Virus record (IMG/VR): IMGVR_UViG_2609459797_000001
DNA from: a virus
Taxonomy: Duplodnaviria; Heunggongvirae; Uroviricota; Caudoviricetes; Autographiviridae
Length of the DNA: 10,867 nt
Direction: 5' to 3' (one strand)
In this document: piece after piece, positions 1 through 10,867 of the stretch
How positions within the stretch are numbered: the first letter of the stretch is position 1
How the letters are laid out: every line of letters begins with the position of its first letter
The notes under the pieces: generated by a model
The model's input: only the letters and a program-made list of their open reading frames with translations
Database searches by the model: none
What the model was told of the DNA's origin: nothing
Translations under genes and position numbers: made by a program

Positions 1-377
1 TGGACGAACAGTGGGGCTATGTCGGGGCTAAATCGCGCCAGCGCTGGCTGTTTTACGCGTATGACAGGCTCCGGAAGACGGTTGTTGCGCACGTATTCGG
101 TGAACGCACTATGGCGACGCTGGGGCGTCTTATGAGCCTGCTGTCACCCTTTGACGTGGTGATATGGATGACGGATGGCTGGCCGCTGTATGAATCCCGC
201 CTGAAGGGAAAGCTGCACGTAATCAGCAAGCGATATACGCAGCGAATTGAGCGGCATAACCTGAATCTGAGGCAGCACCTGGCACGGCTGGGACGGAAGT
301 CGCTGTCGTTCTCAAAATCGGTGGAGCTGCATGACAAAGTCATCGGGCATTATCTGAACATAAAACACTATCAATAA
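1..377 (+). CDS. insB: IS1 transposase InsB, C-terminal part (5' end lies outside the window)
   Basis: Open frame from the window start to TAA at 375-377; the listed ORF 111..377 is only the part after an internal Met. Sequence recognised as IS1 InsB from memory. Confidence 0.85.
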
Positions 378-392
378 GTTGGAGTCATTACC
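1..392 (+). mobile_element. IS1 insertion sequence, 3' portion ending at its terminal inverted repeat; truncated by the window edge
   Basis: Frame 3..377 translates to the InsB C-terminal sequence ([21 protein letters not shown]...[15 protein letters not shown]). GTTGGAGTCATTACC at 378-392 matches the IS1 terminal repeat as I remember it, 15 nt after the insB stop. Confidence 0.9.
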
Positions 393-457
393 TGGTGTTC
401 CTTACCTTGCAGCCTTCGGAATAGCAAAATCTATATTAGAGCATTTAGGGATAAAAG

Positions 458-1534
458 ATGAATTTGACAGCAATGAATCTTGTGAATGCGATAGCCAACC
501 TGCCCAAAAACAGGCAGTTTGATTATGTGAATGAAAGTAATGCTGGGAAGATTGTCGTCGACTCGATTAAGTCACCACAAGGCCCGATACGCTTTAAGCG
601 TTTTAACCCGACCAAAGGTGAGACGCTTAAAGATGCAAAAATAGACAGCATCTCTAGCCAGATGCTTTGGCGTTTGGCTAACGCAATTCAAGAGGATGCA
701 CCTATCAATTTAGATAGAGTGCTTGGTGCAAGCTATAACTCCCGTTCCGTTATTGAGAGTTTACTTGCACACACACCGCAATTTTATTGGTGTAAACTCG
801 ACCGTTTAGAAGTTATTAACACTAAACAGACGGTAAAGAAAGGCCACAAGCATCTTGTGTACTTACCCAATTCGCCACACGAAAACGGTAAGCTCTCTGA
901 ATACAAAGCTAATATTGTAATATCAGAGATGAAAACAGAAGTTGTTTATCAAAGTGTTGATCTGGAAACAATCCGTCCAGTTGAAGGTATGTCGATTGAA
1001 GAATCAAGAAGGCATGCACAAATCCAGATTGCTTTAGTAAAAATAGGCCACCACTTAGGCTATAGAACATGGGTGGCAGCTAATGATCGTGGACTTAAAT
1101 ATAACGGGAAAGTCATTGCTCAAATGGATGGGGTAATTGATAGTCTCTCAAATGAAAAGGTATTAAGCTCGTACAGCGAGGCCATTGACGGTGCAAAACT
1201 AATAGATTGCATTTGGTTTAGAAATGGAAAATTAATGCCCGCCGTGATGGAAATTGAGCACAGCACTGGGATTAAAAGCGGATTAATCCGTATGAAGAAT
1301 TTTTGTGACTATGCCCCACGGCTTCAAGATATCAGATGGACAATCGTAGCCCCCGATGAATATCGAGCTAAAGTCATTGAATTTGCGAATATGCCGCAAT
1401 TCCGAGAGCTGGACACAAAATTCTTCCCGTACTCAGCAGTCGAAGAGTTGTATTCTCTTTGTGAACGACGCAAACCACAAGGAATTACAGACCAATTCCT
1501 TAATGCGTTTATGGAAAACTGCGTAACCCACTGA
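458..1534 (+). CDS. Hypothetical protein (358 aa), compositionally foreign; possible nuclease or defence-type protein (inference only)
   Basis: ATG at 458 preceded by AGGGA about 7 nt upstream; uninterrupted 358-codon frame to TGA at 1532-1534. Hand counts on 60-nt samples give about 37-48% GC against a clearly GC-richer surrounding. Convergent with the minus-strand operon. Weak D...E-x-E pattern (LIDCIWF...AVMEIEHS) that could be a PD-(D/E)XK-like core; not verified. Confidence 0.7.
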   Translation: MNLTAMNLVNAIANLPKNRQFDYVNESNAGKIVVDSIKSPQGPIRFKRFNPTKGETLKDAKIDSISSQMLWRLANAIQEDAPINLDRVLGASYNSRSVIESLLAHTPQFYWCKLDRLEVINTKQTVKKGHKHLVYLPNSPHENGKLSEYKANIVISEMKTEVVYQSVDLETIRPVEGMSIEESRRHAQIQIALVKIGHHLGYRTWVAANDRGLKYNGKVIAQMDGVIDSLSNEKVLSSYSEAIDGAKLIDCIWFRNGKLMPAVMEIEHSTGIKSGLIRMKNFCDYAPRLQDIRWTIVAPDEYRAKVIEFANMPQFRELDTKFFPYSAVEELYSLCERRKPQGITDQFLNAFMENCVTH

Positions 1535-1554
1535 CTAGAAGTTAAACATCTTTT

Positions 1555-1576
1555 GTGCCGGGTGCAACCCCGGCAC
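1555..1576. terminator. GC-rich hairpin between convergent genes (8-bp stem GTGCCGGG/CCCGGCAC, 6-nt loop); possible bidirectional terminator, non-canonical
   Basis: Perfect inverted repeat at 1555-1562 and 1569-1576, lying between the stop of the 458-1534 gene and the stop of the 1589-2017 gene. A T-run precedes rather than follows the stem on the plus strand, so there is no classical U-tract in either direction. Confidence 0.3.
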
Positions 1577-1588
1577 AGCCAGAACTCA

Positions 1589-2017
1589 TCACCCCGGATA
1601 AACAACGCCCAGCCCTTGGTTTTGTTGGCGGTAGCTCGCCAGCATCGCGTTCATGTTGCCAGGCGACAGCCCACACAAACGCCCAGCATGGTAGCCACCC
1701 TCAGCAGCGTTAGCAGAACGATGCACCACAGCACGCACGCGCCCGGTTCGGTGGCAATGATCCAGCACGGCAGACGCAAGGCGCAGCGGTTTACCTGTCA
1801 CCGCACAGCGTCGGTATTGATAATTCCACAGGAAGATACGGACAGCGGCCACATCAGCGCGGCGCAACTCCAGCCGACCGGAACCATTCAACAGGAAGCG
1901 ATACACATCTTCGAATACAGCAGCATTTGTAATCCGTTCAGCCAACGGCATGTTGCCGAGGTGTTCCAGATAGTCCCGCATCGCTTTTCTTAGTAGTTGG
2001 TCTGTCCGTGTAACCAT
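1589..2017 (-). CDS. Endonuclease VII-like (phage T4 gp49 family) junction-resolving nuclease
   Basis: Motif LDHCHRTGRVRAVV...ANAAEG matches the remembered endonuclease VII core (HLDHDHE...GKVRGLLCNLCNAAEG). ATG at 2017 with GGAG about 10 nt upstream; last gene of the minus-strand operon. Confidence 0.75.
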   Translation of the reverse strand: MVTRTDQLLRKAMRDYLEHLGNMPLAERITNAAVFEDVYRFLLNGSGRLELRRADVAAVRIFLWNYQYRRCAVTGKPLRLASAVLDHCHRTGRVRAVVHRSANAAEGGYHAGRLCGLSPGNMNAMLASYRQQNQGLGVVYPG

Positions 2018-2289
2018 GATTCAAAGTCTCCATTGTCAGACGCAGCCCGCTTGCAGGCTTCGTATTCTTCGCACTGGCGTTGGCAAACCAGAACATAAAG
2101 TTCATCAGCCATCGCATTAACGCGTTCGTCACTGATACCGTTGCGGCGCATTAGCCCCAGCAGCTTACGAAATTCAGCTTCCAGCTCAGGCTCTCCGGTA
2201 TCCATTACCCACTGTTTCAGGTCAGCGAGTGCGCCAGTCATTGGCGGCGGCTCGATGTACCGCCACCTTAATTTAATCGTGGTTATCAT
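1990..2289 (-). CDS. Hypothetical small phage protein (start uncertain; 2289, 2241 and the TTG at 2337 are alternatives)
   Basis: Minus-strand frame ending TAA at 1990-1992. The listed start at 2337 is a TTG and overlaps the upstream gene by 65 nt; the ATG at 2289 overlaps the upstream stop by 17 nt, which is more typical of coupled genes. Confidence 0.45.
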   Translation of the reverse strand: MITTIKLRWRYIEPPPMTGALADLKQWVMDTGEPELEAEFRKLLGLMRRNGISDERVNAMADELYVLVCQRQCEEYEACKRAASDNGDFESWLHGQTNY

Positions 2290-2698
2290 CTTCTTTATTC
2301 TCTCTGTAAGCCGGGTGCATTGCCCGGTATTGCTCAATGGTCAAACCCTCGCTGGCCGCTGTAAGCCGTTCCTTTTGCTTACCCGCCAATCGCAAGGCGC
2401 TGTCTCTCCAGCAGAGCAGAAAGAAGACGGTCAGCACCTGCTTACTCAAGCCATCCAGAAGATCACCAAGTCCTTGCTCCAGAAGACAGGCACGCCATGC
2501 AGCGGCATGCTCCGTCATAGCGCCGACTATCGGGACAGGTGCGCCAAGCATCGTCGCAAGTTGGCTCATAACACTATTAGCATCGCCCGGATGCAGTCGG
2601 GGCATAGTCATGCGGCCAGCCTGCGCCAACAGTTCAGCGTACCGCTGGCGACGTGGGTCATCATCTGCCAGCGCTCTAATCGGCTTTTCATCAGCCAT
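2273..2698 (-). CDS. Hypothetical phage protein (141 aa)
   Basis: ATG at 2698 with GGAGG 9 nt upstream; lies 18 nt after the stop of the HNH gene; same strand and packing as its neighbours. Confidence 0.7.
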   Translation of the reverse strand: MADEKPIRALADDDPRRQRYAELLAQAGRMTMPRLHPGDANSVMSQLATMLGAPVPIVGAMTEHAAAWRACLLEQGLGDLLDGLSKQVLTVFFLLCWRDSALRLAGKQKERLTAASEGLTIEQYRAMHPAYRENKEDDNHD

Positions 2699-2716
2699 TA
2701 ATGGAACCTCCGGGGA

Positions 2717-3226
2717 TTAGGCAGCCTGCAACAAATCGGCTGGTGTTGAGGGATGGTATCTGGCTTTAGCTTTCAGGTACGCAGCACGTGCCGCCGCTTC
2801 GGATGTGAATAAGCCAAGGTGATGGCGTACACCGTCAACGCGTATGTAAGCCTCCCATTTGCTACAGCCTTTATTCCAGCTATATCCCCTTGCCTTGCGT
2901 CGGTTCTGGTCGTTTTCCCGCTGCGTAACCAAACGCAGATTGCATAGGCGGTTGTCGTCACGGATACCGTTGATGTGATCGATCTGCTTACCGTGAGGAA
3001 TAGCGCCATGCGCAAGAATCCACGCCACGCGATGGGCTTTTAGCTGGTACTGCTTGCCATCAAGTCGCAGGGCAACTTGACGATAGCCATCAGCTCGCCG
3101 GGTGGAGTCAGCATAGGAGCCAGCCTTAACCCGGCGTCGGTTAGCTTTATGGCACAAGCGACCTGTAACCGGGTCATACAGGAAAAGGGATCGCAGCAGC
3201 TCAGGGGCGTAAGCATCATTAACCAT
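2717..3226 (-). CDS. HNH homing-endonuclease-like protein with C-terminal AP2-type DNA-binding domain
   Basis: HNH_3-type motif AHRVAWILAHG...IDHINGIRDDNRLCNLRLVTQREN, followed by an AP2-like segment GYSWNKGCSKWEAYIRVDGVRHHLGLFTSEAAARAAYLKA. ATG at 3226 with GGAGGGG upstream. Confidence 0.85.
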   Translation of the reverse strand: MVNDAYAPELLRSLFLYDPVTGRLCHKANRRRVKAGSYADSTRRADGYRQVALRLDGKQYQLKAHRVAWILAHGAIPHGKQIDHINGIRDDNRLCNLRLVTQRENDQNRRKARGYSWNKGCSKWEAYIRVDGVRHHLGLFTSEAAARAAYLKAKARYHPSTPADLLQAA

Positions 3227-3242
3227 GACTCAGCCCCTCCAG

Positions 3243-4238
3243 TTACGCAGATTGTCGGAAATTGATAACGCAATCAGGACGACGCAGCCCAACGTTGAAC
3301 AGGCGATATGAGTCCATCACCATCGTCATTTCGCGTTCATCATCCCACTGGCGATTAATGACGCTCTGCGCTTCGACCGTCAACAGTACCGAGGAAGGTT
3401 TAAACAGCGTCGCCCTCGTCAGCGCTTCCTCTGCGGTAACGTCATAATCAGCGCCCAGTTCATGCCCGGTAATGGCTTCCTGCGGGTAACTATTCAGCTC
3501 GATAACTCGCACCCCAGCGACATAGCCAACACGACGCCATGCGTAATCGTTGCCACTATCCCGGCTGTAACGGACGTTCATCAGCTTCTTATGTTCCATC
3601 AGGATGCTGAACCAAGCCGGGTCGATAAGCAGTACCAACTCCGCCACCGGAATATCTTTCTCAGTCAGGAATCGATTAACAGCAGCTTTAATAGCGCTAA
3701 CCAGCTCATTCGCGGCGTCTTCTTCGCTCCCCGCTGTCAGGTCGAGCGAGACAACGTTATCCGTCAACGGGTTAAACGTTGGTTGCAGTGTCGGCGGTGG
3801 TACAAAGTCAGTCGCTTTGATTAGCTGGATGGCGTGCGCTTCGTCGTAGAATTTAGCGTGAGCAGTACCGATATTGCGGCTCAGCTCTGCGCGAAAGGTG
3901 GGTGCAGTCCAGTCATCCTGATAGTCAATGGGGATGCGGATATAGCTCAGCGTATCCACAGAGATAACCAACTTGTCCGACTTAACGGCGGTAGGCTCCA
4001 GCGATTGCCCTGCTGTTCTGCCCTTCACCTCCAGATCACCACTCAGGCGATCAATGCGGTATTGGTTGCTGGCTTTCAGCGGCCTGTATGTAGACAGCCT
4101 CTCGGCCAGAAATACGGATTTGGACTCTAAACGGGTCTGGACATCCCGGTCATAAGCCTCGATGTGAATATCATTGTCGGATTCCACCCCGCCATAATGT
4201 GGGCGAAACAGATCGGGACTGTACGAAGTATCAGCCAT
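3243..4238 (-). CDS. Hypothetical 331-aa protein; motif pattern resembles HK97-fold major capsid protein of the T7 gp10 type (unverified)
   Basis: ATG at 4238 with GGAG 8-9 nt upstream. Ungapped, position-matched motif resemblance to T7 gp10 as I remember it: VLIYDIED versus IRIPIDYQDD near residue 100; ALTK...VP...DRVFYCDPDSYSAIL versus RFLTEKDIPVAELVLLIDPAWFSIL near 185-215; NVMGFEVVEVP versus YVAGVRVIELN near 240; KYAMG..GLRPE versus SYRLFNVGLRRPD near the C-terminus. Recall-based, needs profile confirmation. Confidence 0.75.
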   Translation of the reverse strand: MADTSYSPDLFRPHYGGVESDNDIHIEAYDRDVQTRLESKSVFLAERLSTYRPLKASNQYRIDRLSGDLEVKGRTAGQSLEPTAVKSDKLVISVDTLSYIRIPIDYQDDWTAPTFRAELSRNIGTAHAKFYDEAHAIQLIKATDFVPPPTLQPTFNPLTDNVVSLDLTAGSEEDAANELVSAIKAAVNRFLTEKDIPVAELVLLIDPAWFSILMEHKKLMNVRYSRDSGNDYAWRRVGYVAGVRVIELNSYPQEAITGHELGADYDVTAEEALTRATLFKPSSVLLTVEAQSVINRQWDDEREMTMVMDSYRLFNVGLRRPDCVINFRQSA

Positions 4239-4435
4239 AACAAAACTCCTACATATGTTGATGAAGCCCGCGCCATCGTCATGGCACAGACGTGCGTAAT
4301 CCTCCCGCCGAGGCAGGATTCAGAACGGTATCGATTAAAGGGATGAGGTGCCCCGGAATGGGCGTTTTGAGGCCAGAGCTGGCGCGGTTCTCAGGGGTTA
4401 GTGCGCGTAAAGTAAGGCGAAAGTATTACCTTGCA

Positions 4436-4849
4436 TTAGTGCGCACTCATACGCGCCATGTTCAACACCTTCCGCACAGAGGTTTCAGACACACCAACCT
4501 TGCTTGCAATGTAACGATTTTTCTGACCTTTTGCAGAGCGATCGATAATGTCAGCGCGTATCGCCTCAGTGATCACCTTGCGGGGTCTGGCTCGGTTCTT
4601 CTCGTGCCGTTCACGTTCGCGCAGCCTTTCGGCCAACTTCGGCGGTAGTACAGGGGAAAGCCCACGGCTAACGCCAGATGTGCGGGTGCCGGATGTGGCA
4701 GACCGGGCAACGATATAAACCGCTTCGTCTGGATTGAAAACGTGCTGCACACGCTCAGGGTAAATGTGGTCGCATCTACCCAACGGCAAGGCGAAATCCG
4801 GGCGCACGTCAGCGACACGCTCCACAGCATGGAAATTACAGGTACTCAT
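4436..4849 (-). CDS. Hypothetical protein with C-terminal helix-turn-helix and an N-terminal Cys/His cluster
   Basis: ATG at 4849 with GAGG about 7 nt upstream. C-terminus IIDRSAKGQKNRYIASKVGVSETSVRKVLN looks like a resolvase/sigma-region-4-type HTH; N-terminus has C-x2-H...C-x-H (MSTCNFH...RCDH). Confidence 0.65.
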   Translation of the reverse strand: MSTCNFHAVERVADVRPDFALPLGRCDHIYPERVQHVFNPDEAVYIVARSATSGTRTSGVSRGLSPVLPPKLAERLRERERHEKNRARPRKVITEAIRADIIDRSAKGQKNRYIASKVGVSETSVRKVLNMARMSAH

Positions 4850-4988
4850 TACGAACCTCGGTTAATTAAAAACAGGCTTTCAGATGCCGCGCAGAATGCG
4901 GCTTGCGGGGACTCATGCGCATAGATTGGTGTGGTAGTACCGGGTCGGTGCGCACTCGGTCTTGCAGAGCGCATTCCACCGTTGGGCG

Positions 4989-5684
4989 TTAGCGGCCAGC
5001 ACGTTTGCCAGCGGAGCGCTGCGCAACCAGAGCGCGGTATTGTTCATCGTACTGGCGATGGCCGGGGCCATACCCTGATTGCTGCGCCCACTGCGAAAGC
5101 TGGTCATACGCTGCTATAAACTCAGCATGAGACATTCCGACAGGTTGCGCGGTAGACTGGCCGTATGGGTTCCCCTGTGATGGGACATAACCAGTCGCAG
5201 TGCCTGCGGACATCCTCTCTTGCAGGTACTGAACCGCCCGCTGCATCTGCGCAGGGTCGCCAGACATAACCATTCGTTCAAGGGTTGATTGCGTCCCACT
5301 GTCGAGCGTGCCAGCGTACTGTAACATCGCGTCAACTGTTCCCTGTCCGAGCTGGCTTTCAATGGACTGGTGAAACTGCCCCATCAATCCTTGCAGCTCA
5401 GCGGTATACTCGACAGCAGTTCCGTCCATCAGAGGGATAGTATCGCCCACCTGCGCCCCGGCGCTGTCAGCGTTCTGGTCTTGCTGATTAGCAATATTGC
5501 TATTATTCCATTGGCCGCCATCATTACCGTTAACGGGTTGGGTACGGAGGAAATCAGCATCAGCAGGCGCAGAGCTAAAGCGGGATGCCCCATTGTCAGC
5601 TCCAACAGGTGCAGCCATGTATGGCGATTGCTGCGATGCAGCATCAGCGCCAGCAGCGAGATAAGGGTTTTGATTGTCAGCCAT
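4989..5684 (-). CDS. Q/N/G/A-rich low-complexity protein (231 aa), function unknown
   Basis: ATG at 5684 with AGAGG upstream, 2 nt after the stop of the preceding gene. Strongly biased composition (for example NGNDGGQWNNSNIANQQDQN) with a helical-looking C-terminal half. Confidence 0.6.
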   Translation of the reverse strand: MADNQNPYLAAGADAASQQSPYMAAPVGADNGASRFSSAPADADFLRTQPVNGNDGGQWNNSNIANQQDQNADSAGAQVGDTIPLMDGTAVEYTAELQGLMGQFHQSIESQLGQGTVDAMLQYAGTLDSGTQSTLERMVMSGDPAQMQRAVQYLQERMSAGTATGYVPSQGNPYGQSTAQPVGMSHAEFIAAYDQLSQWAQQSGYGPGHRQYDEQYRALVAQRSAGKRAGR

Positions 5685-5686
5685 AA

Positions 5687-5926
5687 TTATGCAACCTCTT
5701 GTGATGTAACTCGGCGGTGCGCCAGTTCAAGTAAAAGCATGTGCGCATGTACGCATCGGGCAGGAATCATCTTCTGTCCGTGGTACGCTTTGCCGAGATC
5801 TTGTCTGTCGATCTGGTACACACGAGCCAAGTCGATTTGACGAAGATTCAAGGCGTCAGCAATGAATTTCAGTTGTTGCCCGCAATCAGCCGCGCGGCGT
5901 GGCTCCATTAAAATGATGGTGCTCAT
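5687..5926 (-). CDS. Small XRE/Cro-like helix-turn-helix protein (start placed at the internal ATG with a good RBS)
   Basis: Segment LKFIADALNLRQIDLARVYQIDRQDLGKAYHGQKMIP has the XRE-type HTH pattern. The ATG at 5926 has GAGG about 9 nt upstream, whereas the listed start at 5968 overlaps the upstream gene. Confidence 0.55.
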   Translation of the reverse strand: MSTIILMEPRRAADCGQQLKFIADALNLRQIDLARVYQIDRQDLGKAYHGQKMIPARCVHAHMLLLELAHRRVTSQEVA

Positions 5927-5940
5927 GAAATAATCCTCAG

Positions 5941-6171
5941 TTAAATAAGCCCGTGACGGCGTAGCCAACGGCGCTCGCCAGCGGAGCCACGCGGACGCTG
6001 GCGGCGTCCACGGGCGGTGACTGGCTGTTCGGGTGCGGCCTCACTTCGGAGATTCTGCGTCAGGATGTCCCACCCCTGCGGCTTAACAGGGGCGTAGCCT
6101 TCCCGCATCTCGTCAAGGTTGACGTATTGAGTCGGGTCAATTGCAGGGTGAATGATGTCGTTATCTTCCAT
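5941..6171 (-). CDS. Hypothetical small protein with Arg-rich C-terminus
   Basis: The ATG at 6169-6171 overlaps the upstream TGA stop (6171-6173) by one base in a TGATG arrangement, indicating translational coupling; stop TAA at 5941-5943. The listed start at 6186 would overlap by 16 nt. Confidence 0.45.
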   Translation of the reverse strand: MEDNDIIHPAIDPTQYVNLDEMREGYAPVKPQGWDILTQNLRSEAAPEQPVTARGRRQRPRGSAGERRWLRRHGLI

Positions 6172-6749
6172 CACTCGGCTCCCCATTTCGCATTAACATT
6201 TTCCAGAATGTCACCATACGGCCAGCGGCTCTTTAAGCAGCGGTTAACGAAAGCGATCACCTCTGGCAGAACGTCCAGCTTTTGGGCGATGTCAGCGACA
6301 GGCCAGCCAAAGCGCTCTAACTTGTGGATTTCATCCAAATCAGAAGGCACCAGCTTGCGCATGGCTTTCGCTTTCTCCGGCTTCACTTTAACGGCTTTCG
6401 GCGCAGGGTGAGTGTGGGCGTTCTGGAATCTGGAATGAGCGATAGCCAGCACGGTTTCAGGGCGAATCAGCGTATCGCGGGCAATCATAAATTCCGTATC
6501 ACGGTGCAGCTTGCCGGGCTTATAGCGGCTGCGGATGGCGTTGTATTCAGCCAGAGTAATATCAGCATCGTCTTTCCACTGTTCGGCCAAGTCATCGACA
6601 TAGACGCCACGGATTACACGGTCGATGTCGCTCGGGCTGAAACCAGTGCGAGAAGAGATTTCATCGTTGTTCAGGTGGTCAACAATACTCAGTTTATTGA
6701 TAAGCTGAATATCGCGCAGGGTCAGGGTTGCGTTACTGGTGGTTGTCAT
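6171..6749 (-). CDS. Hypothetical protein (about 192 aa) with HTH-like segments; possible DNA-binding protein
   Basis: The ATG at 6749 has GGAGAG 9-10 nt upstream; the listed start at 6767 is a TTG. HTH-like stretches near both termini (ATLTLRDIQLINKLSIVDHL and VADIAQKLDVLPEVIAFV). Confidence 0.65.
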   Translation of the reverse strand: MTTTSNATLTLRDIQLINKLSIVDHLNNDEISSRTGFSPSDIDRVIRGVYVDDLAEQWKDDADITLAEYNAIRSRYKPGKLHRDTEFMIARDTLIRPETVLAIAHSRFQNAHTHPAPKAVKVKPEKAKAMRKLVPSDLDEIHKLERFGWPVADIAQKLDVLPEVIAFVNRCLKSRWPYGDILENVNAKWGAE

Positions 6750-6924
6750 ACTGGAACTCTCCATCAAAGTTAATCGAATCTTCTACAAGGTCTTTAATCA
6801 AAGCGAGGCTGGATGCGGTATGGATACCACCGCCGCGCCGGGCGTTGTCGTACATGGCTTTGGCCTGCTTCTGGTACTTCTCAGGCAGCGAGTTAAACCA
6901 CGCTCTAAACTGGTGCGGCGTCAT
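6733..6924 (-). CDS. Hypothetical small protein (63 aa)
   Basis: ATG at 6922-6924 overlaps the upstream TGA (6921-6923) in an ATGA-type junction; GGAGG about 11 nt upstream. Confidence 0.5.
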   Translation of the reverse strand: MTPHQFRAWFNSLPEKYQKQAKAMYDNARRGGGIHTASSLALIKDLVEDSINFDGEFQYDNHQ

Positions 6925-7130
6925 TCGTTGTCATCCTCCGGGAACACGTTATTGAAAGATGCGTCCGGCGCATCGGCGGCATTTTGCTTGAGGAAGTTCA
7001 CGCAGGATGACAGCTCGGCAGCAGCCATGCGGGATTCTCCAGCGGAGTCCTCTTTCAGGCGGCGGGTCAGCGCCTCCAGCAACAGGCACCGCATATCCCA
7101 TGTCCCAGCTTCAAACTCGGTTTTGGTCAT
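6921..7130 (-). CDS. Hypothetical small protein (69 aa)
   Basis: ATG at 7128-7130 overlaps the upstream TAA (7130-7132) in a TAATG junction; same operon and strand. Confidence 0.5.
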   Translation of the reverse strand: MTKTEFEAGTWDMRCLLLEALTRRLKEDSAGESRMAAAELSSCVNFLKQNAADAPDASFNNVFPEDDNE

Positions 7131-7561
7131 TAATGGTTATCTCCAACTGGTAACAGGCCAAGCGCCCGGATGTGCTGTATCACTTCTTGATGCACGGGCT
7201 TCGGCAGAAATAAACGGCGGGCAATGGCGGCGTAAACTTCATCAGGTGTCTTGCGCACTGGATGCACTCGACCATTAAAAACCCGCTCAGACAGGCGGAC
7301 AGCTTTCCAGCAACGTGAGCCATCCGGCCTTTTCATGCGGTTCAGCACAGCGGCCAGACACTCCCACGGTTCGCAATCATTCAAAAGGCAATATCGCTCC
7401 AGCGGCGTGGACACCTCGCGAAGGATGGCCTCCCGGTTAAGGGTCTTGCGATGACGTTCGGCCAACCCATCAAATGAATACCCGTTCAGGGCGTAAGCGA
7501 GCTGCGCATTAATCAGGGCGTCAGAACGCCCCGCGCGTTGCTGCACGGTTTCATCAGGCAT
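7130..7561 (-). CDS. Hypothetical phage protein (143 aa)
   Basis: ATG at 7561 with GGAG 8 nt upstream; 43 nt downstream of the helicase stop. Confidence 0.7.
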   Translation of the reverse strand: MPDETVQQRAGRSDALINAQLAYALNGYSFDGLAERHRKTLNREAILREVSTPLERYCLLNDCEPWECLAAVLNRMKRPDGSRCWKAVRLSERVFNGRVHPVRKTPDEVYAAIARRLFLPKPVHQEVIQHIRALGLLPVGDNH

Positions 7562-7604
7562 GTGGATTCTCCAGAGAGGAAATTAAACAGGCGAGCCAGT
7601 TAGC

Positions 7605-9449
7605 TCAGAGGAAGCGGGAGATGTAACCCCAGTTAGCATTGTGGGGCTGGTACAACGCCGCCAAATCATCAGGCGCATCCCCCAGCGCCAACGATGACCA
7701 GAGTATGAAAGCACGGGCAGGTTGACCATCGCGCCCGGCACGGCCAACCATTTGCACCAAATCGGGCAGGTCTTCCGGAACATAAGTGACAATTACGTTA
7801 CGCACGTCAGAAATATCGGCTCCGAGGCCAAAGGCTTTGGTCGCCACCAGAACAGCGCCGGGCGTGCTGGAGAACCACTCTGCGTTGGCGTGCCGCTGAT
7901 CGCGGCTCAGTCGCTCAACGTCAGAATGATAAGGCCGGGCACGGTCTCCCAGTTCGTTGAGATACGCATACAGCATCTTTATGCTGTCCACCATCACCAA
8001 TGTCTTTTCATTCTCCGGCAGCGCATTGACCAGACCAACGGCAGCCCGGCGCGGAGTTACGCATTGCTGAGCAGGAATAAGCTGGATGTTTTCACGGGCA
8101 GCACTGGCGCGGTAGGTGAGGAACTCGCCACGACAGCCAAGCTCTTTCATCAAGCCAGACTCATCACCTTTTCGCAGGGTCGCAGTAAACGCGCACCGCT
8201 GAGCATCCGGGAAGGCATTTTGCAGGGTGTGCTTCATTGCAGGGAAAGCGTCCCGGAACTCCCATTCATCAACGGTGTGCACCTCGTCAATGATAAATCT
8301 GTCCGCACCAGCGGCCATCAGCGCGGCAAGCACCTGACTACCCGGCACCAGATGTTCAGGCGAAACGACTGCGACGCGGAAAGCACCAGCAGCCAACCCC
8401 GCAAGTTGCTGCGCATTACGCCGCTTCGGTAGTTTATCGCCAAATGCCACAGCGTGAACGCCAGCCTCCCTTAACTGCTGTAGCACCTGCTGCTTGATAG
8501 TGTTCGTCGGCACGACAATAACGGTCATACCTTCGCCAGCATCAGACTCAAATTGCAGGGCATAGGTGAATGCAGCCGTCTTTCCGTACCCGGTCGGCAG
8601 TACGGCCAACATATCGCGGTCACGGGCAAACACAGCGGCGGCCACGTCGAGTTGACCGGGTCGCCAGTCATGACCATCTGGCGGCGGTAACGGTACGAAT
8701 GCCGGGCGGTCGCATTGCTCCAGCTCACGGAACCTGTACGGCGCTGTAACCAGCGGCGGGATGGACGGCGGCAGGTCAGCGCCGCCAACGTCACAGTGTT
8801 GGTTCTTCGTGTTGAAATTGTCCTTAGTGGATTTCAGCTCACTGCCCCATAGCTGGTGAAACTCCGGGCTATCCCCGAGGGTGTCAAAGTCAGCGTGGCG
8901 CATCGCCTCCAGCTTGCTCATGCCACGATTGATGCGGCGGATGGTCTTCTCATCACAAATCAGAAACTCGCGACAGGCTTTAAGAAAGGCGTTTTGCCCC
9001 GTGGTCGCTTCCGGGATGGCGTGCTCACGCGGTTTCAATGCGGCATCGTCTACGCGAACACCGGGGAAATCTGGTGGCAGCGGCTCGGCGTACCGGGCAG
9101 GCTTTTTGTTTAGCCACATCACCAGCTCAGCGCGGCGGCAGTGGATTGCATCGCCCGGCTGGATAATCTGGCGCAACCCTGCATCAGCGCGGCGGGCGTG
9201 TGTCTTGCGTCCGATTCCGTTAGCCTCTTTCCATTCTCGGAACGACATAACAGAATCGTCAGCGTTAAAGTAAAACTCTTGTGACTCCGTATTAAACGCA
9301 GCCTGTATGGGTTTACGCTTTACAGGACATTGCTTGTTACGCGATACAACTATCTTATCCGCAACCAGTTGCTGAGCATCCGCAGGCGCAGTGTTCAGCG
9401 GTTCGGCGTCAGCGGCCAGCGCAAGCAGGCGGTTCAATCTCGTGGGCAT
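7605..9449 (-). CDS. SF2 DExH/RecQ-like helicase (614 aa) with a roughly 270-aa non-helicase N-terminal extension
   Basis: Helicase motifs in order: LPTGYGKT (motif I), VVPTNT (Ia), DEVH (II), FTAT (III), VGRAGRDGQ (VI). ATG at 9449 with GGAG 9 nt upstream. Confidence 0.9.
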   Translation of the reverse strand: MPTRLNRLLALAADAEPLNTAPADAQQLVADKIVVSRNKQCPVKRKPIQAAFNTESQEFYFNADDSVMSFREWKEANGIGRKTHARRADAGLRQIIQPGDAIHCRRAELVMWLNKKPARYAEPLPPDFPGVRVDDAALKPREHAIPEATTGQNAFLKACREFLICDEKTIRRINRGMSKLEAMRHADFDTLGDSPEFHQLWGSELKSTKDNFNTKNQHCDVGGADLPPSIPPLVTAPYRFRELEQCDRPAFVPLPPPDGHDWRPGQLDVAAAVFARDRDMLAVLPTGYGKTAAFTYALQFESDAGEGMTVIVVPTNTIKQQVLQQLREAGVHAVAFGDKLPKRRNAQQLAGLAAGAFRVAVVSPEHLVPGSQVLAALMAAGADRFIIDEVHTVDEWEFRDAFPAMKHTLQNAFPDAQRCAFTATLRKGDESGLMKELGCRGEFLTYRASAARENIQLIPAQQCVTPRRAAVGLVNALPENEKTLVMVDSIKMLYAYLNELGDRARPYHSDVERLSRDQRHANAEWFSSTPGAVLVATKAFGLGADISDVRNVIVTYVPEDLPDLVQMVGRAGRDGQPARAFILWSSLALGDAPDDLAALYQPHNANWGYISRFL

Positions 9450-9472
9450 GTTTGAAATCTCCAGTCAAATAA

Positions 9473-9775
9473 TCAAGCAGCTTTCCGCCAGATGTATCGG
9501 CGGTGGACACCTCTCTTTTTGGTCACGCCGTGCAGCTTTCGCCATGCGCGGAAGGTCATAACGGAACCATCGGGATTGTAGTAATACACACGCAGACGTT
9601 TGTGGAATGCTCCCTGTACCGTCTTGTCCGTGACAGCGCAGCGCACGTAATGCGGGATAACAGTTTCACTCCAGACCAGTTGTTGCGGCGTGGCGCTAAT
9701 CGTGCTTAACGCTTCGGCGGCAGCGGTTGCCAGCTCCAGTTGCAGGCGTGAATTCATGTGGCGTAAATCAACCAT
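9473..9775 (-). CDS. Small protein (100 aa) paralogous to the N-terminal ~90 residues of the downstream helicase
   Basis: ATG at 9775 with GGAG about 8 nt upstream. Ungapped alignment to helicase residues ~3-92: QQLV, C-x-V, K, Q-AF, Y-N-D-SVM-FR-W, G, K, RR all in register. Confidence 0.7.
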   Translation of the reverse strand: MVDLRHMNSRLQLELATAAAEALSTISATPQQLVWSETVIPHYVRCAVTDKTVQGAFHKRLRVYYYNPDGSVMTFRAWRKLHGVTKKRGVHRRYIWRKAA

Positions 9776-9818
9776 GATGTAAGCTCCAGAAATTAAGGTG
9801 AGTTTAGAACGGGGCGCA

Positions 9819-9875
9819 GGACGGAAGCGCCGGAAGTGTGGCGGTGGCGGTTGAGGCGGCGTCGGTGTTCCGTCC
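9819..9875. other. GC-rich interrupted hairpin (stem GGACGGAA/TTCCGTCC around a 41-nt GGCGG-repeat loop) in the operon leader
   Basis: Perfect 8-bp inverted repeat at 9819-9826 and 9868-9875, with an inner CGCCG/CGGCG pair and three GGCGG repeats in the loop; lies 45-100 nt upstream of the first start codon of the minus-strand operon. Confidence 0.3.
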
Positions 9876-10123
9876 CTCTTTAGTAGTGATCTTCATCCAG
9901 TGATTTGGATTTAACTCAGGCGCAACAGGCAATGCAGCGGGATAGCGCGAGGGCGGGCTTGTGGTCTCATCTTCCCACAGTAGTAACCCTTATCGGTCGG
10001 TAGCCTTCCCAATATAGTAGCTTTCAAGTCAAGAATTCTATCCGGGGCTTGCCTTCCCTTTGTAGTCACTTTCATCCACGCATACCCCGGACAGCCCTTG
10101 TGGCGTCTGGTGCGACAGGCAAT
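9876..10123. repeat. Iteron-like imperfect direct repeats in the noncoding region upstream of the helicase operon
   Basis: CTCTTTAGTAGTGATCTTCATCCA (9876-9899) versus CCCTTTGTAGTCACTTTCATCCA (10056-10078); GGCGCAACAGGCAAT (9919-9933) versus GGTGCGACAGGCAAT (10109-10123); CTTGTGG twice; CAATATAG twice; TAGTAG-type hexamers four times. Confidence 0.4.
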
Positions 10124-10252
10124 TTCAGGTAGGTGTATTAGGGATGTGAAATTGGTTCTTGGCGTAGCTCTTTCCTACAATATAGACACTTTTAAATTTA
10201 TTAATAAATGCAGTCAGTTAAACGGTTATCTTTATTACCTATAACTTTCACA

Positions 10253-10274
10253 GATCAATAGATTAAAATTGATC
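10253..10274. promoter_or_regulatory. Palindromic operator-like site GATCAAT-N8-ATTGATC containing two GATC (Dam) sites
   Basis: Perfect 7-bp inverted repeat with an 8-bp AT-rich spacer, located just upstream of the promoter-like hexamers. Confidence 0.35.
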
Positions 10275-10287
10275 GGAATTATCAGCT

Positions 10288-10325
10288 TTAAATTTCTTGA
10301 CAGCTATTTGTATAATGGTTTTAAG
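10288..10325 (+). promoter_or_regulatory. Rightward sigma70-like promoter candidate (overlapping alternatives)
   Basis: Perfect TATAAT at 10311-10316 with TTAAAT 17 bp upstream (10288-10293); alternatively perfect TTGACA at 10297-10302 with TTTAAG 17 bp downstream (10320-10325). AT-rich upstream region. Confidence 0.35.
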
Positions 10326-10329
10326 AAGT

Positions 10330-10470
10330 TGTATCGGAGTGAGCGACTGGCAGTGAGCGTAGCGAACGGTAAGCCAGTCGGCGAAGAACGAAGAGTATGA
10401 GATGACTTGTCATCGAATACGATGAGTGATTGAGCGCTACGAACGAAGATACGCTGTATAACAGTTAGAA
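10330..10470 (+). other. Hairpin-rich untranslated segment downstream of the promoter candidate; possible small RNA or leader, interrupted by IS1
   Basis: No ORF longer than a few codons. 8-bp stem CGACTGGC/GCCAGTCG (10344-10351 and 10373-10380); two mutually exclusive hairpins sharing TCATC (GATGA-CTTG-TCATC at 10401-10414 and CATCG-AATA-CGATG at 10411-10424); GAACGAAGA repeated at 10386-10394 and 10441-10449. Confidence 0.2.
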
Positions 10471-10527
10471 CAGTTAACTAGCTGAATATGAATAATACAT
10501 TTAATATTTATCTGGATTAGTATTTTC

Positions 10528-10867
10528 GGTGATGCTGCCAACTTACTGATTTAGTGTATGATGGTGTTTTTGAGGTGCTCCAGTGGCTTCTGTTTCTATC
10601 AGCTGTCCCTCCTGTTCAGCTACTGACGGGGTGGTGCGTAACGGCAAAAGCACCGCCGGACATCAGCGCTATCTCTGCTCTCACTGCCGTAAAACATGGC
10701 AACTGCAGTTCACTTACACCGCTTCTCAACCCGGTACGCACCAGAAAATCATTGATATGGCCATGAATGGCGTTGGATGCCGGGCAACAGCCCGCATTAT
10801 GGGCGTTGGCCTCAACACGATTTTACGTCACTTAAAAAACTCAGGCCGCAGTCGGTAACCTCGCGCA
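10528..10867 (+). mobile_element. IS1 insertion sequence, 5' portion (left terminal repeat and insA); continues beyond the window
   Basis: GGTGATGCTGCCAACTTACTGAT at 10528 onward matches the IS1 end repeat as I remember it; insA starts 55 nt inside, as in IS1. Same orientation as the IS1 fragment at 1-392. Confidence 0.9.
10583..10858 (+). CDS. insA: IS1 InsA (91 aa)
   Basis: Translation [43 protein letters not shown]...LKNSGRSR recognised as IS1 InsA from memory; complete ORF with stop at 10856-10858. Confidence 0.9.

Follow-up and report, generated by a model that had tools for sequence, protein, structure and literature searches.

The DNA analysed here, a stretch of 10,867 bp (the window), most probably is a contig that was assembled between two separate IS1A-type insertions, both in the same orientation, in a ~15-kb island at leuX. 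Judged from its sequence, the interior of the window is the core of this phage-satellite-like island, which is integrated at the tRNA-Leu(CAA) gene leuX. In the scheme that we propose, the two IS1 copies would have inserted into the island separately and the pair would thus have arisen in situ. Such behaviour is ordinary for IS1, nothing points to a transposon that moved here, and the finding in itself matters little, consisting of textbook IS1 insertions in an acquired island and of contigs broken at a multicopy repeat. Its more general lessons are that IS halves at the ends of a sequence may mark an assembly boundary and not a biological edge, and that the layout of a composite transposon is not evidence of composite transposition.

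The entire window is one complete contig of a draft whole-genome shotgun assembly, JNND01000041.1 of E. coli 2-011-08_S4_C3 (GCA_000700525.1; 10,867 bp), and its "cut" ends are therefore assembly breaks within the multicopy repeat IS1. Alignment to IS1 confirmed the original prediction that a left copy is seen from its insB region to its right end at position 392 and a right copy from its left end at 10528 into insA, in the same orientation and about 10.1 kb apart; both pieces lie on the plus strand and are separated by 10,135 bp (393-10527). Only half of each copy is visible in the window, and the 36 bp of IS1 positions 341-376 are absent between the two ends. A further contig of this assembly, JNND01000119.1, likewise ends within IS1, at position 452, so that no copy is whole in our data: the window holds IS1 377-768 and 1-340, contig JNND01000119.1 holds 452-768. 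Compared with K-12 IS1A and IS1E, the window pieces show one mismatch (position 444) in 732 aligned bases (731/732 identity), and the hallmarks of IS1 are present, namely terminal inverted repeats of ~23 bp at both ends and insA followed by insB' in the -1 frame with an A6C slippery site (Table 1). The arrangement of IS1 at the window ends is not due to chance.

Table 1. Features of the window, ordered by position (strand: +, - or. for none)
Feature	Position	Strand	Basis or remark
Left IS1, 3' part (IS1 377-768)	1..392	+	alignment to complete 768-bp IS1 (L023 4358-5125); PF03400 DDE_Tnp_IS1
insB, last 124 codons	3-377	+	left IS1 piece
Right terminal inverted repeat of left IS1	about 370-392	+	identical to K-12 IS1A/IS1E
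TGGTGTTCC, first 9 bp past left IS1	393..401	.	putative inner target duplication, if simple insertion
C5-cytosine DNA methyltransferase, 3' remnant (last base of codon 337 to stop)	393..522	+	intact 379-aa methylase in relatives
Restriction-endonuclease-like gene, 358 aa, NmeDI_C (PF27126)	458..1534	+	ORF intact; same protein in IS-free loci
Endonuclease VII-like gene	1589..2017	-	phrog_423, 7.5e-16
HNH endonuclease gene	2717..3226	-	phrog_99, 3.4e-56; PF13392
Major capsid protein gene	3243..4238	-	phrog_267, 1.1e-69
231-aa protein, rare variant by which the source contig was traced	4989..5684	-	one 90%-cluster relative named 'scaffolding protein' by its source
DEAD/DEAH-box helicase gene	7605..9449	-	PF00270, PF00271; phrog_16, 5e-30
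Non-coding island region, imperfect direct repeats (about 9971-10078)	9776..10527	.	sequence
GTATTTTC, inner copy of the right IS1's 8-bp target duplication	10520..10527	.	outer copy on JNND01000119.1 and Logan contigs
Right IS1, 5' part (IS1 positions 1-340)	10528..10867	+	alignment to 768-bp IS1 at L023 4358-5125
Left terminal repeat of right IS1	10528-10550	+	identical to K-12 IS1A/IS1E
insA, complete	10583-10858	+	right IS1 piece
A6C slippery frameshift site	10834-10840	+	right IS1 piece

An origin of the breaks at 340/377 in IS1 polymorphism or in vector trimming is not supported: the K-12 IS1A/IS1E and L023 copies are identical across positions 341-376, and the copies internal to L023 are untrimmed. 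Contigs of other assemblies begin at the identical IS1 base, three of them from the GCA_0007xxxxx accession range. We do not read the 143 collection blocks with contigs starting at this base as a hotspot, a number which, in a collection so large, could be near chance; the sole suggestive part of that pattern is that one accession range is enriched.

The right IS1 arrived by plain transposition: it carries an 8-bp duplication of its own, has colinear island DNA on both sides and lies in the native chromosomal context. On contig JNND01000119.1 the outer side of this copy reads attacc/GTATTTTC (the slash marks the junction); IS1(452-768)/GTATTTTCTATTTATTC is followed there by the resolvase gene (P0161, thus located in the same assembly as the window), tRNA-Leu(CAA), ahr, lptG/F, pepA, holC and valS. 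Since GTATTTTC stands on both sides and the island continues to leuX/ahr, this copy is a simple insertion. The window's right end was joined to this contig by the matching 8-bp duplication and by colinearity with relatives, and not by an IS1-spanning read. The insertion lies in AT-rich DNA and divides a longer non-coding region extending as far as the resolvase gene (continuation on L050); in L034, a relative that lacks IS1, the inner flank reaches into the outer one by exactly 8 nt (2586-2593). Three Logan runs, SRR1186764, ERR11172772 and SRR36307534, contain the outer right junction as well, and the inner junctions occur both in SRR36307534 (L036) and in a metagenome from ENA (L033); every sample that carries a junction shows the same junction sequences, the leuX context being seen for the outer-right flank only.

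Target duplications of its own at each IS1 had been named in the original prediction as the observation that would speak against a joint unit, and on the right side such a duplication, GTATTTTC, is what we found. The comparison with IS1-free relatives that was also proposed there was equally productive, in that near-identical IS1-free islands give empty sites for both insertions. One of them, L041, is mismatched at 2 of 9,219 bp; the left empty site is covered by L043, L044, L047 and L040, and islands matching the right part (L030, L031, L034, L035) are 99.3-99.9% identical and free of IS1. The prediction that the insertions had "cut off" the DNA outside is half right. The contig was cut by the assembler, and to the right of it the DNA goes on; on the left, IS1 does interrupt a gene, that of a C5-cytosine methyltransferase.

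The ends of the window are complementary IS1 halves, with just 36 bp missing between them, and they lie where an assembler breaks; a single IS1 could therefore be imagined, either in a circular molecule (10,135 bp plus one IS1, as an excised circle or a small replicon) or as a collapsed-repeat artefact. However, two distinct right-end junctions on island DNA occur in one assembly, attacc/TGGTGTTCC in the window and attacc/GTATTTTC on JNND01000119.1, and therefore at least two IS1 copies abut island DNA in this assembly. Moreover, the GTATTTTC junction pairs with the window's IS1 left-end junction through the 8-bp duplication, and the interior contains neither an integrase gene nor att sites. 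We thus regard a single IS1 as extremely improbable; a minority circular form may exist beside the chromosomal form.

The layout of two direct IS1 copies around 10.1 kb is that of a Tn9-type composite transposon, as the original prediction had recognised, and IS1 pairs such as that of Tn9 are known to transpose as a unit. Had the whole IS1-segment-IS1 block moved into its present place, foreign DNA would be expected outside it and a duplication at its outer ends only, whereas the right IS1 is itself flanked on either side by the same 8 bp, and the island continues colinearly outside it to leuX and core chromosomal genes. Its own duplication and native context imply that no Tn9-like unit transposed here and that the window is not a circle with one IS1. 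Nor was a second context found: among 5,426 complete E. coli genomes there was no near-identical block (best match, 88.9% identity over 82% of the window), and 72,556 plasmid records gave only one partial match of 85%, to a chromosome-sized record, by which a plasmid origin of the window was ruled out. Hence only the layout of the prediction stands, and transposition of the block as a Tn9-type unit is, in our judgement, exceedingly unlikely.

Two separate insertions remain the preferred reading, and the pair that they form is a composite in the formal sense and may serve as a substrate for deletion. As the original prediction had noted, recombination between the copies is conceivable, as the presence of two direct IS1 repeats supports; it could delete 10,903 bp as a circle, and in principle the two copies might cooperate as the ends of an 11.7-kb composite. 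The data examined contain no sign of recombination-deletion or of composite movement of the pair. A bolder proposal is that the IS1 pair has turned the core of a hitherto undescribed capsid-encoding satellite (helicase, capsid/scaffold, nucleases and an orphaned restriction gene) into an 11.7-kb composite or translocatable unit, with selection silencing the restriction system. If this were true, the island core could be moved or lost through IS1, by its transposition or by recombination, in place of the island's integrase with a helper phage, and the repeated IS knock-outs of the methylase in other lineages (IS1, IS5, IS3-family-like end) would reflect selection to silence this restriction system; we consider it very unlikely.

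A comparable layout is known from K-12, where IS1B and IS1C surround argF in the CP4-6 prophage as two direct 768-bp copies 10,703 bp apart, compared with 10,135 bp in the window, and likewise enclose passenger genes inside a horizontally acquired element. This argF unit we take to be Tn2901, mobile as a whole; in contrast, the window's right IS1 has its own duplication and the pair appears to have been built in place. Tn9 (IS1-cat-IS1) resembles the window in that direct IS1 copies bracket a passenger segment, with the same options for recombination and deletion. Tn9 is ~2.6 kb long, is borne by plasmids or phages in many contexts and has its duplications at the outer ends, whereas the block in the window measures 11.7 kb, has been seen in one chromosomal context and shows on its right side a duplication around a single copy. 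The best description is given by single IS1 insertions with duplications of 8-9 bp and by IS1-promoted adjacent deletions, from which nothing essential differs here.

The left IS1 lies within the motif X codons (GNGVP; G336-N-G-V-P340) of the C5-cytosine methyltransferase gene. In relatives the 379-aa methylase (PF00145) is intact, with motifs FSGSG, PPCPDFS, ENV, QDRER and GNGVP, and the empty sites in L040-L044 and L047 read ...GTTGGTAA/TGGTGTTCCTTACC at the insertion point. Beyond the IS1 the window retains just methylase codons 337-379, so that the set of motifs I, IV, VI, VIII and X, expected of the methyltransferase in a type II restriction-modification pair, is not intact. The inner junction falls inside motif X, and the insertion thus destroys the methylase, with the restriction gene left intact. 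This restriction gene, described in the original prediction simply as an AT-rich gene, encodes an NmeDI-like endonuclease that is the partner of the interrupted methylase; it starts 65 bp past the left IS1, before the methylase gene has ended, and its 358-aa product is identical in 10 IS-free loci (L010-L019). IS1 insertions are polar on downstream genes, and for this reason the left copy probably uncouples the restriction gene from upstream transcription. A simple scan of the plus strand between IS1 and the restriction gene revealed no sigma-70-like promoter, which is weak evidence.

What lay to the left of this copy is less certain. By default IS1 makes simple insertions, of which the right copy is one, and the point at which the left junction meets the empty site is a clean one. 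A simple insertion on the left would have a 9-bp duplication, TGGTGTTCC, with the integrase gene and methylase codons 1-340 directly beyond, and would read ...GTTGGTAATGGTGTTCC/GGTGATGCTGCC at its outer junction. The outer flank, with the outer copy of TGGTGTTCC, was sought by way of predicted fusion proteins and was not found: 19 predicted methylase-IS1 fusions had no exact match in a collection of 15 billion proteins, even though at least two NCBI assemblies contain the lineage, as do several Logan runs and one ENA metagenome. These queries joined methylase residues 1-340 to an IS1 tail with duplications of 8, 9 and 10 bp and six methylase variants, not in every combination; those for an inverted IS1 used a 9-bp duplication and two methylase variants. 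A comparable methylase-IS1 fusion from another sample is on record (P0129/L063). The exact pattern of the IS1 right end followed by TGGTGTTCC had no match in genome_contigs, viral_contigs or metagenome_contigs, collections that do not contain the source of the window. Integrase variant P0165, that of the closest relatives, is recorded neither for this assembly nor for the other samples with IS1, and integrase P0172 is likewise absent from this assembly. A weak hint against simple insertion comes from a Logan contig of a different sample (L060), which ends 30 nt past the junction point, like an in-branch at k=31, and shows no branching at the end of the putative duplication. We therefore hold a simple left insertion to be tentative and rather doubtful.

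IS1 promotes adjacent deletions, and the same negative look-ups for fusion proteins and P0165, together with the L060 pattern, would fit a left junction that is the endpoint of such a deletion, or of recombination with another IS1, leaving an immobilised island remnant; to this origin we assign an evenly balanced probability. That the integrase gene, the distal att copy next to it and the 5' part of the methylase were removed or displaced in the process appears to be marginally more likely than not. Against a deletion, no partner of the deletion junction was seen, and the look-ups are fragile, demanding the exact sequence and the same start codon, so that the genes would escape them if there were a private substitution or if the integrase had been called with 384 aa, as it is in L042 and L043.

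The host island looks like a member of an uncharacterised family of satellites that have a capsid of podophage type and a defence slot with exchangeable content. Its capsid protein is 56% identical to that of Escherichia phage Lidtsur and relatives, which are podophages with genomes of roughly 42 kb, and in different relatives the variable slot holds restriction-modification, TIR or Abi genes. A search of the 16 window ORFs against PHROGs recognised no terminase, portal or protease and left ten ORFs without a match, and an Rfam scan of the window gave no match. Our literature search on strain 2-011-08_S4_C3, on Tn2901 or on a satellite family with a T7-like capsid returned nothing usable. The island resembles P4-like elements, PICI and cfPICI in its integration at a tRNA gene, its integrase, helicase, HNH and capsid genes and its variable defence slot; it differs from them in the lack of a recognised terminase and portal, in carrying both a tyrosine and a serine recombinase, and in the type of its capsid. 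The cfPICI have a set of their own comprising HNH, small and large terminase, portal, protease, capsid and connectors, of which the capsid and HNH genes were found in the window.

The island family and the recurrent interruption of its methylase gene are two by-products of this work that may deserve separate attention. The methylase gene is interrupted by insertion sequences in several independent lineages (IS1, IS5 and an IS3-family-like end), with the restriction gene intact at least in the window; the IS3-family-like insertion, in E. hormaechei, is an unrelated event that was met in a search of methylase homologues for a shortened representative.

Read in reverse orientation, the window agrees at every base with the whole of contig JNND01000041.1 (10,867 bp, GCA_000700525.1), and its ends are thus the ends of a draft contig; the source organism recorded for its 231-aa protein (4989-5684, a rare variant) is Escherichia coli 2-011-08_S4_C3. 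The original prediction had placed a piece of IS1 at either end, both in the same orientation, and alignment to the complete 768-bp element proved it correct, with a spacing of 10,135 bp between the pieces. Over 732 aligned bases a single difference from K-12 IS1A/IS1E was found, at position 444, where the left copy carries G and IS1A/E carry T. The left end of IS1 reads GGTGATGCTGCC...

IS1-derived features of the window
Feature	Window position	Strand	Remarks
Left IS1 piece	1-392	+	positions 377-768 of the complete 768-bp IS1 (alignment)
insB, last 124 codons			left piece
Right terminal repeat	ends at 392
Right IS1 piece	10528-10867	+	positions 1-340 of the 768-bp IS1 (alignment)
Left terminal repeat	begins at 10528
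insA	10583-10858		complete, right piece
A6C slippery site	10834-10840		complete, right piece

IS1 occurs in 4,987 of 5,426 complete E. coli genomes. Contigs from other assemblies begin at the identical IS1 base (three of those shown fall in the accession range GCA_0007xxxxx), and the stop position within IS1 on another contig of GCA_000700525.1 differs from that of the window. We read all these IS1-internal ends as assembler breaks within a multicopy repeat. Within this one assembly three IS1 break positions were seen, namely 340 and 377 at the window ends and 452 at the end of contig JNND01000119.1; among the IS1 copies compared, the 36 bp between positions 340 and 377 contained no polymorphism.

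The context of the right IS1 was established from island relatives that lack the element. Four of them (L030, L031, L034 and L035) are 99.3-99.9% identical to the window over its right part, and their alignments all stop at 10527 and then continue as ...GTATTTTC/TATTTATTCTCCC (slash, junction point) towards the resolvase gene, the inner junction in the window being ...GGATTA GTATTTTC/ggtgatgc. In the same assembly, contig JNND01000119.1 (L050; 127,880 bp) encodes P0161, which is the resolvase variant found in the closest relatives. The end of this contig, read in window orientation, consists of IS1 positions 452-768 followed by attacc/GTATTTTC TATTTATTCTCCC and the remaining non-coding region, beyond which lie the resolvase gene, tRNA-Leu(CAA), ahr and genes that we take, from our own reading of Pfam domains, to be yjgR, lptG, lptF, pepA, holC and valS. 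On the IS1-free contig L034 the flanks from the window and from JNND01000119.1 overlap by exactly eight bases (2586-2593). An independent data set carries the inner junction as well (L036, Logan SRR36307534), and the outer one is also present in three Logan runs. IS1 transposes by means of the frameshift transposase InsAB' and duplicates 8-9 bp of its target, and the right copy shows a duplication of this type. The matching duplication and the colinear outer flank identify the right IS1 as a simple insertion that carries an 8-bp target duplication of its own, within an island that has kept its native leuX context. The original prediction had itself named such an outcome as contradicting its Tn9-type reading. 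The right insertion is probably neutral, given its position in AT-rich non-coding DNA.

The empty site of the left IS1 was found in the same manner. The metagenome contig L041, with 2 mismatches to window 393-9611 over 9,219 positions, extends on its left side over an intact methylase gene and an integrase gene, as do L040, L042-L044 and L047, and the alignments of all six contigs with the window begin at base 393. The uninterrupted sequence reads ...GTTGGTAA/TGGTGTTCCTTACC, which places IS1 within methylase codons 337-340, in the GNGVP of motif X (codons 336-340); the junction thus destroys the methyltransferase in a motif of its catalytic domain. The same inner junction is present in L033, an independent ENA metagenome contig, the first 17 nt of which are Nextera transposase adapter sequence (ATGTGTATAAGAGACAG); because of this adapter L033 stops at window 10147.

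The restriction gene (458-1534), which starts 65 bp downstream of IS1, is intact, and its product is identical to that of the IS-free relatives, so that it is apparently orphaned in a viable, repeatedly sampled lineage. IS1 is classically polar and, given the viability and repeated sampling of the strain and its relatives, we infer that the restriction gene would not be expressed, owing to this polarity. In the interval that separates IS1 from this gene, a simple scan revealed no sigma-70-like promoter on the + strand.

Neither protein look-ups nor integrase records revealed what lies on the outer side of the left IS1. Were it a simple insertion, with the integrase gene and the 5' part of the methylase gene still adjacent, a truncated methylase (residues 1-340) followed by a few codons of IS1 would be expected, and a 9-bp duplication would yield the junction ...GTTGGTAATGGTGTTCC/IS1. 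Nineteen such fusion proteins, covering six methylase variants, duplications of 8, 9 or 10 bp and two variants with inverted IS1, were looked up by exact match in a collection of 15 billion proteins and none was present, a count to be read in the light of the fragility of exact matching, in which one substitution or another start-codon call (as in the 384-aa integrase calls of L042 and L043) suffices to miss a protein. That the look-up can succeed is illustrated by P0129, an analogous fusion encoded on L063 from a different sample, with an IS1-like end after codon 323. Also against a simple insertion, eight contigs on record carry P0165, the integrase variant found in the closest relatives, and none of these comes from this assembly or from the other IS1-bearing samples. 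Finally L060, a contig from another sample (Logan DRR741614) with an intact methylase allele, ends exactly 30 nt past the left junction point (equivalent to window 422), as expected for a second path (IS1/TGGTGTTCC) joining in a k=31 graph, and shows no branch where the putative 9-bp duplication would end. Taken together, the absence of the fusions, the absence of P0165 and the structure of L060, each of them a fragile indication, leave a simple insertion as a possible but rather doubtful origin of the left copy, and bring to roughly even the chance that an IS1-mediated deletion or recombination removed or displaced the integrase gene and the 5' part of the methylase gene.

Two distinct right-end IS1 junctions on island DNA, /TGGTGTTCC and /GTATTTTC, coexist in this assembly, which requires at least two IS1 copies, so that a circle with one IS1 is not the main form. 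The two direct repeats could recombine to delete 10,903 bp, and the transposase could use both copies jointly. Among textbook cases the IS1B/IS1C pair of K-12 comes closest, directly oriented and 10,703 bp apart around argF in a cryptic prophage; in Tn9 the arrangement is the same but smaller. The architecture originally described, a direct IS1 pair, therefore stands, but the composite-transposon reading attached to it falls on the right copy's own duplication and also on the lack of any second context for the unit in plasmid records, complete E. coli genomes and contig collections. The two copies are properly classed as ordinary insertions of IS1 into a genomic island, viewed through a contig whose ends are breaks within this repeat, and nothing in them is new in kind.

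Two side observations perhaps merit a separate look, namely what kind of element the island is and the recurrence of IS hits in its methylase gene. The interior of the window is the core of a mobile island, mosaic variants of which are common in E. coli, Enterobacter, Klebsiella and Citrobacter. In E. coli N9, a complete relative (L002 1483-16288), it measures about 14.8 kb, has the tRNA-Leu 3' end repeated at its boundaries (at least 31 nt), and comprises, in order, a tyrosine integrase gene, a variable slot, genes for an endonuclease VII-like protein, an HNH endonuclease and a major capsid protein, small ORFs, a DEAD/DEAH helicase gene, about 1.4 kb of non-coding DNA, a serine recombinase gene and tRNA-Leu. 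For the capsid protein there is a match to phrog_267 (1e-69) and 56% identity to its counterpart in ~42-kb podophages, Lidtsur among them; a possible scaffold gene is also present. Located between the genes for the integrase and endonuclease VII, the slot contains in the window variant a C5-cytosine methyltransferase gene whose end is overlapped by a 358-aa NmeDI_C endonuclease-domain gene. Other variants have different defence genes there, namely an Eco47II-type restriction-modification pair, a ThsB-like TIR gene or an AbiTii gene. Literature searches returned no description of such an island, and the host island (window 1589-10527) looks like an undescribed type of phage satellite.

Its mosaicism is evident in the window, where 393-4322 is nearest to L040 and L041 and 4989-10527 to L030 and L031, the left part of the latter two differing (92% identity); resolvases of two unrelated types (191 and 209 aa) are swapped among otherwise close relatives. 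Rfam gave no match anywhere in the window. Several imperfect direct repeats (9971-10078; motif like CTTCCC-N4-6-TAGTAGCTTTCA, 34-48-bp spacing) lie in non-coding 9776-10527, upstream of the helicase operon, and could be iterons or operator sites.

Further IS ends within the methylase gene arose independently across lineages; the cases come from contigs that happen to break in this gene, a biased sampling from which no enrichment can be claimed. They comprise an IS3-family-like end after codon 338 in E. hormaechei (L039 10960-11009), the IS1-like right end of L063 (2470-2501; Logan ERR11438063), and ends that we presume to be of IS5 type in two Logan runs (L073 2078-2103 and L074 1822-1995), about 570 nt (near codon 191) and about 315 nt (near codon 105) into the gene.

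Follow-up and report, generated by a model that had tools for sequence, protein, structure and literature searches.

An intact NmeDI-type restriction endonuclease gene, very probably orphaned by a recent IS1 insertion into its partner methyltransferase gene, in a phage-satellite-like island of Escherichia coli

The DNA analysed here, called the window throughout, is a stretch of 10,867 nucleotides from the IMG/VR record IMGVR_UViG_2609459797_000001. Judging from its sequence, the ORF at positions 458-1534 encodes an NmeDI-type endonuclease of a Type II restriction-modification (R-M) system, and therefore belongs to a family that is known, curated and provided with a characterised prototype. 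We consider it very probable that this gene (R) had its partner methyltransferase gene (M) cut by a recent IS1 insertion, and that it is now most likely silent and bound to decay. Intact copies of the system carry a 379-aa C5-cytosine M directly upstream of R, in the same orientation and overlapping it by 65 nt, and the pair forms AT-rich cargo between the integrase and an endonuclease VII-like gene, in a phage-satellite-like island beside tRNA-Leu. In the mechanism that we propose, the N-terminal domain of R would bind unmethylated RCCGGY, and its FokI-like C-terminal PD-(D/E)XK domain (D250, E265, E267) would cleave the DNA some way off, to either side of the site, with R probably acting as a tetramer that bridges two sites and with M protecting the host DNA. 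In the window, IS1 has landed inside motif X of M, leaving 42 codons and removing the protective half of the system; R is most likely no longer expressed, a stranded gene heading for decay.

The ORF to which the earlier note had drawn attention is real and complete. R (458-1534, plus strand) encodes 358 aa in one uninterrupted frame that opens with an ATG and is closed by a stop codon. Between both IS1 ends it is the sole plus-strand gene, the remaining real genes all lying on the minus strand, and the rest of its setting had also been read correctly. The gene is AT-richer than its surroundings (GC 0.414 and GC3 0.398, vs 0.53-0.58 in a comparison set made of the endonuclease VII-like, HNH, capsid and helicase genes). 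It adjoins an IS1 end, whose terminal repeat stops at 392, 65 bp 5' of the start codon, and it converges on the neighbouring operon, its stop at 1534 facing the end of the endonuclease VII-like gene at 1589. The protein shows no amino acid differences from the alleles of the related loci L008 and L003, and a single nucleotide difference, which is synonymous, separates the gene from that of L008; the identical 358-aa protein was found on at least 24 public contigs. When R was compared with more diverged alleles, pN/pS was 0.014 (against N9) and 0.058 (against ARS-C101), pointing to strong purifying selection, and decay of the window's copy has not yet set in.

The earlier note could not confidently place the protein in any family, a difficulty that the profile searches removed. 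The PADLOC model REase_II (PDLC03534, "Type II restriction enzyme") matched residues 2-356 of R with an E value of 1.3e-122, covering profile positions 5-350 of 351, and the domain PF27126 (NmeDI_C) is precomputed both on the exact R protein and on 120/120 of the homologues listed. Most of the names given to these homologues are restriction endonuclease, type II restriction enzyme or R.NmeDIP, with some hypothetical proteins among them, and P0118, which is 55% identical to R, bears the name 'type II restriction enzyme NmeDIP' in NCBI and UniRef. An exhaustive homologue search returned 838 cluster representatives at E <= 0.001, about 60 of which were strong matches, many of these near full-length. 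The Pfam-A scan of R gave no family at E up to 10 because PF27126 is newer than the release scanned, which predates it. A match of the R protein to RuvX in NCBIfam was discarded as noise (E 0.046, 13.7 bits against a cut-off of 155). No match was obtained when the R protein was searched against PDB sequences, when the R gene was compared with plasmids by megablast, or when 50,697 phage records were searched with R by tblastn. RefSeq labels the N9 and ARS-C101 copies of R "hypothetical protein". The 351-aa representative P0139, examined as a candidate for the true R.NmeDI, is a single-member cluster without a name.

The prototype of the family, R.NmeDI from Neisseria meningitidis, has 351 aa, and its gene overlaps by nine codons the 3' end of the cognate C5-methyltransferase gene, in the same orientation (Kwiatek & Piekarowicz 2007; PMC2095814). 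It is a tetramer that requires two sites, cuts unmethylated DNA at (12/7)RCCGGY(7/12), releasing 25 bp, and restricted lambda-vir 1000-fold in E. coli; its cloning succeeded only when M was supplied in trans, and it has no significant sequence homology to Cfr10I or BsrFI (PMC2095814). The R described here resembles it in its PF27126 family, in its size (358 vs 351 aa), in the overlapping, same-strand M-then-R order and in having a C5-methyltransferase as partner, and an island without RCCGGY is consistent with a common recognition site. [quoted passage not shown] The two systems differ in the length of the overlap, 65 nt (~21 codons) here and nine codons in Neisseria, and also in that ours has an E. 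coli host, is cargo of a satellite-like island and, in the window, has lost its M to IS1. The Neisseria NmeDI system has an associated V.NmeDI, whereas no Vsr-type mismatch endonuclease gene was found among the called neighbours here. The CCGG-family Type IIP/IIF enzymes Cfr10I, Bse634I, NgoMIV, SgrAI, AgeI and BsaWI cut within their site, in contrast to NmeDI, which cuts outside it on both sides.

That no methyltransferase or other partner gene is visible, as the earlier note had stated, turned out to be incorrect. Positions 394-522 (plus strand) hold the last 42 codons and the stop of a C5-cytosine methyltransferase gene, starting in the middle of motif X, and their translation, GVPYLAAFGIAKSILEHLGIKDEFDSNESCECDSQPAQKQAV followed by the stop, matches the C-terminal end of the intact M of L008 (379 aa) without a difference. 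This remnant and the start of R overlap by 65 nt, in different frames. The intact L008 protein matches PF00145 at an E value of 7.6e-53, its motifs align with those of M.HaeIII and M.HhaI (its GNGVP with the GNAVP of M.HaeIII), and it has the complete C5-methyltransferase set of motifs I, IV (PC), VI (ENV), VIII, IX and X. Of that set the window's copy, downstream of IS1, retains the GVP of motif X, plus the C-terminal tail, and the window encodes no functional methyltransferase. Nine of the ten listed loci with an identical R have an intact PF00145 gene just ahead of R, on the same strand and overlapping it, and in the tenth the contig ends inside M. In N9 and ARS-C101 a "DNA cytosine methyltransferase" gene of 1140 bp lies in front of the R homologue and shares 65 bp with it, and the relatives from Roseobacter, Marinifilum and Serratia symbiotica have an overlapping upstream M too (overlaps of 53-89 bp). 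Homologues of M and of R are found together in the same organisms, and the M-upstream-of-R organisation seen in the relatives is ancestral, the window's locus being incomplete after the IS1 cut. The names of the M homologues, in which a recognition sequence was sought, gave none. With GC contents of 0.427 and 0.414, respectively, M and R form one AT-rich module. A terminator-like hairpin is present at positions 500-517 (CTGCCCAAAAACAGGCAG, then TTTGATTATG) and is kept in L008; it spans the last bases of the M reading frame and lies within the first 20 codons of R, where it could set the M:R expression ratio, such sites not being above chance locally (3 found, 2.1 expected).

The loci described above bear directly on the proposal, made in the earlier note, that R is a solitary methylation-dependent, Shedu-like or abortive-infection nuclease, that is, a self-sufficient single-gene system (including a methylation-dependent enzyme of Type IV/IIM) that never needed a methyltransferase. 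This proposal is now largely refuted, and we regard it as extremely unlikely. The gene is indeed alone in the window and has a nuclease motif, and in other strains the corresponding slot holds single-gene defence or toxin candidates (AbiTii, YafO toxin); however, an overlapping C5-methyltransferase accompanies R in every complete homologous locus examined, and the window itself keeps a methyltransferase remnant. PADLOC gave REase_II as the sole match at E up to 10, with none to its Shedu, Abi or Type IV models, and R.NmeDI, the relative that has been characterised, attacks unmethylated DNA and was cloned only alongside its methylase.

R looks solitary because an IS1 insertion destroyed the upstream M gene, and the alignments place the insertion within motif X of M, between GN and GVP. 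Positions 1-392 correspond to the 3' part of an IS1 on the plus strand, which includes the InsB C-terminal coding region (the ORF at 111-377 is the InsB C-terminus) and a terminal inverted repeat, ...AAGTTGGAGTCATTACC, that ends at 392; positions 240-416 are ~96% identical to the 'IS1-like element IS1A family transposase' of thousands of E. coli records. Homology to the IS1-free loci begins exactly at 393, and from there to 10527, where the collinearity stops, the window is collinear with L008 at 95.2% identity. Immediately afterwards comes the 5' part of a second IS1 in the same orientation (10528-10867, plus strand), with its left repeat, GGTGATGCTGCCAACTTACTGAT..., and an InsA-like ORF (10583-10858). 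Neither 5426 complete E. coli genomes nor 100,044 species-representative genomes contained the IS1::M junction, suggesting that the insertion is private and recent; it should in fact be very recent, since the R protein is still identical to the alleles of intact systems. The contig of L012 begins 145 bp ahead of R; considered as a sibling of the junction, this locus was rejected, as its contig breaks inside M with no IS1. As in other R-M systems disrupted by an IS, the element sits in one gene of the pair (here in motif X of M) and leaves a partial system; the difference is that here the methyltransferase, and not the endonuclease, was destroyed, with R remaining fully intact.

An assembly artefact would also produce such a junction: a mis-join at a repeat could have linked IS1 to the methyltransferase gene, and the source strain would then have M and R intact. 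Both ends of the window fall inside IS1 copies, as is typical of repeat-broken contigs, and no other searched genome contains the junction. However, a mis-join is not expected here, since the junction falls precisely at the IS end, exactly at the terminal repeat, like a true insertion, and 392 bp of IS1 are contiguous with unique sequence. We therefore consider an artefact very improbable and retain the IS1 insertion as the event that separated R from M. As a side observation, the two IS1 copies, inside which the window begins and ends, bracket a 10.1-kb segment of the island, the right one lying ~750 bp short of where L008 has its resolvase gene, and the left one, the sole copy compared, being ~96% identical to E. 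coli IS1A. The pair is a composite-transposon-like unit or a substrate for IS1-IS1 deletion.

The AlphaFold model of R (mean pLDDT 89.3) contains two domains, 1 to ~150 and 176-358, joined by a linker (aa 157-175) that is of low confidence and disordered. The N-terminal domain (458-907, plus strand), which is modelled separately and confidently, is presumed to be responsible for DNA recognition. The C-terminal domain (983-1531, plus strand), in the NmeDI_C region, is PD-(D/E)XK-like and presumably the cleavage domain; it shows the alpha-beta-beta-beta-alpha-beta topology of the PD-(D/E)XK core. The D...E-x-E arrangement, described as weak when it was picked out from the translation, is real and conserved. 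The putative catalytic motif (1205-1258, plus strand), supported by conservation and by the strands of the model, consists of D250 (LIDCIWF) and E265-I-E267 (MEIEHS), and across 39 aligned homologues, the most distant at 27% identity, D250 is invariant, as are E100 and H141, with E265, E267, T270, G275, R278, H186, Q190 and D210 at least 90% conserved. D250 is placed just before the strand 251-255, E265 on the strand 259-266 and E267 right after it, so both the topology of the model and the placement of the conserved acidic residues bear out the suspected PD-(D/E)XK nuclease core. Foldseek on the predicted structure, which the earlier note had recommended, gave no significant PDB match, and the best one was to the nickase Nt.BspD6I (E 0.027, probability 0.96).

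From the model topology, the position of the acidic residues and the best Foldseek match, the C-terminal domain can be assigned to the PD-(D/E)XK-type nucleases, with Type IIS cleavage modules as its nearest counterparts; in it D250, E265 and E267 would have the catalytic role. A Glu instead of a Lys at the third catalytic position is a recognised variant, found for example in BamHI. The Type IIS cleavage domains of the FokI and BspD6I type are 6-7% identical to R, with no detectable sequence similarity; they also differ from it in that an NmeDI-type site is palindromic and cut on both sides, and in the motif, which is D...E-x-E in R and D...D-x-K in FokI. Many relatives have the C-terminal domain in common and different N-termini. 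In many of the 838 representatives the nuclease domain (residues ~170-355, window 965-1522) follows an unrelated N-terminal region, and on its own it also matched 163 plasmids at 28-36% identity, some of these hits being annotated 'type II restriction endonuclease'. This recurrence behind unrelated N-termini suggests that the cleavage module has been shuffled among different recognition domains.

We also looked at the distribution of the expected target. The window has 57 CCGG and 0 RCCGGY, where shuffled sequences lead one to expect 13.4 +/- 3.7 matches, and the 53 CCGG of the island part comprise 0 RCCGGY, 14 YCCGGR and 39 mixed sites. In the host flanks of the related loci, by contrast, RCCGGY accounted for 25/101 CCGG in the first count, equivalent to 25 sites in 23.6 kb or ~1/kb. 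The absence of RCCGGY was considered as proof of the specificity of R and was downgraded, because the depletion of palindromes is general and the sister islands lack the site equally. Thus, ten related islands (among L001-L010, L018 and L019) have 0-2 RCCGGY each, three of them without M and R, and the island contains 70 sites for 6-bp palindromes vs 179 +/- 14 in simulations, with 34/64 6-bp palindromes absent vs 9.5 +/- 2.3 expected. The non-palindromic class ACCGGC/GCCGGT is the one that keeps a specific signal (0/53 CCGG in the island vs 18/85 in the re-pooled host flanks), the remaining non-palindromic NCCGGN classes not being depleted in the island. The island shows restriction-site avoidance on a scale commoner in phages, and its site content is consistent with an RCCGGY specificity of R, as the analogy with R.NmeDI would have it.

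With host DNA carrying RCCGGY at this density, R expressed without M should be lethal. Losing the methylase while R stays intact is thus the potentially lethal direction, and either silencing or protection in trans is required. We favour silencing: R is most likely silent in the window, because M is preceded by the sole promoter-like signal, from which R is now separated by IS1. In a promoter scan whose counts were at or below chance, intact L008 has its sole sigma-70-like site upstream of M, and no plus-strand sigma-70-like site was found at positions 1-458 of the window. IS1 insertions are classically polar.

Protection in trans would instead allow R to be still expressed and active, the chromosome being covered by another methyltransferase that includes RCCGGY in its target, such as a second copy of the island M or a solitary CCGG-type C5-methyltransferase elsewhere, and the gene would still be a restriction barrier. 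R is perfectly intact and identical to the alleles of complete systems, in keeping with this possibility; a very recent insertion, with 1 nt of difference from L008, explains the intactness equally well. Extra PF00145 genes lie near the island in some relatives (L006) and one assembly carries the M and R pair on each of two contigs (L003 and L011), but no second methyltransferase is visible in the window. The promoter scans are crude and compatible with a weak internal or IS1-derived promoter, although no plus-strand promoter-like site is left upstream of R. Taken together, we judge an active R shielded by another methyltransferase to be rather unlikely. There is, in addition, a slim chance that the orphaned R retains its activity and is tolerated or even exploited: expressed only on induction of the island, it could attack helper-phage or host DNA independently of any methylase, the island being intrinsically immune to its own R, whatever its methylation, because it has no RCCGGY. 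If this were true, an abortive-infection or interference role would have evolved from an R-M system, and the purge of RCCGGY and of half of the 6-bp palindromes would mark a satellite lineage unusually shaped by restriction pressure.

The silent, orphaned R that we favour lies in an island whose architecture is best read from the intact strains, where the order is integrase, cargo slot, minus-strand operon and resolvase, next to tRNA-Leu beside ahr and yjgR. The minus-strand operon (1589 to ~9775) encodes the endonuclease VII-like protein, an HNH endonuclease, a major head protein (phrog_267, E 6e-69), a DEAD-box helicase and about nine unknowns, and no terminase, portal or protease was recognised in it; this gene set is unusual for a phage satellite. 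The endonuclease VII-like gene (1589-2017, minus strand; PF02945 at E 2.8e-6, phrog_423 at E 7e-16), which is the converging neighbour of R and the last gene of the satellite-like operon, forms the right edge of the cargo slot and flanks it in all the related islands. Downstream of the operon, positions 9776-10527 are ORF-poor, with a GC of 0.37-0.38 over ~10050-10500; they are ~76% conserved with N9, L005 and L012, correspond to the gap between helicase and resolvase of the related islands and may be a regulatory or replication-origin region. An Rfam scan of the window returned nothing.

These islands are otherwise collinear but vary in the slot that separates the integrase from the endonuclease VII-like gene (window 393-1588; L001 4856-7197; L018 3868-4898; L019 7912-8736; L002 9296-10326). 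The slot holds M and R in N9 and in L003-L010; E2348/69 and ARS-C101 have an AbiTii-domain protein there, and EC09 a YafO-family toxin. The idea that R is recently acquired cargo holds for the M and R module, given the variable contents of the slot and the low GC common to both genes; IS1 intruded later and was not the vehicle. The module was also seen outside this slot. In E. coli ARS-C101, with AbiTii in the slot, a diverged M and R (R at 86% nt identity) lies elsewhere (L002 4990-9295), upstream of a transposase pseudogene and the island integrase, and may be the leftover of a second, tandem island. In Serratia symbiotica (L016/L017 2908-5074), a 64%-identical M and R pair has its place in a P2-like prophage, with the replication gene (Phage_GPA) on one side and the portal and terminase genes on the other, a known defence hotspot of P2-like phages. 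Its presence in a P2-like prophage as well as in the island indicates that the module moves between kinds of mobile element.

Our analysis corrects a tempting misreading, for a lone AT-rich nuclease gene beside an IS is not necessarily a new single-gene defence. What the window very probably records is an ordinary decay event, R being the surviving half of a classical R-M pair whose other half is evidenced by an easily overlooked remnant of 129 nt; the direction of the decay, with the methylase lost and the endonuclease intact, is unusual and raises the question of how the cell survives. Throughout the island RCCGGY is missing, a clean case of a phage satellite avoiding a restriction site. Several sources already call the gene a restriction endonuclease, and the present work extends the small NmeDI family by an E. 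coli enzyme that is itself uncharacterised, and shows the family here as exchangeable cargo of a satellite-island slot, beside AbiTii and YafO-type cargo.

Follow-up and report, generated by a model that had tools for sequence, protein, structure and literature searches.

The window, by which we mean the whole 10,867-nt stretch of DNA analysed, was found to be the core of an integrative chromosomal island of ~15 kb, enclosed by parts of two IS1 copies in one orientation. The 3′ part of the first copy (positions 1–392, plus strand) consists of the end of insB and a terminal inverted repeat reading ...ATCAATAAGTTGGAGTCATTACC and truncates the integrase-side arm of the island, while the 5′ part of the second (10530–10867, plus strand) carries the inverted repeat GGTGATGCTGCCAACTTACTGAT and insA and truncates the tRNA-side arm. 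Mapping placed the IS1 ends at 392 and 10530. Homology to intact islands ends at about 10527, and position 393 aligns to position 13846 of island L013, just 65 bp upstream of the start of a restriction endonuclease gene. This gene (458–1534, plus strand) encodes a type II enzyme of 358 aa (PADLOC REase_II, E = 1.3e-122) and is cargo in low-GC DNA (GC 0.41–0.42). It occupies the cargo position in islands L011 and L013 and adjoins a Dcm methylase gene in L002; in the window the partner methylase gene has been cut off by IS1. All open reading frames of the window are intact, with dN/dS values of 0.11–0.36.

The gene at 3243–4238 (minus strand) encodes a major capsid protein (MCP) of 331 aa, which matched PHROG 267 'major head protein' over residues 1–329 (E = 1.1e-69). 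The protein is 54–56% identical over 98% of its length to the MCPs of the Bonnellvirus phages Lidtsur, forsur and J8-65, and 765 phage records matched it. Matches to solved capsid chains included 23sf gp17 (E = 2.3e-79), 8eld Gp37, 8vb0 gp38 and 9s9b. The AF2 model (pLDDT 71.8, pTM 0.73) was compared with known structures using Foldseek, and the top superposition was the MCP of the HRP29 procapsid (8em6_A, E = 2.5e-29, TM 0.73/0.79), followed by PhiM1, P-SCSP1u, Kp7, Kp9 and T7 (3j7w, TM 0.61). Gene transfer agent (GTA) and encapsulin shells were found only among the distant fold matches (ranks 32–49), the encapsulins ranking 47th or lower with 10–12% identity. Purifying selection on the full-length MCP, a member of the WP_000774673 family, is the strongest in the island (dN/dS 0.11). 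In the MCP tree the island proteins group together as the sister clade of the Bonnellvirus/LIMEzero phages and are divided into three deep lineages with 59–61% identity between them. The gene therefore encodes, by sequence and fold homology, an intact and genuine phage-type MCP with the HK97 fold; that it assembles into a shell and holds DNA is inferred. A preliminary description made from the sequence alone had likened the protein to the T7 gp10-type capsid protein and had proposed a structural comparison with HK97-fold capsids and encapsulins. The assignment held at the level of fold and supergroup, the more exact type being that of phiKMV and Bonnellvirus, and the comparison returned the HK97 fold with phage MCPs as the nearest relatives and encapsulins distant. 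As the nearest phage MCP is just 56% identical, the fit of the island protein with a Bonnellvirus portal is unproven, and it remains possible that the true helper has not been sampled.

The leader of the MCP gene contains a conserved hairpin, AATCCTGCCTCGGCGGGAGGATT (4298–4320, minus strand), followed by a second conserved GC-rich stretch. The hairpin is kept in islands with the 137-aa HTH type of gene between scaffold and MCP (see below) and is absent from L011, L013, L014 and L005. A role as a helper promoter was considered and rejected, the 11-nt overlap with an early intergenic motif of Lidtsur being within chance (~0.17 expected). When the Lidtsur genome was searched for repeats and motifs that might be promoters of a helper RNA polymerase, no convincing late-promoter consensus emerged. 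The coding strand of the 9-kb operon showed no sigma-70 promoters, a negative result of little weight.

Upstream of the MCP gene lies a gene (4989–5684, minus strand) for a glutamine-rich protein of 231 aa, identified with family HMMs as a shortened homologue of phage scaffolding proteins. The single sequence gave no PHROG match, and a phmmer search of 1.8 billion representatives returned nine island relatives only and no phage scaffolds; profile methods were therefore needed. Alignment of the family with Bonnellvirus scaffolds using hhalign gave a probability of 96.2% (E = 2.3e-9), in which the C-terminal ~100 aa of the island protein fell on the C-terminal ~100 aa of the phage scaffold. The family HMM matched 48 phage ORFs, every one of them located 21–506 nt upstream of a phage MCP gene. 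Homology over the full length (~400 aa) of the scaffold families phrog_36307/1018 was not met, since the protein has only 231 aa and ~100 C-terminal residues align. The AF2 model was of low confidence (pLDDT 38), with a disordered N-terminus and a helical C-terminal two-thirds, and the gene is conserved with a dN/dS of 0.11. Homology to the Bonnellvirus-type scaffold is thus shown by the C-terminal region and by the position upstream of the MCP gene; an interaction with the capsid is inferred.

A second packaging homologue was found at 6921–7130 (minus strand), where a protein of 69 aa resembles a truncated small terminase (TerS) of the T7 gp18 type. The window copy itself scored 16.4 bits against PF11123 (E = 0.0098), which is under the gathering threshold of 27.5 bits. 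The relatives P0171 and P0175 exceed the threshold (34.6 and 31.1 bits), and 20 of the 25 family members match PF11123 at E ≤ 0.05 and no other family, covering only positions ~3–48 of 79. The protein is 48% identical to Lidtsur TerS over 42 aa (HMM E = 2e-4), matches phrog_891 with E = 0.011, and its gene has a dN/dS of 0.13. On this basis the gene is taken to encode a homologue of the N-terminal half of TerS.

An HK97-fold shell reused as an encapsulin-like nanocompartment or a GTA-like particle would formally fit an MCP that has no portal or terminase beside it, and GTA and encapsulin shells do occur among the distant fold matches. The nearest relatives are however bona fide phage MCPs (56% identity, against 10–12% for encapsulins), scaffold and TerS homologues occur with the MCP gene, joined in intact islands by an element of phage genome ends described below, and neither a cargo enzyme nor a partner with a targeting peptide was seen. 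This explanation is considered very unlikely. The compartment shell, one of three options raised in the preliminary description, is accordingly not supported, because encapsulins are distant and homologues of DNA-packaging proteins are present.

The remaining genes of the operon all lie on the minus strand. The last is a core gene (1589–2017) for an endonuclease VII-like protein of 142 aa (Pfam Endonuclease_7, E = 2.8e-6; phrog_423, E = 7.5e-16), which matches the Lidtsur endonuclease; phiKMV-like phages have homologues, and the family HMM matched 61 phage ORFs (about 1e-10). Directly downstream of the MCP gene is a homing-type endonuclease of 169 aa (2717–3226; Pfam HNH_3, E = 8.8e-19; phrog_99, E = 3.4e-56; PADLOC homing endonuclease). 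Relatives of this HNH protein occur in phiKMV-like phages, 10 of 42 directly upstream of the phage MCP gene, and in lineage L005 the gene is placed upstream of the helicase instead. The slot between the scaffold and MCP genes has two alleles among the islands, and in the window it holds a protein of 137 aa with a C-terminal HTH (4436–4849; HTH_23, E = 3.8e-4) and a match to phrog_836 'late transcriptional activator' (E = 1.2e-3). A core protein of 198 aa (6171–6767), 37% identical in L005, is presumed to be a DNA-binding regulator on the strength of weak HTH signals (HTH_38, E = 0.014; Sigma70_r4_2, E = 0.071; phrog_517, E = 9e-4).

Towards the upstream end of the operon is a RecQ-family SF2 helicase of 614 aa with an N-terminal extension of ~255 aa (7605–9449; Pfam DEAD, Helicase_C and ResIII), which scored 137.6 bits against NCBIfam recQ_fam, below the cutoff, and is presumed to be the replication initiator or helicase of the island. 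The helicase also scored 1052 bits against the PADLOC 'DpdF' sub-model PDLC02858. A Dpd (7-deazaguanine) defence system was nevertheless rejected, as the helicase alone matched, no further Dpd gene was present among the island ORFs and no other PADLOC system component matched among the 10 proteins scanned. The adjacent ORF of 100 aa (9473–9775) is paralogous to part of the N-terminal domain of the helicase, its residues 31–92 being 35–44% identical to the helicase N-terminus of other islands. Upstream of the operon lies an AT-rich non-coding region (9776–10529, minus strand, GC 0.40) with four iteron-like repeats of the form ACTAY-N(3-6)-GGGA[AC]G, starting on the minus strand at 10066, 10018, 9984 and 9887. 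Comparable repeats of the CTACTAAGG type occur upstream of the helicase in L001, L005 and L013, and the region is a putative origin or operator.

No function could be assigned to several further products. These are a core protein of 115 aa (1990–2337), kept in all island lineages with 43% identity in L005, a dN/dS of 0.34 and no family match; a protein of 141 aa (2273–2698), conserved in window-type islands, with one distant homologue in another island locus and no match in Pfam or PHROG; two small core ORFs of 93 aa (5687–5968) and 81 aa (5941–6186), kept in all lineages with dN/dS of 0.15–0.19; a small core ORF of 63 aa (6733–6924) and a core protein of 143 aa (7130–7561), both conserved among islands, the latter without a family match. 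Core proteins without assignable function number seven. No RNA family was matched in Rfam.

The preliminary description had listed a helicase, HTH proteins, a Q-rich protein and nucleases as the neighbours of the capsid gene, and had noted that neither portal nor large terminase (TerL) is present between the IS1 copies. Both statements held, the neighbours including the RecQ-family DEAD helicase, the HNH protein and endonuclease VII, and the absence applying to the window and to complete relatives. What it had missed is that the Q-rich protein is a scaffold homologue, that a TerS homologue is present, and that IS1 has removed an integrase, the att sites and a putative packaging element. When all 55 Lidtsur proteins were compared by tblastn with the window and 10 island loci, only the endonuclease, MCP and TerS matched; portal, TerL and tail tubular genes gave no match, none is annotated in the complete islands, and no pseudogenised fragments of portal, TerL, tail or RNA polymerase (RNAP) genes were detected in any island. 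The islands thus lack portal, large terminase, tail, internal-virion, polymerase and RNAP genes. The check for such genes beyond the IS1 copies, which the preliminary description had proposed, was answered by these complete relatives, and the whole family natively lacks portal and TerL. Homologues of helper functions number four or five: the MCP, the half-length scaffold, the N-terminal half of TerS, endonuclease VII and the homing-type HNH protein.

The related islands occur in E. coli, Enterobacter, Kluyvera, Kosakonia and Trabulsiella, host genera that overlap with those of phages with matching MCPs. They sit at tRNA-Leu, two of them at a second att site, and are bounded by exact repeats of 25–34 nt in 16 islands and by a different repeat of 18–28 nt in two others. 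Intact islands carry a tyrosine integrase at the far end; this gene and the att repeats are missing from the window copy. Examples of intact islands are those of E. coli E2348/69 (NC_011601, 4,847,3xx–4,862,4xx), ARS-C101 and Kluyvera ascorbata ATCC 33433. Defence cargo, including AbiTii and the type II restriction endonuclease, is found in a hotspot, which is also a feature of known satellites, and islands with such cargo occur in E. coli (including EPEC E2348/69), Enterobacter, Kluyvera and Cronobacter. The family appears to be undescribed, as no description was found in the literature searched. The mobile YprA/ARMADA elements at tRNA-Leu (PMC12458937) were considered and are different elements, for which a capsid is unmentioned. 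No plasmid location was found, the sole long match being a mislabelled chromosome. No excised or circular island contigs and no terminal overlaps were found in metagenomes, where the ~15-kb contigs are integrated copies with short flanks; in IMG/VR there were likewise no terminal overlaps, and two matches look like in-genome predictions.

A decaying remnant of an integrated T7-like prophage, with a truncated head module and no current function, would be compatible with the truncation of the window copy by IS1 on both sides, and some T7-like phages integrate (title cited in PMC9618062). It is made very unlikely by the recurrence of the same gene set, order and size in at least five genera and three deep lineages, by the intact reading frames with dN/dS of 0.11–0.36, and by the lack of portal, TerL, tail or RNAP pseudogene fragments in any island. 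The truncated head module of the preliminary description thus holds only in a narrow sense: the window copy is cut by IS1, while the lack of portal and TerL is native to the family. The sequence shows the window copy to be an immobilised remnant, because the integrase, both att sites, the methylase and the shared cis element have been lost to the two IS1 copies, with the capsid and replication operon left intact.

The length of intact islands is tightly restricted, at 14,777 ± 264 bp (n = 17, range 14.4–15.4 kb), which is 0.35 of the phage length (Lidtsur, 42,291 bp). The two variable arms, with 11 sequence types on the left and 9 on the right, offset each other in length (r = -0.93), and none of 100,000 permutations was equally narrow in spread. 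These statistics overstate the independence of the data, as the island copies are phylogenetically related. An alternative is that the island MCP and scaffold enter mixed or helper-sized capsids, or merely supplement the supply, without a change in size, the length limit arising from replication or multimer packaging. Co-assembly could be permitted by the 56% MCP identity and the conserved scaffold C-terminus, three island genomes (44 kb) would fill one helper-sized head, and headful packaging of an island trimer cannot be excluded with the present data. Against this, a ratio of 0.35 fits satellite and helper pairs with T=4 and T=7 shells, P4/P2 and SaPI1/80alpha being known examples, and shortening of a scaffold by ~180 aa is a change expected to alter shell size. 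This alternative is regarded as unlikely.

Comparison of the complete islands revealed a non-coding element of ~43–88 nt, reading CCCGGCTTGAAAAATTGCAC...CCCTCCCTCRAC, which is present once in every intact island and absent from the window. Although the flanks differ, its 43-nt core shows 92–100% conservation across every one of the 29 island loci in which the left arm is covered, L005 among them. In a collection of 50,697 phage records, all matches of 78–88 nt belonged to the Bonnellvirus group (11 records, 10 phages) with 74–80% identity and E-values down to 5e-9, a restriction that holds for matches over 30 nt. In the window itself no non-coding similarity to Lidtsur was found beyond the MCP gene. 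The single Lidtsur copy directly follows the last late gene, where a 1.4-kb non-coding end region begins; this region is reported to contain terminal repeats (bioRxiv 10.1101/2020.01.19.911818). That the element is a packaging signal is inferred, as the physical ends of Bonnellvirus genomes have not been mapped.

A defence-only island was also considered, in which the divergent MCP and the half-length scaffold and TerS would be dominant-negative decoys that spoil the head assembly and packaging of infecting Bonnellvirus-like phages, and the island would be neither packaged nor transferred by them. In its favour, the truncated scaffold and TerS keep one domain each, as is typical of competitive inhibitors, the island bears defence cargo, the homing-type HNH gene adjoins that of the MCP, as some of its relatives adjoin phage MCP genes, and a packaged form was not seen in metagenomes. 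It leaves unexplained, however, the tight length of 14.4–15.4 kb with compensating arms, the full-length MCP under the strongest selection, the island's own replication module and integrase, and the conserved Bonnellvirus end-region element. Interference and transfer can moreover coexist in known satellites, and the decoy explanation is judged unlikely.

The reading considered likely is that the MCP is functional and belongs to an unrecognised family of integrative satellites of ~14.8 kb in Enterobacteriaceae, whose helpers are probably virulent podophages of the Bonnellvirus type. The island meets the definition of a satellite in that an incomplete set of virion genes is combined with genes and sites that interface with helper morphogenesis (scaffold, TerS and cis element). 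A satellite using the packaging machinery of a helper was the remaining option of the preliminary description, and it is favoured because the island is att-flanked and size-constrained and combines scaffold and TerS homologues with a cis element of Bonnellvirus ends. Mobilisation is without experimental support: excision, replication, packaging and transfer are inferred from sequence, with the size constraint and the shared cis element as indirect support. In the proposed mechanism, helper infection would cause the island to excise and to replicate from its own origin. The island MCP and short scaffold would assemble on the helper portal and give a smaller shell, for which T=4 is plausible (T=7 for the helper) because of the genome ratio of 0.35. 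The TerS-like protein and the shared cis element would direct the helper large terminase to island concatemers, which the island endonuclease VII would debranch, and helper tails and internal proteins would complete the particle. Interference with the helper may also come from the truncated TerS and scaffold, and possibly from the HNH protein.

The closest known system is the head module of Bonnellvirus and phiKMV-like phages (Lidtsur, J8-65 and Pantoea phage LIMEzero), with MCPs 50–56% identical over the full length, homologous scaffold C-terminal domain, TerS N-terminal half and endonuclease VII, the scaffold gene likewise upstream of the MCP gene, and a cis element common to the island and the phage end region. 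The phage module comprises portal, scaffold and MCP, with TerS and TerL, whereas the island has no portal, TerL, tail, internal-virion, RNAP or DNA polymerase genes. Its scaffold has 231 rather than ~410 aa and its TerS 69 rather than 101 aa, and it is integrated at a tRNA gene, encodes a tyrosine integrase and has about one third of the phage genome length. Among satellites, the cf-PICIs are similarly integrative, with their own HK97-fold MCP and TerS and a dependence on helper tails. They encode MCP, portal, protease, head–tail connectors, TerS and TerL (PMC13612085; bioRxiv 10.1101/2022.09.08.507074), while the island has only MCP, scaffold and a TerS fragment, its MCP is of the scaffold-dependent T7-type lineage and its presumed helpers are virulent podophages. 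It does not qualify as a cf-PICI, as portal, prohead protease, connectors and TerL were undetected by Pfam, PHROG and tblastn.

SaPIs and classical PICIs resemble the island in size (SaPI1, ~15 kb against ~43 kb for its helper 80alpha, a ratio of 0.35) and in a TerS homologue that redirects packaging. SaPI1 CpmB is reported to be an alternative internal scaffold with only the C-terminal capsid-binding motif common to the helper scaffold (Dearborn et al. 2017), which parallels the 231-aa protein. Small SaPI capsids are nevertheless built from helper MCP whereas the island brings its own, the replication protein is RecQ-like rather than Pri-Rep, and SaPI helpers are temperate siphoviruses. P4-like satellites of P2 share integration at E. 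coli tRNA-Leu, a hotspot of defence cargo and a genome one third of that of the helper; the P4 head is T=4 and that of P2 is T=7. P4 acts on helper MCP with the external scaffold Sid and the decoration protein Psu and has an alpha primase-helicase, and no Pfam, PHROG or NCBIfam match to sid, psu, delta or the alpha primase-helicase was found among those window ORFs that were scanned. PLE of Vibrio cholerae (helper ICP1) and PICMI are likewise satellites of virulent phages, and PLE remodels capsids to a small size and turns a domesticated homing endonuclease on the capsid operon of its helper (PMC10945586, PMC8096241); these elements differ in having no MCP, myovirus helpers and no sequence relationship to the island. 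The Streptomyces satellites Mulch and MiniFlayer carry encapsidation genes and have a virulent helper (PMC10690885), but belong to another host phylum, use siphovirus helpers and lack replication genes, whereas the island has its own helicase and putative origin.

To our knowledge satellites of virulent T7-like phages are not known, and none was found in the literature searched. A bolder reading, which at present we would neither favour nor discount, is that these islands are the first recognised satellites of virulent podophages of the T7 supergroup (Autographiviridae, Bonnellvirus), with a shell-only, T=4-sized head built on the helper portal and the helper TerL captured by a truncated TerS and a mimic of the genome-end signal. 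Such a shell-only satellite would lie between the classical PICIs, which have no head genes, and the cf-PICIs, which have all of them. If true, parasitism extends even to fast and self-sufficient podophages that bring their own RNA polymerase, and satellites have a third capsid strategy, in which the shell is their own and the portal, motor and tail are borrowed. The islands would also provide a natural pair of MCP and scaffold variants for examining how scaffold length sets the T number, and a pointer to the packaging signal, as yet unmapped, of phiKMV-like phages. Phages of the T7 type hold a leading place in therapy and as models. Because the islands carry defence cargo (Abi, restriction-modification), they could influence how phage therapy turns out and help defence genes to spread.

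The minus-strand ORF at 3243-4238 encodes a 331 aa major capsid protein (MCP), which matched PHROG 267 'major head protein' in a search of the PHROG profiles (E=1.1e-69). Its identity to the MCPs of the Bonnellvirus phages Lidtsur, forsur and J8-65 was 54-56% across 98% of the length; 765 phage records were matched in total, as were solved capsid chains with E values of 2.3e-79 to 9e-57. The AF2 model of the protein (pLDDT 71.8, pTM 0.73) superposed best on the MCP of the HRP29 procapsid (TM 0.73/0.79), followed by those of PhiM1, cyanophage P-SCSP1u, Kp7, Kp9 and T7, with encapsulin and GTA shells giving remote structural matches at 10-14% identity. The preliminary description had assigned a T7 gp10-type capsid protein, and the sequence matches and AF2 superposition uphold this at the supergroup level.

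The MCP gene lies in a segment of 10,137 bp (393-10529) that has a partial IS1 copy at either end, both in the same orientation. The genes form one minus-strand operon, from 9775 to 1589, except for a single plus-strand cargo gene outside it. Pfam and PHROG searches confirmed the earlier account of the neighbours as a helicase, HTH proteins, a Q-rich protein and nucleases. A search of 1.8 billion representative proteins returned just nine relatives of the Q-rich protein of 231 aa, which is encoded directly upstream of the MCP gene (4989-5684, minus strand). The profile of this family aligned with Bonnellvirus scaffolding proteins (probability 96.2%, E=2.3e-9) over the last ~100 residues of each, up to both C-termini (QYDEQYRALVAQRSAGKRAG vs QYNQHYNVLVEQRKQAKALG). 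When 79 phiKMV-like phage loci were searched with the family HMM, 48 ORFs matched, each of them 21-506 nt upstream of the MCP gene of the phage. The Q-rich protein is a shortened homologue of the scaffold, with 231 aa in place of ~410. The variable slot that separates the scaffold gene from the MCP gene (4436-4849; 9470-9952 and 9586-9933 in island loci L005 and L013) holds one of two unrelated alleles, a 137-200 aa protein with a C-terminal HTH or a 115 aa protein; the allele of L005, a deep lineage, is of the 115 aa type fused to a C-terminal HTH.

A 69 aa minus-strand ORF (6921-7130) was 48% identical across 42 aa to the small terminase of Lidtsur and is termed TerS-like. The window copy scored 16.4 bits against PF11123, the T7 gp18-type packaging protein family, which is under threshold; two relatives passed the Pfam threshold, and 20 of the 25 family members matched PF11123 and no other family. 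The last operon gene (1589-2017, minus strand) encodes an endonuclease VII by Pfam and PHROG, with homologues in 61 of the 79 phiKMV-like phage loci. A homing-type HNH endonuclease is encoded at 2717-3226 (minus strand), and its phage relatives often adjoin the MCP gene. Close relatives (E=1e-33 to 1e-39) occur at about 9500-9990 in phage loci L052, L068, L080, L083, L086, L089, L093 and L094, and many phiKMV-like phages have such genes inserted at the junction of the scaffold and MCP genes. The border of the MCP gene resembles a homing-endonuclease hotspot, an inference from sequence alone, and this may be how the putative satellite acquired, or now attacks, the region.

The 614 aa protein encoded at 7605-9449 (minus strand) is a helicase of the RecQ family by Pfam and NCBIfam searches, the NCBIfam match being below cutoff, and carries an N-terminal extension. 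The PADLOC 'DpdF' sub-model PDLC02858 matches the island helicase nearly end to end (1052 bits), so automated defence annotation will mislabel the islands as partial Dpd systems. A 100 aa ORF (9473-9775), missing from some islands (e.g. L013), is a paralogue of part of this extension and matches residues ~30-95 of island helicases at 35-44% identity; the shared segment resembles, by eye only, an excisionase/AlpA-like DNA-binding motif. In L005 two tandem small ORFs of 87 and 92 aa (6605-7166) replace one larger protein and correspond to the C-terminal domain of the 143 aa core protein (window 7130-7561).

The non-coding DNA upstream of the helicase gene is AT-rich and includes, at 9880-10330, four iteron-like repeats of the form ACTAY-N3-6-GGGA[AC]G beside a very AT-rich stretch. 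Other islands have different but analogous upstream repeats (CTACTAAGG type), and the region is likely to be an origin or operator co-varying with divergent helicase alleles. The MCP leader contains a near-perfect hairpin at 4298-4320 (AATCCTGCCTCGGCGGGAGGATT) and a second GC-rich stretch downstream to ~4262; both are kept wherever an island has the HTH137-type slot gene and missing where the other slot allele is carried. The hairpin may be a processing site or attenuator. Across the whole 9 kb operon (1500-10530) there were three sigma-70 consensus promoter sites, against 6.4 expected, all of them on the opposite strand and none on the coding (minus) strand. This could fit an operon kept silent in the absence of a helper factor.

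Among 5,426 complete E. coli genomes, 59 carry related DNA, in every case on the chromosome. Such DNA is also present in Kluyvera, where the MCP is 98% identical, and in Kosakonia, Trabulsiella and several species of Enterobacter; the TerS-like protein has homologues in Cronobacter, Citrobacter, Salmonella and Phytobacter. The operon of EPEC E2348/69 and of other genomes is contained in an island flanked on both sides by exact 31 nt repeats of the tRNA-Leu 3' end. One end of the island carries a tyrosine integrase, and a cargo slot between the integrase and endonuclease VII genes contains AbiTii or, as in the window, a restriction-modification system. Islands L119 and L124 (14.40-14.41 kb) have a different att repeat (GAGGGTTCGATTCCCTTC...), which by eye looks like the 3' end of a tRNA-Gly. 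The deep lineage in Enterobacter hormaechei retains the gene order with an MCP just 59% identical. In the MCP tree the islands group together, with three deep branches, as the sister clade of the Bonnellvirus/LIMEzero phages, and the dN/dS values of the MCP (0.11), scaffold (0.11) and TerS-like protein (0.13) are the lowest in the island. Only the endonuclease, MCP and TerS among the 55 Lidtsur proteins matched the window and 10 island loci; no match to the portal, large terminase, tail, internal-virion, polymerase or RNAP proteins was found in this set, and the absence of these genes is the native state. The possibility that the islands are decaying prophages is very unlikely, and that the MCP forms a nanocompartment is less likely still; both are contradicted by the conservation, selection and gene content.

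Two lines of indirect evidence favour packaging of the island, a constraint on its length and a shared cis element. The att-to-att length of 18 islands was 14,403-15,379 bp, with a mean of 14,777 bp and SD of 264 bp for the 17 non-duplicates, including two at the different att site. The tRNA-side arm (3.27-4.87 kb, 11 sequence types) and the integrase-side arm (1.98-3.69 kb, 9 sequence types) are anticorrelated in length (r=-0.93), and none of 100,000 permutations gave so small a spread of their sum, with the caveat that the copies share ancestry. The ratio of the island to the 42.3 kb Lidtsur genome is 0.35. P4/P2 and SaPI1/80alpha have a matching ratio, with T=4 heads in place of T=7. That the island builds a smaller head than its helper is an inference held at slightly less than even odds; helper-sized or mixed capsids are unlikely, and cannot be excluded. 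It is also unlikely that the island is a decoy serving only in defence, as this would leave the length constraint, the replication module and the full-length conserved MCP unexplained.

Every island locus covering the tRNA-side arm, deep lineage included, contains one copy of a non-coding element with the core CCCGGCTTGAAAAATTGCACGCTTATGGTTGCCCCTCCCTC(A/G)AC, followed about 16 nt further by CCCCC(G/A)TG. The core is 92-100% conserved despite differing flanks. Among 50,697 phage records, matches of more than 30 nt were without exception to Bonnellvirus-group phages, whose hosts are E. coli, Enterobacter, Kosakonia and Pantoea; these matches span 78-88 nt at 74-80% identity, with E down to 5e-9. 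Three P2-like records contain only a 30 nt piece. In P2-EC53 and R18C a non-coding site is 93% identical (E=5e-3) to L098 2102-2131 (positions 54-83 of query L098:2050-2260), possibly by chance. Lidtsur and altidsur each have a single copy of the element, which lies ~40-50 nt past the last late gene and opens the 1.4 kb non-coding stretch preceding the first early gene. The discoverers of the phages described read-depth evidence for terminal repeats in this non-coding end region (bioRxiv 10.1101/2020.01.19.911818). Its single copy and its place at the genome end make a signal for packaging or for the concatemer junction a likelier role for the element, by inference, than that of a general phage promoter.

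Compared with intact islands L011 and L013, the left IS1 of the window abuts a point 65 bp upstream of the cargo gene, a 358 aa type II restriction endonuclease (plus strand, within 393-1534; PADLOC REase_II, E=1e-122), and the methylase gene, integrase gene and one att repeat found past it in intact islands are gone. The right IS1 lies ~1.08 kb upstream of the helicase start, removing ~2.7 kb of the tRNA-side arm (per L013) with the shared element and attL. All operon ORFs are intact, and the window copy is therefore an immobilised remnant, which could still express the capsid module. The partner Dcm methylase gene was cut by IS1 and the endonuclease left intact; such an endonuclease would be expected to be toxic unless silent, inactive, or accompanied by a methylase surviving past IS1. 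The IS1 copies (1-392 and 10530-10867) are in direct orientation around 10.1 kb comprising the endonuclease gene and putative satellite core, and such a composite-transposon-like pair might mobilise the capsid/replication operon with no need of the lost integrase.

The gene, island, size and cis-element results were computed, and the following steps involving a helper are inferred. A Bonnellvirus-type helper would trigger excision, and the iteron/AT-rich origin and RecQ-like helicase would replicate the island. On the helper portal, the island MCP and short scaffold would form a smaller head, and the helper large terminase would be recruited to island concatemers by the TerS-like protein and shared element. 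Endonuclease VII would debranch the concatemers and helper tails would finish the particle. A further effect could be a lower helper yield, brought about by the scaffold and TerS, both domain-truncated, and perhaps by the HNH. In function the nearest analogue is SaPI1, which has an alternative scaffold, CpmB, and a TerS of its own; unlike in SaPI1, the shell protein is encoded by the island, as it is in cf-PICIs, whose portal, protease, connectors and TerL the islands lack. The full-text literature searched contained no description of satellites of T7-like/Autographiviridae phages, of an island with such gene content, or of the E2348/69 leuX island, and a preprint on other tRNA-Leu mobile elements did not cover this family. 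Many subscription papers were outside this literature, so a prior description cannot be ruled out. With that proviso, the islands, which are likely to be satellites packaged by a helper phage, with packaging and transfer inferred, would represent a new family of phage satellite, itself a known kind of element.

Follow-up and report, generated by a model that had tools for sequence, protein, structure and literature searches.

The window analysed here, a stretch of 10,867 nt, carries a helicase gene preceded by a small ORF whose product resembles the N-terminus of that same helicase. This raises the question of whether the resemblance reflects homology, how a second copy came to lie beside the first, and what a free copy of a helicase domain might do for the element that carries it.

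Paralogy of the small ORF and the helicase N-terminus

The small ORF (nt 9473–9775, minus strand; 100 aa plus stop codon in the ORF list) lies directly upstream of the helicase, and its counterpart within the latter is module 1, encoded by the first 92 helicase codons (nt 9174–9449, minus strand; delimited by BLASTP). Residues 7–87 of the small protein align with helicase residues 1–82 at 34/82 identities (41%) and 61% positives (BLASTP with composition-based statistics, E=2e-18), and the Smith-Waterman score of 153 lies far above those obtained when the small protein is shuffled (29.8 +/- 4.4 and at most 49 over 1000 shuffles; z=28). These values mean that the similarity is not compositional, and together with tblastn matches to all helicase alleles tested (1e-14 to 1e-19) they refute a chance likeness between unrelated proteins, the probability of which is next to nil. 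The pairwise alignment thus upholds the paralogy, with the free copy encoded immediately upstream, that the preliminary description of this DNA had proposed. That description had also called the match gapless over helicase residues ~3–92, but the BLASTP alignment, spanning residues 1–82, contains one 1-residue gap; of the shared motifs it listed, QQLV, Q-x-AF, Y-x-N-x-D-x-SVM-x-FR-x-W and G...K...RR are present, while 'C-x-V-x-K' is really C-x-V-x-x-K. At the DNA level, the small ORF and the helicase 5' end are 61% identical. Homology is confined to helicase residues 1–92, so that the small protein has the N-terminal, putative targeting domain of the helicase without its catalytic domain, the arrangement of a truncated paralog. 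No third copy of module 1 was detected within the window by tblastn.

The domain had not been recognised in the preliminary description, and profile and fold searches agree, giving no family in Pfam, PHROG, NCBIfam or PDB and no fold match; module 1 is an orphan, in which no DNA-binding fold was recognised. It has only 13 matches among 1.84 billion proteins, at 50% identity the small ORF falls into a single cluster out of 1.84 billion representatives, and neither the small ORF nor the N-terminal extension of the helicase was found in the plasmid and phage collections searched. The AlphaFold models, of modest confidence (mean pLDDT 65 and 52), predict the same order of elements in the small protein and in fused module 1 (helix, beta-hairpin, short strands, helix), offset by 5–6 residues; in the fused copy only residues ~23–80 are confident, and pLDDT falls below 50 beyond residue 82. 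They show a free copy that appears to have retained the N-terminal helix, which is kept in both copies, and the beta-hairpin/helix core, with a surface diverged to ~40% identity and a more basic tail. The free copy has 17 K/R against 6 D/E (pI 10.6), and the charge changes between the fused and the free copy include KRK to TDK.

Two candidate relationships were considered and dropped. An excisionase/MerR-like winged helix suspected by eye at helicase residues ~65–115 had no Pfam support and lies largely in the low-confidence part of the model. A weak profile match (E=6e-4) to protein P0028, which has four 'GPDGxxRTIxEWxxxxGI' repeats, was set aside as a hint of a strand-plus-helix-turn-helix unit only. 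P0028 itself barely reaches DUF2695.

Origin, constraint and distribution of the free copy

When the window is compared with its relative L025, the two differ at this point by a single clean insertion of ~326–340 nt, with flanks that are 82–87% identical. The small ORF is preceded by a leader (nt 9776–9800, minus strand) with the Shine-Dalgarno sequence CTGGAG (nt 9784–9789), the GGAG of which sits 8 nt before the ATG; both were read from the sequence, and alignment of upstream regions revealed a common leader, ...CTCACCTTAATTTCTGGAG-N8-ATG, in the window, L002, L012 and L015. In relatives with nothing between leader and helicase, the same leader serves the helicase start codon, and the small ORF starts exactly at the position of that codon. 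A second copy of CTGGAGATTTCA..ATG is retained before the helicase, in a spacer of 23 nt (nt 9450–9472, minus strand) where a duplicated CTGGAG (nt 9459–9464), likewise read from the sequence, sits 9 nt before the helicase ATG; the spacer sequence 'CTGGAGATTTCA.ACATG' matches the family leader 'CTGGAGATTTCACCATG'. The comparison shows a partial tandem duplication of the helicase ribosome-binding site and about 95 codons as the origin of the small ORF. The upstream copy has kept the ancestral leader and start position, and the helicase is now served by the duplicated ribosome-binding site. The same junction occurs in L007, which indicates a single origin of the duplication.

Between the stop codon of the small ORF and the helicase ATG lie 23 nt in the window but 22 nt in L007, and the relative frame of the two genes thus differs between these loci. 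This fits the description of the free copy as a separate cistron. Fusion of the small protein to the helicase by programmed frameshifting or read-through was rejected on the same grounds (spacing of 326 nt in the window vs 325 nt in L007).

Against its 88%-identical ortholog in L007, the small ORF has a dN/dS of 0.13 (dS 0.54), with 27.5 synonymous vs 15.5 non-synonymous changes (binomial p=6.7e-8), while the same-strand off-frames exceed 2 in the same comparison. Fused module 1 gives 0.128 against L007; purifying selection acts on the two copies to a similar degree. The preliminary description would have been undermined by an untranslated ORF, and this selection answers the point as far as sequence can. 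Together with the ribosome-binding site and the start position, it marks the small ORF as a real gene. One antisense frame over the small ORF is also low (0.16), as expected because third codon positions coincide; the only antisense ORF there encodes 68 aa, with a GTG start, and has no homologs. Natural M7L and M7I variants indicate M1 as the start of the small protein. A terminator-like hairpin at nt 9476–9489 was disregarded, being one site against 1.2 expected by chance.

An NCBI entry identical to the small protein, a MULTISPECIES hypothetical protein, covers 386 contigs; the protein is on record under GenBank accession AOP85257.1, with carriers such as Enterobacter hormaechei and E. coli strains. 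It is rare and nearly clonal, with two sequence types that are 88% identical, and the ORF is intact in both of these diverged lineages. Recent frameshifts have disrupted at least four alleles (P0003, P0004, P0005 and P0034), which implies that the small ORF is dispensable in the integrated state. Among complete E. coli genomes with the island, none of 82 had a free copy of module 1, and none was seen in nine other species or one viral contig; the free copy was present at 2 of 12 metagenome loci. The slot upstream of the helicase is otherwise empty or occupied by an unrelated 145-aa gene, for which a third helicase paralog was considered and rejected (hhalign probability 1.3%). One and the same allele of the helicase N-domain occurs with a free copy (L022, L024), with an empty slot (L023, L025) and with the 145-aa gene (L033). 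The idea of a free copy as a conserved companion of such helicases, for which a survey had been suggested, therefore fails, and the small ORF is an optional, lineage-specific accessory outside the island core.

The helicase, its upstream region and the host element

The helicase (nt 7605–9449, minus strand; 614 aa) belongs to SF2 and consists of an N-terminal extension of ~255 residues followed by a RecQ/DpdF-like two-lobe core (residues 260–586; Pfam DEAD 1.2e-18, Helicase_C 1.9e-15). Its two RecA-like lobes can be aligned with the cores of E. coli RecQ and of WRN, as well as with RecQ-family and DpdF HMMs, the catalytic cores of RecQ and WRN in PDB covering residues 261–586 only (RecQ core 1oyw, 261–585). 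Unlike RecQ, the protein ends ~28 residues past the core, with no RQC (Zn/winged-helix) or HRDC domain C-terminal to it at Pfam E<=1, and it scores below the curated RecQ cut-offs (TIGR00614, 137.6 vs 219.8 bits; TIGR01389, 139.7 vs 640.2 bits). It likewise falls below the cut-off of the NCBIfam DpdF model NF041063 (116 vs 550 bits) and has no dpd neighbours: the six other window proteins that were scanned all lack a match to Dpd models. The PADLOC DpdF sub-model PDLC02858, evidently built from this very helicase family, matches residues 111–614 at 1053 bits. In defence-system scans that rely on it, the helicase would be reported as 'DpdF'.

No relatives of the 255-residue extension were found outside this island family. 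Within it, module 1 is the most divergent segment of the helicase between alleles (63–83% nucleotide identity, vs 76–86% for the middle and up to 93% for the core at the same loci). A second module (module 2, residues ~123–201; nt 8847–9083, minus strand) has no free copy in the window, but one distantly related clade of helicases (L021 and L034) has an 85-aa stand-alone paralog of module 2 encoded directly upstream of the helicase, in the same position as the small ORF. The L021 copy is 37% identical to residues 125–201 of its own helicase, P0026 (E=2e-13), and 40% identical to residues 145–191 of the window helicase (E=2e-10); the 85-aa gene has its own AGGAG and a dN/dS of 0.25. This clade has released a different N-terminal module independently at the same position, and free modules of the extension therefore appear to be repeatedly selected.

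Upstream of the small ORF, a repeat search found an array (nt 9871–10078) of four CTTCCC-N4-TAGTA copies (nt 9871–10067), a motif that in gene direction reads ACTAC/T-N3-5-GGRAG, plus a 36-nt pair, and the composition profile shows an AT-rich stretch (nt 10150–10330; 37–39% GC vs about 55% in genes). Several direct repeats thus adjoin an AT-rich stretch next to the gene of a putative initiator, the helicase, which is the layout of an iteron origin. From this we infer only an iteron- or operator-like array, with a possible role as origin or operator. The same type of repeat motif occurs upstream in L007, L012, L017 and L002, and the AT-rich stretch is conserved in L002, L003 and L005. No matching was found between N-domain alleles and upstream repeats; the sequences upstream form a mosaic that does not follow the N-domain clade. 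In L003, for example, an L001-type N-domain is paired with upstream sequence of the L002 type, and in L007, which has the free copy, the upstream region is only 36% identical to that of the window.

The host element is a leuX-type integrative, phage-satellite-like island. Its relatives have an integrase and an adjoining tRNA-Leu, both of which are missing from the IS1-bounded window, and the helicase neighbours in the window are capsid, HNH and endonuclease VII genes and orphan ORFs. The capsid gene (major capsid protein, phrog_267) is 56% identical to podophage major capsid proteins. Beside it only the HNH and endonuclease VII nucleases were recognised, and the element does not show the hallmark gene set of PICI (alpA with pri-rep), cf-PICI (capsid, portal, protease and terminase) or P4 (psu, delta, sid and alpha); no portal, terminase, primase or AlpA gene was found. 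One related locus (L020) lies on an IMG/VR contig, which is only suggestive of induction and packaging by a helper phage. A full-text literature search returned no description of the island, the helicase or the small protein.

Possible roles of the free module and known parallels

We lean slightly towards a translated, constrained paralog of module 1, derived by tandem duplication, that would act in trans on the helicase pathway; the best reading is a putative trans-acting modulator of the helicase. The preliminary description had suggested origin or target recognition, helicase loading or regulation by competition. Such a protein might bind the same ligand as module 1, whether DNA or a protein partner, or it might use the conserved N-terminal helix to pair with the helicase, and by either route would tune helicase recruitment or activity. 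The divergence to ~40% identity and the charge changes mean that the free copy may no longer bind the module 1 ligand, which weakens simple competition. A related but rather unlikely possibility is a loader or specificity subunit instead of a competitor, in which the free module, with its basic tail, would contact the ACTAC-N-GGRAG repeats or the AT-rich stretch (nt 9871–10330), take over site recognition and bring in the helicase by way of the shared N-terminal helix. The strong basicity of the free copy, the helix conserved between the two copies, and the place of the small ORF as first cistron of the operon, directly downstream of the repeats and the AT-rich stretch, would all suit such an adaptor. 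However, most islands have the same repeat type and function without a free copy, L007 combines a free copy with a dissimilar upstream region, and the domain has no recognised DNA-binding fold.

The small ORF could instead be what remains of the 5' end of a helicase gene that was duplicated or recombined, open by chance or for translation into the helicase start. Its patchy, nearly clonal distribution and several frameshifted alleles would agree with this, and the ORF stops about where the homology stops, its last residues, YIWRKAA, looking at the DNA level like a frame-shifted remnant of ADAGLRQ. Yet the constraint on it equals that on the fused domain and is specific to its own frame among same-strand frames, ribosome transit alone would not conserve an amino-acid sequence, and the ORF is intact in both diverged lineages and on the 386 contigs; a relic is already disfavoured by the selection test, and we give it little credence. 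Slightly less credible still, and purely inferential, is a decoy, whereby an inhibitor from the helper phage or the host would act on module 1 and be titrated by the free copy. The divergence of module 1 between alleles and the satellite-like character of the island, with its podophage-type capsid, would suit a decoy, but the dN/dS of module 1 is low (0.13) and not raised as an arms race would predict, and no inhibitor of module 1 is known.

If the free module does modulate the helicase, it would offer a compact and genetically tractable case of a mobile element evolving a regulator from the targeting end of its own motor. With a second, independent case involving a different module, released modules may be the rule for this helicase family, and the 255-residue extension is marked as the functional handle of an uncharacterised helicase. 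A more far-reaching and doubtful proposal would see the extension as a string of separable interaction modules, repeatedly freed as co-translated gates of the helicase (for copy-number or anti-helper control), module 1 in the enterobacterial lineage and module 2 in that of L021/L034, and the hosts as undescribed satellites with a phiKMV/T7-supergroup capsid gene that may parasitise virulent podophages. The gain for annotation is modest, a 'hypothetical protein' becoming describable as a helicase N-terminal-domain paralog.

Several enzymes of mobile elements have regulators that are truncated copies of them: InsA, relative to InsAB', in IS1, Inh in Tn5 and E2-TR/E8^E2 in papillomaviruses. There, frameshifting, splicing or an internal start yields the short protein from the gene of its parent, and its sequence does not differ from that of the parent domain. 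The small protein would resemble them as a short N-terminal part of an enzyme, lacking the catalytic part, encoded at the same locus and expected to share the same target; it differs as the product of a separate, duplicated cistron that has diverged to ~40% identity, and any inhibition by it is putative. Hda, a free-standing paralog of domain III of the initiator DnaA, which it regulates, offers a possible parallel as a free paralog of one replication-protein domain acting in trans, an action that for the small protein is presumed. The gene for Hda, an AAA+ protein of ancient origin and universal occurrence, lies elsewhere in the genome, whereas the small ORF is recent, lineage-restricted and tandem, and encodes an orphan domain. 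The alpha protein of P4 is an SF3 primase-helicase of which Cnr is not a paralog, and SaPI Rep, which adjoins an iteron origin, is not RecQ-like; the island helicase differs from both in its SF2 RecQ/DpdF-like core, and its role in replication is putative. What these systems appear to share with the island is a small island protein proposed to modulate a helicase-type replication protein, and repeats with an AT-rich stretch beside the helicase gene.

The small ORF and the module it shares with the helicase

The small ORF (nt 9473–9775, minus strand, 100 aa) is separated by a 23-nt spacer from the helicase gene (nt 7605–9449, minus strand, 614 aa), and its resemblance to the helicase N-terminus, proposed in the preliminary description, is borne out by pairwise BLASTP: residues 7–87 match helicase residues 1–82 with 34/82 identities (E = 2e-18). 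The homology holds over this stretch, but the alignment is not free of gaps as had been claimed, since it contains one of a single residue. The two proteins reach a Smith-Waterman score of 153, where 1000 shuffles give 29.8 ± 4.4 (z = 28). At the DNA level the small ORF unit is 61% identical to that of helicase module 1 (residues 1–92). When nine helicase alleles were aligned with the small ORF and its ortholog, about 24 positions were invariant, falling in an N-terminal helix (L-x3-L-x2-AA-AE-L-T) and a core (QQ, C-x-V, A, N-x-D-x-S-x-M-x2-R-x-W, G, K, R). No further copy of module 1 was found in the window beyond the small ORF and the helicase.

The small ORF is under purifying selection. 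Relative to its 88% identical ortholog in locus L007 it shows 27.5 synonymous and 15.5 non-synonymous changes (dN/dS 0.13, dS 0.54; p = 6.7e-8 against neutrality, one-sided binomial test), and the remaining two same-strand frames give dN/dS values above 2. Module 1 as fused in the helicase is under the same constraint (dN/dS 0.128). A GGAG sequence (in CTGGAG, nt 9784–9789) lies 8 nt before the start, and the natural occurrence of variants M7L and M7I argues that this start is M1 (nt 9775) rather than M7. The identical protein is recorded at NCBI as 'MULTISPECIES hypothetical protein [Enterobacteriaceae]', from 386 contigs of E. coli, Enterobacter hormaechei and E. cloacae. Frameshifts occur in at least four near-identical alleles (P0003, P0004, P0005, P0034), so loss of the small ORF evidently carries no immediate cost while the island is integrated. 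Relative to the window, the allele of locus L010 (nt 4610–4911) lacks one nucleotide of an AAA run and is thereby frameshifted; the frameshifts in L010, P0003, P0005 and P0034 are independent, and the islands are otherwise near-identical.

Neither the small protein nor helicase residues 1–260 matched anything in Pfam, PHROGs, NCBIfam or PADLOC, in line with the earlier failure to recognise the domain. When 1.84 billion representative proteins were searched exhaustively with an HMM, 13 matched: the free-copy cluster, helicase clusters P0019 and P0026, their fragments or frameshift products, and two marginal hits; no phage or plasmid record encodes the N-terminal extension. AlphaFold models were of moderate quality (mean pLDDT 65 for the small protein, 52 for helicase 1–260). 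Their confident parts (pLDDT 77–87; residues ~31–86 of the small protein, ~25–80 of the helicase) coincide, with an N-terminal helix followed by a helix, a beta-hairpin, two short strands and a helix, so the small ORF holds the compact unit in full rather than a cut domain.

The helicase core (residues 260–586) is RecQ/DpdF-like, but its scores stay below curated cut-offs, and RQC and HRDC domains are missing. The PADLOC 'DpdF' sub-model PDLC02858 matches residues 111–614 (nt 7605–9119, minus strand) with 1053 bits. Since this match begins exactly at residue 111, just after M110, the seeds of the model are evidently members of the island helicase family called from an internal start. There are no dpd genes around the helicase, and defence-system scans may mislabel it as DpdF.

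Origin of the free modules

In relatives where the helicase is the first gene, a conserved leader, ...CTCACCTTAATTTCTGGAG-N8-ATG, runs up to its start codon. The window has this leader in front of the small ORF ATG instead, and the spacer holds the helicase's own copy of CTGGAGATTTCA.ACATG. Compared with metagenomic locus L025, the flanks are 82–87% identical up to the ATG and again from about helicase codon 6, while between them the window has ~326–340 extra bases, the signature of a tandem duplication. These alignments show the small ORF to be the product of a tandem duplication of the RBS and roughly the first 95 helicase codons. The junction in L007 is the same, indicating a single event that predates the split of the two lineages. 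The distance to the helicase ATG differs by one nucleotide between the window (326 nt) and L007 (325 nt), so the frame relation is not conserved and the small ORF is a separate cistron, with the ancestral RBS. A frameshift fusion of small ORF and helicase was rejected because of this difference in frame.

Neighbour joining places the free copies on a long branch of the tree, with 36–39% identity to all enterobacterial helicase N-domains and 22–25% to the distant P0026 and P0024 types. This reflects either rapid divergence after duplication or an origin in an unsampled allele; relative to dS, the present rate of the free copies equals that of the fused domain.

A second case was found directly upstream of the most divergent helicases recovered (P0026-like, 621 aa), where an 85-aa ORF (L021, nt 4753–5010; L034, nt 5001–5258; both plus strand) is followed by a 10–11 nt spacer with AAGGAG. 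It matches residues 125–201 of its own helicase (37% identity, E = 2e-13) and the corresponding residues 145–191 of the window helicase (40%, E = 2e-10), and is thus a paralog of module 2 (residues ~123–201), not module 1. Its dN/dS between L021 and L034 is 0.25, and it forms one small cluster only in a database of 5.8 billion proteins. Free modules of the N-terminal extension have therefore arisen directly upstream of the helicase at least twice independently, which speaks for their being of use and not mere accidents.

Distribution and host island

The preliminary description had raised the question of whether homologous helicases elsewhere also carry a free copy upstream; most do not. Of 5,426 complete E. 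coli genomes, 82 have the island, and none of the 82 carries the small ORF at the DNA level; six inspected loci have the fused copy only, as do nine species-representative genomes (Rosenbergiella, five Enterobacter, Kluyvera, Kosakonia, Trabulsiella) and one IMG/VR contig. Among 12 metagenome loci, found through the helicase, an identical free copy is present in two (L022, L024), an unrelated 145-aa gene takes its place in four, and the slot is empty in six. Loci whose helicases have almost the same N-domain allele differ in this respect: the window and L022 have the free copy, L023 and L025 lack it, and L033 has the 145-aa gene. This patchy distribution marks the free copy as an optional accessory that occupies a variable 'first-gene slot' rather than as a conserved partner. 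The 145-aa gene (MSKTL...ARSI; L001, nt 20493–20930, and L003, nt 3872–4309, both minus strand; also L013, L026, L028, L029 and L033) is highly conserved, lies between leader and helicase, and has no family match; a relationship to the helicase was rejected (hhalign probability 1.3%). Protein P0024 (202 aa) has a divergent module 1 fused out of frame to sequence from the region of the 231-aa gene (window ~4913–5362), and looks like a deletion derivative of an island whose helicase was lost.

Nucleotides 393–10528 of the window are a piece of an integrative island between two directly oriented IS1 ends (nt 1–392 and 10529–10867; InsB C-terminus 111–377, InsA 10583–10858). Intact relatives adjoin tRNA-Leu and carry an integrase, variable cargo (C5-methyltransferase with type II restriction enzyme, or AbiTii) and a serine recombinase; integrase, methyltransferase and recombinase are absent from the window. 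In relatives the methyltransferase gene overlaps the start of the type II restriction endonuclease gene (window nt 458–1534, plus strand, 358 aa; PADLOC PDLC03534, E = 1e-122), while here IS1 abuts at nt 392, and the enzyme has apparently been left without its adjacent methylase. The major capsid protein (nt 3243–4238, minus strand) shares 56% identity with its counterpart in ~42-kb Escherichia podophages (Lidtsur, forsur, glasur). Its matches comprise 765 phage records, chiefly of Klebsiella, Acinetobacter and Pseudomonas phages. Among the other genes are HNH and endonuclease VII nucleases and numerous orphan ORFs; neither a portal nor a terminase nor a primase was recognisable in the island. 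A literature search found no description of this capsid-bearing island, and the element is apparently undescribed.

Upstream of the operon are four ACTAC/T-N3-5-GGRAG repeats and a 36-nt pair (nt 9871–10078), followed by an AT-rich stretch (nt 10150–10330, 37–39% GC); together these look like a putative origin or operator. Repeats of this type are also present in relatives whose N-domain alleles differ, and the whole upstream region is mosaic, without co-variation with N-domain clade. A promoter-like site (TTTAAA-18-TATAAT) with a ~130-nt stretch after it lies at nt 10287–10460 (plus strand); the stretch is almost identical in L002, L003 and L005, has no Rfam match, and its predicted RNA fold is only marginally better than that of shuffles (z = -1.8).

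Possible roles and comparison with known systems

The free module would act in trans on the helicase pathway, and our best guess is that it is a modulator, which may share or compete for the ligand of module 1, or may pair with the helicase via the conserved N-terminal helix. Free and fused copies have diverged by ~60% in sequence and differ in charge, which weakens the case for simple competition. Ranked behind modulation is a positive adaptor that would bind the upstream repeats, although an essential role of this kind sits poorly with the absence of the gene from most islands. That the small ORF is a non-functional relic is disfavoured, as dN/dS speaks against it, and a decoy drawing off an inhibitor ranks last.

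The small ORF finding is real and its evolutionary origin cleanly explained. It gains some interest from the second independent case and from a host element that is apparently undescribed, and loses some through the narrow distribution of the free copy. The nearest functional analogues would be the truncated-copy regulators IS1 InsA, Tn5 Inh and papillomavirus E2-TR, and likewise Hda, a stand-alone domain paralog. Unlike these, the small ORF is a tandem duplicate that has diverged and is encoded separately, and its parent, an orphan domain, is attached to an SF2 helicase in a satellite-like island.

Follow-up and report, generated by a model that had tools for sequence, protein, structure and literature searches.

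What is the function of an SF2 helicase of the RecQ family whose N-terminal extension is an orphan and whose gene lies beside repeat-bearing noncoding DNA? The gene (7605..9449, minus strand; 614 aa) is located in a stretch of 10,867 nt (hereafter, the window) from the IMG/VR record IMGVR_UViG_2609459797_000001. An earlier sequence-only reading of this DNA had offered two answers: the replication initiator-helicase of a phage or satellite-like replicon, or the motor of a defence or anti-defence module.

Motor core and N-terminal region of the helicase

The helicase ORF is a real gene, with an ATG start codon and GGAG 9 nt upstream. Its core, residues 263-586 (7692..8663, minus strand), comprises two RecA-like domains with motifs 0 to VI and an aromatic-rich loop. 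Domain annotation, as advised in the sequence-only reading, placed Pfam DEAD (residues 264-426, 1.2e-18) and Helicase_C (residues 478-575, 1.9e-15) in this core and nothing in the N-terminal region. Motifs were assigned by alignment to residues 25-341 of Escherichia coli RecQ (1OYW), which identified motifs 0 (WRPGQ), I (PTGYGKT), II (DEVH), III (TAT), V (VATKAFGLG), and VI (QMVGRAGRDG). The aromatic-rich loop of the RecQ type was found as HTVDEWEFRDAF, and the loop HTVDEW..EFRDAF, which follows motif II, pairs with HCISQWGHDFRPEY of RecQ. The motif residues were unchanged across 20 members of the helicase family; together with the Pfam matches and the alignment, this confirmed the earlier claim that all core helicase motifs are present. 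A Foldseek search with the AF2 model of the helicase retrieved RecQ cores only (1OYW, 1.9e-15, approximately 315 columns).

Homologues are named 'ATP-dependent DNA helicase RecQ' in the databases. The zinc-binding, winged-helix/RQC and HRDC domains (PF16124, PF09382, and PF00570), all three of which are found in true RecQ database matches, were not detected in the helicase. Only 28 residues lie between the core, ending after motif VI, and the C-terminus, and the protein therefore has no Zn/RQC/HRDC module. Curated RecQ cut-offs were not reached (TIGR00614, 137.6 bits against 219.8; TIGR01389, 139.7 against 640.2). The gene product is predicted to be a RecQ-family enzyme that unwinds DNA 3'-5' with ATP and is cut down to its two motor domains.

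The first ~270 residues had been described as not helicase-like, and the searches bore this out more strongly than proposed. For the N-terminal region, no Pfam match was obtained at E<=1 with 11 family members, and no PDB match at E<=10 by profile; the sequence search of PDB was also empty. Searches of PHROGs, NCBIfam and PADLOC returned nothing or members of the same family only. An exhaustive HMMER search of 1.84 billion representative proteins gave only 14 matches, all of them belonging to the same helicase family or to its small paralogues. Residues 1-262 are an orphan region, with no match outside their own family. AF2 confidence was low for the N-terminus alone and for the full helicase (pLDDT 57 and 62), and Foldseek with the N-terminal model returned nothing below E=2, so that no fold is assigned to this region; being of low confidence, the models also lend no structural support to any particular role for it.

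Two modules were recognised in the N-terminal region. Module A (residues 1-86; 9192..9449, minus strand) contains the sole moderately confident part of the N-terminal model, a beta-beta-beta-alpha arrangement at residues ~25-80 (pLDDT 70-89), and is a paralogue of a 100-aa ORF located immediately upstream (9473..9775, minus strand), whose product shares 41% identity with residues 1-82 of the helicase (E 3e-19). This ORF is the first gene of the operon; the helicase, previously thought to head it, is the second. Module B (residues ~130-200; 8850..9062, minus strand) is helical and likewise has stand-alone paralogues (P0100). In a distant relative (L008), an 83-aa ORF of the module B type was found directly upstream of the helicase.

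The mobile element and its ties to T7-like phages

The helicase operon forms the conserved core of an integrative element of ~14.8 kb that is inserted at tRNA-Leu or tRNA-Gly, so that two different att tRNAs are in use among its copies. Contigs of 14,907 and 14,774 nt carrying the element have at their boundaries 25-29-nt repeats derived from the 3' end of tRNA-Leu. In intact relatives, among them copies in E. coli E2348/69 and in strain ARS-C101, an integrase is encoded at one extremity and a resolvase at the opposite one (outside the window). The helicase gene was found in 56 of 5426 complete E. coli genomes (~1%), as a single chromosomal copy, and the operon with the helicase in 15 loci of eight genera, that of E. 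coli and seven others of the Enterobacteriaceae. Gene content and size were constant across the eight genera, on which ground a decayed prophage was rejected. Amino acid identity is ~70-86% in the early half of the operon, to which the helicase belongs, and mostly >90% in the late half. Known defence genes (R-M, AbiTii) are confined to a variable slot beside the integrase, and the helicase belongs to the invariant core. A literature search found no description of this element family. The helicase profile and the repeat motif described below each matched only one contig in IMG/VR, and these searches therefore give no virome evidence of packaging.

Within the window, the operon encodes a major capsid protein (MCP; 331 aa; 3243..4238, minus strand) with 50-56% identity to those of the Bonnellvirus/Waewaevirus phages Lidtsur, J8-65, Kc261, and LIMEzero. 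A TerS-like ORF of 69 aa (6921..7130, minus strand) is homologous to the small terminase of Bonnellvirus over the latter's first ~58 residues (hhalign against phage TerS, E 4.6e-5, 50% identity over 40 columns). A Q/A-rich protein of 231 aa encoded upstream of the capsid gene (4989..5684, minus strand) gave no homologue in the searches; from its position and composition alone, we infer that it is scaffold-like. An HNH_3 endonuclease (2717..3226, minus strand) and an Endonuclease VII-like protein (1589..2017, minus strand), the latter encoded by the final gene of the conserved operon, share the operon with the helicase in all loci. For the operon proteins of 143, 63, 198, 81, 93, 231, 141, and 115 aa, no informative homologues were found, and profile and family searches detected no primase or polymerase gene in the element. 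The variable cargo slot holds a Type II restriction endonuclease of the NmeDI_C type (458..1534, plus strand). The 3' part of an IS1 copy (1..392, plus strand) interrupts the methyltransferase gene of the cargo 130 nt short of the gene's end, and the 5' part of a second IS1 copy (10528..10867, plus strand), 751 nt upstream of the 100-aa ORF, separates the operon from the resolvase, cut-site mimic and attL that are present in intact relatives. Cut by these two insertions, the element copy in the window may be defective.

At 14.8 kb, the element is about one third the size of the 41-42-kb phage genomes. Its relatives carry 167 nt with 88% identity to noncoding DNA of Kc261 (E 5e-53), and a ~80-nt match across the terminal-repeat boundary of J8-65. 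These terminal-region homologies lie outside the window or are absent from the element variant in it, and a blastn search of phage genomes with the upstream region present in the window gave no match.

To our knowledge, the helpers of known phage satellites are mostly temperate phages and a few virulent myoviruses or siphoviruses, and none with a T7-like helper has been established; phages of that type supply their own RNA polymerase and shut the host down. By all sequence criteria applied, the present element looks like an undescribed satellite of strictly lytic Bonnellvirus-type Autographiviridae. Intact relatives have an integrase, tRNA-derived att repeats and a unit of ~14.8 kb, a fraction of the helper genome, outside the window; a complete gene set for virion, lysis and replication is lacking, and genes or sites that could redirect the helper's assembly and packaging are represented by the T7-like capsid gene, the TerS-like gene and, in relatives, the mimic of the phage genome-end boundary, to which the helper-type promoter sequences described below can be added. 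These features speak strongly for the earlier suggestion of a phage or satellite-like replicon. Assignment to cfPICI was rejected, as the element carries an MCP and a TerS-like fragment only and not a complete capsid module.

Upstream repeats and the proposed role of the helicase

The noncoding region upstream of the operon had been called iteron-like. Five 24-nt promoter-like repeats were identified there (9872..10194, minus strand), at 10171-10194, 10051-10074, 10003-10026, 9969-9992 and 9872-9895, all oriented toward the operon, with the consensus TGAAAGTGACTACAAAGGGAAG. A 150-nt AT-rich stretch (10176..10325; 24-26% GC) lies at the upstream edge of the array. The array is kept as a feature in all relatives, but repeats within one element are strongly divergent and their start-to-start spacing is irregular (120, 48, 34, and 97 nt). 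TRF detected no tandem array in the upstream region, Rfam searches found nothing, and no sigma-70-like promoter was present upstream on the operon strand.

The LIMEzero database record contains two annotated 'putative phage specific promoters' of the same motif class as the repeats; even in that record, the phage promoters are putative. Across four phages, the same motif recurred at five syntenic positions, with a core that co-varies within each genome. Several of the phage sites overlap annotated start codons. A position weight matrix (PWM) built from the satellite repeats gave five matches of at least 17 bits in Kc261, against 0.03 expected. Conversely, the three top matches in the window to a PWM built from the phage sites alone were the repeats at 10026, 10074, and 9992 (21.4, 21.1, and 17.3, with a 95th percentile of shuffle maxima of 15.1), and that at 10026 agrees with Kc261 site 5850 at 18 of 18 positions. 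The link was significant only once Kc261 and the annotated LIMEzero promoters were used: the satellite PWM did not exceed shuffles on Lidtsur and J8-65 alone, and a simple consensus search found no link. The five repeats look like copies of the phage group's own putative promoter. Of the iteron-like description, the directed repeats thus stood, whereas their heterogeneity, irregular spacing and match to a phage promoter motif do not fit it.

These observations are consistent with a replication/recombination helicase that is induced by a helper RNA polymerase and encoded early in the core operon of a new satellite family, a role for which we would put the chances at about even. The element would remain silent at tRNA-Leu or tRNA-Gly until infection, when the single-subunit RNA polymerase of the infecting helper would recognise the upstream array of helper-type promoters and transcribe the operon, the 100-aa ORF and the helicase first. 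The helicase would then open or remodel the DNA of the satellite, probably on or close to the promoter array and the AT-rich stretch, and the helper's own primase-helicase and polymerase would copy the opened DNA and build concatemers. The capsid protein, the TerS-like protein and the terminal-repeat-boundary mimic would next redirect assembly and packaging. Specificity for a target or partner, or regulation of the enzyme, might fall to the N-terminal modules and their stand-alone upstream paralogues. From sequence comparison we infer that the helper RNA polymerase induces the operon, that the helicase takes part in replication or recombination, and that its N-terminus has such a function.

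A bolder version of this proposal, which we regard as possible but tentative, is that these elements are undescribed satellites of lytic T7-like phages (Bonnellvirus/Waewaevirus) in which infection is detected through the array of divergent promoters, each tuned to a different helper species, the origin is activated by transcription in the T7 style, and the helicase, by way of its orphan N-terminus, would process the R-loop near the promoter, or AT-rich DNA, for the replisome of the helper. If this is true, the helicase would represent a new class of satellite replication protein and the promoter array a new induction logic.

Among the alternatives, a motor for interference or defence, which would strip or unwind phage replication or transcription intermediates in the manner of DpdF or PsyrT/RqlH, has the best standing, at roughly one chance in five by our estimate. 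Interference with the helper is common among satellites, such as PLE and PICI, and an arms race could account for the much greater divergence of the operon's early half. The PADLOC 'DpdF' and 'PsyrT' profiles also match the helicase; however, the 'DpdF' profile (PDLC02858) does so end to end (1052 bits, residues 111-614, profile positions 1-504 of 504), as if it had been built from the helicase's own family, and the curated NCBIfam DpdF model (NF041063) gave 116.4 bits against a cut-off of 550. No Dpd or other defence model matched the neighbours of the helicase, except for the cargo restriction endonuclease. A Dpd component was rejected given this low curated score and the lack of dpdA/B/C or dpdD-K neighbours. 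The PsyrT match (1.9e-34) is limited to the core, and PADLOC found no match in the ORFs flanking the helicase, hence no antitoxin partner; a PsyrTA/RqlHI toxin was rejected on these grounds. The current labels 'RecQ' and PADLOC 'DpdF' are both misleading for this protein. A defence or anti-defence motor is the less likely option because the helicase is fixed in the invariant core, apart from the slot that holds R-M and AbiTii, and no dpdA-K, PsyrA or other defence partner adjoins it.

Somewhat less probable still is the initiator-helicase of the sequence-only reading, in which the N-terminal region would bind the repeats as iterons and melt the AT-rich stretch, and the enzyme would then act as the replicative helicase of an autonomous replicon. 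Five directed repeats beside AT-rich DNA upstream of the gene would suit such a protein, as would the presence of the array in all relatives; origin binding could be the task of the orphan N-terminal region, and the small N-terminal paralogue encoded upstream could be a titrating regulator. However, the repeats are neither near-identical nor regularly spaced and form no tandem array, and they fit the helper-phage promoter motif. The protein has no Rep/RepA, SF3 or DnaB-type fold; its motor is an SF2 RecQ core of the monomer type and not a ring helicase, and the element encodes no primase or polymerase. The idea is weakened because the repeats look like helper promoters and RecQ-type enzymes are not known initiators.

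It is doubtful, at about one chance in ten, that the helicase, together with HNH and EndoVII, resolves branched DNA or carries out terminal-repeat duplication ahead of packaging, with no part in the start of replication. RecQ enzymes act on branched DNA, T7-type packaging requires concatemers and repeat duplication, and the nucleases share the helicase's operon; the helicase, however, is promoter-proximal, with ~4-6 kb and approximately ten genes between it and the nucleases. An ordinary host RecQ repair paralogue present in an island by chance, for which the sequence-only reading would have expected a well-characterised family with conserved chromosomal synteny, is effectively refuted despite the RecQ name in source records and the RecQ cores as nearest structures, given the low scores, the missing modules and a distribution always bound to the element at two tRNA sites.

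If the preferred reading of a helper-induced satellite helicase is true, the element would show how T7-like phages can be parasitised: it would combine promoters for the helper polymerase, a copied genome-end cut site, a capsid gene that has diverged and a RecQ-type motor. It would also offer a compact, genetically tractable E. coli system, with intact copies in E2348/69 and candidate helpers that plate on K-12. Phages of the Bonnellvirus type are candidate agents in therapy and biocontrol; elements of this kind could reduce their yield or spread defence genes.

Comparison with known systems

RecQ proteins (E. coli 1OYW; WRN, RECQ1, and BLM) were the best matches in sequence and fold, sharing with the helicase the two RecA-like domains, all motifs and the aromatic-rich loop at 25-30% identity over ~320 residues. 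They differ in having the zinc-binding, winged-helix (RQC) and HRDC modules, in place of which the helicase has its 262-residue orphan N-terminus; the helicase also scores below the family cut-offs and is encoded on a mobile element. DpdF, of 7-deazaguanine DNA modification/restriction, and PsyrT/RqlH share the RecQ-like motor domains and the PADLOC profile matches, whereas the helicase has a different N-terminus and no Dpd or antitoxin partner genes.

The replication proteins of known satellites (PICI, P4, and PLE) are SF3/primase-helicase or RepA-type initiators, and we know of no RecQ-type SF2 helicase that serves as a satellite or plasmid replication protein or as a replicon initiator. PICI Pri-Rep, the P4 alpha primase-helicase and PLE RepA are likewise encoded by a large early gene next to repeat-bearing, AT-rich noncoding DNA, on integrative elements of ~15 kb that need virion parts of a helper. 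They belong to the SF3/primase or RepA_N types, whereas the present enzyme is SF2 RecQ-like without a primase domain, and the repeats of the present element resemble helper promoters and not iterons. In the T7 primary origin, the tandem promoters phi1.1A/B lie by an AT-rich region, similar to the promoter-like elements and AT-rich stretch found here; in the element, however, this stretch is upstream of most promoter copies, and the likeness to transcription-primed replication is an analogy only.

With PICI, cfPICI, PLE, and PICMI, the element has in common a tRNA-site integrase, a size about one third that of the helper genome (SaPI1 is ~15 kb and 80alpha ~44 kb), a small-terminase-like gene and a cargo slot for defence genes. 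PLE and PICMI have a virulent helper, as the element apparently does. Unlike cfPICI, the element has its own MCP but no portal, protease, TerL or connectors. It differs from all of these satellites in its presumed helper, a T7-like podovirus with its own RNA polymerase, in its presumed induction via helper-type promoters, and in the helper terminal-repeat boundary carried by its relatives.

RecQ-like core and N-terminal region of the helicase

The helicase ORF (7605-9449, minus strand) encoded a protein of 614 residues, with an ATG start codon and GGAG 9 nt ahead of it. Pfam assigned DEAD to residues 264-426 and Helicase_C to residues 478-575, and the PHROGs label for the protein was DNA helicase. 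The nearest curated models were those of RecQ (TIGR00614, 137.6 bits; TIGR01389, 139.7 bits), with scores well under the family cut-offs of 219.8 and 640.2, respectively. The nearest solved structures were E. coli RecQ, WRN, RECQ1, and BLM, which always aligned to residues ~260-586, and Foldseek with the AF2 model retrieved only RecQ catalytic cores (~315 aligned columns). Residue-level alignment with RecQ 25-341 identified motif 0 (WRPGQ), motif I (PTGYGKT), motif II (DEVH), the aromatic-rich loop (HTVDEWEFRDAF), motif III (TAT), motif V (VATKAFGLG), and motif VI (QMVGRAGRDG), none of which varied across 20 family members. The Pfam domains, the RecQ alignment, and the Foldseek result were all in agreement with the SF2 RecQ-like assignment and the core motifs proposed in the sequence-only reading.

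The same reading had described the first ~270 residues as non-helicase-like, which was confirmed by profile searches. The N-terminal 262 residues yielded no Pfam match at E ≤ 1 among the 11 members searched, and a profile search of PDB was empty at E ≤ 10. A search of 1.84 billion representative proteins returned only 14 matches, consisting of the helicase family itself, its fragments, or small paralogues. The region is therefore an orphan. AF2 models were poor, with a mean pLDDT of 57 when the N-terminus was modelled by itself and of 62 for the whole protein; confidence was moderate only at residues ~25-80 (three strands and a helix), and Foldseek with the N-terminal model found no match. The region was retained even in relatives with 47% identity, with Q97-P98-G99-D100, C165, and C246 among the invariant residues.

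The N-terminal region consists of at least two modules. Residues 1-82 were 41% identical (E 3e-19) to a 100-aa ORF (9473-9775, minus strand), and residues ~130-200 constitute a second module, for which stand-alone paralogues (P0100) exist. In L008, the most distant element, an 83-aa ORF of this second type was located directly upstream of the helicase gene. Since the 100-aa ORF directly precedes the helicase in the window, the helicase gene comes second in the operon, and does not head it as originally supposed.

Architecture and distribution of the element

In relatives, the intact unit lay at tRNA-Leu(CAA) or tRNA-Gly(CCC). After the tRNA gene came a serine recombinase, noncoding DNA of up to ~1.5 kb, and a small ORF that preceded the helicase. 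About eight further small ORFs led to the genes for capsid and HNH, and these were followed by two ORFs, the EndoVII gene, variable cargo, and finally an integrase. The cargo was an NmeDI-type, Eco47II, or Eco29kI restriction-modification system, or AbiTii. The att repeats corresponded to 25-29 nt of the tRNA-Leu 3' end and bounded two Logan contigs (14,907 and 14,774 nt). The operon was retained in 15 loci from Escherichia, Citrobacter, Enterobacter, Cronobacter, Kosakonia, Trabulsiella, and Kluyvera. In L008, the element was at tRNA-Gly, and its helicase was 47% identical. Annotation searches of the element detected no portal, large terminase, tail, polymerase, or lysis genes, and no replication protein other than the helicase was encoded.

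Compared with the 15 relatives, the early half (5687-9775; the helicase and most of the small ORFs beside it) showed ~52-93% protein identity, whereas the late half (1589-5684; a 231-aa ORF, capsid, HNH, and EndoVII) was mostly >90% identical across genera. The exchange point in the window was located near 4325-5106, at which it departs from L003, its closest relative.

Several further features were observed. In two E. coli relatives whose helicase is identical to the window's (L004, 11324-12457; L005, 8371-9504), a deletion removed capsid, HNH, and two further ORFs, so that EndoVII and the beginning of the capsid region are fused in a 377-aa ORF. The HNH_3 endonuclease (2717-3226) had a C-terminal segment that appeared AP2-like by eye, as in homing endonucleases, and could act as a nuclease against the helper or as a cofactor in packaging. 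In L008, its gene preceded the helicase and did not follow the capsid gene, and a Phage_pRha-domain gene (7938-8579), found in no other element, separated the resolvase from the helicase region.

Promoter-like repeats and sequences shared with lytic phages

The 331-aa capsid protein showed full-length identity to the major capsid proteins of Lidtsur (56%), Kc261 (55%), J8-65 (54%), and LIMEzero (50%). The first three are members of Bonnellvirus and LIMEzero of Waewaevirus; all four are lytic members of Autographiviridae with genomes of 41-43 kb, about three times the size of the 14.8-kb element, and infect the same genera as harbor it. A 69-aa ORF (6921-7130) matched the first ~58 residues of the 101-aa phage small terminase in hhalign at a probability of 68% and E 4.6e-5, with 50% identity across 40 columns.

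Upstream of the operon, the sequence-only reading had recognized an iteron-like region. Five repeats of 24 nt in a single direction were indeed present on the operon strand (5' ends at 10194, 10074, 10026, 9992, and 9895), with a 150-nt stretch of 24-26% GC at the upstream edge of the array, but their irregular spacing and their matches to a promoter motif argue against an iteron nature. Relatives carried 3-6 copies each in one shared orientation, except for L008 with one weak match, and copies inside one element were strongly dissimilar. No sigma-70-type promoter was predicted upstream on the operon strand. The LIMEzero record contains two annotated "putative phage specific promoters," TTTAAAGGCAATCACTAAGG and TATAAAGGCAAGCACTATGA, which were the only annotated sites of this motif class. 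Five sites of the class, in syntenic positions, were present in each of Kc261, Lidtsur, and J8-65, and four sites were found in LIMEzero. The Kc261 sites were 5850, 19778, 20046, 33169, and 41492 (minus strand), with syntenic sites in the loci L007, L011, and L061. One position is the gap following the RNA polymerase gene, a site close to the genome end lies on the other strand, and two sites share nucleotides with coding sequence or annotated gene starts. The motif core co-varied within each phage genome, as expected if promoters track the phage's own polymerase.

A matrix built from satellite repeats only detected five sites of at least 17 bits in Kc261, compared with 0.03 in shuffles. Conversely, a matrix from 19 phage sites ranked the repeats at 10026 (21.4), 10074 (21.1), and 9992 (17.3) first to third in the window (95th percentile of shuffle maxima, 15.1), and the repeat at 10026 was identical to Kc261 site 5850 over 18 nt. 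On the basis of the LIMEzero motif, the matrix tests, and this identity, the five repeats are read as helper-type promoters rather than iterons, the phage promoters themselves being predicted. A 15-nt inverted repeat (10038-10052 and 10080-10094; 80% complementary) flanked the second promoter-like copy, possibly placing it in the loop of a hairpin or cruciform.

Two further segments in relatives resembled phage genome ends. A noncoding segment directly upstream of the promoter array (L009, 4378-4542; also in L001) matched Kc261 41356-41521, near the genome end, over 167 nt (88% identity, E 5e-53) and contained the promoter-like motif in inverted orientation. This segment was absent from the variant in the window, whose upstream region matched no phage. 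In addition, ~80 nt between attL and the resolvase were homologous to Bonnellvirus (L003, ~7240-7330; L006, 647-726; L009, 2576-2620) and their alignment with the phages ran across the left boundary of the direct terminal repeat exactly as defined in J8-65 (phage, ...CCTCCC\|TCGAC...; satellites, ...CCTCCC\|TCAAC...; in longer form, J8-65 ...GGGCCTCCC\|TCGACCCGAAGG and satellites ...CCCCTCCC\|TCAAC...). The segment is likely a mimic of the terminase cut site.

The window copy was interrupted by IS1, with fragments at 1-392 and 10528-10867. Within 393-1534, the Dcm-type cargo methyltransferase gene was broken by IS1 130 nt short of its 3' end, and the adjoining type II restriction endonuclease ORF (458-1534) was intact. 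The restriction gene would thus lack the methylase that goes with it, unless the shortened methylase still works or a second copy exists. The other IS1, 751 nt upstream of the operon, parted it from the resolvase, cut-site mimic, and attL, so this copy may be immobile.

Proposed role of the helicase and relation to known systems

The helicase is the first large product below the promoter array. We give about even chances to a role in which it is switched on by the helper RNA polymerase and serves replication or recombination of satellite DNA. The helper's polymerase would turn the helicase on, the helicase would open or remodel DNA so that the helper's replisome could copy the element, and the N-terminal modules and small paralogues might supply specificity or control.

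A motor for interference or defence is unlikely. PADLOC matched residues 111-614 (7605-9119) to the "DpdF" model PDLC02858 with 1052 bits over the full model length, and PsyrT was also matched, but these matches are ascribed to the common RecQ core. The top model was covered end to end (1-504 of 504), as if derived from the helicase family, and PDLC02858 appears to have been built from it; automated defence finders will consequently call this gene DpdF, although the Dpd system is absent. No partner genes were found, and the helicase is a constant part of the element core, with defence genes in a separate exchangeable slot beside the integrase. Somewhat less probable still is a true initiator binding the upstream repeats as iterons; both the kind of repeat and the class of enzyme weaken this idea. 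A helper in packaging or processing that works with HNH and EndoVII, both encoded in the same unit, is improbable. A host RecQ paralogue, the repair helicase considered in the sequence-only reading, was refuted: the gene occurred in 56 of 5426 complete E. coli genomes, as a single chromosomal copy in each, and full-length relatives were found only in element-type operon loci, excluding a housekeeping repair gene.

Full-text literature searches found no description of an element of this kind or of an Autographiviridae satellite, and the element seems to represent a new family inside the known category of phage satellites. The helicase ends 28 residues past motif VI and thus, unlike genuine RecQ, lacks the Zn-binding, winged-helix, and HRDC modules; combining a RecQ-like core with an orphan N-terminus, it is a new variant on the known RecQ theme.

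Follow-up and report, generated by a model that had tools for sequence, protein, structure and literature searches.

A conserved repeat array as a candidate set of helper-phage promoters on a capsid-encoding phage satellite

Five copies of a 24-nt motif upstream of the helicase operon of a chromosomal island are probably tandem promoters for a bonnellvirus-like single-subunit RNA polymerase. The copies occupy positions 9873–10195 of the window (the whole 10,867-nt stretch of DNA analysed here) and face a minus-strand operon, whose transcription from them would induce the satellite. The motif is repeated, uniformly oriented and restricted to this spot in the window; it is conserved across the family of related islands and shared with bonnellvirus phages, in which its variable bases change in concert. 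The first-pass annotation had proposed an origin or control region at positions 9819–10123, and the second of these alternatives holds up: the region is a real, conserved, non-coding cis-acting array at the helicase operon, with a promoter-like motif that points into it.

The operon runs on the minus strand from position 9775, through genes for a 100-aa protein and a RecQ-like helicase, down to capsid, HNH and endonuclease VII genes. Its relevant features are:

9776..9800, minus strand: ribosome-binding region (GGAG) of the first operon gene, 0.81–0.91 identity to the window in relatives
9473..9775, minus strand: first operon gene, a 100-aa protein paralogous to helicase residues 1–82 (BLASTP, 41% identity, E = 2e-18)
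7605..9449, minus strand: RecQ-like DEAD/DEAH helicase of 614 aa (Pfam DEAD and Helicase_C), with an N-terminal ~250 aa of unknown fold
3243..4238, minus strand: major capsid protein gene, located distally in this operon (phrog_267, E = 1e-69)

The ribosome-binding region is the most conserved stretch beside the ATG. The 100-aa gene is accessory, being swapped for another gene or missing in the gene tables of relatives. The helicase matches the RecQ family of NCBIfam below the family cut-off, and a predicted model of its N-domain, of poor quality, matched no DNA-binding fold. Searches of the island against Pfam, PHROGs and NCBIfam recognised only the major head protein, HNH, endonuclease VII, small HTH proteins and the RecQ-like helicase; full-length islands additionally carry a tyrosine integrase and a serine recombinase. 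The island proteins scanned included no recognisable primase or DNA polymerase, and no repressor gene was found beside the array region. Known satellite families are marked by psu, delta, sid and alpha (P4), by alpA and pri-rep (PICI), by repA (PLE), or by a complete head module that includes portal, protease and large terminase (cfPICI). Markers of P4-like, PICI, cfPICI and PLE families were all lacking from the island in the same three databases. The island capsid shares 54–56% identity with Bonnellvirus capsids. We regard the island as a capsid-encoding phage satellite. The copy in the window is cut by IS1 at both ends and may be inactive.

Read in the direction of the operon, the repeated motif is ATGAAAG-nn-ACTAYWA-GG. 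A 24-nt matrix finds five copies in the window:

9873..9896, minus strand: predicted promoter copy w1, ATGAAGATCACTACTAAAGAGGGA read operon-ward, closest to the operon; 24.7 bits
9970..9993, minus strand: predicted promoter copy w2, ATAAGGGTTACTACTGTGGGAAGA; 23.3 bits (17.0 bits with a phage-only matrix)
10004..10027, minus strand: predicted promoter copy w3, TTGAAAGCTACTATATTGGGAAGG; 20.9 bits (phage-only, 17.1 bits)
10052..10075, minus strand: predicted promoter copy w4, ATGAAAGTGACTACAAAGGGAAGG; 26.2 bits (phage-only, 22.5 bits)
10172..10195, minus strand: predicted promoter copy w5, TTAAAAGTGTCTATATTGTAGGAA; 16.8 bits (phage-only, 10.4 bits)

All five lie in the same direction on the minus strand, and neither strand of the 10.9-kb window holds another. 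The same matrix averaged 0.003 matches in 1000 dinucleotide shuffles, so the repeats that the first-pass annotation had seen are real and far beyond chance. A repeat search of the window independently returned a four-copy family, CTTCCC-N4-TAGTA, at 9871, 9971, 10005 and 10053, and longer pairs that join 9991–10026 with 10039–10074, 9880–9899 with 10059–10078, and 9916–9933 with 10106–10123. These pairs account for the 'roughly 60-bp' repeat units described earlier (about 9871–9933 and 10053–10123), and the recurring TAGTAG and CAATATAG elements are both parts of the 24-nt motif. The originally flagged range encloses four of the five copies; w5 lies beyond it, against an AT-rich block. Tandem Repeats Finder reported no repeats in the window because the copies are dispersed. 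A matrix trained on distant relatives, without the window, still recovers three of the five copies (w1 at 19.3 bits), and with one built from phage sites alone w2–w5 are the sole matches in the window, all operon-facing. Copy w1 is missed by this ungapped phage-only matrix because its spacing is off by a few bases. Two open reading frames of 42 and 54 aa run through motif copies and are by-products of the ATG that the motif contains. Together with alignment indels of many lengths, this indicates that the array region is non-coding, in agreement with its first description as free of ORFs.

The array recurs in every related island that we examined, at the same place and in the same orientation. 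Close relatives carry four to seven copies, and L010, a distant island with a helicase only 47% identical, has 10–11 units at 33–39 bp spacing. In two islands of 19–21 kb (L001 and L002), no copy of at least 16 bits lies outside the array. The motif persists while the spacers between copies diverge across islands; the array zone is the most diverged part, with 58–67% identity to the window versus ~90% for the neighbouring module. The L010 units were also considered as sigma-70 promoters (TTGATG-17-TATAAC) and rejected, since their −10 element ends without its invariant T, and in the window copies a −10 part is missing altogether. Likewise, a second phage group behind L010-type islands was considered and dropped, as their capsid again points to bonnellviruses. 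In islands of the E2348/69 type, 210–270 bp are 82–94% identical to the terminal non-coding region of the phage, including a phage-type promoter, which independently points to the copying of bonnellvirus cis-elements by these islands.

Bonnellviruses are lytic Autographiviridae that encode their own single-subunit RNA polymerase. In six of their genomes the motif occurs as dispersed single copies at five matching positions:

Phage site 1, in gene direction: upstream of the replication genes
Phage site 2, in gene direction: directly after the RNA polymerase gene
Phage site 3, in gene direction: about 270 bp past the site after the RNA polymerase gene
Phage site 4, in gene direction: inside the internal-virion-protein gene
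Phage site 5, leftward: some 0.5 kb in from the left end of the genome, the one copy against gene direction

The satellite-derived matrix gave five matches of at least 15 bits in Kosakonia virus Kc261 and four in ROV85, where ~0.07–0.08 were expected. A de novo search of Kc261 for direct repeats, with no satellite input, returned the same element as its top family (TTATGAAAGCTACTATATTG). All copies in one genome agree at the variable bases, and these change between genomes, reading GCTACTA in Kc261, GTGACTA in ROV85 and RZ4, and GTGTCTA in altidsur; sites in Lidtsur and J8-65 are looser at these bases and low-scoring. Uniformity extends even to sites inside two unrelated ORFs, the mark of a DNA signal that co-evolves with one reader. 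Two of the five phage sites lie within ORFs, each opening with an ATG in frame, and coding may account for some of their conservation. Lidtsur, the first phage scanned, had shown weak matches only, and the clear signal came from its relatives Kc261 and ROV85.

The window copies mix these phage types. The w3 core is GCTACTA, as in Kc261, and 18 consecutive bases of w3 are identical to Kc261 5850–5867; the w4 core is that of ROV85 and RZ4 and the w5 core that of altidsur. Cores of w1 and w2 read GATCACTA and GGTTACTA, and another core type is GGTAACTA. With the phage-only matrix, w4 at 22.5 bits exceeds every score in simulated windows (maximum 19.2). Other search methods returned little: a BLAST search with the joined repeat copies gave chance matches only among 50,697 phage records, BLAST of 9776–10527 against phages gave no match, and exact-pattern scans of IMG/VR with w1-type and L003-type cores gave single chance matches and no multi-copy contig. 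Short degenerate motifs such as this one call for a matrix, and BLAST is unsuitable for them. The island capsid is at most ~55% identical to that of any sequenced phage, which suggests that the true helper is unsampled. A homologue in the six bonnellviruses was found for the capsid alone; the helicase and all other island proteins had none.

Could the copies be inert, either as phage DNA remnants or as recurrent starts of genes (ATGAAAG), gained by recombination and no longer with a function? The islands clearly take up phage DNA, two phage copies coincide with an in-frame ATG, and short window ORFs traverse the repeats. However, similarity to the phages stops at the motif edges (the 18 nt shared with Kc261), indels of many lengths rule out coding, and the motif outlasts its diverging spacers, so that islands with a helicase of 47% identity keep 10–11 copies in place and orientation. 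We therefore consider functionless leftovers very unlikely.

The phage sites resemble promoters of the T7 group. In Kc261, ROV85 and altidsur, the sites just after the polymerase gene agree with the T7 promoter at 13–14 of 23 ungapped positions and at six or seven of the eight positions of the −7 to +1 core; for comparison, the consensus promoters of T7 and SP6 share 11 of 23. The phage sites thus have the ~23-nt length, a core like CACTATAG and the purine-rich start of this group, several copies face the genes in a polymerase-encoding phage (four of five positions), and the specificity bases are uniform within and different between the genomes of Kc261, ROV85, RZ4 and altidsur. Window copies are weaker, matching the T7 core at four to six of eight positions in approximate registers, with GGGAAGG or AGAGGGA after it. 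From position, repetition, co-variation and resemblance to T7, we infer that the bonnellvirus motif is a polymerase promoter; the published bonnellvirus descriptions that we examined make no mention of promoters. By analogy with T3 and T7, G 9878 would be the first base of the w1 transcript, 103 nt ahead of the ATG at 9775, and predicted starts across the array are 9878, about 9975, about 10009, about 10057 and about 10177.

The first-pass annotation had likened the repeats to the iterons of an initiator or to operators, and an island protein (the helicase N-domain or its 100-aa paralogue) might bind them and either melt the AT-rich DNA or repress the operon. Direct repeats beside a helicase gene and an AT-rich block fit such a role, the array diverges most, as specificity determinants often do, and duplication of the first 82 helicase residues as a small protein could supply a competitor for binding sites. 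The same motif, however, is found as dispersed single copies in six phages that share nothing with the island save the capsid, and the 100-aa gene is missing from many islands that retain the array. Start-to-start spacing in the window is irregular (97, 34, 48 and 120 bp), and fits a classical origin poorly. Among host-factor sites, neither an IHF consensus nor a convincing DnaA box was found, the only DnaA-like matches having one mismatch and lying elsewhere. Repressor operators fit no better. The copies are asymmetric, without dyad symmetry, and among sigma-70-like promoters facing the operon the best match is 8/12 and none overlaps the repeats. Given also the likeness to T7-group promoters, we judge an iteron origin or autoregulatory site improbable. 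Serine recombinase res sites, small-terminase pac sites and nut/boxA were considered by eye and set aside, as orientation, asymmetry and position do not fit.

Three further features lie in the predicted leader ahead of the first gene:

9819..9875, no strand assigned: hairpin of the first-pass annotation, an 8-bp stem (9819–9826/9868–9875) with a 41-nt GGCGG-rich loop, read from the sequence
9840..9862, no strand assigned: GGCGG-rich tract, where alignments place a sixth promoter copy (ATGATGGTAACTACTAAGRAGGAC) in L003–L005, L008, L009 and L013
9813..9831, minus strand: small leader hairpin (GGCGC, 9 nt, GCGCC)

The larger hairpin exists as described, with GGACGGAA (9819–9826) pairing with TTCCGTCC (9868–9875), but its significance and conservation did not stand. 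By our estimate ~0.3 such stems with such a loop are expected by chance in 300 bp; the hairpin appears in folds of the leader, which folds no better than shuffles (z = −0.63). Among relatives the perfect 8-bp stem is kept in L001 only, and as a DNA palindrome the hairpin is not conserved. In most relatives the 'loop' holds one more motif copy, and in the alignments the GGCGG tract of the window takes the place of a sixth predicted promoter. The 3′ arm coincides with the start of the predicted w1 transcript and would therefore give w1 RNA a 5′-terminal stem-loop. For the small leader hairpin, one compensatory pair (C-G to U-A) occurs in two related islands, L005 and L013; this is probably a single event and lends the hairpin weak support.

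These structures raise the possibility that the repeats act as RNA in a long 5′ leader, as Shine-Dalgarno-like purine runs, protein sites or antisense targets (as in P4 immunity), with the hairpin as an attenuator. Each copy, read operon-ward, does end in a Shine-Dalgarno-like purine run (GGGAAGG, AAGGAG), a weak −10-like TATATT at 10179–10184 could begin a 400-nt leader, and the compensatory change points the same way. Against this, the purine runs have no start codon at a usable distance and correspond to +1 to +6 of T7-type promoters, and the phage copies are single and dispersed. On neither strand is folding of the array region better than that of shuffles (z = +0.5 and +2.75), and Rfam families were absent from the window and four related loci, except for a tRNA. 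A role at the RNA level is thus hardly to be expected.

Beyond w5 lie two further features:

10176..10316, no strand assigned: AT-rich block (70–80% A+T) behind the promoter array, with a GATC-bearing palindrome at 10253–10274
10287..10316, plus strand: outward promoter-like site, TTTAAA-18-TATAAT (10/12 matches)

The block is ~90% conserved among window-type islands, and a conserved T-poor, purine-rich stretch (~10330–10470) follows the outward site, ahead of the IS1 end at 10528. At the position of the outward site, E2348/69-type islands hold the 210–270 bp copied from the terminal region of the phage, with an outward phage-type promoter that stands back to back with the inward array; a short AT-rich spacer lies between the two. 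Such layouts recall a T7-style origin, in which the phage-type promoters and, in the window, the adjacent 140-bp AT-rich block would act together, and transcripts made by the helper polymerase would prime DNA synthesis by the helper replisome. Such a role is compatible with promoter function, and the direct contact of w5 with the block, the back-to-back arrangement and the lack of a recognised primase or DNA polymerase among the scanned island proteins all favour it. In T7, however, the AT-rich stretch lies downstream of the promoters, whereas here it lies behind five inward ones; L010 has an array without a neighbouring AT-rich block, and 5–11 copies exceed the need of an origin. We hold the T7-style origin to be unlikely, though the most credible of the alternatives; any origin role would be of this kind, with phage-polymerase transcription beside AT-rich DNA, and not of the iteron kind.

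We return, then, to promoters for a helper polymerase. In an uninfected cell the operon, which has no good host promoter, would be silent. An infecting bonnellvirus would make its own RNA polymerase, which would recognise the promoter copies on the satellite and transcribe the satellite genes, tying induction directly to the helper. We infer both the firing of the island promoters and the silence of the operon otherwise. As the promoter-type copies point into the helicase-to-capsid operon, the island is probably on only during infection by such a phage, and since the five copies differ at bases that vary between phages, the array may respond to the polymerases of several helpers. A wider reading seems to us evenly balanced between right and wrong. 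These islands of E. coli (including EPEC E2348/69), Enterobacter, Citrobacter, Cronobacter and Kosakonia would form a family, so far undescribed, of satellites that encode a capsid and have lytic, T7-like bonnellviruses as helpers. They would sense infection without any repressor through a stack of promoter variants for the helper polymerases, a bacterial counterpart of virophage promoter mimicry. The mix of variants would act as a bet-hedging 'polymerase sensor' for several helper lineages. The array may, in addition, titrate the phage polymerase and thereby interfere with its helper. As part of the same reading, the islands would copy the helper's terminal non-coding region, and probably packaging-site sequence, for replication and packaging.

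Known bacterial satellites are mostly induced via repressors that the helper inactivates or via helper activators of the host polymerase. If our reading is true, helper-polymerase promoters on the island would be a simpler and very specific induction switch, and satellites would extend to the lytic T7-like coliphages, a group widely considered for therapeutic use. The motif would also be the first candidate promoter consensus for bonnellviruses, and it predicts phages able to mobilise islands of clinical E. coli, such as E2348/69. Such islands would offer a natural test bed for the diversification of single-subunit polymerase promoter specificity under parasite pressure. The library that we searched yielded no literature on satellites of Autographiviridae or on satellites with phage-polymerase promoters.

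The promoters of T7, T3, SP6 and K11 share with the bonnellvirus sites a ~23-nt motif with an ACTATAG-like −7 to +1 core and a purine-rich start, a few variable upstream bases that are uniform within most genomes, and several gene-facing copies per phage. In contrast to these, the upstream half of the bonnellvirus motif (ATGAAAG) matches none of the four classical consensus sequences and its sites are predicted ones; the window copies, moreover, sit on a chromosomal island, five in 320 bp and with mixed variable bases. The primary origin of T7 combines the promoters phi1.1A and phi1.1B with an AT-rich stretch downstream of them. The island likewise has tandem phage-type promoters beside an AT-rich block, but on the opposite side. 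Among satellites, PLE has an iteron origin with RepA. A description of PLE is given in PMC7145576. Like PLE and the Rep-ori of SaPI/PICI, the island sets a non-coding repeat array beside a replication-type gene on a phage satellite; unlike theirs, its repeats are irregularly spaced, promoter-like and common to helper phages that lack the island helicase. The late promoters of P4 (Psid and PLL, served by P2 Ogr or P4 Delta) also tie satellite expression to the transcription apparatus of the helper. P4, however, employs the host RNA polymerase with an activator on TGT-N12-ACA, whereas the island, which has no psu, delta, sid or alpha, would employ the helper polymerase on its own promoter copies. 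The logic proposed here is shared by the virophages: in the pairs Sputnik/mimivirus and mavirus/CroV, virophage genes bear the late-promoter motif of the giant virus and are expressed only by the helper machinery, so that a helper promoter motif is carried by the parasite. The virophages differ in being eukaryotic, in depending on multisubunit viral polymerases, and in having a single promoter per gene instead of a tandem array of variants before one operon.

The repeat array upstream of the helicase operon is rather likely to be a tandem set of promoters, carried by a satellite of T7-like phages and read by the RNA polymerase of the helper phage. The island that carries it, a proposed capsid-encoding satellite, fills ~10 kb of the window and has IS1 at either end (both 99% identical to IS1 in many plasmids and phages). 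Nearly all window genes lie on the minus strand in one long operon, which also encodes an HNH endonuclease, a protein resembling endonuclease VII, and a number of small proteins, of which some have helix-turn-helix motifs.

Main features of the island
1-393, IS1 end flanking the island
3243-4238, minus strand, major head protein (capsid; phrog_267, E = 1e-69)
7605-9449, minus strand, RecQ-like DEAD/DEAH helicase, 614 aa
9473-9775, minus strand, 100-aa protein, first gene of the operon
10528-10867, left end of IS1, right flank of the island

Intact related islands come from E. coli (one, in EPEC E2348/69, adjoins a tRNA-Leu gene), Enterobacter, Citrobacter, Cronobacter, Kosakonia, and Trabulsiella. 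They share the order tyrosine integrase, capsid module, helicase, ~1.3 kb of non-coding DNA, and serine recombinase, and the array region opens the non-coding stretch, immediately ahead of the operon. The right-hand IS1 interrupts the stretch at the point equivalent to ~3758 of the related island L003, so the window has lost the remaining non-coding DNA along with the tRNA-Leu side and the serine recombinase. Nor is the integrase side present; this IS1-cut copy is probably immobile. A plus-strand ORF of 358 aa (458-1534) has no family match; in L001, an E2348/69-type island, its homologue overlaps a DNA cytosine methyltransferase gene at the latter's end, which makes the ORF the probable nuclease in a restriction-modification cargo.

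A repeat search of the window recovered a four-copy family, CTTCCC-N4-TAGTA, and longer repeat pairs, which together make up repeat units of 60–70 bp, put at roughly 60 bp in the first-pass annotation. An iteratively refined 24-nt matrix (plus-strand consensus TCTCTCCTTAGTAGTAACCTTCAT, 18 bits) finds five copies, all on one strand and facing the operon, and no further match of at least 12 bits on either strand of the window. One thousand dinucleotide shuffles gave a mean of 0.003 matches, and a matrix built from two distant islands only (helicase 47–48% identical) still ranked three window copies top. The repeats are therefore genuine, and the fifth copy extends them beyond the 9819-10123 interval originally flagged. 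Alignments of that interval with relatives carry indels of many lengths, which bears out its description as non-coding.

Motif copies in the window, read towards the operon
w1, 9873-9896, minus strand, core GATCACTA, sequence ATGAAGATCACTACTAAAGAGGGA
w2, 9970-9993, minus strand, core GGTTACTA
w3, 10004-10027, minus strand, core GCTACTA, sequence TTGAAAGCTACTATATTGGGAAGG
w4, 10052-10075, minus strand, core GTGACTA, sequence ATGAAAGTGACTACAAAGGGAAGG
w5, 10172-10195, minus strand, core GTGTCTA

Array position and orientation are identical in every relative examined, and the copies face the operon. The first-pass annotation is partly supported: this is a control region, one of the roles it proposed, but probably not an iteron or operator array. 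Close relatives hold 4–7 copies, L012 four, the Kosakonia island two, and the distant island L010 (helicase 47% identical) 10–11 units spaced 33–39 bp apart. No match of at least 16 bits lies outside the array in the 19–21 kb of L001 and L002, the E2348/69-type islands. The motif persists even though no part of the region has diverged more than the array zone: across 9840-10200, mean identity to the window is 67% at motif positions and 58% in spacers, against ~90% in the adjacent AT-rich and purine-rich module and 85–89% in genes. Two further features were seen in L010: a different repeat zone of GTTACTTCT-like units downstream of the array (~2860-3130, between array and HNH gene), and an inserted pRha-family gene (1938-2579) whose called ORF extends into the first promoter copies.

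The closest relatives of the island capsid are those of Bonnellvirus (54–56% identity), ~42-kb lytic Autographiviridae that have a phiKMV-like gene order and encode a single-subunit RNA polymerase of their own; this kinship led to the promoter reading. In the direction of the operon, the repeats resemble promoters of single-subunit RNA polymerases, for which the T3 consensus is AATTAACCCTCACTAAAGGGAGA and the T7 consensus TAATACGACTCACTATAGGGAGA. The satellite-derived matrix gave five matches of at least 15 bits in Kosakonia virus Kc261 (~0.07 expected; maximum of 2 in 100 simulated genomes) and four in Pantoea phage ROV85. The largest direct-repeat family of Kc261, found without satellite input, is TTATGAAAGCTACTATATTG, and w3 has 18 consecutive bases in common with a Kc261 site. 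Across six bonnellviruses the sites occupy matching positions.

Positions of the phage sites
Site 1, upstream of the replication genes
Site 2, directly after the RNA polymerase gene
Site 3, ~270 bp beyond site 2
Site 4, within an internal-virion-protein gene
Site 5, terminal non-coding region, pointing leftward (nucleotide 548 in J8-65, a genome with annotated true ends; ~290 bp inside its 259-bp terminal repeat)

Compared with the T7 consensus without gaps, the copies that immediately follow the polymerase gene agree at 13–14 of 23 positions, and at 6–7 of the 8 core positions from -7 to +1; T7 and SP6 agree less well. The variable bases are uniform within each of four bonnellvirus genomes and different between genomes: the core is GCTACTA in Kc261, GTGACTA in ROV85 and RZ4, and GTGTCTA in altidsur, and is looser in Lidtsur and J8-65. 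Two of the putative phage promoters sit in unrelated ORFs and themselves open with an in-frame ATG (e.g., 20045 and 33168 in L018; phage loci L017-L022). They too follow the promoter type of their genome, so that the encoded residues shift (MKATTM, MKVTIM, MKVSTM); evolving promoters appear to be altering the amino acids of two phage proteins that are unrelated to each other. This pattern, holding even inside ORFs, argues for a DNA signal co-evolving with a single reader. The cleanest test is a scan of both strands of the window with a matrix built from 21 phage sites only: just four matches reach at least 8 bits (~0.34 expected), and all four are array copies facing the operon (22.5, 17.1, 17.0, and 10.4 bits). 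No mapped bonnellvirus promoter was found in the literature on these phages, and capsid identity of ~55% at best places the true helper outside the sequenced ones.

The iteron reading of the first-pass annotation is unlikely in view of these comparisons. The capsid is the sole island protein with a homologue in the six bonnellviruses, so the phage copies are not binding sites kept for the island helicase; window spacing is irregular, IHF sites are absent, and no DnaA site is convincing. An operator array fits poorly as well, because the sites lack dyad symmetry and host-type promoters facing the operon are no better than 8/12. Host-factor sites, sigma-70 promoters, RNA structure, and a DNA-binding fold of the helicase N-terminus were each checked, and none was supported. 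The 100-aa protein is a paralogue or duplicate of helicase residues 1–82 (41% identity), the sole confidently modelled portion of the helicase N-terminus. In relatives its position holds another gene, of 145 aa, or is empty, which marks a variable slot between ribosome-binding site and helicase; as many islands retain the array without this gene, it is not the essential partner of the array.

The GC hairpin noted in the same annotation exists (stem 9819-9826/9868-9875, 8 bp; loop 41 nt) but is unremarkable. By our estimate, such a stem arises by chance about once per few regions of this size, predicted leader folding is no better than in shuffles (z = -0.63), and only one relative retains the perfect stem. 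Most relatives have a sixth motif copy at the loop position, replaced in the window by the GGCGG tract. A small nested hairpin (9813-9831) shows one compensatory pair, probably a single event. The T7 gene 10 leader has a 5′-terminal stem-loop, and by analogy the 8-bp stem would put one on the w1 transcript.

Beyond the array, L001 and L002 carry 210–270 bp with 82–94% nucleotide identity to the bonnellvirus terminal non-coding region. This stretch adjoins the array, faces outwards, and includes ~110 nt that are almost identical, a leftward phage-type promoter, and a purine-rich tract.

Terminal-region matches
Islands: L001 17346-17612; L002 14083-14287
Phage loci: L018 41273-41521; L019 23864-24104; L020 10533-10778; L021 41410-41644

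In the phage the stretch could serve as an origin, in end processing, or as a non-coding RNA; its sequence lends further support to the link between islands and bonnellviruses. The window has a different module here (10196-10527), shared by eight islands at ~90% identity. It holds an AT-rich block containing the palindrome GATCAATAGATTAAAATTGATC, a promoter-like TTTAAA-18-TATAAT that points outwards, and then T-poor sequence in which two hairpins lie. No sequenced phage, Rfam family, or plasmid matches the module, whose source may be a helper lineage that is not yet sampled. Upstream of the serine recombinase gene, L015 (1581-1625, 45 nt) and L010 (314-346, 33 nt) are 91% identical to phage sequence just after the endolysin gene (L020 10158-10201; L018 40922-40965). 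That sequence lies near the terminal-repeat boundary (the J8-65 repeat begins at 40723), making the short matches candidate copies of a packaging or cleavage site. Separately, a G+C-rich block of ~150 nt (ccactac...ggcgagcg...gcgagaagcgcagc) between purine-rich tract and recombinase gene is kept even in the most distant islands (L001 ~17700-17850; L002 ~14440-14590; L003 ~3860-3950; L010 ~1690-1790, minus strand); it has no Rfam match and could function as a recombinase site or as a structured RNA.

As helper-phage promoters, the copies would leave the operon silent in uninfected cells, since no good host promoter faces it. On infection, transcription of the satellite genes by the phage polymerase would begin at as many as five sites; G 9878, 103 nt ahead of the ATG, is the predicted start closest to the operon. 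The core of w3 is of the Kc261 type, that of w4 of the ROV85/RZ4 type, and that of w5 of the altidsur type; those of w1 and w2 match none among the sampled phages. This mixture suggests that a single island can answer several helper lineages, which would also account for the faster divergence of the array relative to the DNA around it. The array may have a second, non-exclusive role as a T7-style origin, as phage-type promoters adjoin the AT-rich block at 10176-10316, although the geometry is unlike that of the T7 origin and L010 lacks the block. We found no description of such capsid-island satellites, or of satellite promoter arrays, in the literature searched. As promoters read by a helper polymerase, the repeats would join two known themes, T7-type promoters and helper-dependent satellite induction.

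Follow-up and report, generated by a model that had tools for sequence, protein, structure and literature searches.

The window, by which we mean the whole 10,867-nucleotide stretch of viral DNA that was analysed (IMG/VR record IMGVR_UViG_2609459797_000001), covers most of a phage-satellite-like island. A long operon read leftward on the minus strand encodes an SF2 (DEAD/Helicase_C) helicase, several small proteins, a head protein, an HNH nuclease and an endonuclease VII. The genes and boundaries referred to below are as follows:

3243-4238, minus strand: major head protein (PHROG 267, E = 1e-69)
5687-5926, minus strand: orf79, a small XRE-type HTH protein of 79 amino acids (AlphaFold2 model, pLDDT 90)
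7605-9449, minus strand: the SF2 helicase
10528-10867, plus strand: 340 bases that we take to be the left end of IS1

The packaging-type genes recognised in the island are those of the major head protein, the HNH nuclease and endonuclease VII, with possibly that of a small HTH_23 protein. Neither a portal nor a large terminase was found in the island, which does not therefore carry the full set of capsid, portal, protease and terminase genes that marks a capsid-forming PICI. Amongst the island genes there is a helicase and no recognisable primase. Related islands are present in 4 of 5426 complete E. coli genomes, and also in Trabulsiella, Enterobacter, Citrobacter, Cronobacter and Kosakonia; they adjoin tRNA genes and have a tyrosine integrase at the far end. 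One of them, L009, is the intact form of the island of the window, without IS1. In intact islands such as this, approximately 1.4 kb of non-coding DNA separates the gene of a small serine recombinase from the operon, and the palindrome and promoter described here lie inside this gap. The features of the region are:

9972-10189, no strand: four iteron-like repeats CTTCCC-N4/5-TAGTAGC, seen by direct reading and starting near 9972, 10005, 10053 and 10172
10253-10274, no strand: perfect dyad GATCAAT-N8-ATTGATC, with GATC at 10253 and 10271
10287-10292, plus strand: weak -35-like hexamer TTTAAA, 18 bp before TATAAT (10/12 match in the promoter scan)
10297-10302, plus strand: perfect TTGACA, 8 bp from TATAAT and invariant in relatives
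10311-10316, plus strand: perfect TATAAT, the -10 hexamer as judged by reading, promoter scan and homology with TACAAT of L020
approximately 10323-10527, plus strand: putative structured non-coding RNA of about 200 nt, proposed from folding, compensatory changes and pair counts

The first-pass annotation of this DNA had described a perfect palindrome with a Dam site in each arm and, just downstream, a perfect TTGACA and a perfect TATAAT 8 bp apart. All of these are present exactly where it had placed them, the palindrome being found both by reading and by pattern search. On their own, a palindrome and two hexamers are ordinary features of a promoter region. They belong, however, to a conserved block of about 340 bp (approximately 10184-10527) that is 90-100% identical amongst the islands holding it, while identity between the helicases of the same islands amounts to only 72-93% and the sequence left of position 10184 is scrambled or diverged. 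In all 22 of the related loci that hold the block, which come from E. coli, Enterobacter, Trabulsiella, Citrobacter koseri and metagenome contigs, the arms of the dyad, both hexamers and all of the spacings between them are identical. No match was obtained when phage and plasmid collections were searched with the whole block, and scans of IMG/VR with the promoter or hairpin-2 patterns gave either nothing or one chance match inside a gene.

The promoter is best understood through a distant relative, L020, with a helicase of 48% identity. In the corresponding place, and reading in the same direction, this island has TTGACA-17-TACAAT, an 11/12 match to the consensus, and the last base of its -10 hexamer is 34 nt ahead of a conserved loop, CAGTGAGCG. 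In the window the same loop, at 10351, is likewise 34 nt beyond the last base of TATAAT. Because the canonical promoter of L020 stands at this same distance from the loop, TATAAT is identified as the -10 hexamer, and its position would put the start of transcription near 10323. Where L020 has its consensus -35, the window reads TTTAAA or TTAAAT; the first of these matches the -35 consensus at 4/6 positions and reads TTTAAT in most relatives. The perfect TTGACA, on the other hand, cannot pair with TATAAT as its -10, since the two are only 8 bp apart, and it is not supported as a working -35, since it falls inside the spacer of the promoter that homology defines. Nor did the scan provide it with a -10 of its own, the hexamers 16-18 bp downstream (TTTTAA, TTTAAG and TTAAGA) being without the key A2 and T6. 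Comparison of the spacer of L020 (CGATTTTTGTGGTTCGA) with the corresponding sequence of the window (GCTATTTG) suggests that TTGACA may be an ancestral -35 that was moved too close by a deletion of approximately 9 bp. In the other subfamilies, L016-L018, a promoter was not detectable at this place.

Downstream of the promoter the plus strand can be folded into a series of hairpins:

10344-10351 with 10373-10380, plus strand: helix H1
10384-10389 with 10426-10431, plus strand: helix P2
10395-10398 with 10417-10420, and 10401-10406 with 10409-10414, plus strand: helix H2
10433-10436 with 10452-10455, plus strand: helix H3
10494-10498 with 10520-10524, plus strand: A+T-rich terminator-like hairpin, followed by a U run

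The folding energy of the region is -50.8 kcal/mol for the plus strand as against -35 kcal/mol for the minus strand, though the folding z-scores, at -1.6, are modest. Further evidence comes from the way in which the stems vary. The stem of H1 appears as CGACTGGC/GCCAGTCG, CGATTGGC/GCCAATCG or CGACTAGC/GCTAGTCG, and in L020 as the unrelated CGAAACGC/GCGTTTCG around the unchanged loop. H1 is paired in 6/6 distinct sequences, and three of its pairs differ on both sides. P2 is found either as AAGAAC/GTGATT or as AATGAT/ATCAAT, and in L020 two pairs in the upper part of H2 are compensatory. Taken over the distinct sequences, of which there are only about six, mutually related, 88.7% of helix cells are paired compared with 79.4% in shuffles, and seven pairs are changed on both sides, a number equalled in 1 of 500 shuffles. 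In the last hairpin, AAUAC...GUAUU followed by the U run becomes AAUGC...GUGUU in L004 and L005, and the U.G and G.U wobbles of this stem (L004, L005 and L012) can pair only on the plus strand, giving A.C mismatches on the other. The hairpin is too A+T-rich to pass a terminator scan, and for this reason we only infer an end for the RNA near 10527. When the window is compared with the uninterrupted island L009, IS1 is seen to lie directly after this hairpin, cutting the RNA gene off from what follows in intact islands, namely the remainder of the non-coding DNA and the gene of the serine invertase.

The window, the intact island and 20 metagenome loci gave no match to Rfam at gathering scores, and when the threshold was relaxed to E = 10 the matches were no better than chance. 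No credible open reading frame was found in the gap. A 43-codon frame with a TTG start (10269-10400) was rejected as a gene as it begins upstream of the proposed transcription start, and a K-turn at GGCGAAGAAC was likewise rejected since variant B has Watson-Crick pairs in place of the tandem G.A pairs. Taken together we infer that the rightward promoter drives a structured RNA, previously undescribed, that is nearly unchanged across a family of enterobacterial phage-satellite-like islands. The first-pass annotation had argued for rightward transcription, away from the operon, and the homologous promoter of L020, the compensatory changes and the wobble pairs confined to the plus strand all point in that direction; what it had not recognised was the probable product, a conserved structured non-coding RNA. 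As to its target, neither strand of the island contains an exact complement to the RNA as long as 11 nt, and the RNAduplex energies against the island are barely beyond those of shuffles. A mechanism like that of P4 within the island is therefore not supported, and, with no complementary target there, the RNA is more likely to have its target in a helper phage or in the host, or to act by way of a protein that it binds.

It would seem probable, then, though by no means certain from comparisons of sequence, that the region controls a small transcription unit, in which a promoter and a structured RNA are accompanied by the dyad as a candidate protein site. A sigma-70 promoter, made up of TATAAT (10311-10316) and the weak -35 TTTAAA (10287-10292), would transcribe rightward from approximately 10323 to give a structured non-coding RNA of about 200 nt (approximately 10323-10527), which would itself be part of a conserved module in the 1.4-kb gap between the serine invertase gene and the replication and packaging operon. 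The dyad, centred at approximately -59.5 and thus ahead of the poor -35, would bind a dimeric protein, for which the 79-residue XRE-type HTH protein is the best candidate, and the bound protein would either assist RNA polymerase as class I activators do or couple the promoter to the divergent operon.

How much weight the dyad can bear in this scheme needs to be considered with care. The window contains 16 perfect inverted repeats whose arms are 7 bp long and whose spacer does not exceed 20 bp, compared with 14.6 +/- 3.8 in shuffles. For the exact pattern only 0.06 occurrences would be expected, but, because that pattern was picked after the fact, the palindrome alone is not significant. Similarly, while GATC is scarce in the window, with 19 sites where about 42 would be expected, the occurrence of two such sites 18 bp apart is, by our own estimate, statistically unremarkable. 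The weight of the dyad comes from its conservation and not from its size. Even so, since the whole block is at least 90% conserved, the invariance of the 14 arm positions is not a specific signal, and at the corresponding position of L020 there is no dyad, but only AATCATTGATT about 25 bp further upstream. It is thus possible, if somewhat doubtful, that the dyad has no function and is a chance palindrome in A+T-rich DNA, kept because it lies in a promoter or UP-element block that has spread recently or is strongly constrained. What speaks for a function is that the two positions at which the dyad does vary are both in its spacer, and that its distance to the promoter is constant in all of the loci while a 12-bp deletion just upstream of it is tolerated in L146 from Citrobacter koseri. 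(An apparent left edge of the block at the dyad in L146 proved to be an artefact of alignment around this deletion.) In addition, the control regions of distant relatives again contain ATTGAT half-sites. On this evidence it is plausible that the dyad is the binding site of a dimeric DNA-binding protein, and we treat it as a candidate site only.

The position of the dyad bears on what such a protein might do. A repressor is expected to bind over the -35, the -10 or the start site. The dyad is centred at about -59.5 relative to the proposed start, upstream of the weak -35 in the region where activators and UP-like elements act, and this makes it doubtful that it is the operator of a repressor of the rightward promoter. 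The repressor-controlled promoter envisaged by the first-pass annotation is, as a result, not supported: the position suits an activator site, or a control site of the divergent operon, better, and simple repression of the rightward promoter is less likely than activation or coupling to that operon.

As a protein to be tested for binding, the first-pass annotation had put forward the HTH protein encoded at 5687-5926, a reasonable choice in view of its XRE-type fold and of a conservation that follows the block, albeit imperfectly. The best matches to the fold of orf79 are the controller proteins of restriction-modification systems, ClgR, HipB and 434 Cro. In 10 of the 11 loci with the block orf79 is 95-99% identical, while in 5 of the 6 loci without the block in which an ortholog was found the identity is 36-61%. 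When all of the island proteins were compared, orf79 was the only one whose identity follows the block, neighbouring proteins having no such pattern. A strict link is nonetheless broken by two loci: L142 has the block together with an orf79 that is only 65% identical and has a different recognition helix, and L143, where a different sequence replaces the block, has an orf79 that is 99% identical. From the structural model and these comparisons orf79 would appear to be the best candidate for the protein that binds the dyad.

A different reading of the block as a whole arises from its layout. The dyad and the start of the leftward operon are separated by a stretch with the four iteron-like repeats, and the conserved block has its left edge at the last of these. 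Analogous repeats are present in relatives (L002), and at the same place in the distant L014 and L141 there are roughly a dozen CCTTAGTA repeats. Iterons, then an A+T-rich stretch containing the GATC dyad, then a promoter and finally hairpins is an arrangement that could be that of a transcription-activated origin with single-strand initiation signals. At the tip of H1, moreover, is the motif GCAGTGAGCGTAGCGAACG (10350-10368, plus strand), which is kept in L020 and has as its core GCGTAGC (10357-10363), a member of the GCGNAGC mini-hairpin class; a degenerate second copy, ATTGAGCGCTACGAACG, is found in the window at approximately 10429-10445. Mini-hairpins of the GCGNAGC or GCGNNAGC class are exceptionally stable, and they are present in ssiA of RSF1010 as well as at the sites where primase starts on phages G4, St-1 and alpha3 (PMC13037366). 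We checked and confirmed the mini-hairpin sequences at these sites, and the apex of H1 has a mini-hairpin of this class.

That the block is part of the replication origin of the island, activated by transcription, is in our judgement rather unlikely, but it deserves to be set out. The repeats would bind an initiator or the helicase, the A+T-rich stretch with the GATC dyad would unwind, and the promoter would supply transcriptional activation or an R-loop; the hairpins, chiefly H1, would form on the non-template strand once it is displaced, serve there as single-strand initiation signals and recruit the priming machinery of the host. The compensatory changes would then preserve hairpins of DNA rather than the fold of an RNA. 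Besides the repeats adjoining the A+T-rich block and the known association of the mini-hairpin class with primase start sites, a helicase encoded in an island with no recognised primase is in keeping with this, as is the ability of H1 to fold as DNA (-11.4 kcal/mol, z = -2.7). The F-G intergenic region of phiX174 contains AAGCGAAGCGCGG, and of the eight weak matches that the motif gave in the phage collection four or five fall between genes of Microviridae, though with E values of 0.3-4 the matches are near chance. Beyond the 7-nt core, however, the motif is unlike G4 or alpha3 hairpin I, and in small strand-biased viral contigs it lies on the coding strand in six cases and on the other in six. 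The GATC sites are not conserved in L020, and both the wobble pairs and the fixed distance from promoter to loop are more natural for an RNA. The firing of an origin is accordingly judged less likely than the production of a novel structured RNA.

Sequences like the tip of H1 are also found well beyond these islands. The form GCAGTGAGCG(N)TAGCGAACG gave more than 120 matches in metagenomes and the shorter AGTGAGCGTAGCGAACG gave 63 in viral contigs, where a few tens of matches per motif scan would be our estimate by chance; as the sizes of the collections are not known, the excess is suggestive and not measured. An adjacent perfect stem of 8-21 bp, varying in sequence, accompanies approximately 16% of the metagenome matches listed as against 1% of controls, and to describe the motif as almost always a hairpin loop would be too strong, given that a stem of at least 8 bp is adjacent in only about 16% of the matches listed. 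The motif occurs in tandem arrays between genes in very different bacteria, in the intergenic regions of Microviridae (where the matches from the phage collection are weak, E = 0.3-4) and in purine-rich runs of GAGCG and AAGCG repeats. From reading the sequences, we take it to be present in the 5' non-coding part of an element with an IS110-family transposase and upstream of IS3-family transposases. Insertion of one base into the motif is tolerated exactly at the would-be loop of the mini-hairpin. Amongst the metagenome matches listed there was no shared neighbouring protein, and amongst the matches examined no bias of orientation relative to genes. No Rfam family covers the motif, and its sequence was not found in the literature searched.

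It is conceivable, although we regard it as unlikely, that the 19-20-nt tip of H1, AGTGAGCG(N)TAGCGAACG, is an undescribed nucleic-acid module widespread amongst selfish elements, which is exposed or expressed by the promoter and recruits a universal host factor. If this were true, the module would act either as RNA or as the DNA strand displaced in an R-loop, recruiting for example the priming machinery or RNA polymerase, and the block would be a transcription-fired origin or a decoy for the host factor.

Alternatively, the dyad might be a site for the small serine recombinase of the island, a Hin/Gin-like invertase, serving regulation or the resolution of dimers. This appears quite improbable, and the recombinase is a weaker candidate than orf79. 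The recombinase does match a DNA-invertase PHROG family, the dyad has a central TT, and the recombinase's own promoter region has ATCAAT repeats, seen as GGTGTCATCAAT twice 50 bp apart or as GTATCAAT-N19/20-ATTGATAC, although one ATCAAT near the gene is merely the tail of its terminator. The ATCAA of the dyad resembles the hix half-site TTATCAAAAACC. Sites of the hix and gix type, however, are 26-bp dyads with 12-bp half-sites around a 2-bp core and come as two inverted copies, whereas the dyad, at 22 bp, is 2 bp shorter than the hix-type sites and single: no second copy with up to 9/27 mismatches was found in the whole of island L009, and hence no invertible segment or second recombination site. 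Two unrelated types of recombinase (28% identical) both accompany an identical dyad, and the 191-residue type is also found without it.

That methylation of the two GATC sites sets the binding of a regulator, as in the Dam-sensitive repressor switch that the first-pass annotation had thought possible, seems very improbable indeed, for although a GATC stands in each arm, inside the putative regulator-binding site, and both are invariant in all of the close relatives, whose hosts are Dam-positive enterobacteria, and GATC is otherwise avoided in the island, the dyad is single, with none of the competing alternative sites that mark pap and agn43, it stands upstream of the -35 instead of overlapping the promoter, the 18-bp spacing of the sites is out of helical phase for SeqA, and no GATC is present upstream of the homologous promoter of L020, even though both promoter and RNA are conserved there.

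The arrangement can be compared with several known systems. With pap and agn43 it shares GATC inside a putative regulator-binding site upstream of a promoter; in those cases, though, there are competing sites, or three GATC over the promoter, and the regulators are Lrp and OxyR, whereas the island has a single dyad, which is placed upstream of the -35 and whose GATC sites have no equivalent in the distant homologue. A good -10, a poor -35 and a dyad approximately 60 bp upstream are reminiscent of class I activator-dependent sigma-70 promoters, where CRP binds at -61.5, but these have no counterpart to the perfect TTGACA inside the spacer. The controller proteins of restriction-modification systems and other small XRE regulators offer a parallel in that the island encodes a small protein of XRE fold whose best structural matches include such controllers. 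The operators of HipB, TATCC-N8-GGATA, have inverted half-sites separated by 8 bp, the same gap as in the dyad. The difference from these regulators is that the binding of orf79 is only predicted and that the association of protein and site across the islands is imperfect.

Amongst origins, oriV of RSF1010 likewise has iterons, A+T-rich DNA and then hairpins, with ssiA and ssiB adjoining the iterons and the A+T-rich region, and the complementary-strand origins of G4, St-1 and alpha3 have the GCGNAGC mini-hairpin that is found at the tip of H1. Only the 7-nt core is shared with these signals, however; the motif has no strand preference in viral contigs, and the signals of G4, St-1, alpha3 and RSF1010 are without a sigma-70 promoter at a fixed distance from the hairpin. 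Were it to be upheld, the apical motif of H1 could point to a general protein-binding or priming module of mobile elements.

For the reading that we favour, a promoter-driven structured RNA, the relevant comparison is with the regulatory RNAs of other satellites. Phage satellites are usually described as being under the control of protein repressors and, to our knowledge, control by RNA is known only for P4 and, acting on the helper phage, for PLE. The PLE satellites of Vibrio reportedly encode a regulatory small RNA, SviR, which would provide a precedent for a satellite sRNA. The CI RNA of P4 is cut from the leader of the operon that it controls and pairs with repeated targets there (seqA and seqC), whereas the RNA proposed here is divergent from the operon and finds no complementary site of at least 11 nt in the island, which sets it apart from immunity of the P4 type. 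There is no relation in sequence or in Rfam to either CI or SviR, and the likeness to SviR is one of kind only. Since four complete E. coli genomes carry the island, the proposal of an RNA is directly testable, and, if it is true, a promoter-driven, conserved RNA in an uncharacterised family of enterobacterial satellites would be a third case of control by RNA. What the three would have in common is a small structured non-coding RNA of a satellite, placed in a control region and made from its own or an early promoter.

The tip of H1, the first hairpin (10344-10351/10373-10380) of the inferred structured RNA of about 200 nt, is formed by a short motif that also occurs well beyond the phage-satellite-like island.

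10350-10368: H1 tip motif, GCAGTGAGCG(N)TAGCGAACG, 19-20 nt, at the tip of hairpin H1

At least 120 metagenome contigs carry this motif and its 17-nt core, AGTGAGCGTAGCGAACG, is present in 63 viral contigs (loci L021-L140 and L150-L211); the contigs come from a wide range of very different habitats. The motif often forms the loop of a hairpin, with stems that are unrelated between loci, and in some loci it is found in tandem arrays (five copies of 39 nt in L053; also L065 and L045) or as inverted pairs approximately 180 nt apart. No Rfam family was matched by the motif and no mention of it was found in the literature searched. Two contigs, L076 and L120, contain the same hairpin locus with a 20-bp stem, in which the motif loop is oppositely oriented relative to the flanks. 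This points either to a loop that can flip over between the two arms of its stem or to ambiguous assemblies.

The core of the motif, GCGTAGC (10357-10363), is a member of the GCGNAGC class of mini-hairpins, which are extraordinarily stable and are known at the primase start sites of G4, St-1 and alpha3 (PMC13037366). Those metagenome variants of the motif that are one base longer fit the class of GCGNNAGC; the St-1/alpha3 sequence is GCGTTAGC.

Hairpins bearing the motif are also seen close to transposases, with the family in each case judged by reading the sequence.

L024, L027, L047, L122, L136; L086, L105, L127: motif hairpins near probable IS110- or IS3-family transposases

Upstream of a transposase assigned to the IS110 family, the hairpin is found at a distance of 47 nt, and it is also found approximately 400-500 nt upstream of transposases assigned to the IS3 family. 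In the IS110 case the hairpin would fall within the part of the element that encodes the bridge RNA. It may belong to these elements or may be the target into which they insert.

Within the window GATC is strongly under-represented, with 19 sites against approximately 42 expected, and the dyad (GATCAAT-N8-ATTGATC, 10253-10274) accounts for two of these 19. The remaining features considered here lie among the genes and in the non-coding region of the island.

5687-5926: orf79, a 79-residue XRE-fold protein
9972-10189: CTTCCC-N4/5-TAGTAGC, an iteron-like repeat present four times upstream of the leftward operon
L009 ~8735-8800, minus strand: second purine-rich element, consensus near CCGAGCATCRCAGMGAG...GAAGCGCAGC; also in L016, L014, L020 and L141

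Among islands in which the adjoining genes are just 55-90% identical, orf79 is 95-99% identical, a conservation far above that of everything around it. At the position of the iteron-like repeats, around a dozen CCTTAGTA repeats are present in distant relatives (L014 ~3450-3830; L141), and no leftward sigma-70-like promoter was found in the repeat region at 9972-10189. Inserted directly after the terminator-like hairpin of the RNA is what we take to be the left end of IS1 (10528-10867). Intact islands such as L009 continue at this point with a further ~750 bp of non-coding DNA and the invertase gene, both of which the insertion cuts off. The second purine-rich element, which in the source of the window is located beyond IS1, is kept in every island subfamily, even at 47% helicase identity. 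Within it is a degenerate version of the H1 motif, and several metagenome sequences, L028 and L088 among them, form a group that it resembles.

In the island itself (window 1-10200; L009), genes for a major head protein, HNH nuclease, endonuclease VII, SF2 helicase and serine invertase are present, but none for a portal, a protease or a large terminase could be recognised. The island is thus unlike the layouts described for P4-like elements, PICIs, cf-PICIs and PLEs. The cargo adjacent to the integrase varies by island, being a cytosine methyltransferase with an NmeDI-like enzyme, AbiTii or Eco29kI.

Follow-up and report, generated by a model that had tools for sequence, protein, structure and literature searches.

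A conserved hairpin module in the control region of a tRNA-integrated, satellite-like island is a candidate regulatory RNA

The CI immunity RNA of satellite P4, studied by Forti, Ghisotti, Dehò and colleagues, is untranslated, is made from a constitutive host promoter and replaces a protein repressor. CI lies on the same strand as the replication operon, within its leader, and pairs with the complementary sequences seqA and seqC in that transcript; it is processed by RNase P and PNPase and confers immunity. To our knowledge, RNA-based control is known in very few satellites, of which P4 is the classic case. In plasmid ColE1, RNA II and RNA I control replication, with the promoter of the antisense RNA I located inside the 5' domain, while plasmid ssi sites provide a model for hairpin priming or helicase loading in single-stranded DNA.

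Here we describe a non-coding segment located within a 10,867-nt stretch of DNA (the window) that can be compared with each of these systems. Like P4 CI, the RNA predicted from the segment would be an untranslated satellite RNA, transcribed from a host promoter in a control region and standing in place of a repressor, and both RNAs contain stem-loops with short repeated sequence motifs. In contrast to CI, which is transcribed on the same strand within its operon leader, the promoter in the window points away from the helicase operon, no complementary partner of the seqA/seqC type was found within the window, and there is no sequence or Rfam similarity to P4 CI. With ColE1 the segment shares a host promoter beside a region resembling an origin, three to four stem-loops in a 5' domain, the lack of an ORF and a purine-rich sequence downstream that could favour an RNA-DNA hybrid; it differs from ColE1 in that no antisense promoter was found and that a U-rich, G-poor tail lies between the hairpins and the purine-rich region. 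Retron msr-msd sequences likewise are structured and ORF-free, and follow a promoter in a mobile, defence-carrying island, but the window segment lacks a reverse transcriptase next to it, a1/a2 repeats on its flanks and any Rfam match. From the sequence, we estimate with a probability of roughly 0.45 that positions 10180-10470 constitute a non-coding module that is complete in itself, within the control region of a capsid-encoding, satellite-like island integrated at a tRNA gene, and that this module specifies a regulatory RNA.

The window contains a 10.1-kb piece of a genomic island lying between two IS1 copies in the same orientation (Table 1). In complete relatives, a tyrosine integrase is found at the far end of the island, while at the near end, beyond the equivalent of 10330-10527, a small serine recombinase is accompanied by defence cargo that varies and by a tRNA gene (Leu-CAA, Gly-CCC or Thr). 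The defence cargo of the family includes TIR, restriction-modification and DUF3800 genes. Judged by its gene content, this layout is the anatomy of a phage satellite, and no description of the island family was found in the literature searched. The capsid protein shares 55% sequence identity with its counterparts, the major capsid proteins, in Autographiviridae (Bonnellvirus Lidtsur and relatives), and the island is without portal, scaffold or terminase genes, which together hint at a satellite of T7-like podophages. Two further observations concern the cargo and the operon. The helicase is an end-to-end match to one PADLOC 'DpdF' model (1053 bits) in an island from which the other Dpd genes are absent, and this model may have been built from satellite helicases resembling that of the window. 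The restriction enzyme gene (within 393-1534) directly adjoins the left IS1; in E. coli N9 it is preceded by a cytosine methyltransferase gene that overlaps the IS1 cut point of the window, so that the cognate methylase may be disrupted or displaced here.

Table 1. Features of the window, with identity to the window among sampled relatives where available
Feature	Position	Strand	Details	Identity
IS1 transposase gene, 3' part, and IS1 right end	1-392			
Type II restriction enzyme gene	458-1534	+	PADLOC 1e-122	
HNH endonuclease	2717-3226	-		
Major head protein	3243-4238	-		
Several small proteins and HTH proteins	between the two IS1 copies			
614-aa helicase	7605-9449	-	RecQ-like core; full-length PADLOC 'DpdF' match	83-87%
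100-aa first gene of helicase operon	9473-9775	-		~50%
Repeat region	9870-10195			40-74%
AT-rich promoter block	10180-10323	+	E. coli, Enterobacter, Trabulsiella and metagenome loci	91-94%
Predicted sigma-70-type promoter, TTTAAA (10287)-18-TATAAT (10316)	10287-10316	+	promoter scans of the window and IS1-free locus L017	
Hairpin domain	10324-10470			91-99%
Closing stem, GUAUC 10331-10335 / GAUAC 10448-10452	10331-10452	+	RNAalifold prediction; encloses hairpin domain	
Hairpin 1, 8-bp stem and 21-nt loop	10344-10380	+	-15.6 kcal/mol, z -3.6	
Helix 2, 10385-10389 with 10426-10431	10385-10431	+	encloses hairpin 3	
Hairpin 3, 10395-10406 / 10409-10420	within 10395-10425	+	tandem G·A internal loop; -7.1 kcal/mol, z -2.5	
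Competing hairpin, TCATCG 10410-10415 / CGATGA 10420-10425	within 10395-10425	+	-6.2 kcal/mol, z -3.6	
Weak hairpin 4, AGCG-N-UA / UACGCU	10433-10455	+	10-nt loop; z = 0	
Start of G-poor, AU-rich tail	10464-10527	+	cut by IS1 after 10527	67-84%
Last 57 nt of 10330-10527				67-84%
IS1 left end, IRL then insA	10528-10867	+	Pfam InsA domains	

The segment was found in only 4 of 5,426 complete E. coli genomes. Further copies were obtained from one genome per species (Trabulsiella, Enterobacter), from contigs encoding the 100-aa protein of the window and from gut metagenomes, giving a total of approximately 20 IS1-free alleles (loci are designated by L numbers), some of which are 99.2-99.6% identical to the window. 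The identities in Table 1 were calculated to the window, part by part, for loci from E. coli, Enterobacter, Trabulsiella and metagenomes, and they indicate that the functional unit is 10180-10470 rather than 10330-10527. Across three genera, this module is more conserved than the helicase gene in every comparison. It recombines as a unit, being unlinked to capsid type, first operon gene, recombinase type or tRNA site. Most members of the family carry a different ('major') 5' module, which begins GTATCGCTAGATACGCAGAGCGAGCG, and one locus (L041) has neither the window-type nor the 'major' module, so that the island can evidently do without the module. The two 5-mers that form the closing stem recur in the 'major' type, where they make a simple hairpin, GTATC-GCTA-GATAC, at the equivalent place, and thus the hairpin domain of the window type looks like an insertion into the GTATC/GATAC loop.

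The pronounced mosaicism of the family, the sharp boundaries of its modules and the dispensability of this one in some relatives would also be expected if the segment had no function of its own and were recently exchanged intergenic DNA, its identity due to horizontal transfer and its hairpins to chance. Overall folding of the region, which is no better than that of shuffled sequences, agrees with such an origin: a 147-nt stretch gave z = -1.6 and the 308-nt IS1-free version z = -0.1. However, horizontal exchange would have to account for a module that surpasses the adjacent protein-coding gene in conservation, and for substitutions that respect its individual helices, as set out below. We therefore regard an absence of function as quite unlikely.

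All features that a first-pass annotation of 10330-10527 had described were found in the sequence where it had placed them. The 8-bp stem of hairpin 1 is formed by CGACTGGC (10344-10351) and GCCAGTCG (10373-10380), with 21 nt between the arms, and none of 200 shuffled sequences folded as well. Downstream of it, GATGAC (10401-10406) and GTCATC (10409-10414) form the core of the 12-position hairpin 3, which shares a strand with the competing hairpin. The two are real, mutually exclusive alternatives, and since their predicted energies are nearly equal (Table 1) they are nearly balanced. A switch between them is thermodynamically possible; comparative support for it is lacking because both hairpins are invariant. 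The 9-nt motif GAACGAAGA does occur twice, 55 nt apart, at 10386-10394 and 10441-10449, but the repeat is not conserved, as the first copy reads GAATGATGA in one haplotype group. A longer repeat, TGAGCGTAGCGAACG and TGAGCGCTACGAACG (10354-10368 and 10431-10445), is invariant except at one position.

An alignment of the 146-nt domain comprised 9 distinct haplotypes with 97% mean identity, a low diversity that corresponds to about three independent events. The covariance analysis across homologous loci that the earlier annotation had proposed revealed compensatory changes that keep the helices paired, with four pairs changing on both sides. In hairpin 1, C-G is replaced by U-A in the L002 group and G-C by A-U in L034, two independent events, with no uncompensated change and a single variable loop position that is G, A or U. 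Two haplotype groups are separated by six substitutions, all of which fall in the complementary segments 10385-10389 and 10426-10431; in helix 2, these convert G·U to U-A and C-G to U-A with pairing retained, while an alternative register pairs in only 72% of cells. Hairpin 3 and the competing hairpin are invariant except for a C-to-U change in L019 at a terminal G-C pair, which gives a G·U pair in either fold, and the three variable positions of hairpin 4 are all in its bulge or loop. Variability elsewhere is confined to the hairpin 1 loop, the bulge or loop of hairpin 4, the linkers and the 3' end. The covariation score of the alignment was 0.083, compared with 0.045 ± 0.008 in shuffled alignments (0 of 500 as high) and 0-0.054 in slid controls. 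Hairpin 1 is thus supported by comparative evidence, and its two independent double substitutions, with none that breaks it and with other changes avoiding stems, argue against hairpins that arose by chance.

The substitutions also bear on the strand. The closing stem of L013 is GUGUC/GAUAU, with two G·U pairs, and G64·U108 is found in six haplotypes. As these, the G·U pair of L019 and the G·U pairs of helix 2 would be C·A mismatches on the other strand, they fit the plus strand only. Together with the tandem G·A of hairpin 3, the G·U pairs favour a plus-strand RNA over a minus-strand RNA, and somewhat over DNA hairpins.

Upstream of the hairpins, the AT-rich block contains three CTTTAAATTTC-like motifs (at approximately 10189, 10239 and 10283) and two GATC sites within an inverted repeat. 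The first-pass annotation had proposed a promoter here. A plausible sigma-70 promoter, TTTAAA-18-TATAAT, is indeed present on the plus strand in consensus scans, with a predicted transcription start at approximately 10323, but the pairing of TTGACA (10299) with TATAAT (10311) fails because just 8 nt separate the two hexamers, which hence are not a -35/-10 pair. The -35 hexamer TTTAAA is weak (4/6 match) and its spacer is 18 nt long; the perfect TTGACA lies inside this spacer, and GGTTTT follows the -10 hexamer. Consensus scans of the window and of L017 identified no minus-strand promoter of the antisense RNA I type. The same promoter layout occurs in Kagunavirus phages (e.g. fBC-Eco01), with 31 of 36 nt shared, including TTGAAA/TTTAAA, TTGACA in the spacer, TATAAT and GGTTTT. 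In both cases the promoter lies between divergent operons, beside a helicase operon, and the transcript predicted to follow it is folded and free of ORFs. The Kagunavirus promoter is annotated in one record as a predicted host promoter, and the phage feature is itself a prediction only. The likeness is confined to the promoters, as the transcribed parts could not be aligned, and the Kagunavirus RNA ends in a clear intrinsic terminator whereas the window RNA has none. In fBC-Eco01 (L053, 1201-1462), the predicted host promoter leads into an ORF-free RNA of about 220 nt that folds very strongly (z -4.5), has an intrinsic terminator and lies between divergent early operons; it may represent a phage small RNA that has escaped annotation.

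Five repeats of approximately 25 bp, all in the same orientation, separate the first leftward gene from the AT-rich block (9870-10195). Each consists of CCTTCCC, 2-7 nt, TAGTAG and then cTTTCA; their spacing is irregular, they are 40-74% conserved between loci, and they could be operators or iterons. The idea that they are promoters for the single-subunit RNA polymerase of a helper was rejected, since their internal spacing varies and phage Lidtsur has no matching family.

A point that we count against an RNA is that the 140 bp of AT-rich DNA upstream are as conserved as the hairpins, which would fit a site acting at the DNA level as well. The segment might accordingly be a replication-origin element, in which the repeats would be iterons, the AT-rich block an unwinding element and the hairpins, in single-stranded DNA, a priming or helicase-loading site. 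The order of repeats, AT-rich block with its two GATC sites and hairpins is consistent with such an origin, as are a resolvase-like recombinase and short palindromes nearby, reminiscent of plasmid maintenance regions, and the absence of a recognisable primase from the island; moreover, compensatory changes would preserve DNA hairpins equally. Against this, the repeats are irregularly spaced and poorly conserved, the RecQ/DpdF-like helicase core is unlike known replicative initiator helicases, and the repeats are kept where the hairpin module is missing (L041) or replaced ('major' type). The G·U positions and the tandem G·A favour RNA over a DNA element, as does a perfect -10 hexamer that ends 7 nt ahead of the first conserved base of the predicted transcript. 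On balance, an origin appears unlikely, although it is the main alternative to a regulatory RNA.

From the predicted promoter, the conserved helices and the strand-specific G·U pairs we infer that the module is transcribed, and the question of what lies downstream can be addressed in the alleles that IS1 has not interrupted. IS1 begins at 10528, as the earlier annotation had recognised, approximately 205 nt past the predicted start and 71 nt past the last helix; the copy at 10528-10867 is 98.5% identical to the IS1 in L021. The comparison with IS1-free alleles suggested by that annotation brought to light the sequence beyond the cut in approximately 20 loci. From ...GGATTAGTATTTTC these alleles continue with about 90 more G-poor, AU-rich bases, followed in order by a purine-rich, T-poor stretch, GC-rich hairpins, a C-tract motif, a highly conserved 260-nt block, and a terminator with the 3' end of a convergent serine recombinase of 191-210 aa, which, 0.7-1.1 kb away, is the next gene. 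No plus-strand ORF of at least 40 aa begins downstream, in line with the reported absence of an ORF. IS1 took only the tail, and the promoter and structured domain are therefore intact here; any transcript made in this genome would now run into IS1.

These alleles also settle two of the roles that had been put forward for the segment. A leader whose gene was lost to IS1, or the beginning of a retron msr-msd split from its reverse transcriptase by the insertion, would explain why the truncated window lacks an ORF, which is the one point in their favour. Neither a plus-strand gene nor a reverse transcriptase lies before the convergent recombinase in any of the approximately 20 IS1-free alleles, some of which are 99.6% identical to the window, and no Rfam retron model matches. 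Both proposals are refuted by this comparison, and we regard them as extremely unlikely; nor do the IS1-free alleles show the segment to be the 5' end of an ordinary protein-coding gene, the outcome that the first-pass annotation had named as fatal to a non-coding RNA.

Every family member has an ORF-free spacer of 1.1-1.5 kb that extends from the helicase operon to the recombinase. On the plus strand, T accounts for only 5-15% of the bases across 300-500 nt of this spacer (e.g. L005 3390-3870 and L001 6460-6640), which also holds many AGCG motifs, a composition that is kept far better than the sequence itself. Within the 3' domain of the spacer, a search for structured RNA yielded only small covarying helices, with neither strand preferred. 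One variant of the T-rich tail (L004, L008, L016, L047 and L049) is approximately 140 nt longer and carries a 54-aa minus-strand ORF (MEYSENKCRANDS..., L004 6314-6478) annotated by two gene callers; its product is non-hydrophobic and has no family match, and a 15-codon remnant is present in the window-type allele. A second, independent IS1 insertion was identified in L021 (CP017181.1, 4811-5563), in an island that is 99.6% identical, between the repeats and the promoter block, and the AT-rich spacer thus appears to be an IS1 hot spot.

In 58 E. coli genomes, the 260-nt block (located outside the window; L001 6800-7060 and equivalents) shows 88-100% conservation, although the recombinase gene beside it comes in several types. 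It contains short palindromes with 2-bp centres, AGTGAT-GA-ATCACT and CGATG-TT-CATCG, and at its left edge a conserved C-tract, which is a G-quadruplex-type motif on the minus strand; the block is a candidate recombinase site. Direct repeats with CCCACAGC flank the recombinase gene (L001 7009-7030 and 7881-7902; L005 4206-4222 and 5130-5146), and the 191-aa and 207-210-aa types of recombinase have been swapped within conserved flanks in a cassette-like manner.

How the RNA would end was considered from the composition of the tail. No intrinsic terminator was detected in the window region or anywhere in the L017 spacer. In IS1-free alleles the full tail is 152-157 nt long, unstructured and 8-9% G, with a C/G ratio of approximately 2. 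Since this composition is as expected of a Rho entry site, we infer a 3' end defined by Rho-dependent termination or by decay. Alternatively, the absence of an intrinsic terminator between promoter and recombinase could mean that 10330-10527 is just the leader of a long read-through transcript. Such a transcript might form an R-loop in the purine-rich, T-poor region further right and in this way prime or activate replication; it might serve establishment or DNA entry, like the early leaders that host promoters drive in T7-like phages; or it might silence the convergent recombinase. The persistence of the purine-rich composition past the tail in all family members would suit read-through, as would the Autographiviridae-like capsid, given that these phages start infection from strong host promoters with long untranslated leaders. 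On the other hand, the tail with its Rho-entry-like composition comes right after the hairpins, and the spacer is not generally Rho-proof, as the C/G ratio is above 1 in roughly half of the sliding windows across it; Rho resistance across the whole spacer was accordingly not supported. Similarity to the early leader of Lidtsur was not significant, and no exact boxA antitermination signal is present in the spacer, the best candidates being 3-mismatch matches. Moreover, insertions of 150-300 bp between the two parts are tolerated by the spacer, and so is IS1, both here and in L021. A read-through transcript is therefore unlikely.

Searches for a known family, for coding capacity and for targets were negative. 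With a threshold of E <= 1, Rfam gave no match in the region for the window and two IS1-free loci, retron models included. No coding signal was detected on either strand, and the variable columns show no 3-nt periodicity; a 43-codon TTG ORF stops early in the second haplotype group, and the minus-strand open frames gain stops. No antisense target was found in the window, where duplex energies fell within the shuffled range, and a motif search of the window returned just the two plus-strand copies with no complementary copy. A complementary site was likewise absent from phage Lidtsur. Exact-pattern scans of viral contigs identified no homologues, and phage and plasmid collections contained nothing beyond a short promoter match.

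Several other roles were considered and set aside. The intrinsic terminator hairpin and U tail of an Hfq-type trans-acting sRNA are found neither in the window region nor in the L017 spacer. For the antisense RNA of a type I toxin-antitoxin system, the window type offers only the 15-codon remnant, the 54-aa ORF lying mostly beyond 10330-10527. An origin of the T-rich tail by inversion of the A-rich segment found in the 'major' type, through an invertase-like recombinase, is contradicted by alignment scores within the shuffle range and by the same orientation in all 40 loci with enough upstream sequence. RNA-guided integration by the serine recombinase is unnecessary, because a tyrosine integrase is present at the distal end and recombinase type does not track the tRNA site. 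Finally, a CsrA-type sponge was discounted, since GGA motifs, counted by eye, were not above composition-based expectation.

The suggestion that the segment is a small regulatory RNA, or an immunity RNA of a satellite-like element, is compatible with the predicted promoter, the strong conservation, the paired substitutions in the helices and the occurrence of G·U pairs that fit the plus strand only. A regulatory RNA is favoured because the module occupies the usual site of a repressor, divergent from the replication/packaging operon with operator-like repeats between them, and is ORF-free. We propose that the host sigma-70 promoter TTTAAA-18-TATAAT would fire rightward, away from the helicase operon, to produce an untranslated RNA. 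Its first ~130 nt would fold into a closed domain comprising the closing stem, hairpin 1 and helix 2 with hairpin 3, and holding two copies of the 15-nt motif UGAGCG..CGAACG. The RNA would then enter the G-poor, unstructured tail and most likely end there, by Rho-dependent termination or decay. It would act as the regulatory RNA of the island, at the position where temperate phages and satellites keep a repressor gene, and most likely would bind a protein or RNA that is not encoded in the window.

A bolder extension, which we consider quite improbable, is that the island represents an undescribed family of satellites of T7-like (Autographiviridae) phages that use a promoter-proximal RNA as master switch instead of a repressor protein. 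If this were true, the interchangeable 5' modules (window type, 'major' or none) would be alternative RNA specificity cassettes, either sensing or titrating a factor of the helper phage or the host, or driving the host-polymerase-dependent establishment of incoming DNA. For annotation, the result means that the 'empty' spacer of 1.1-1.5 kb consists of DNA that is organised and conserved rather than junk. Should the RNA prove real, it would be an unannotated regulatory RNA, absent from Rfam, at the control point of a widespread and uncharacterised island family; in a public assembly collection, 890 blocks are indexed for the neighbouring 100-aa protein alone. A second, unrelated RNA-controlled satellite would help to explain how such islands are kept silent and how they sense helper phages.
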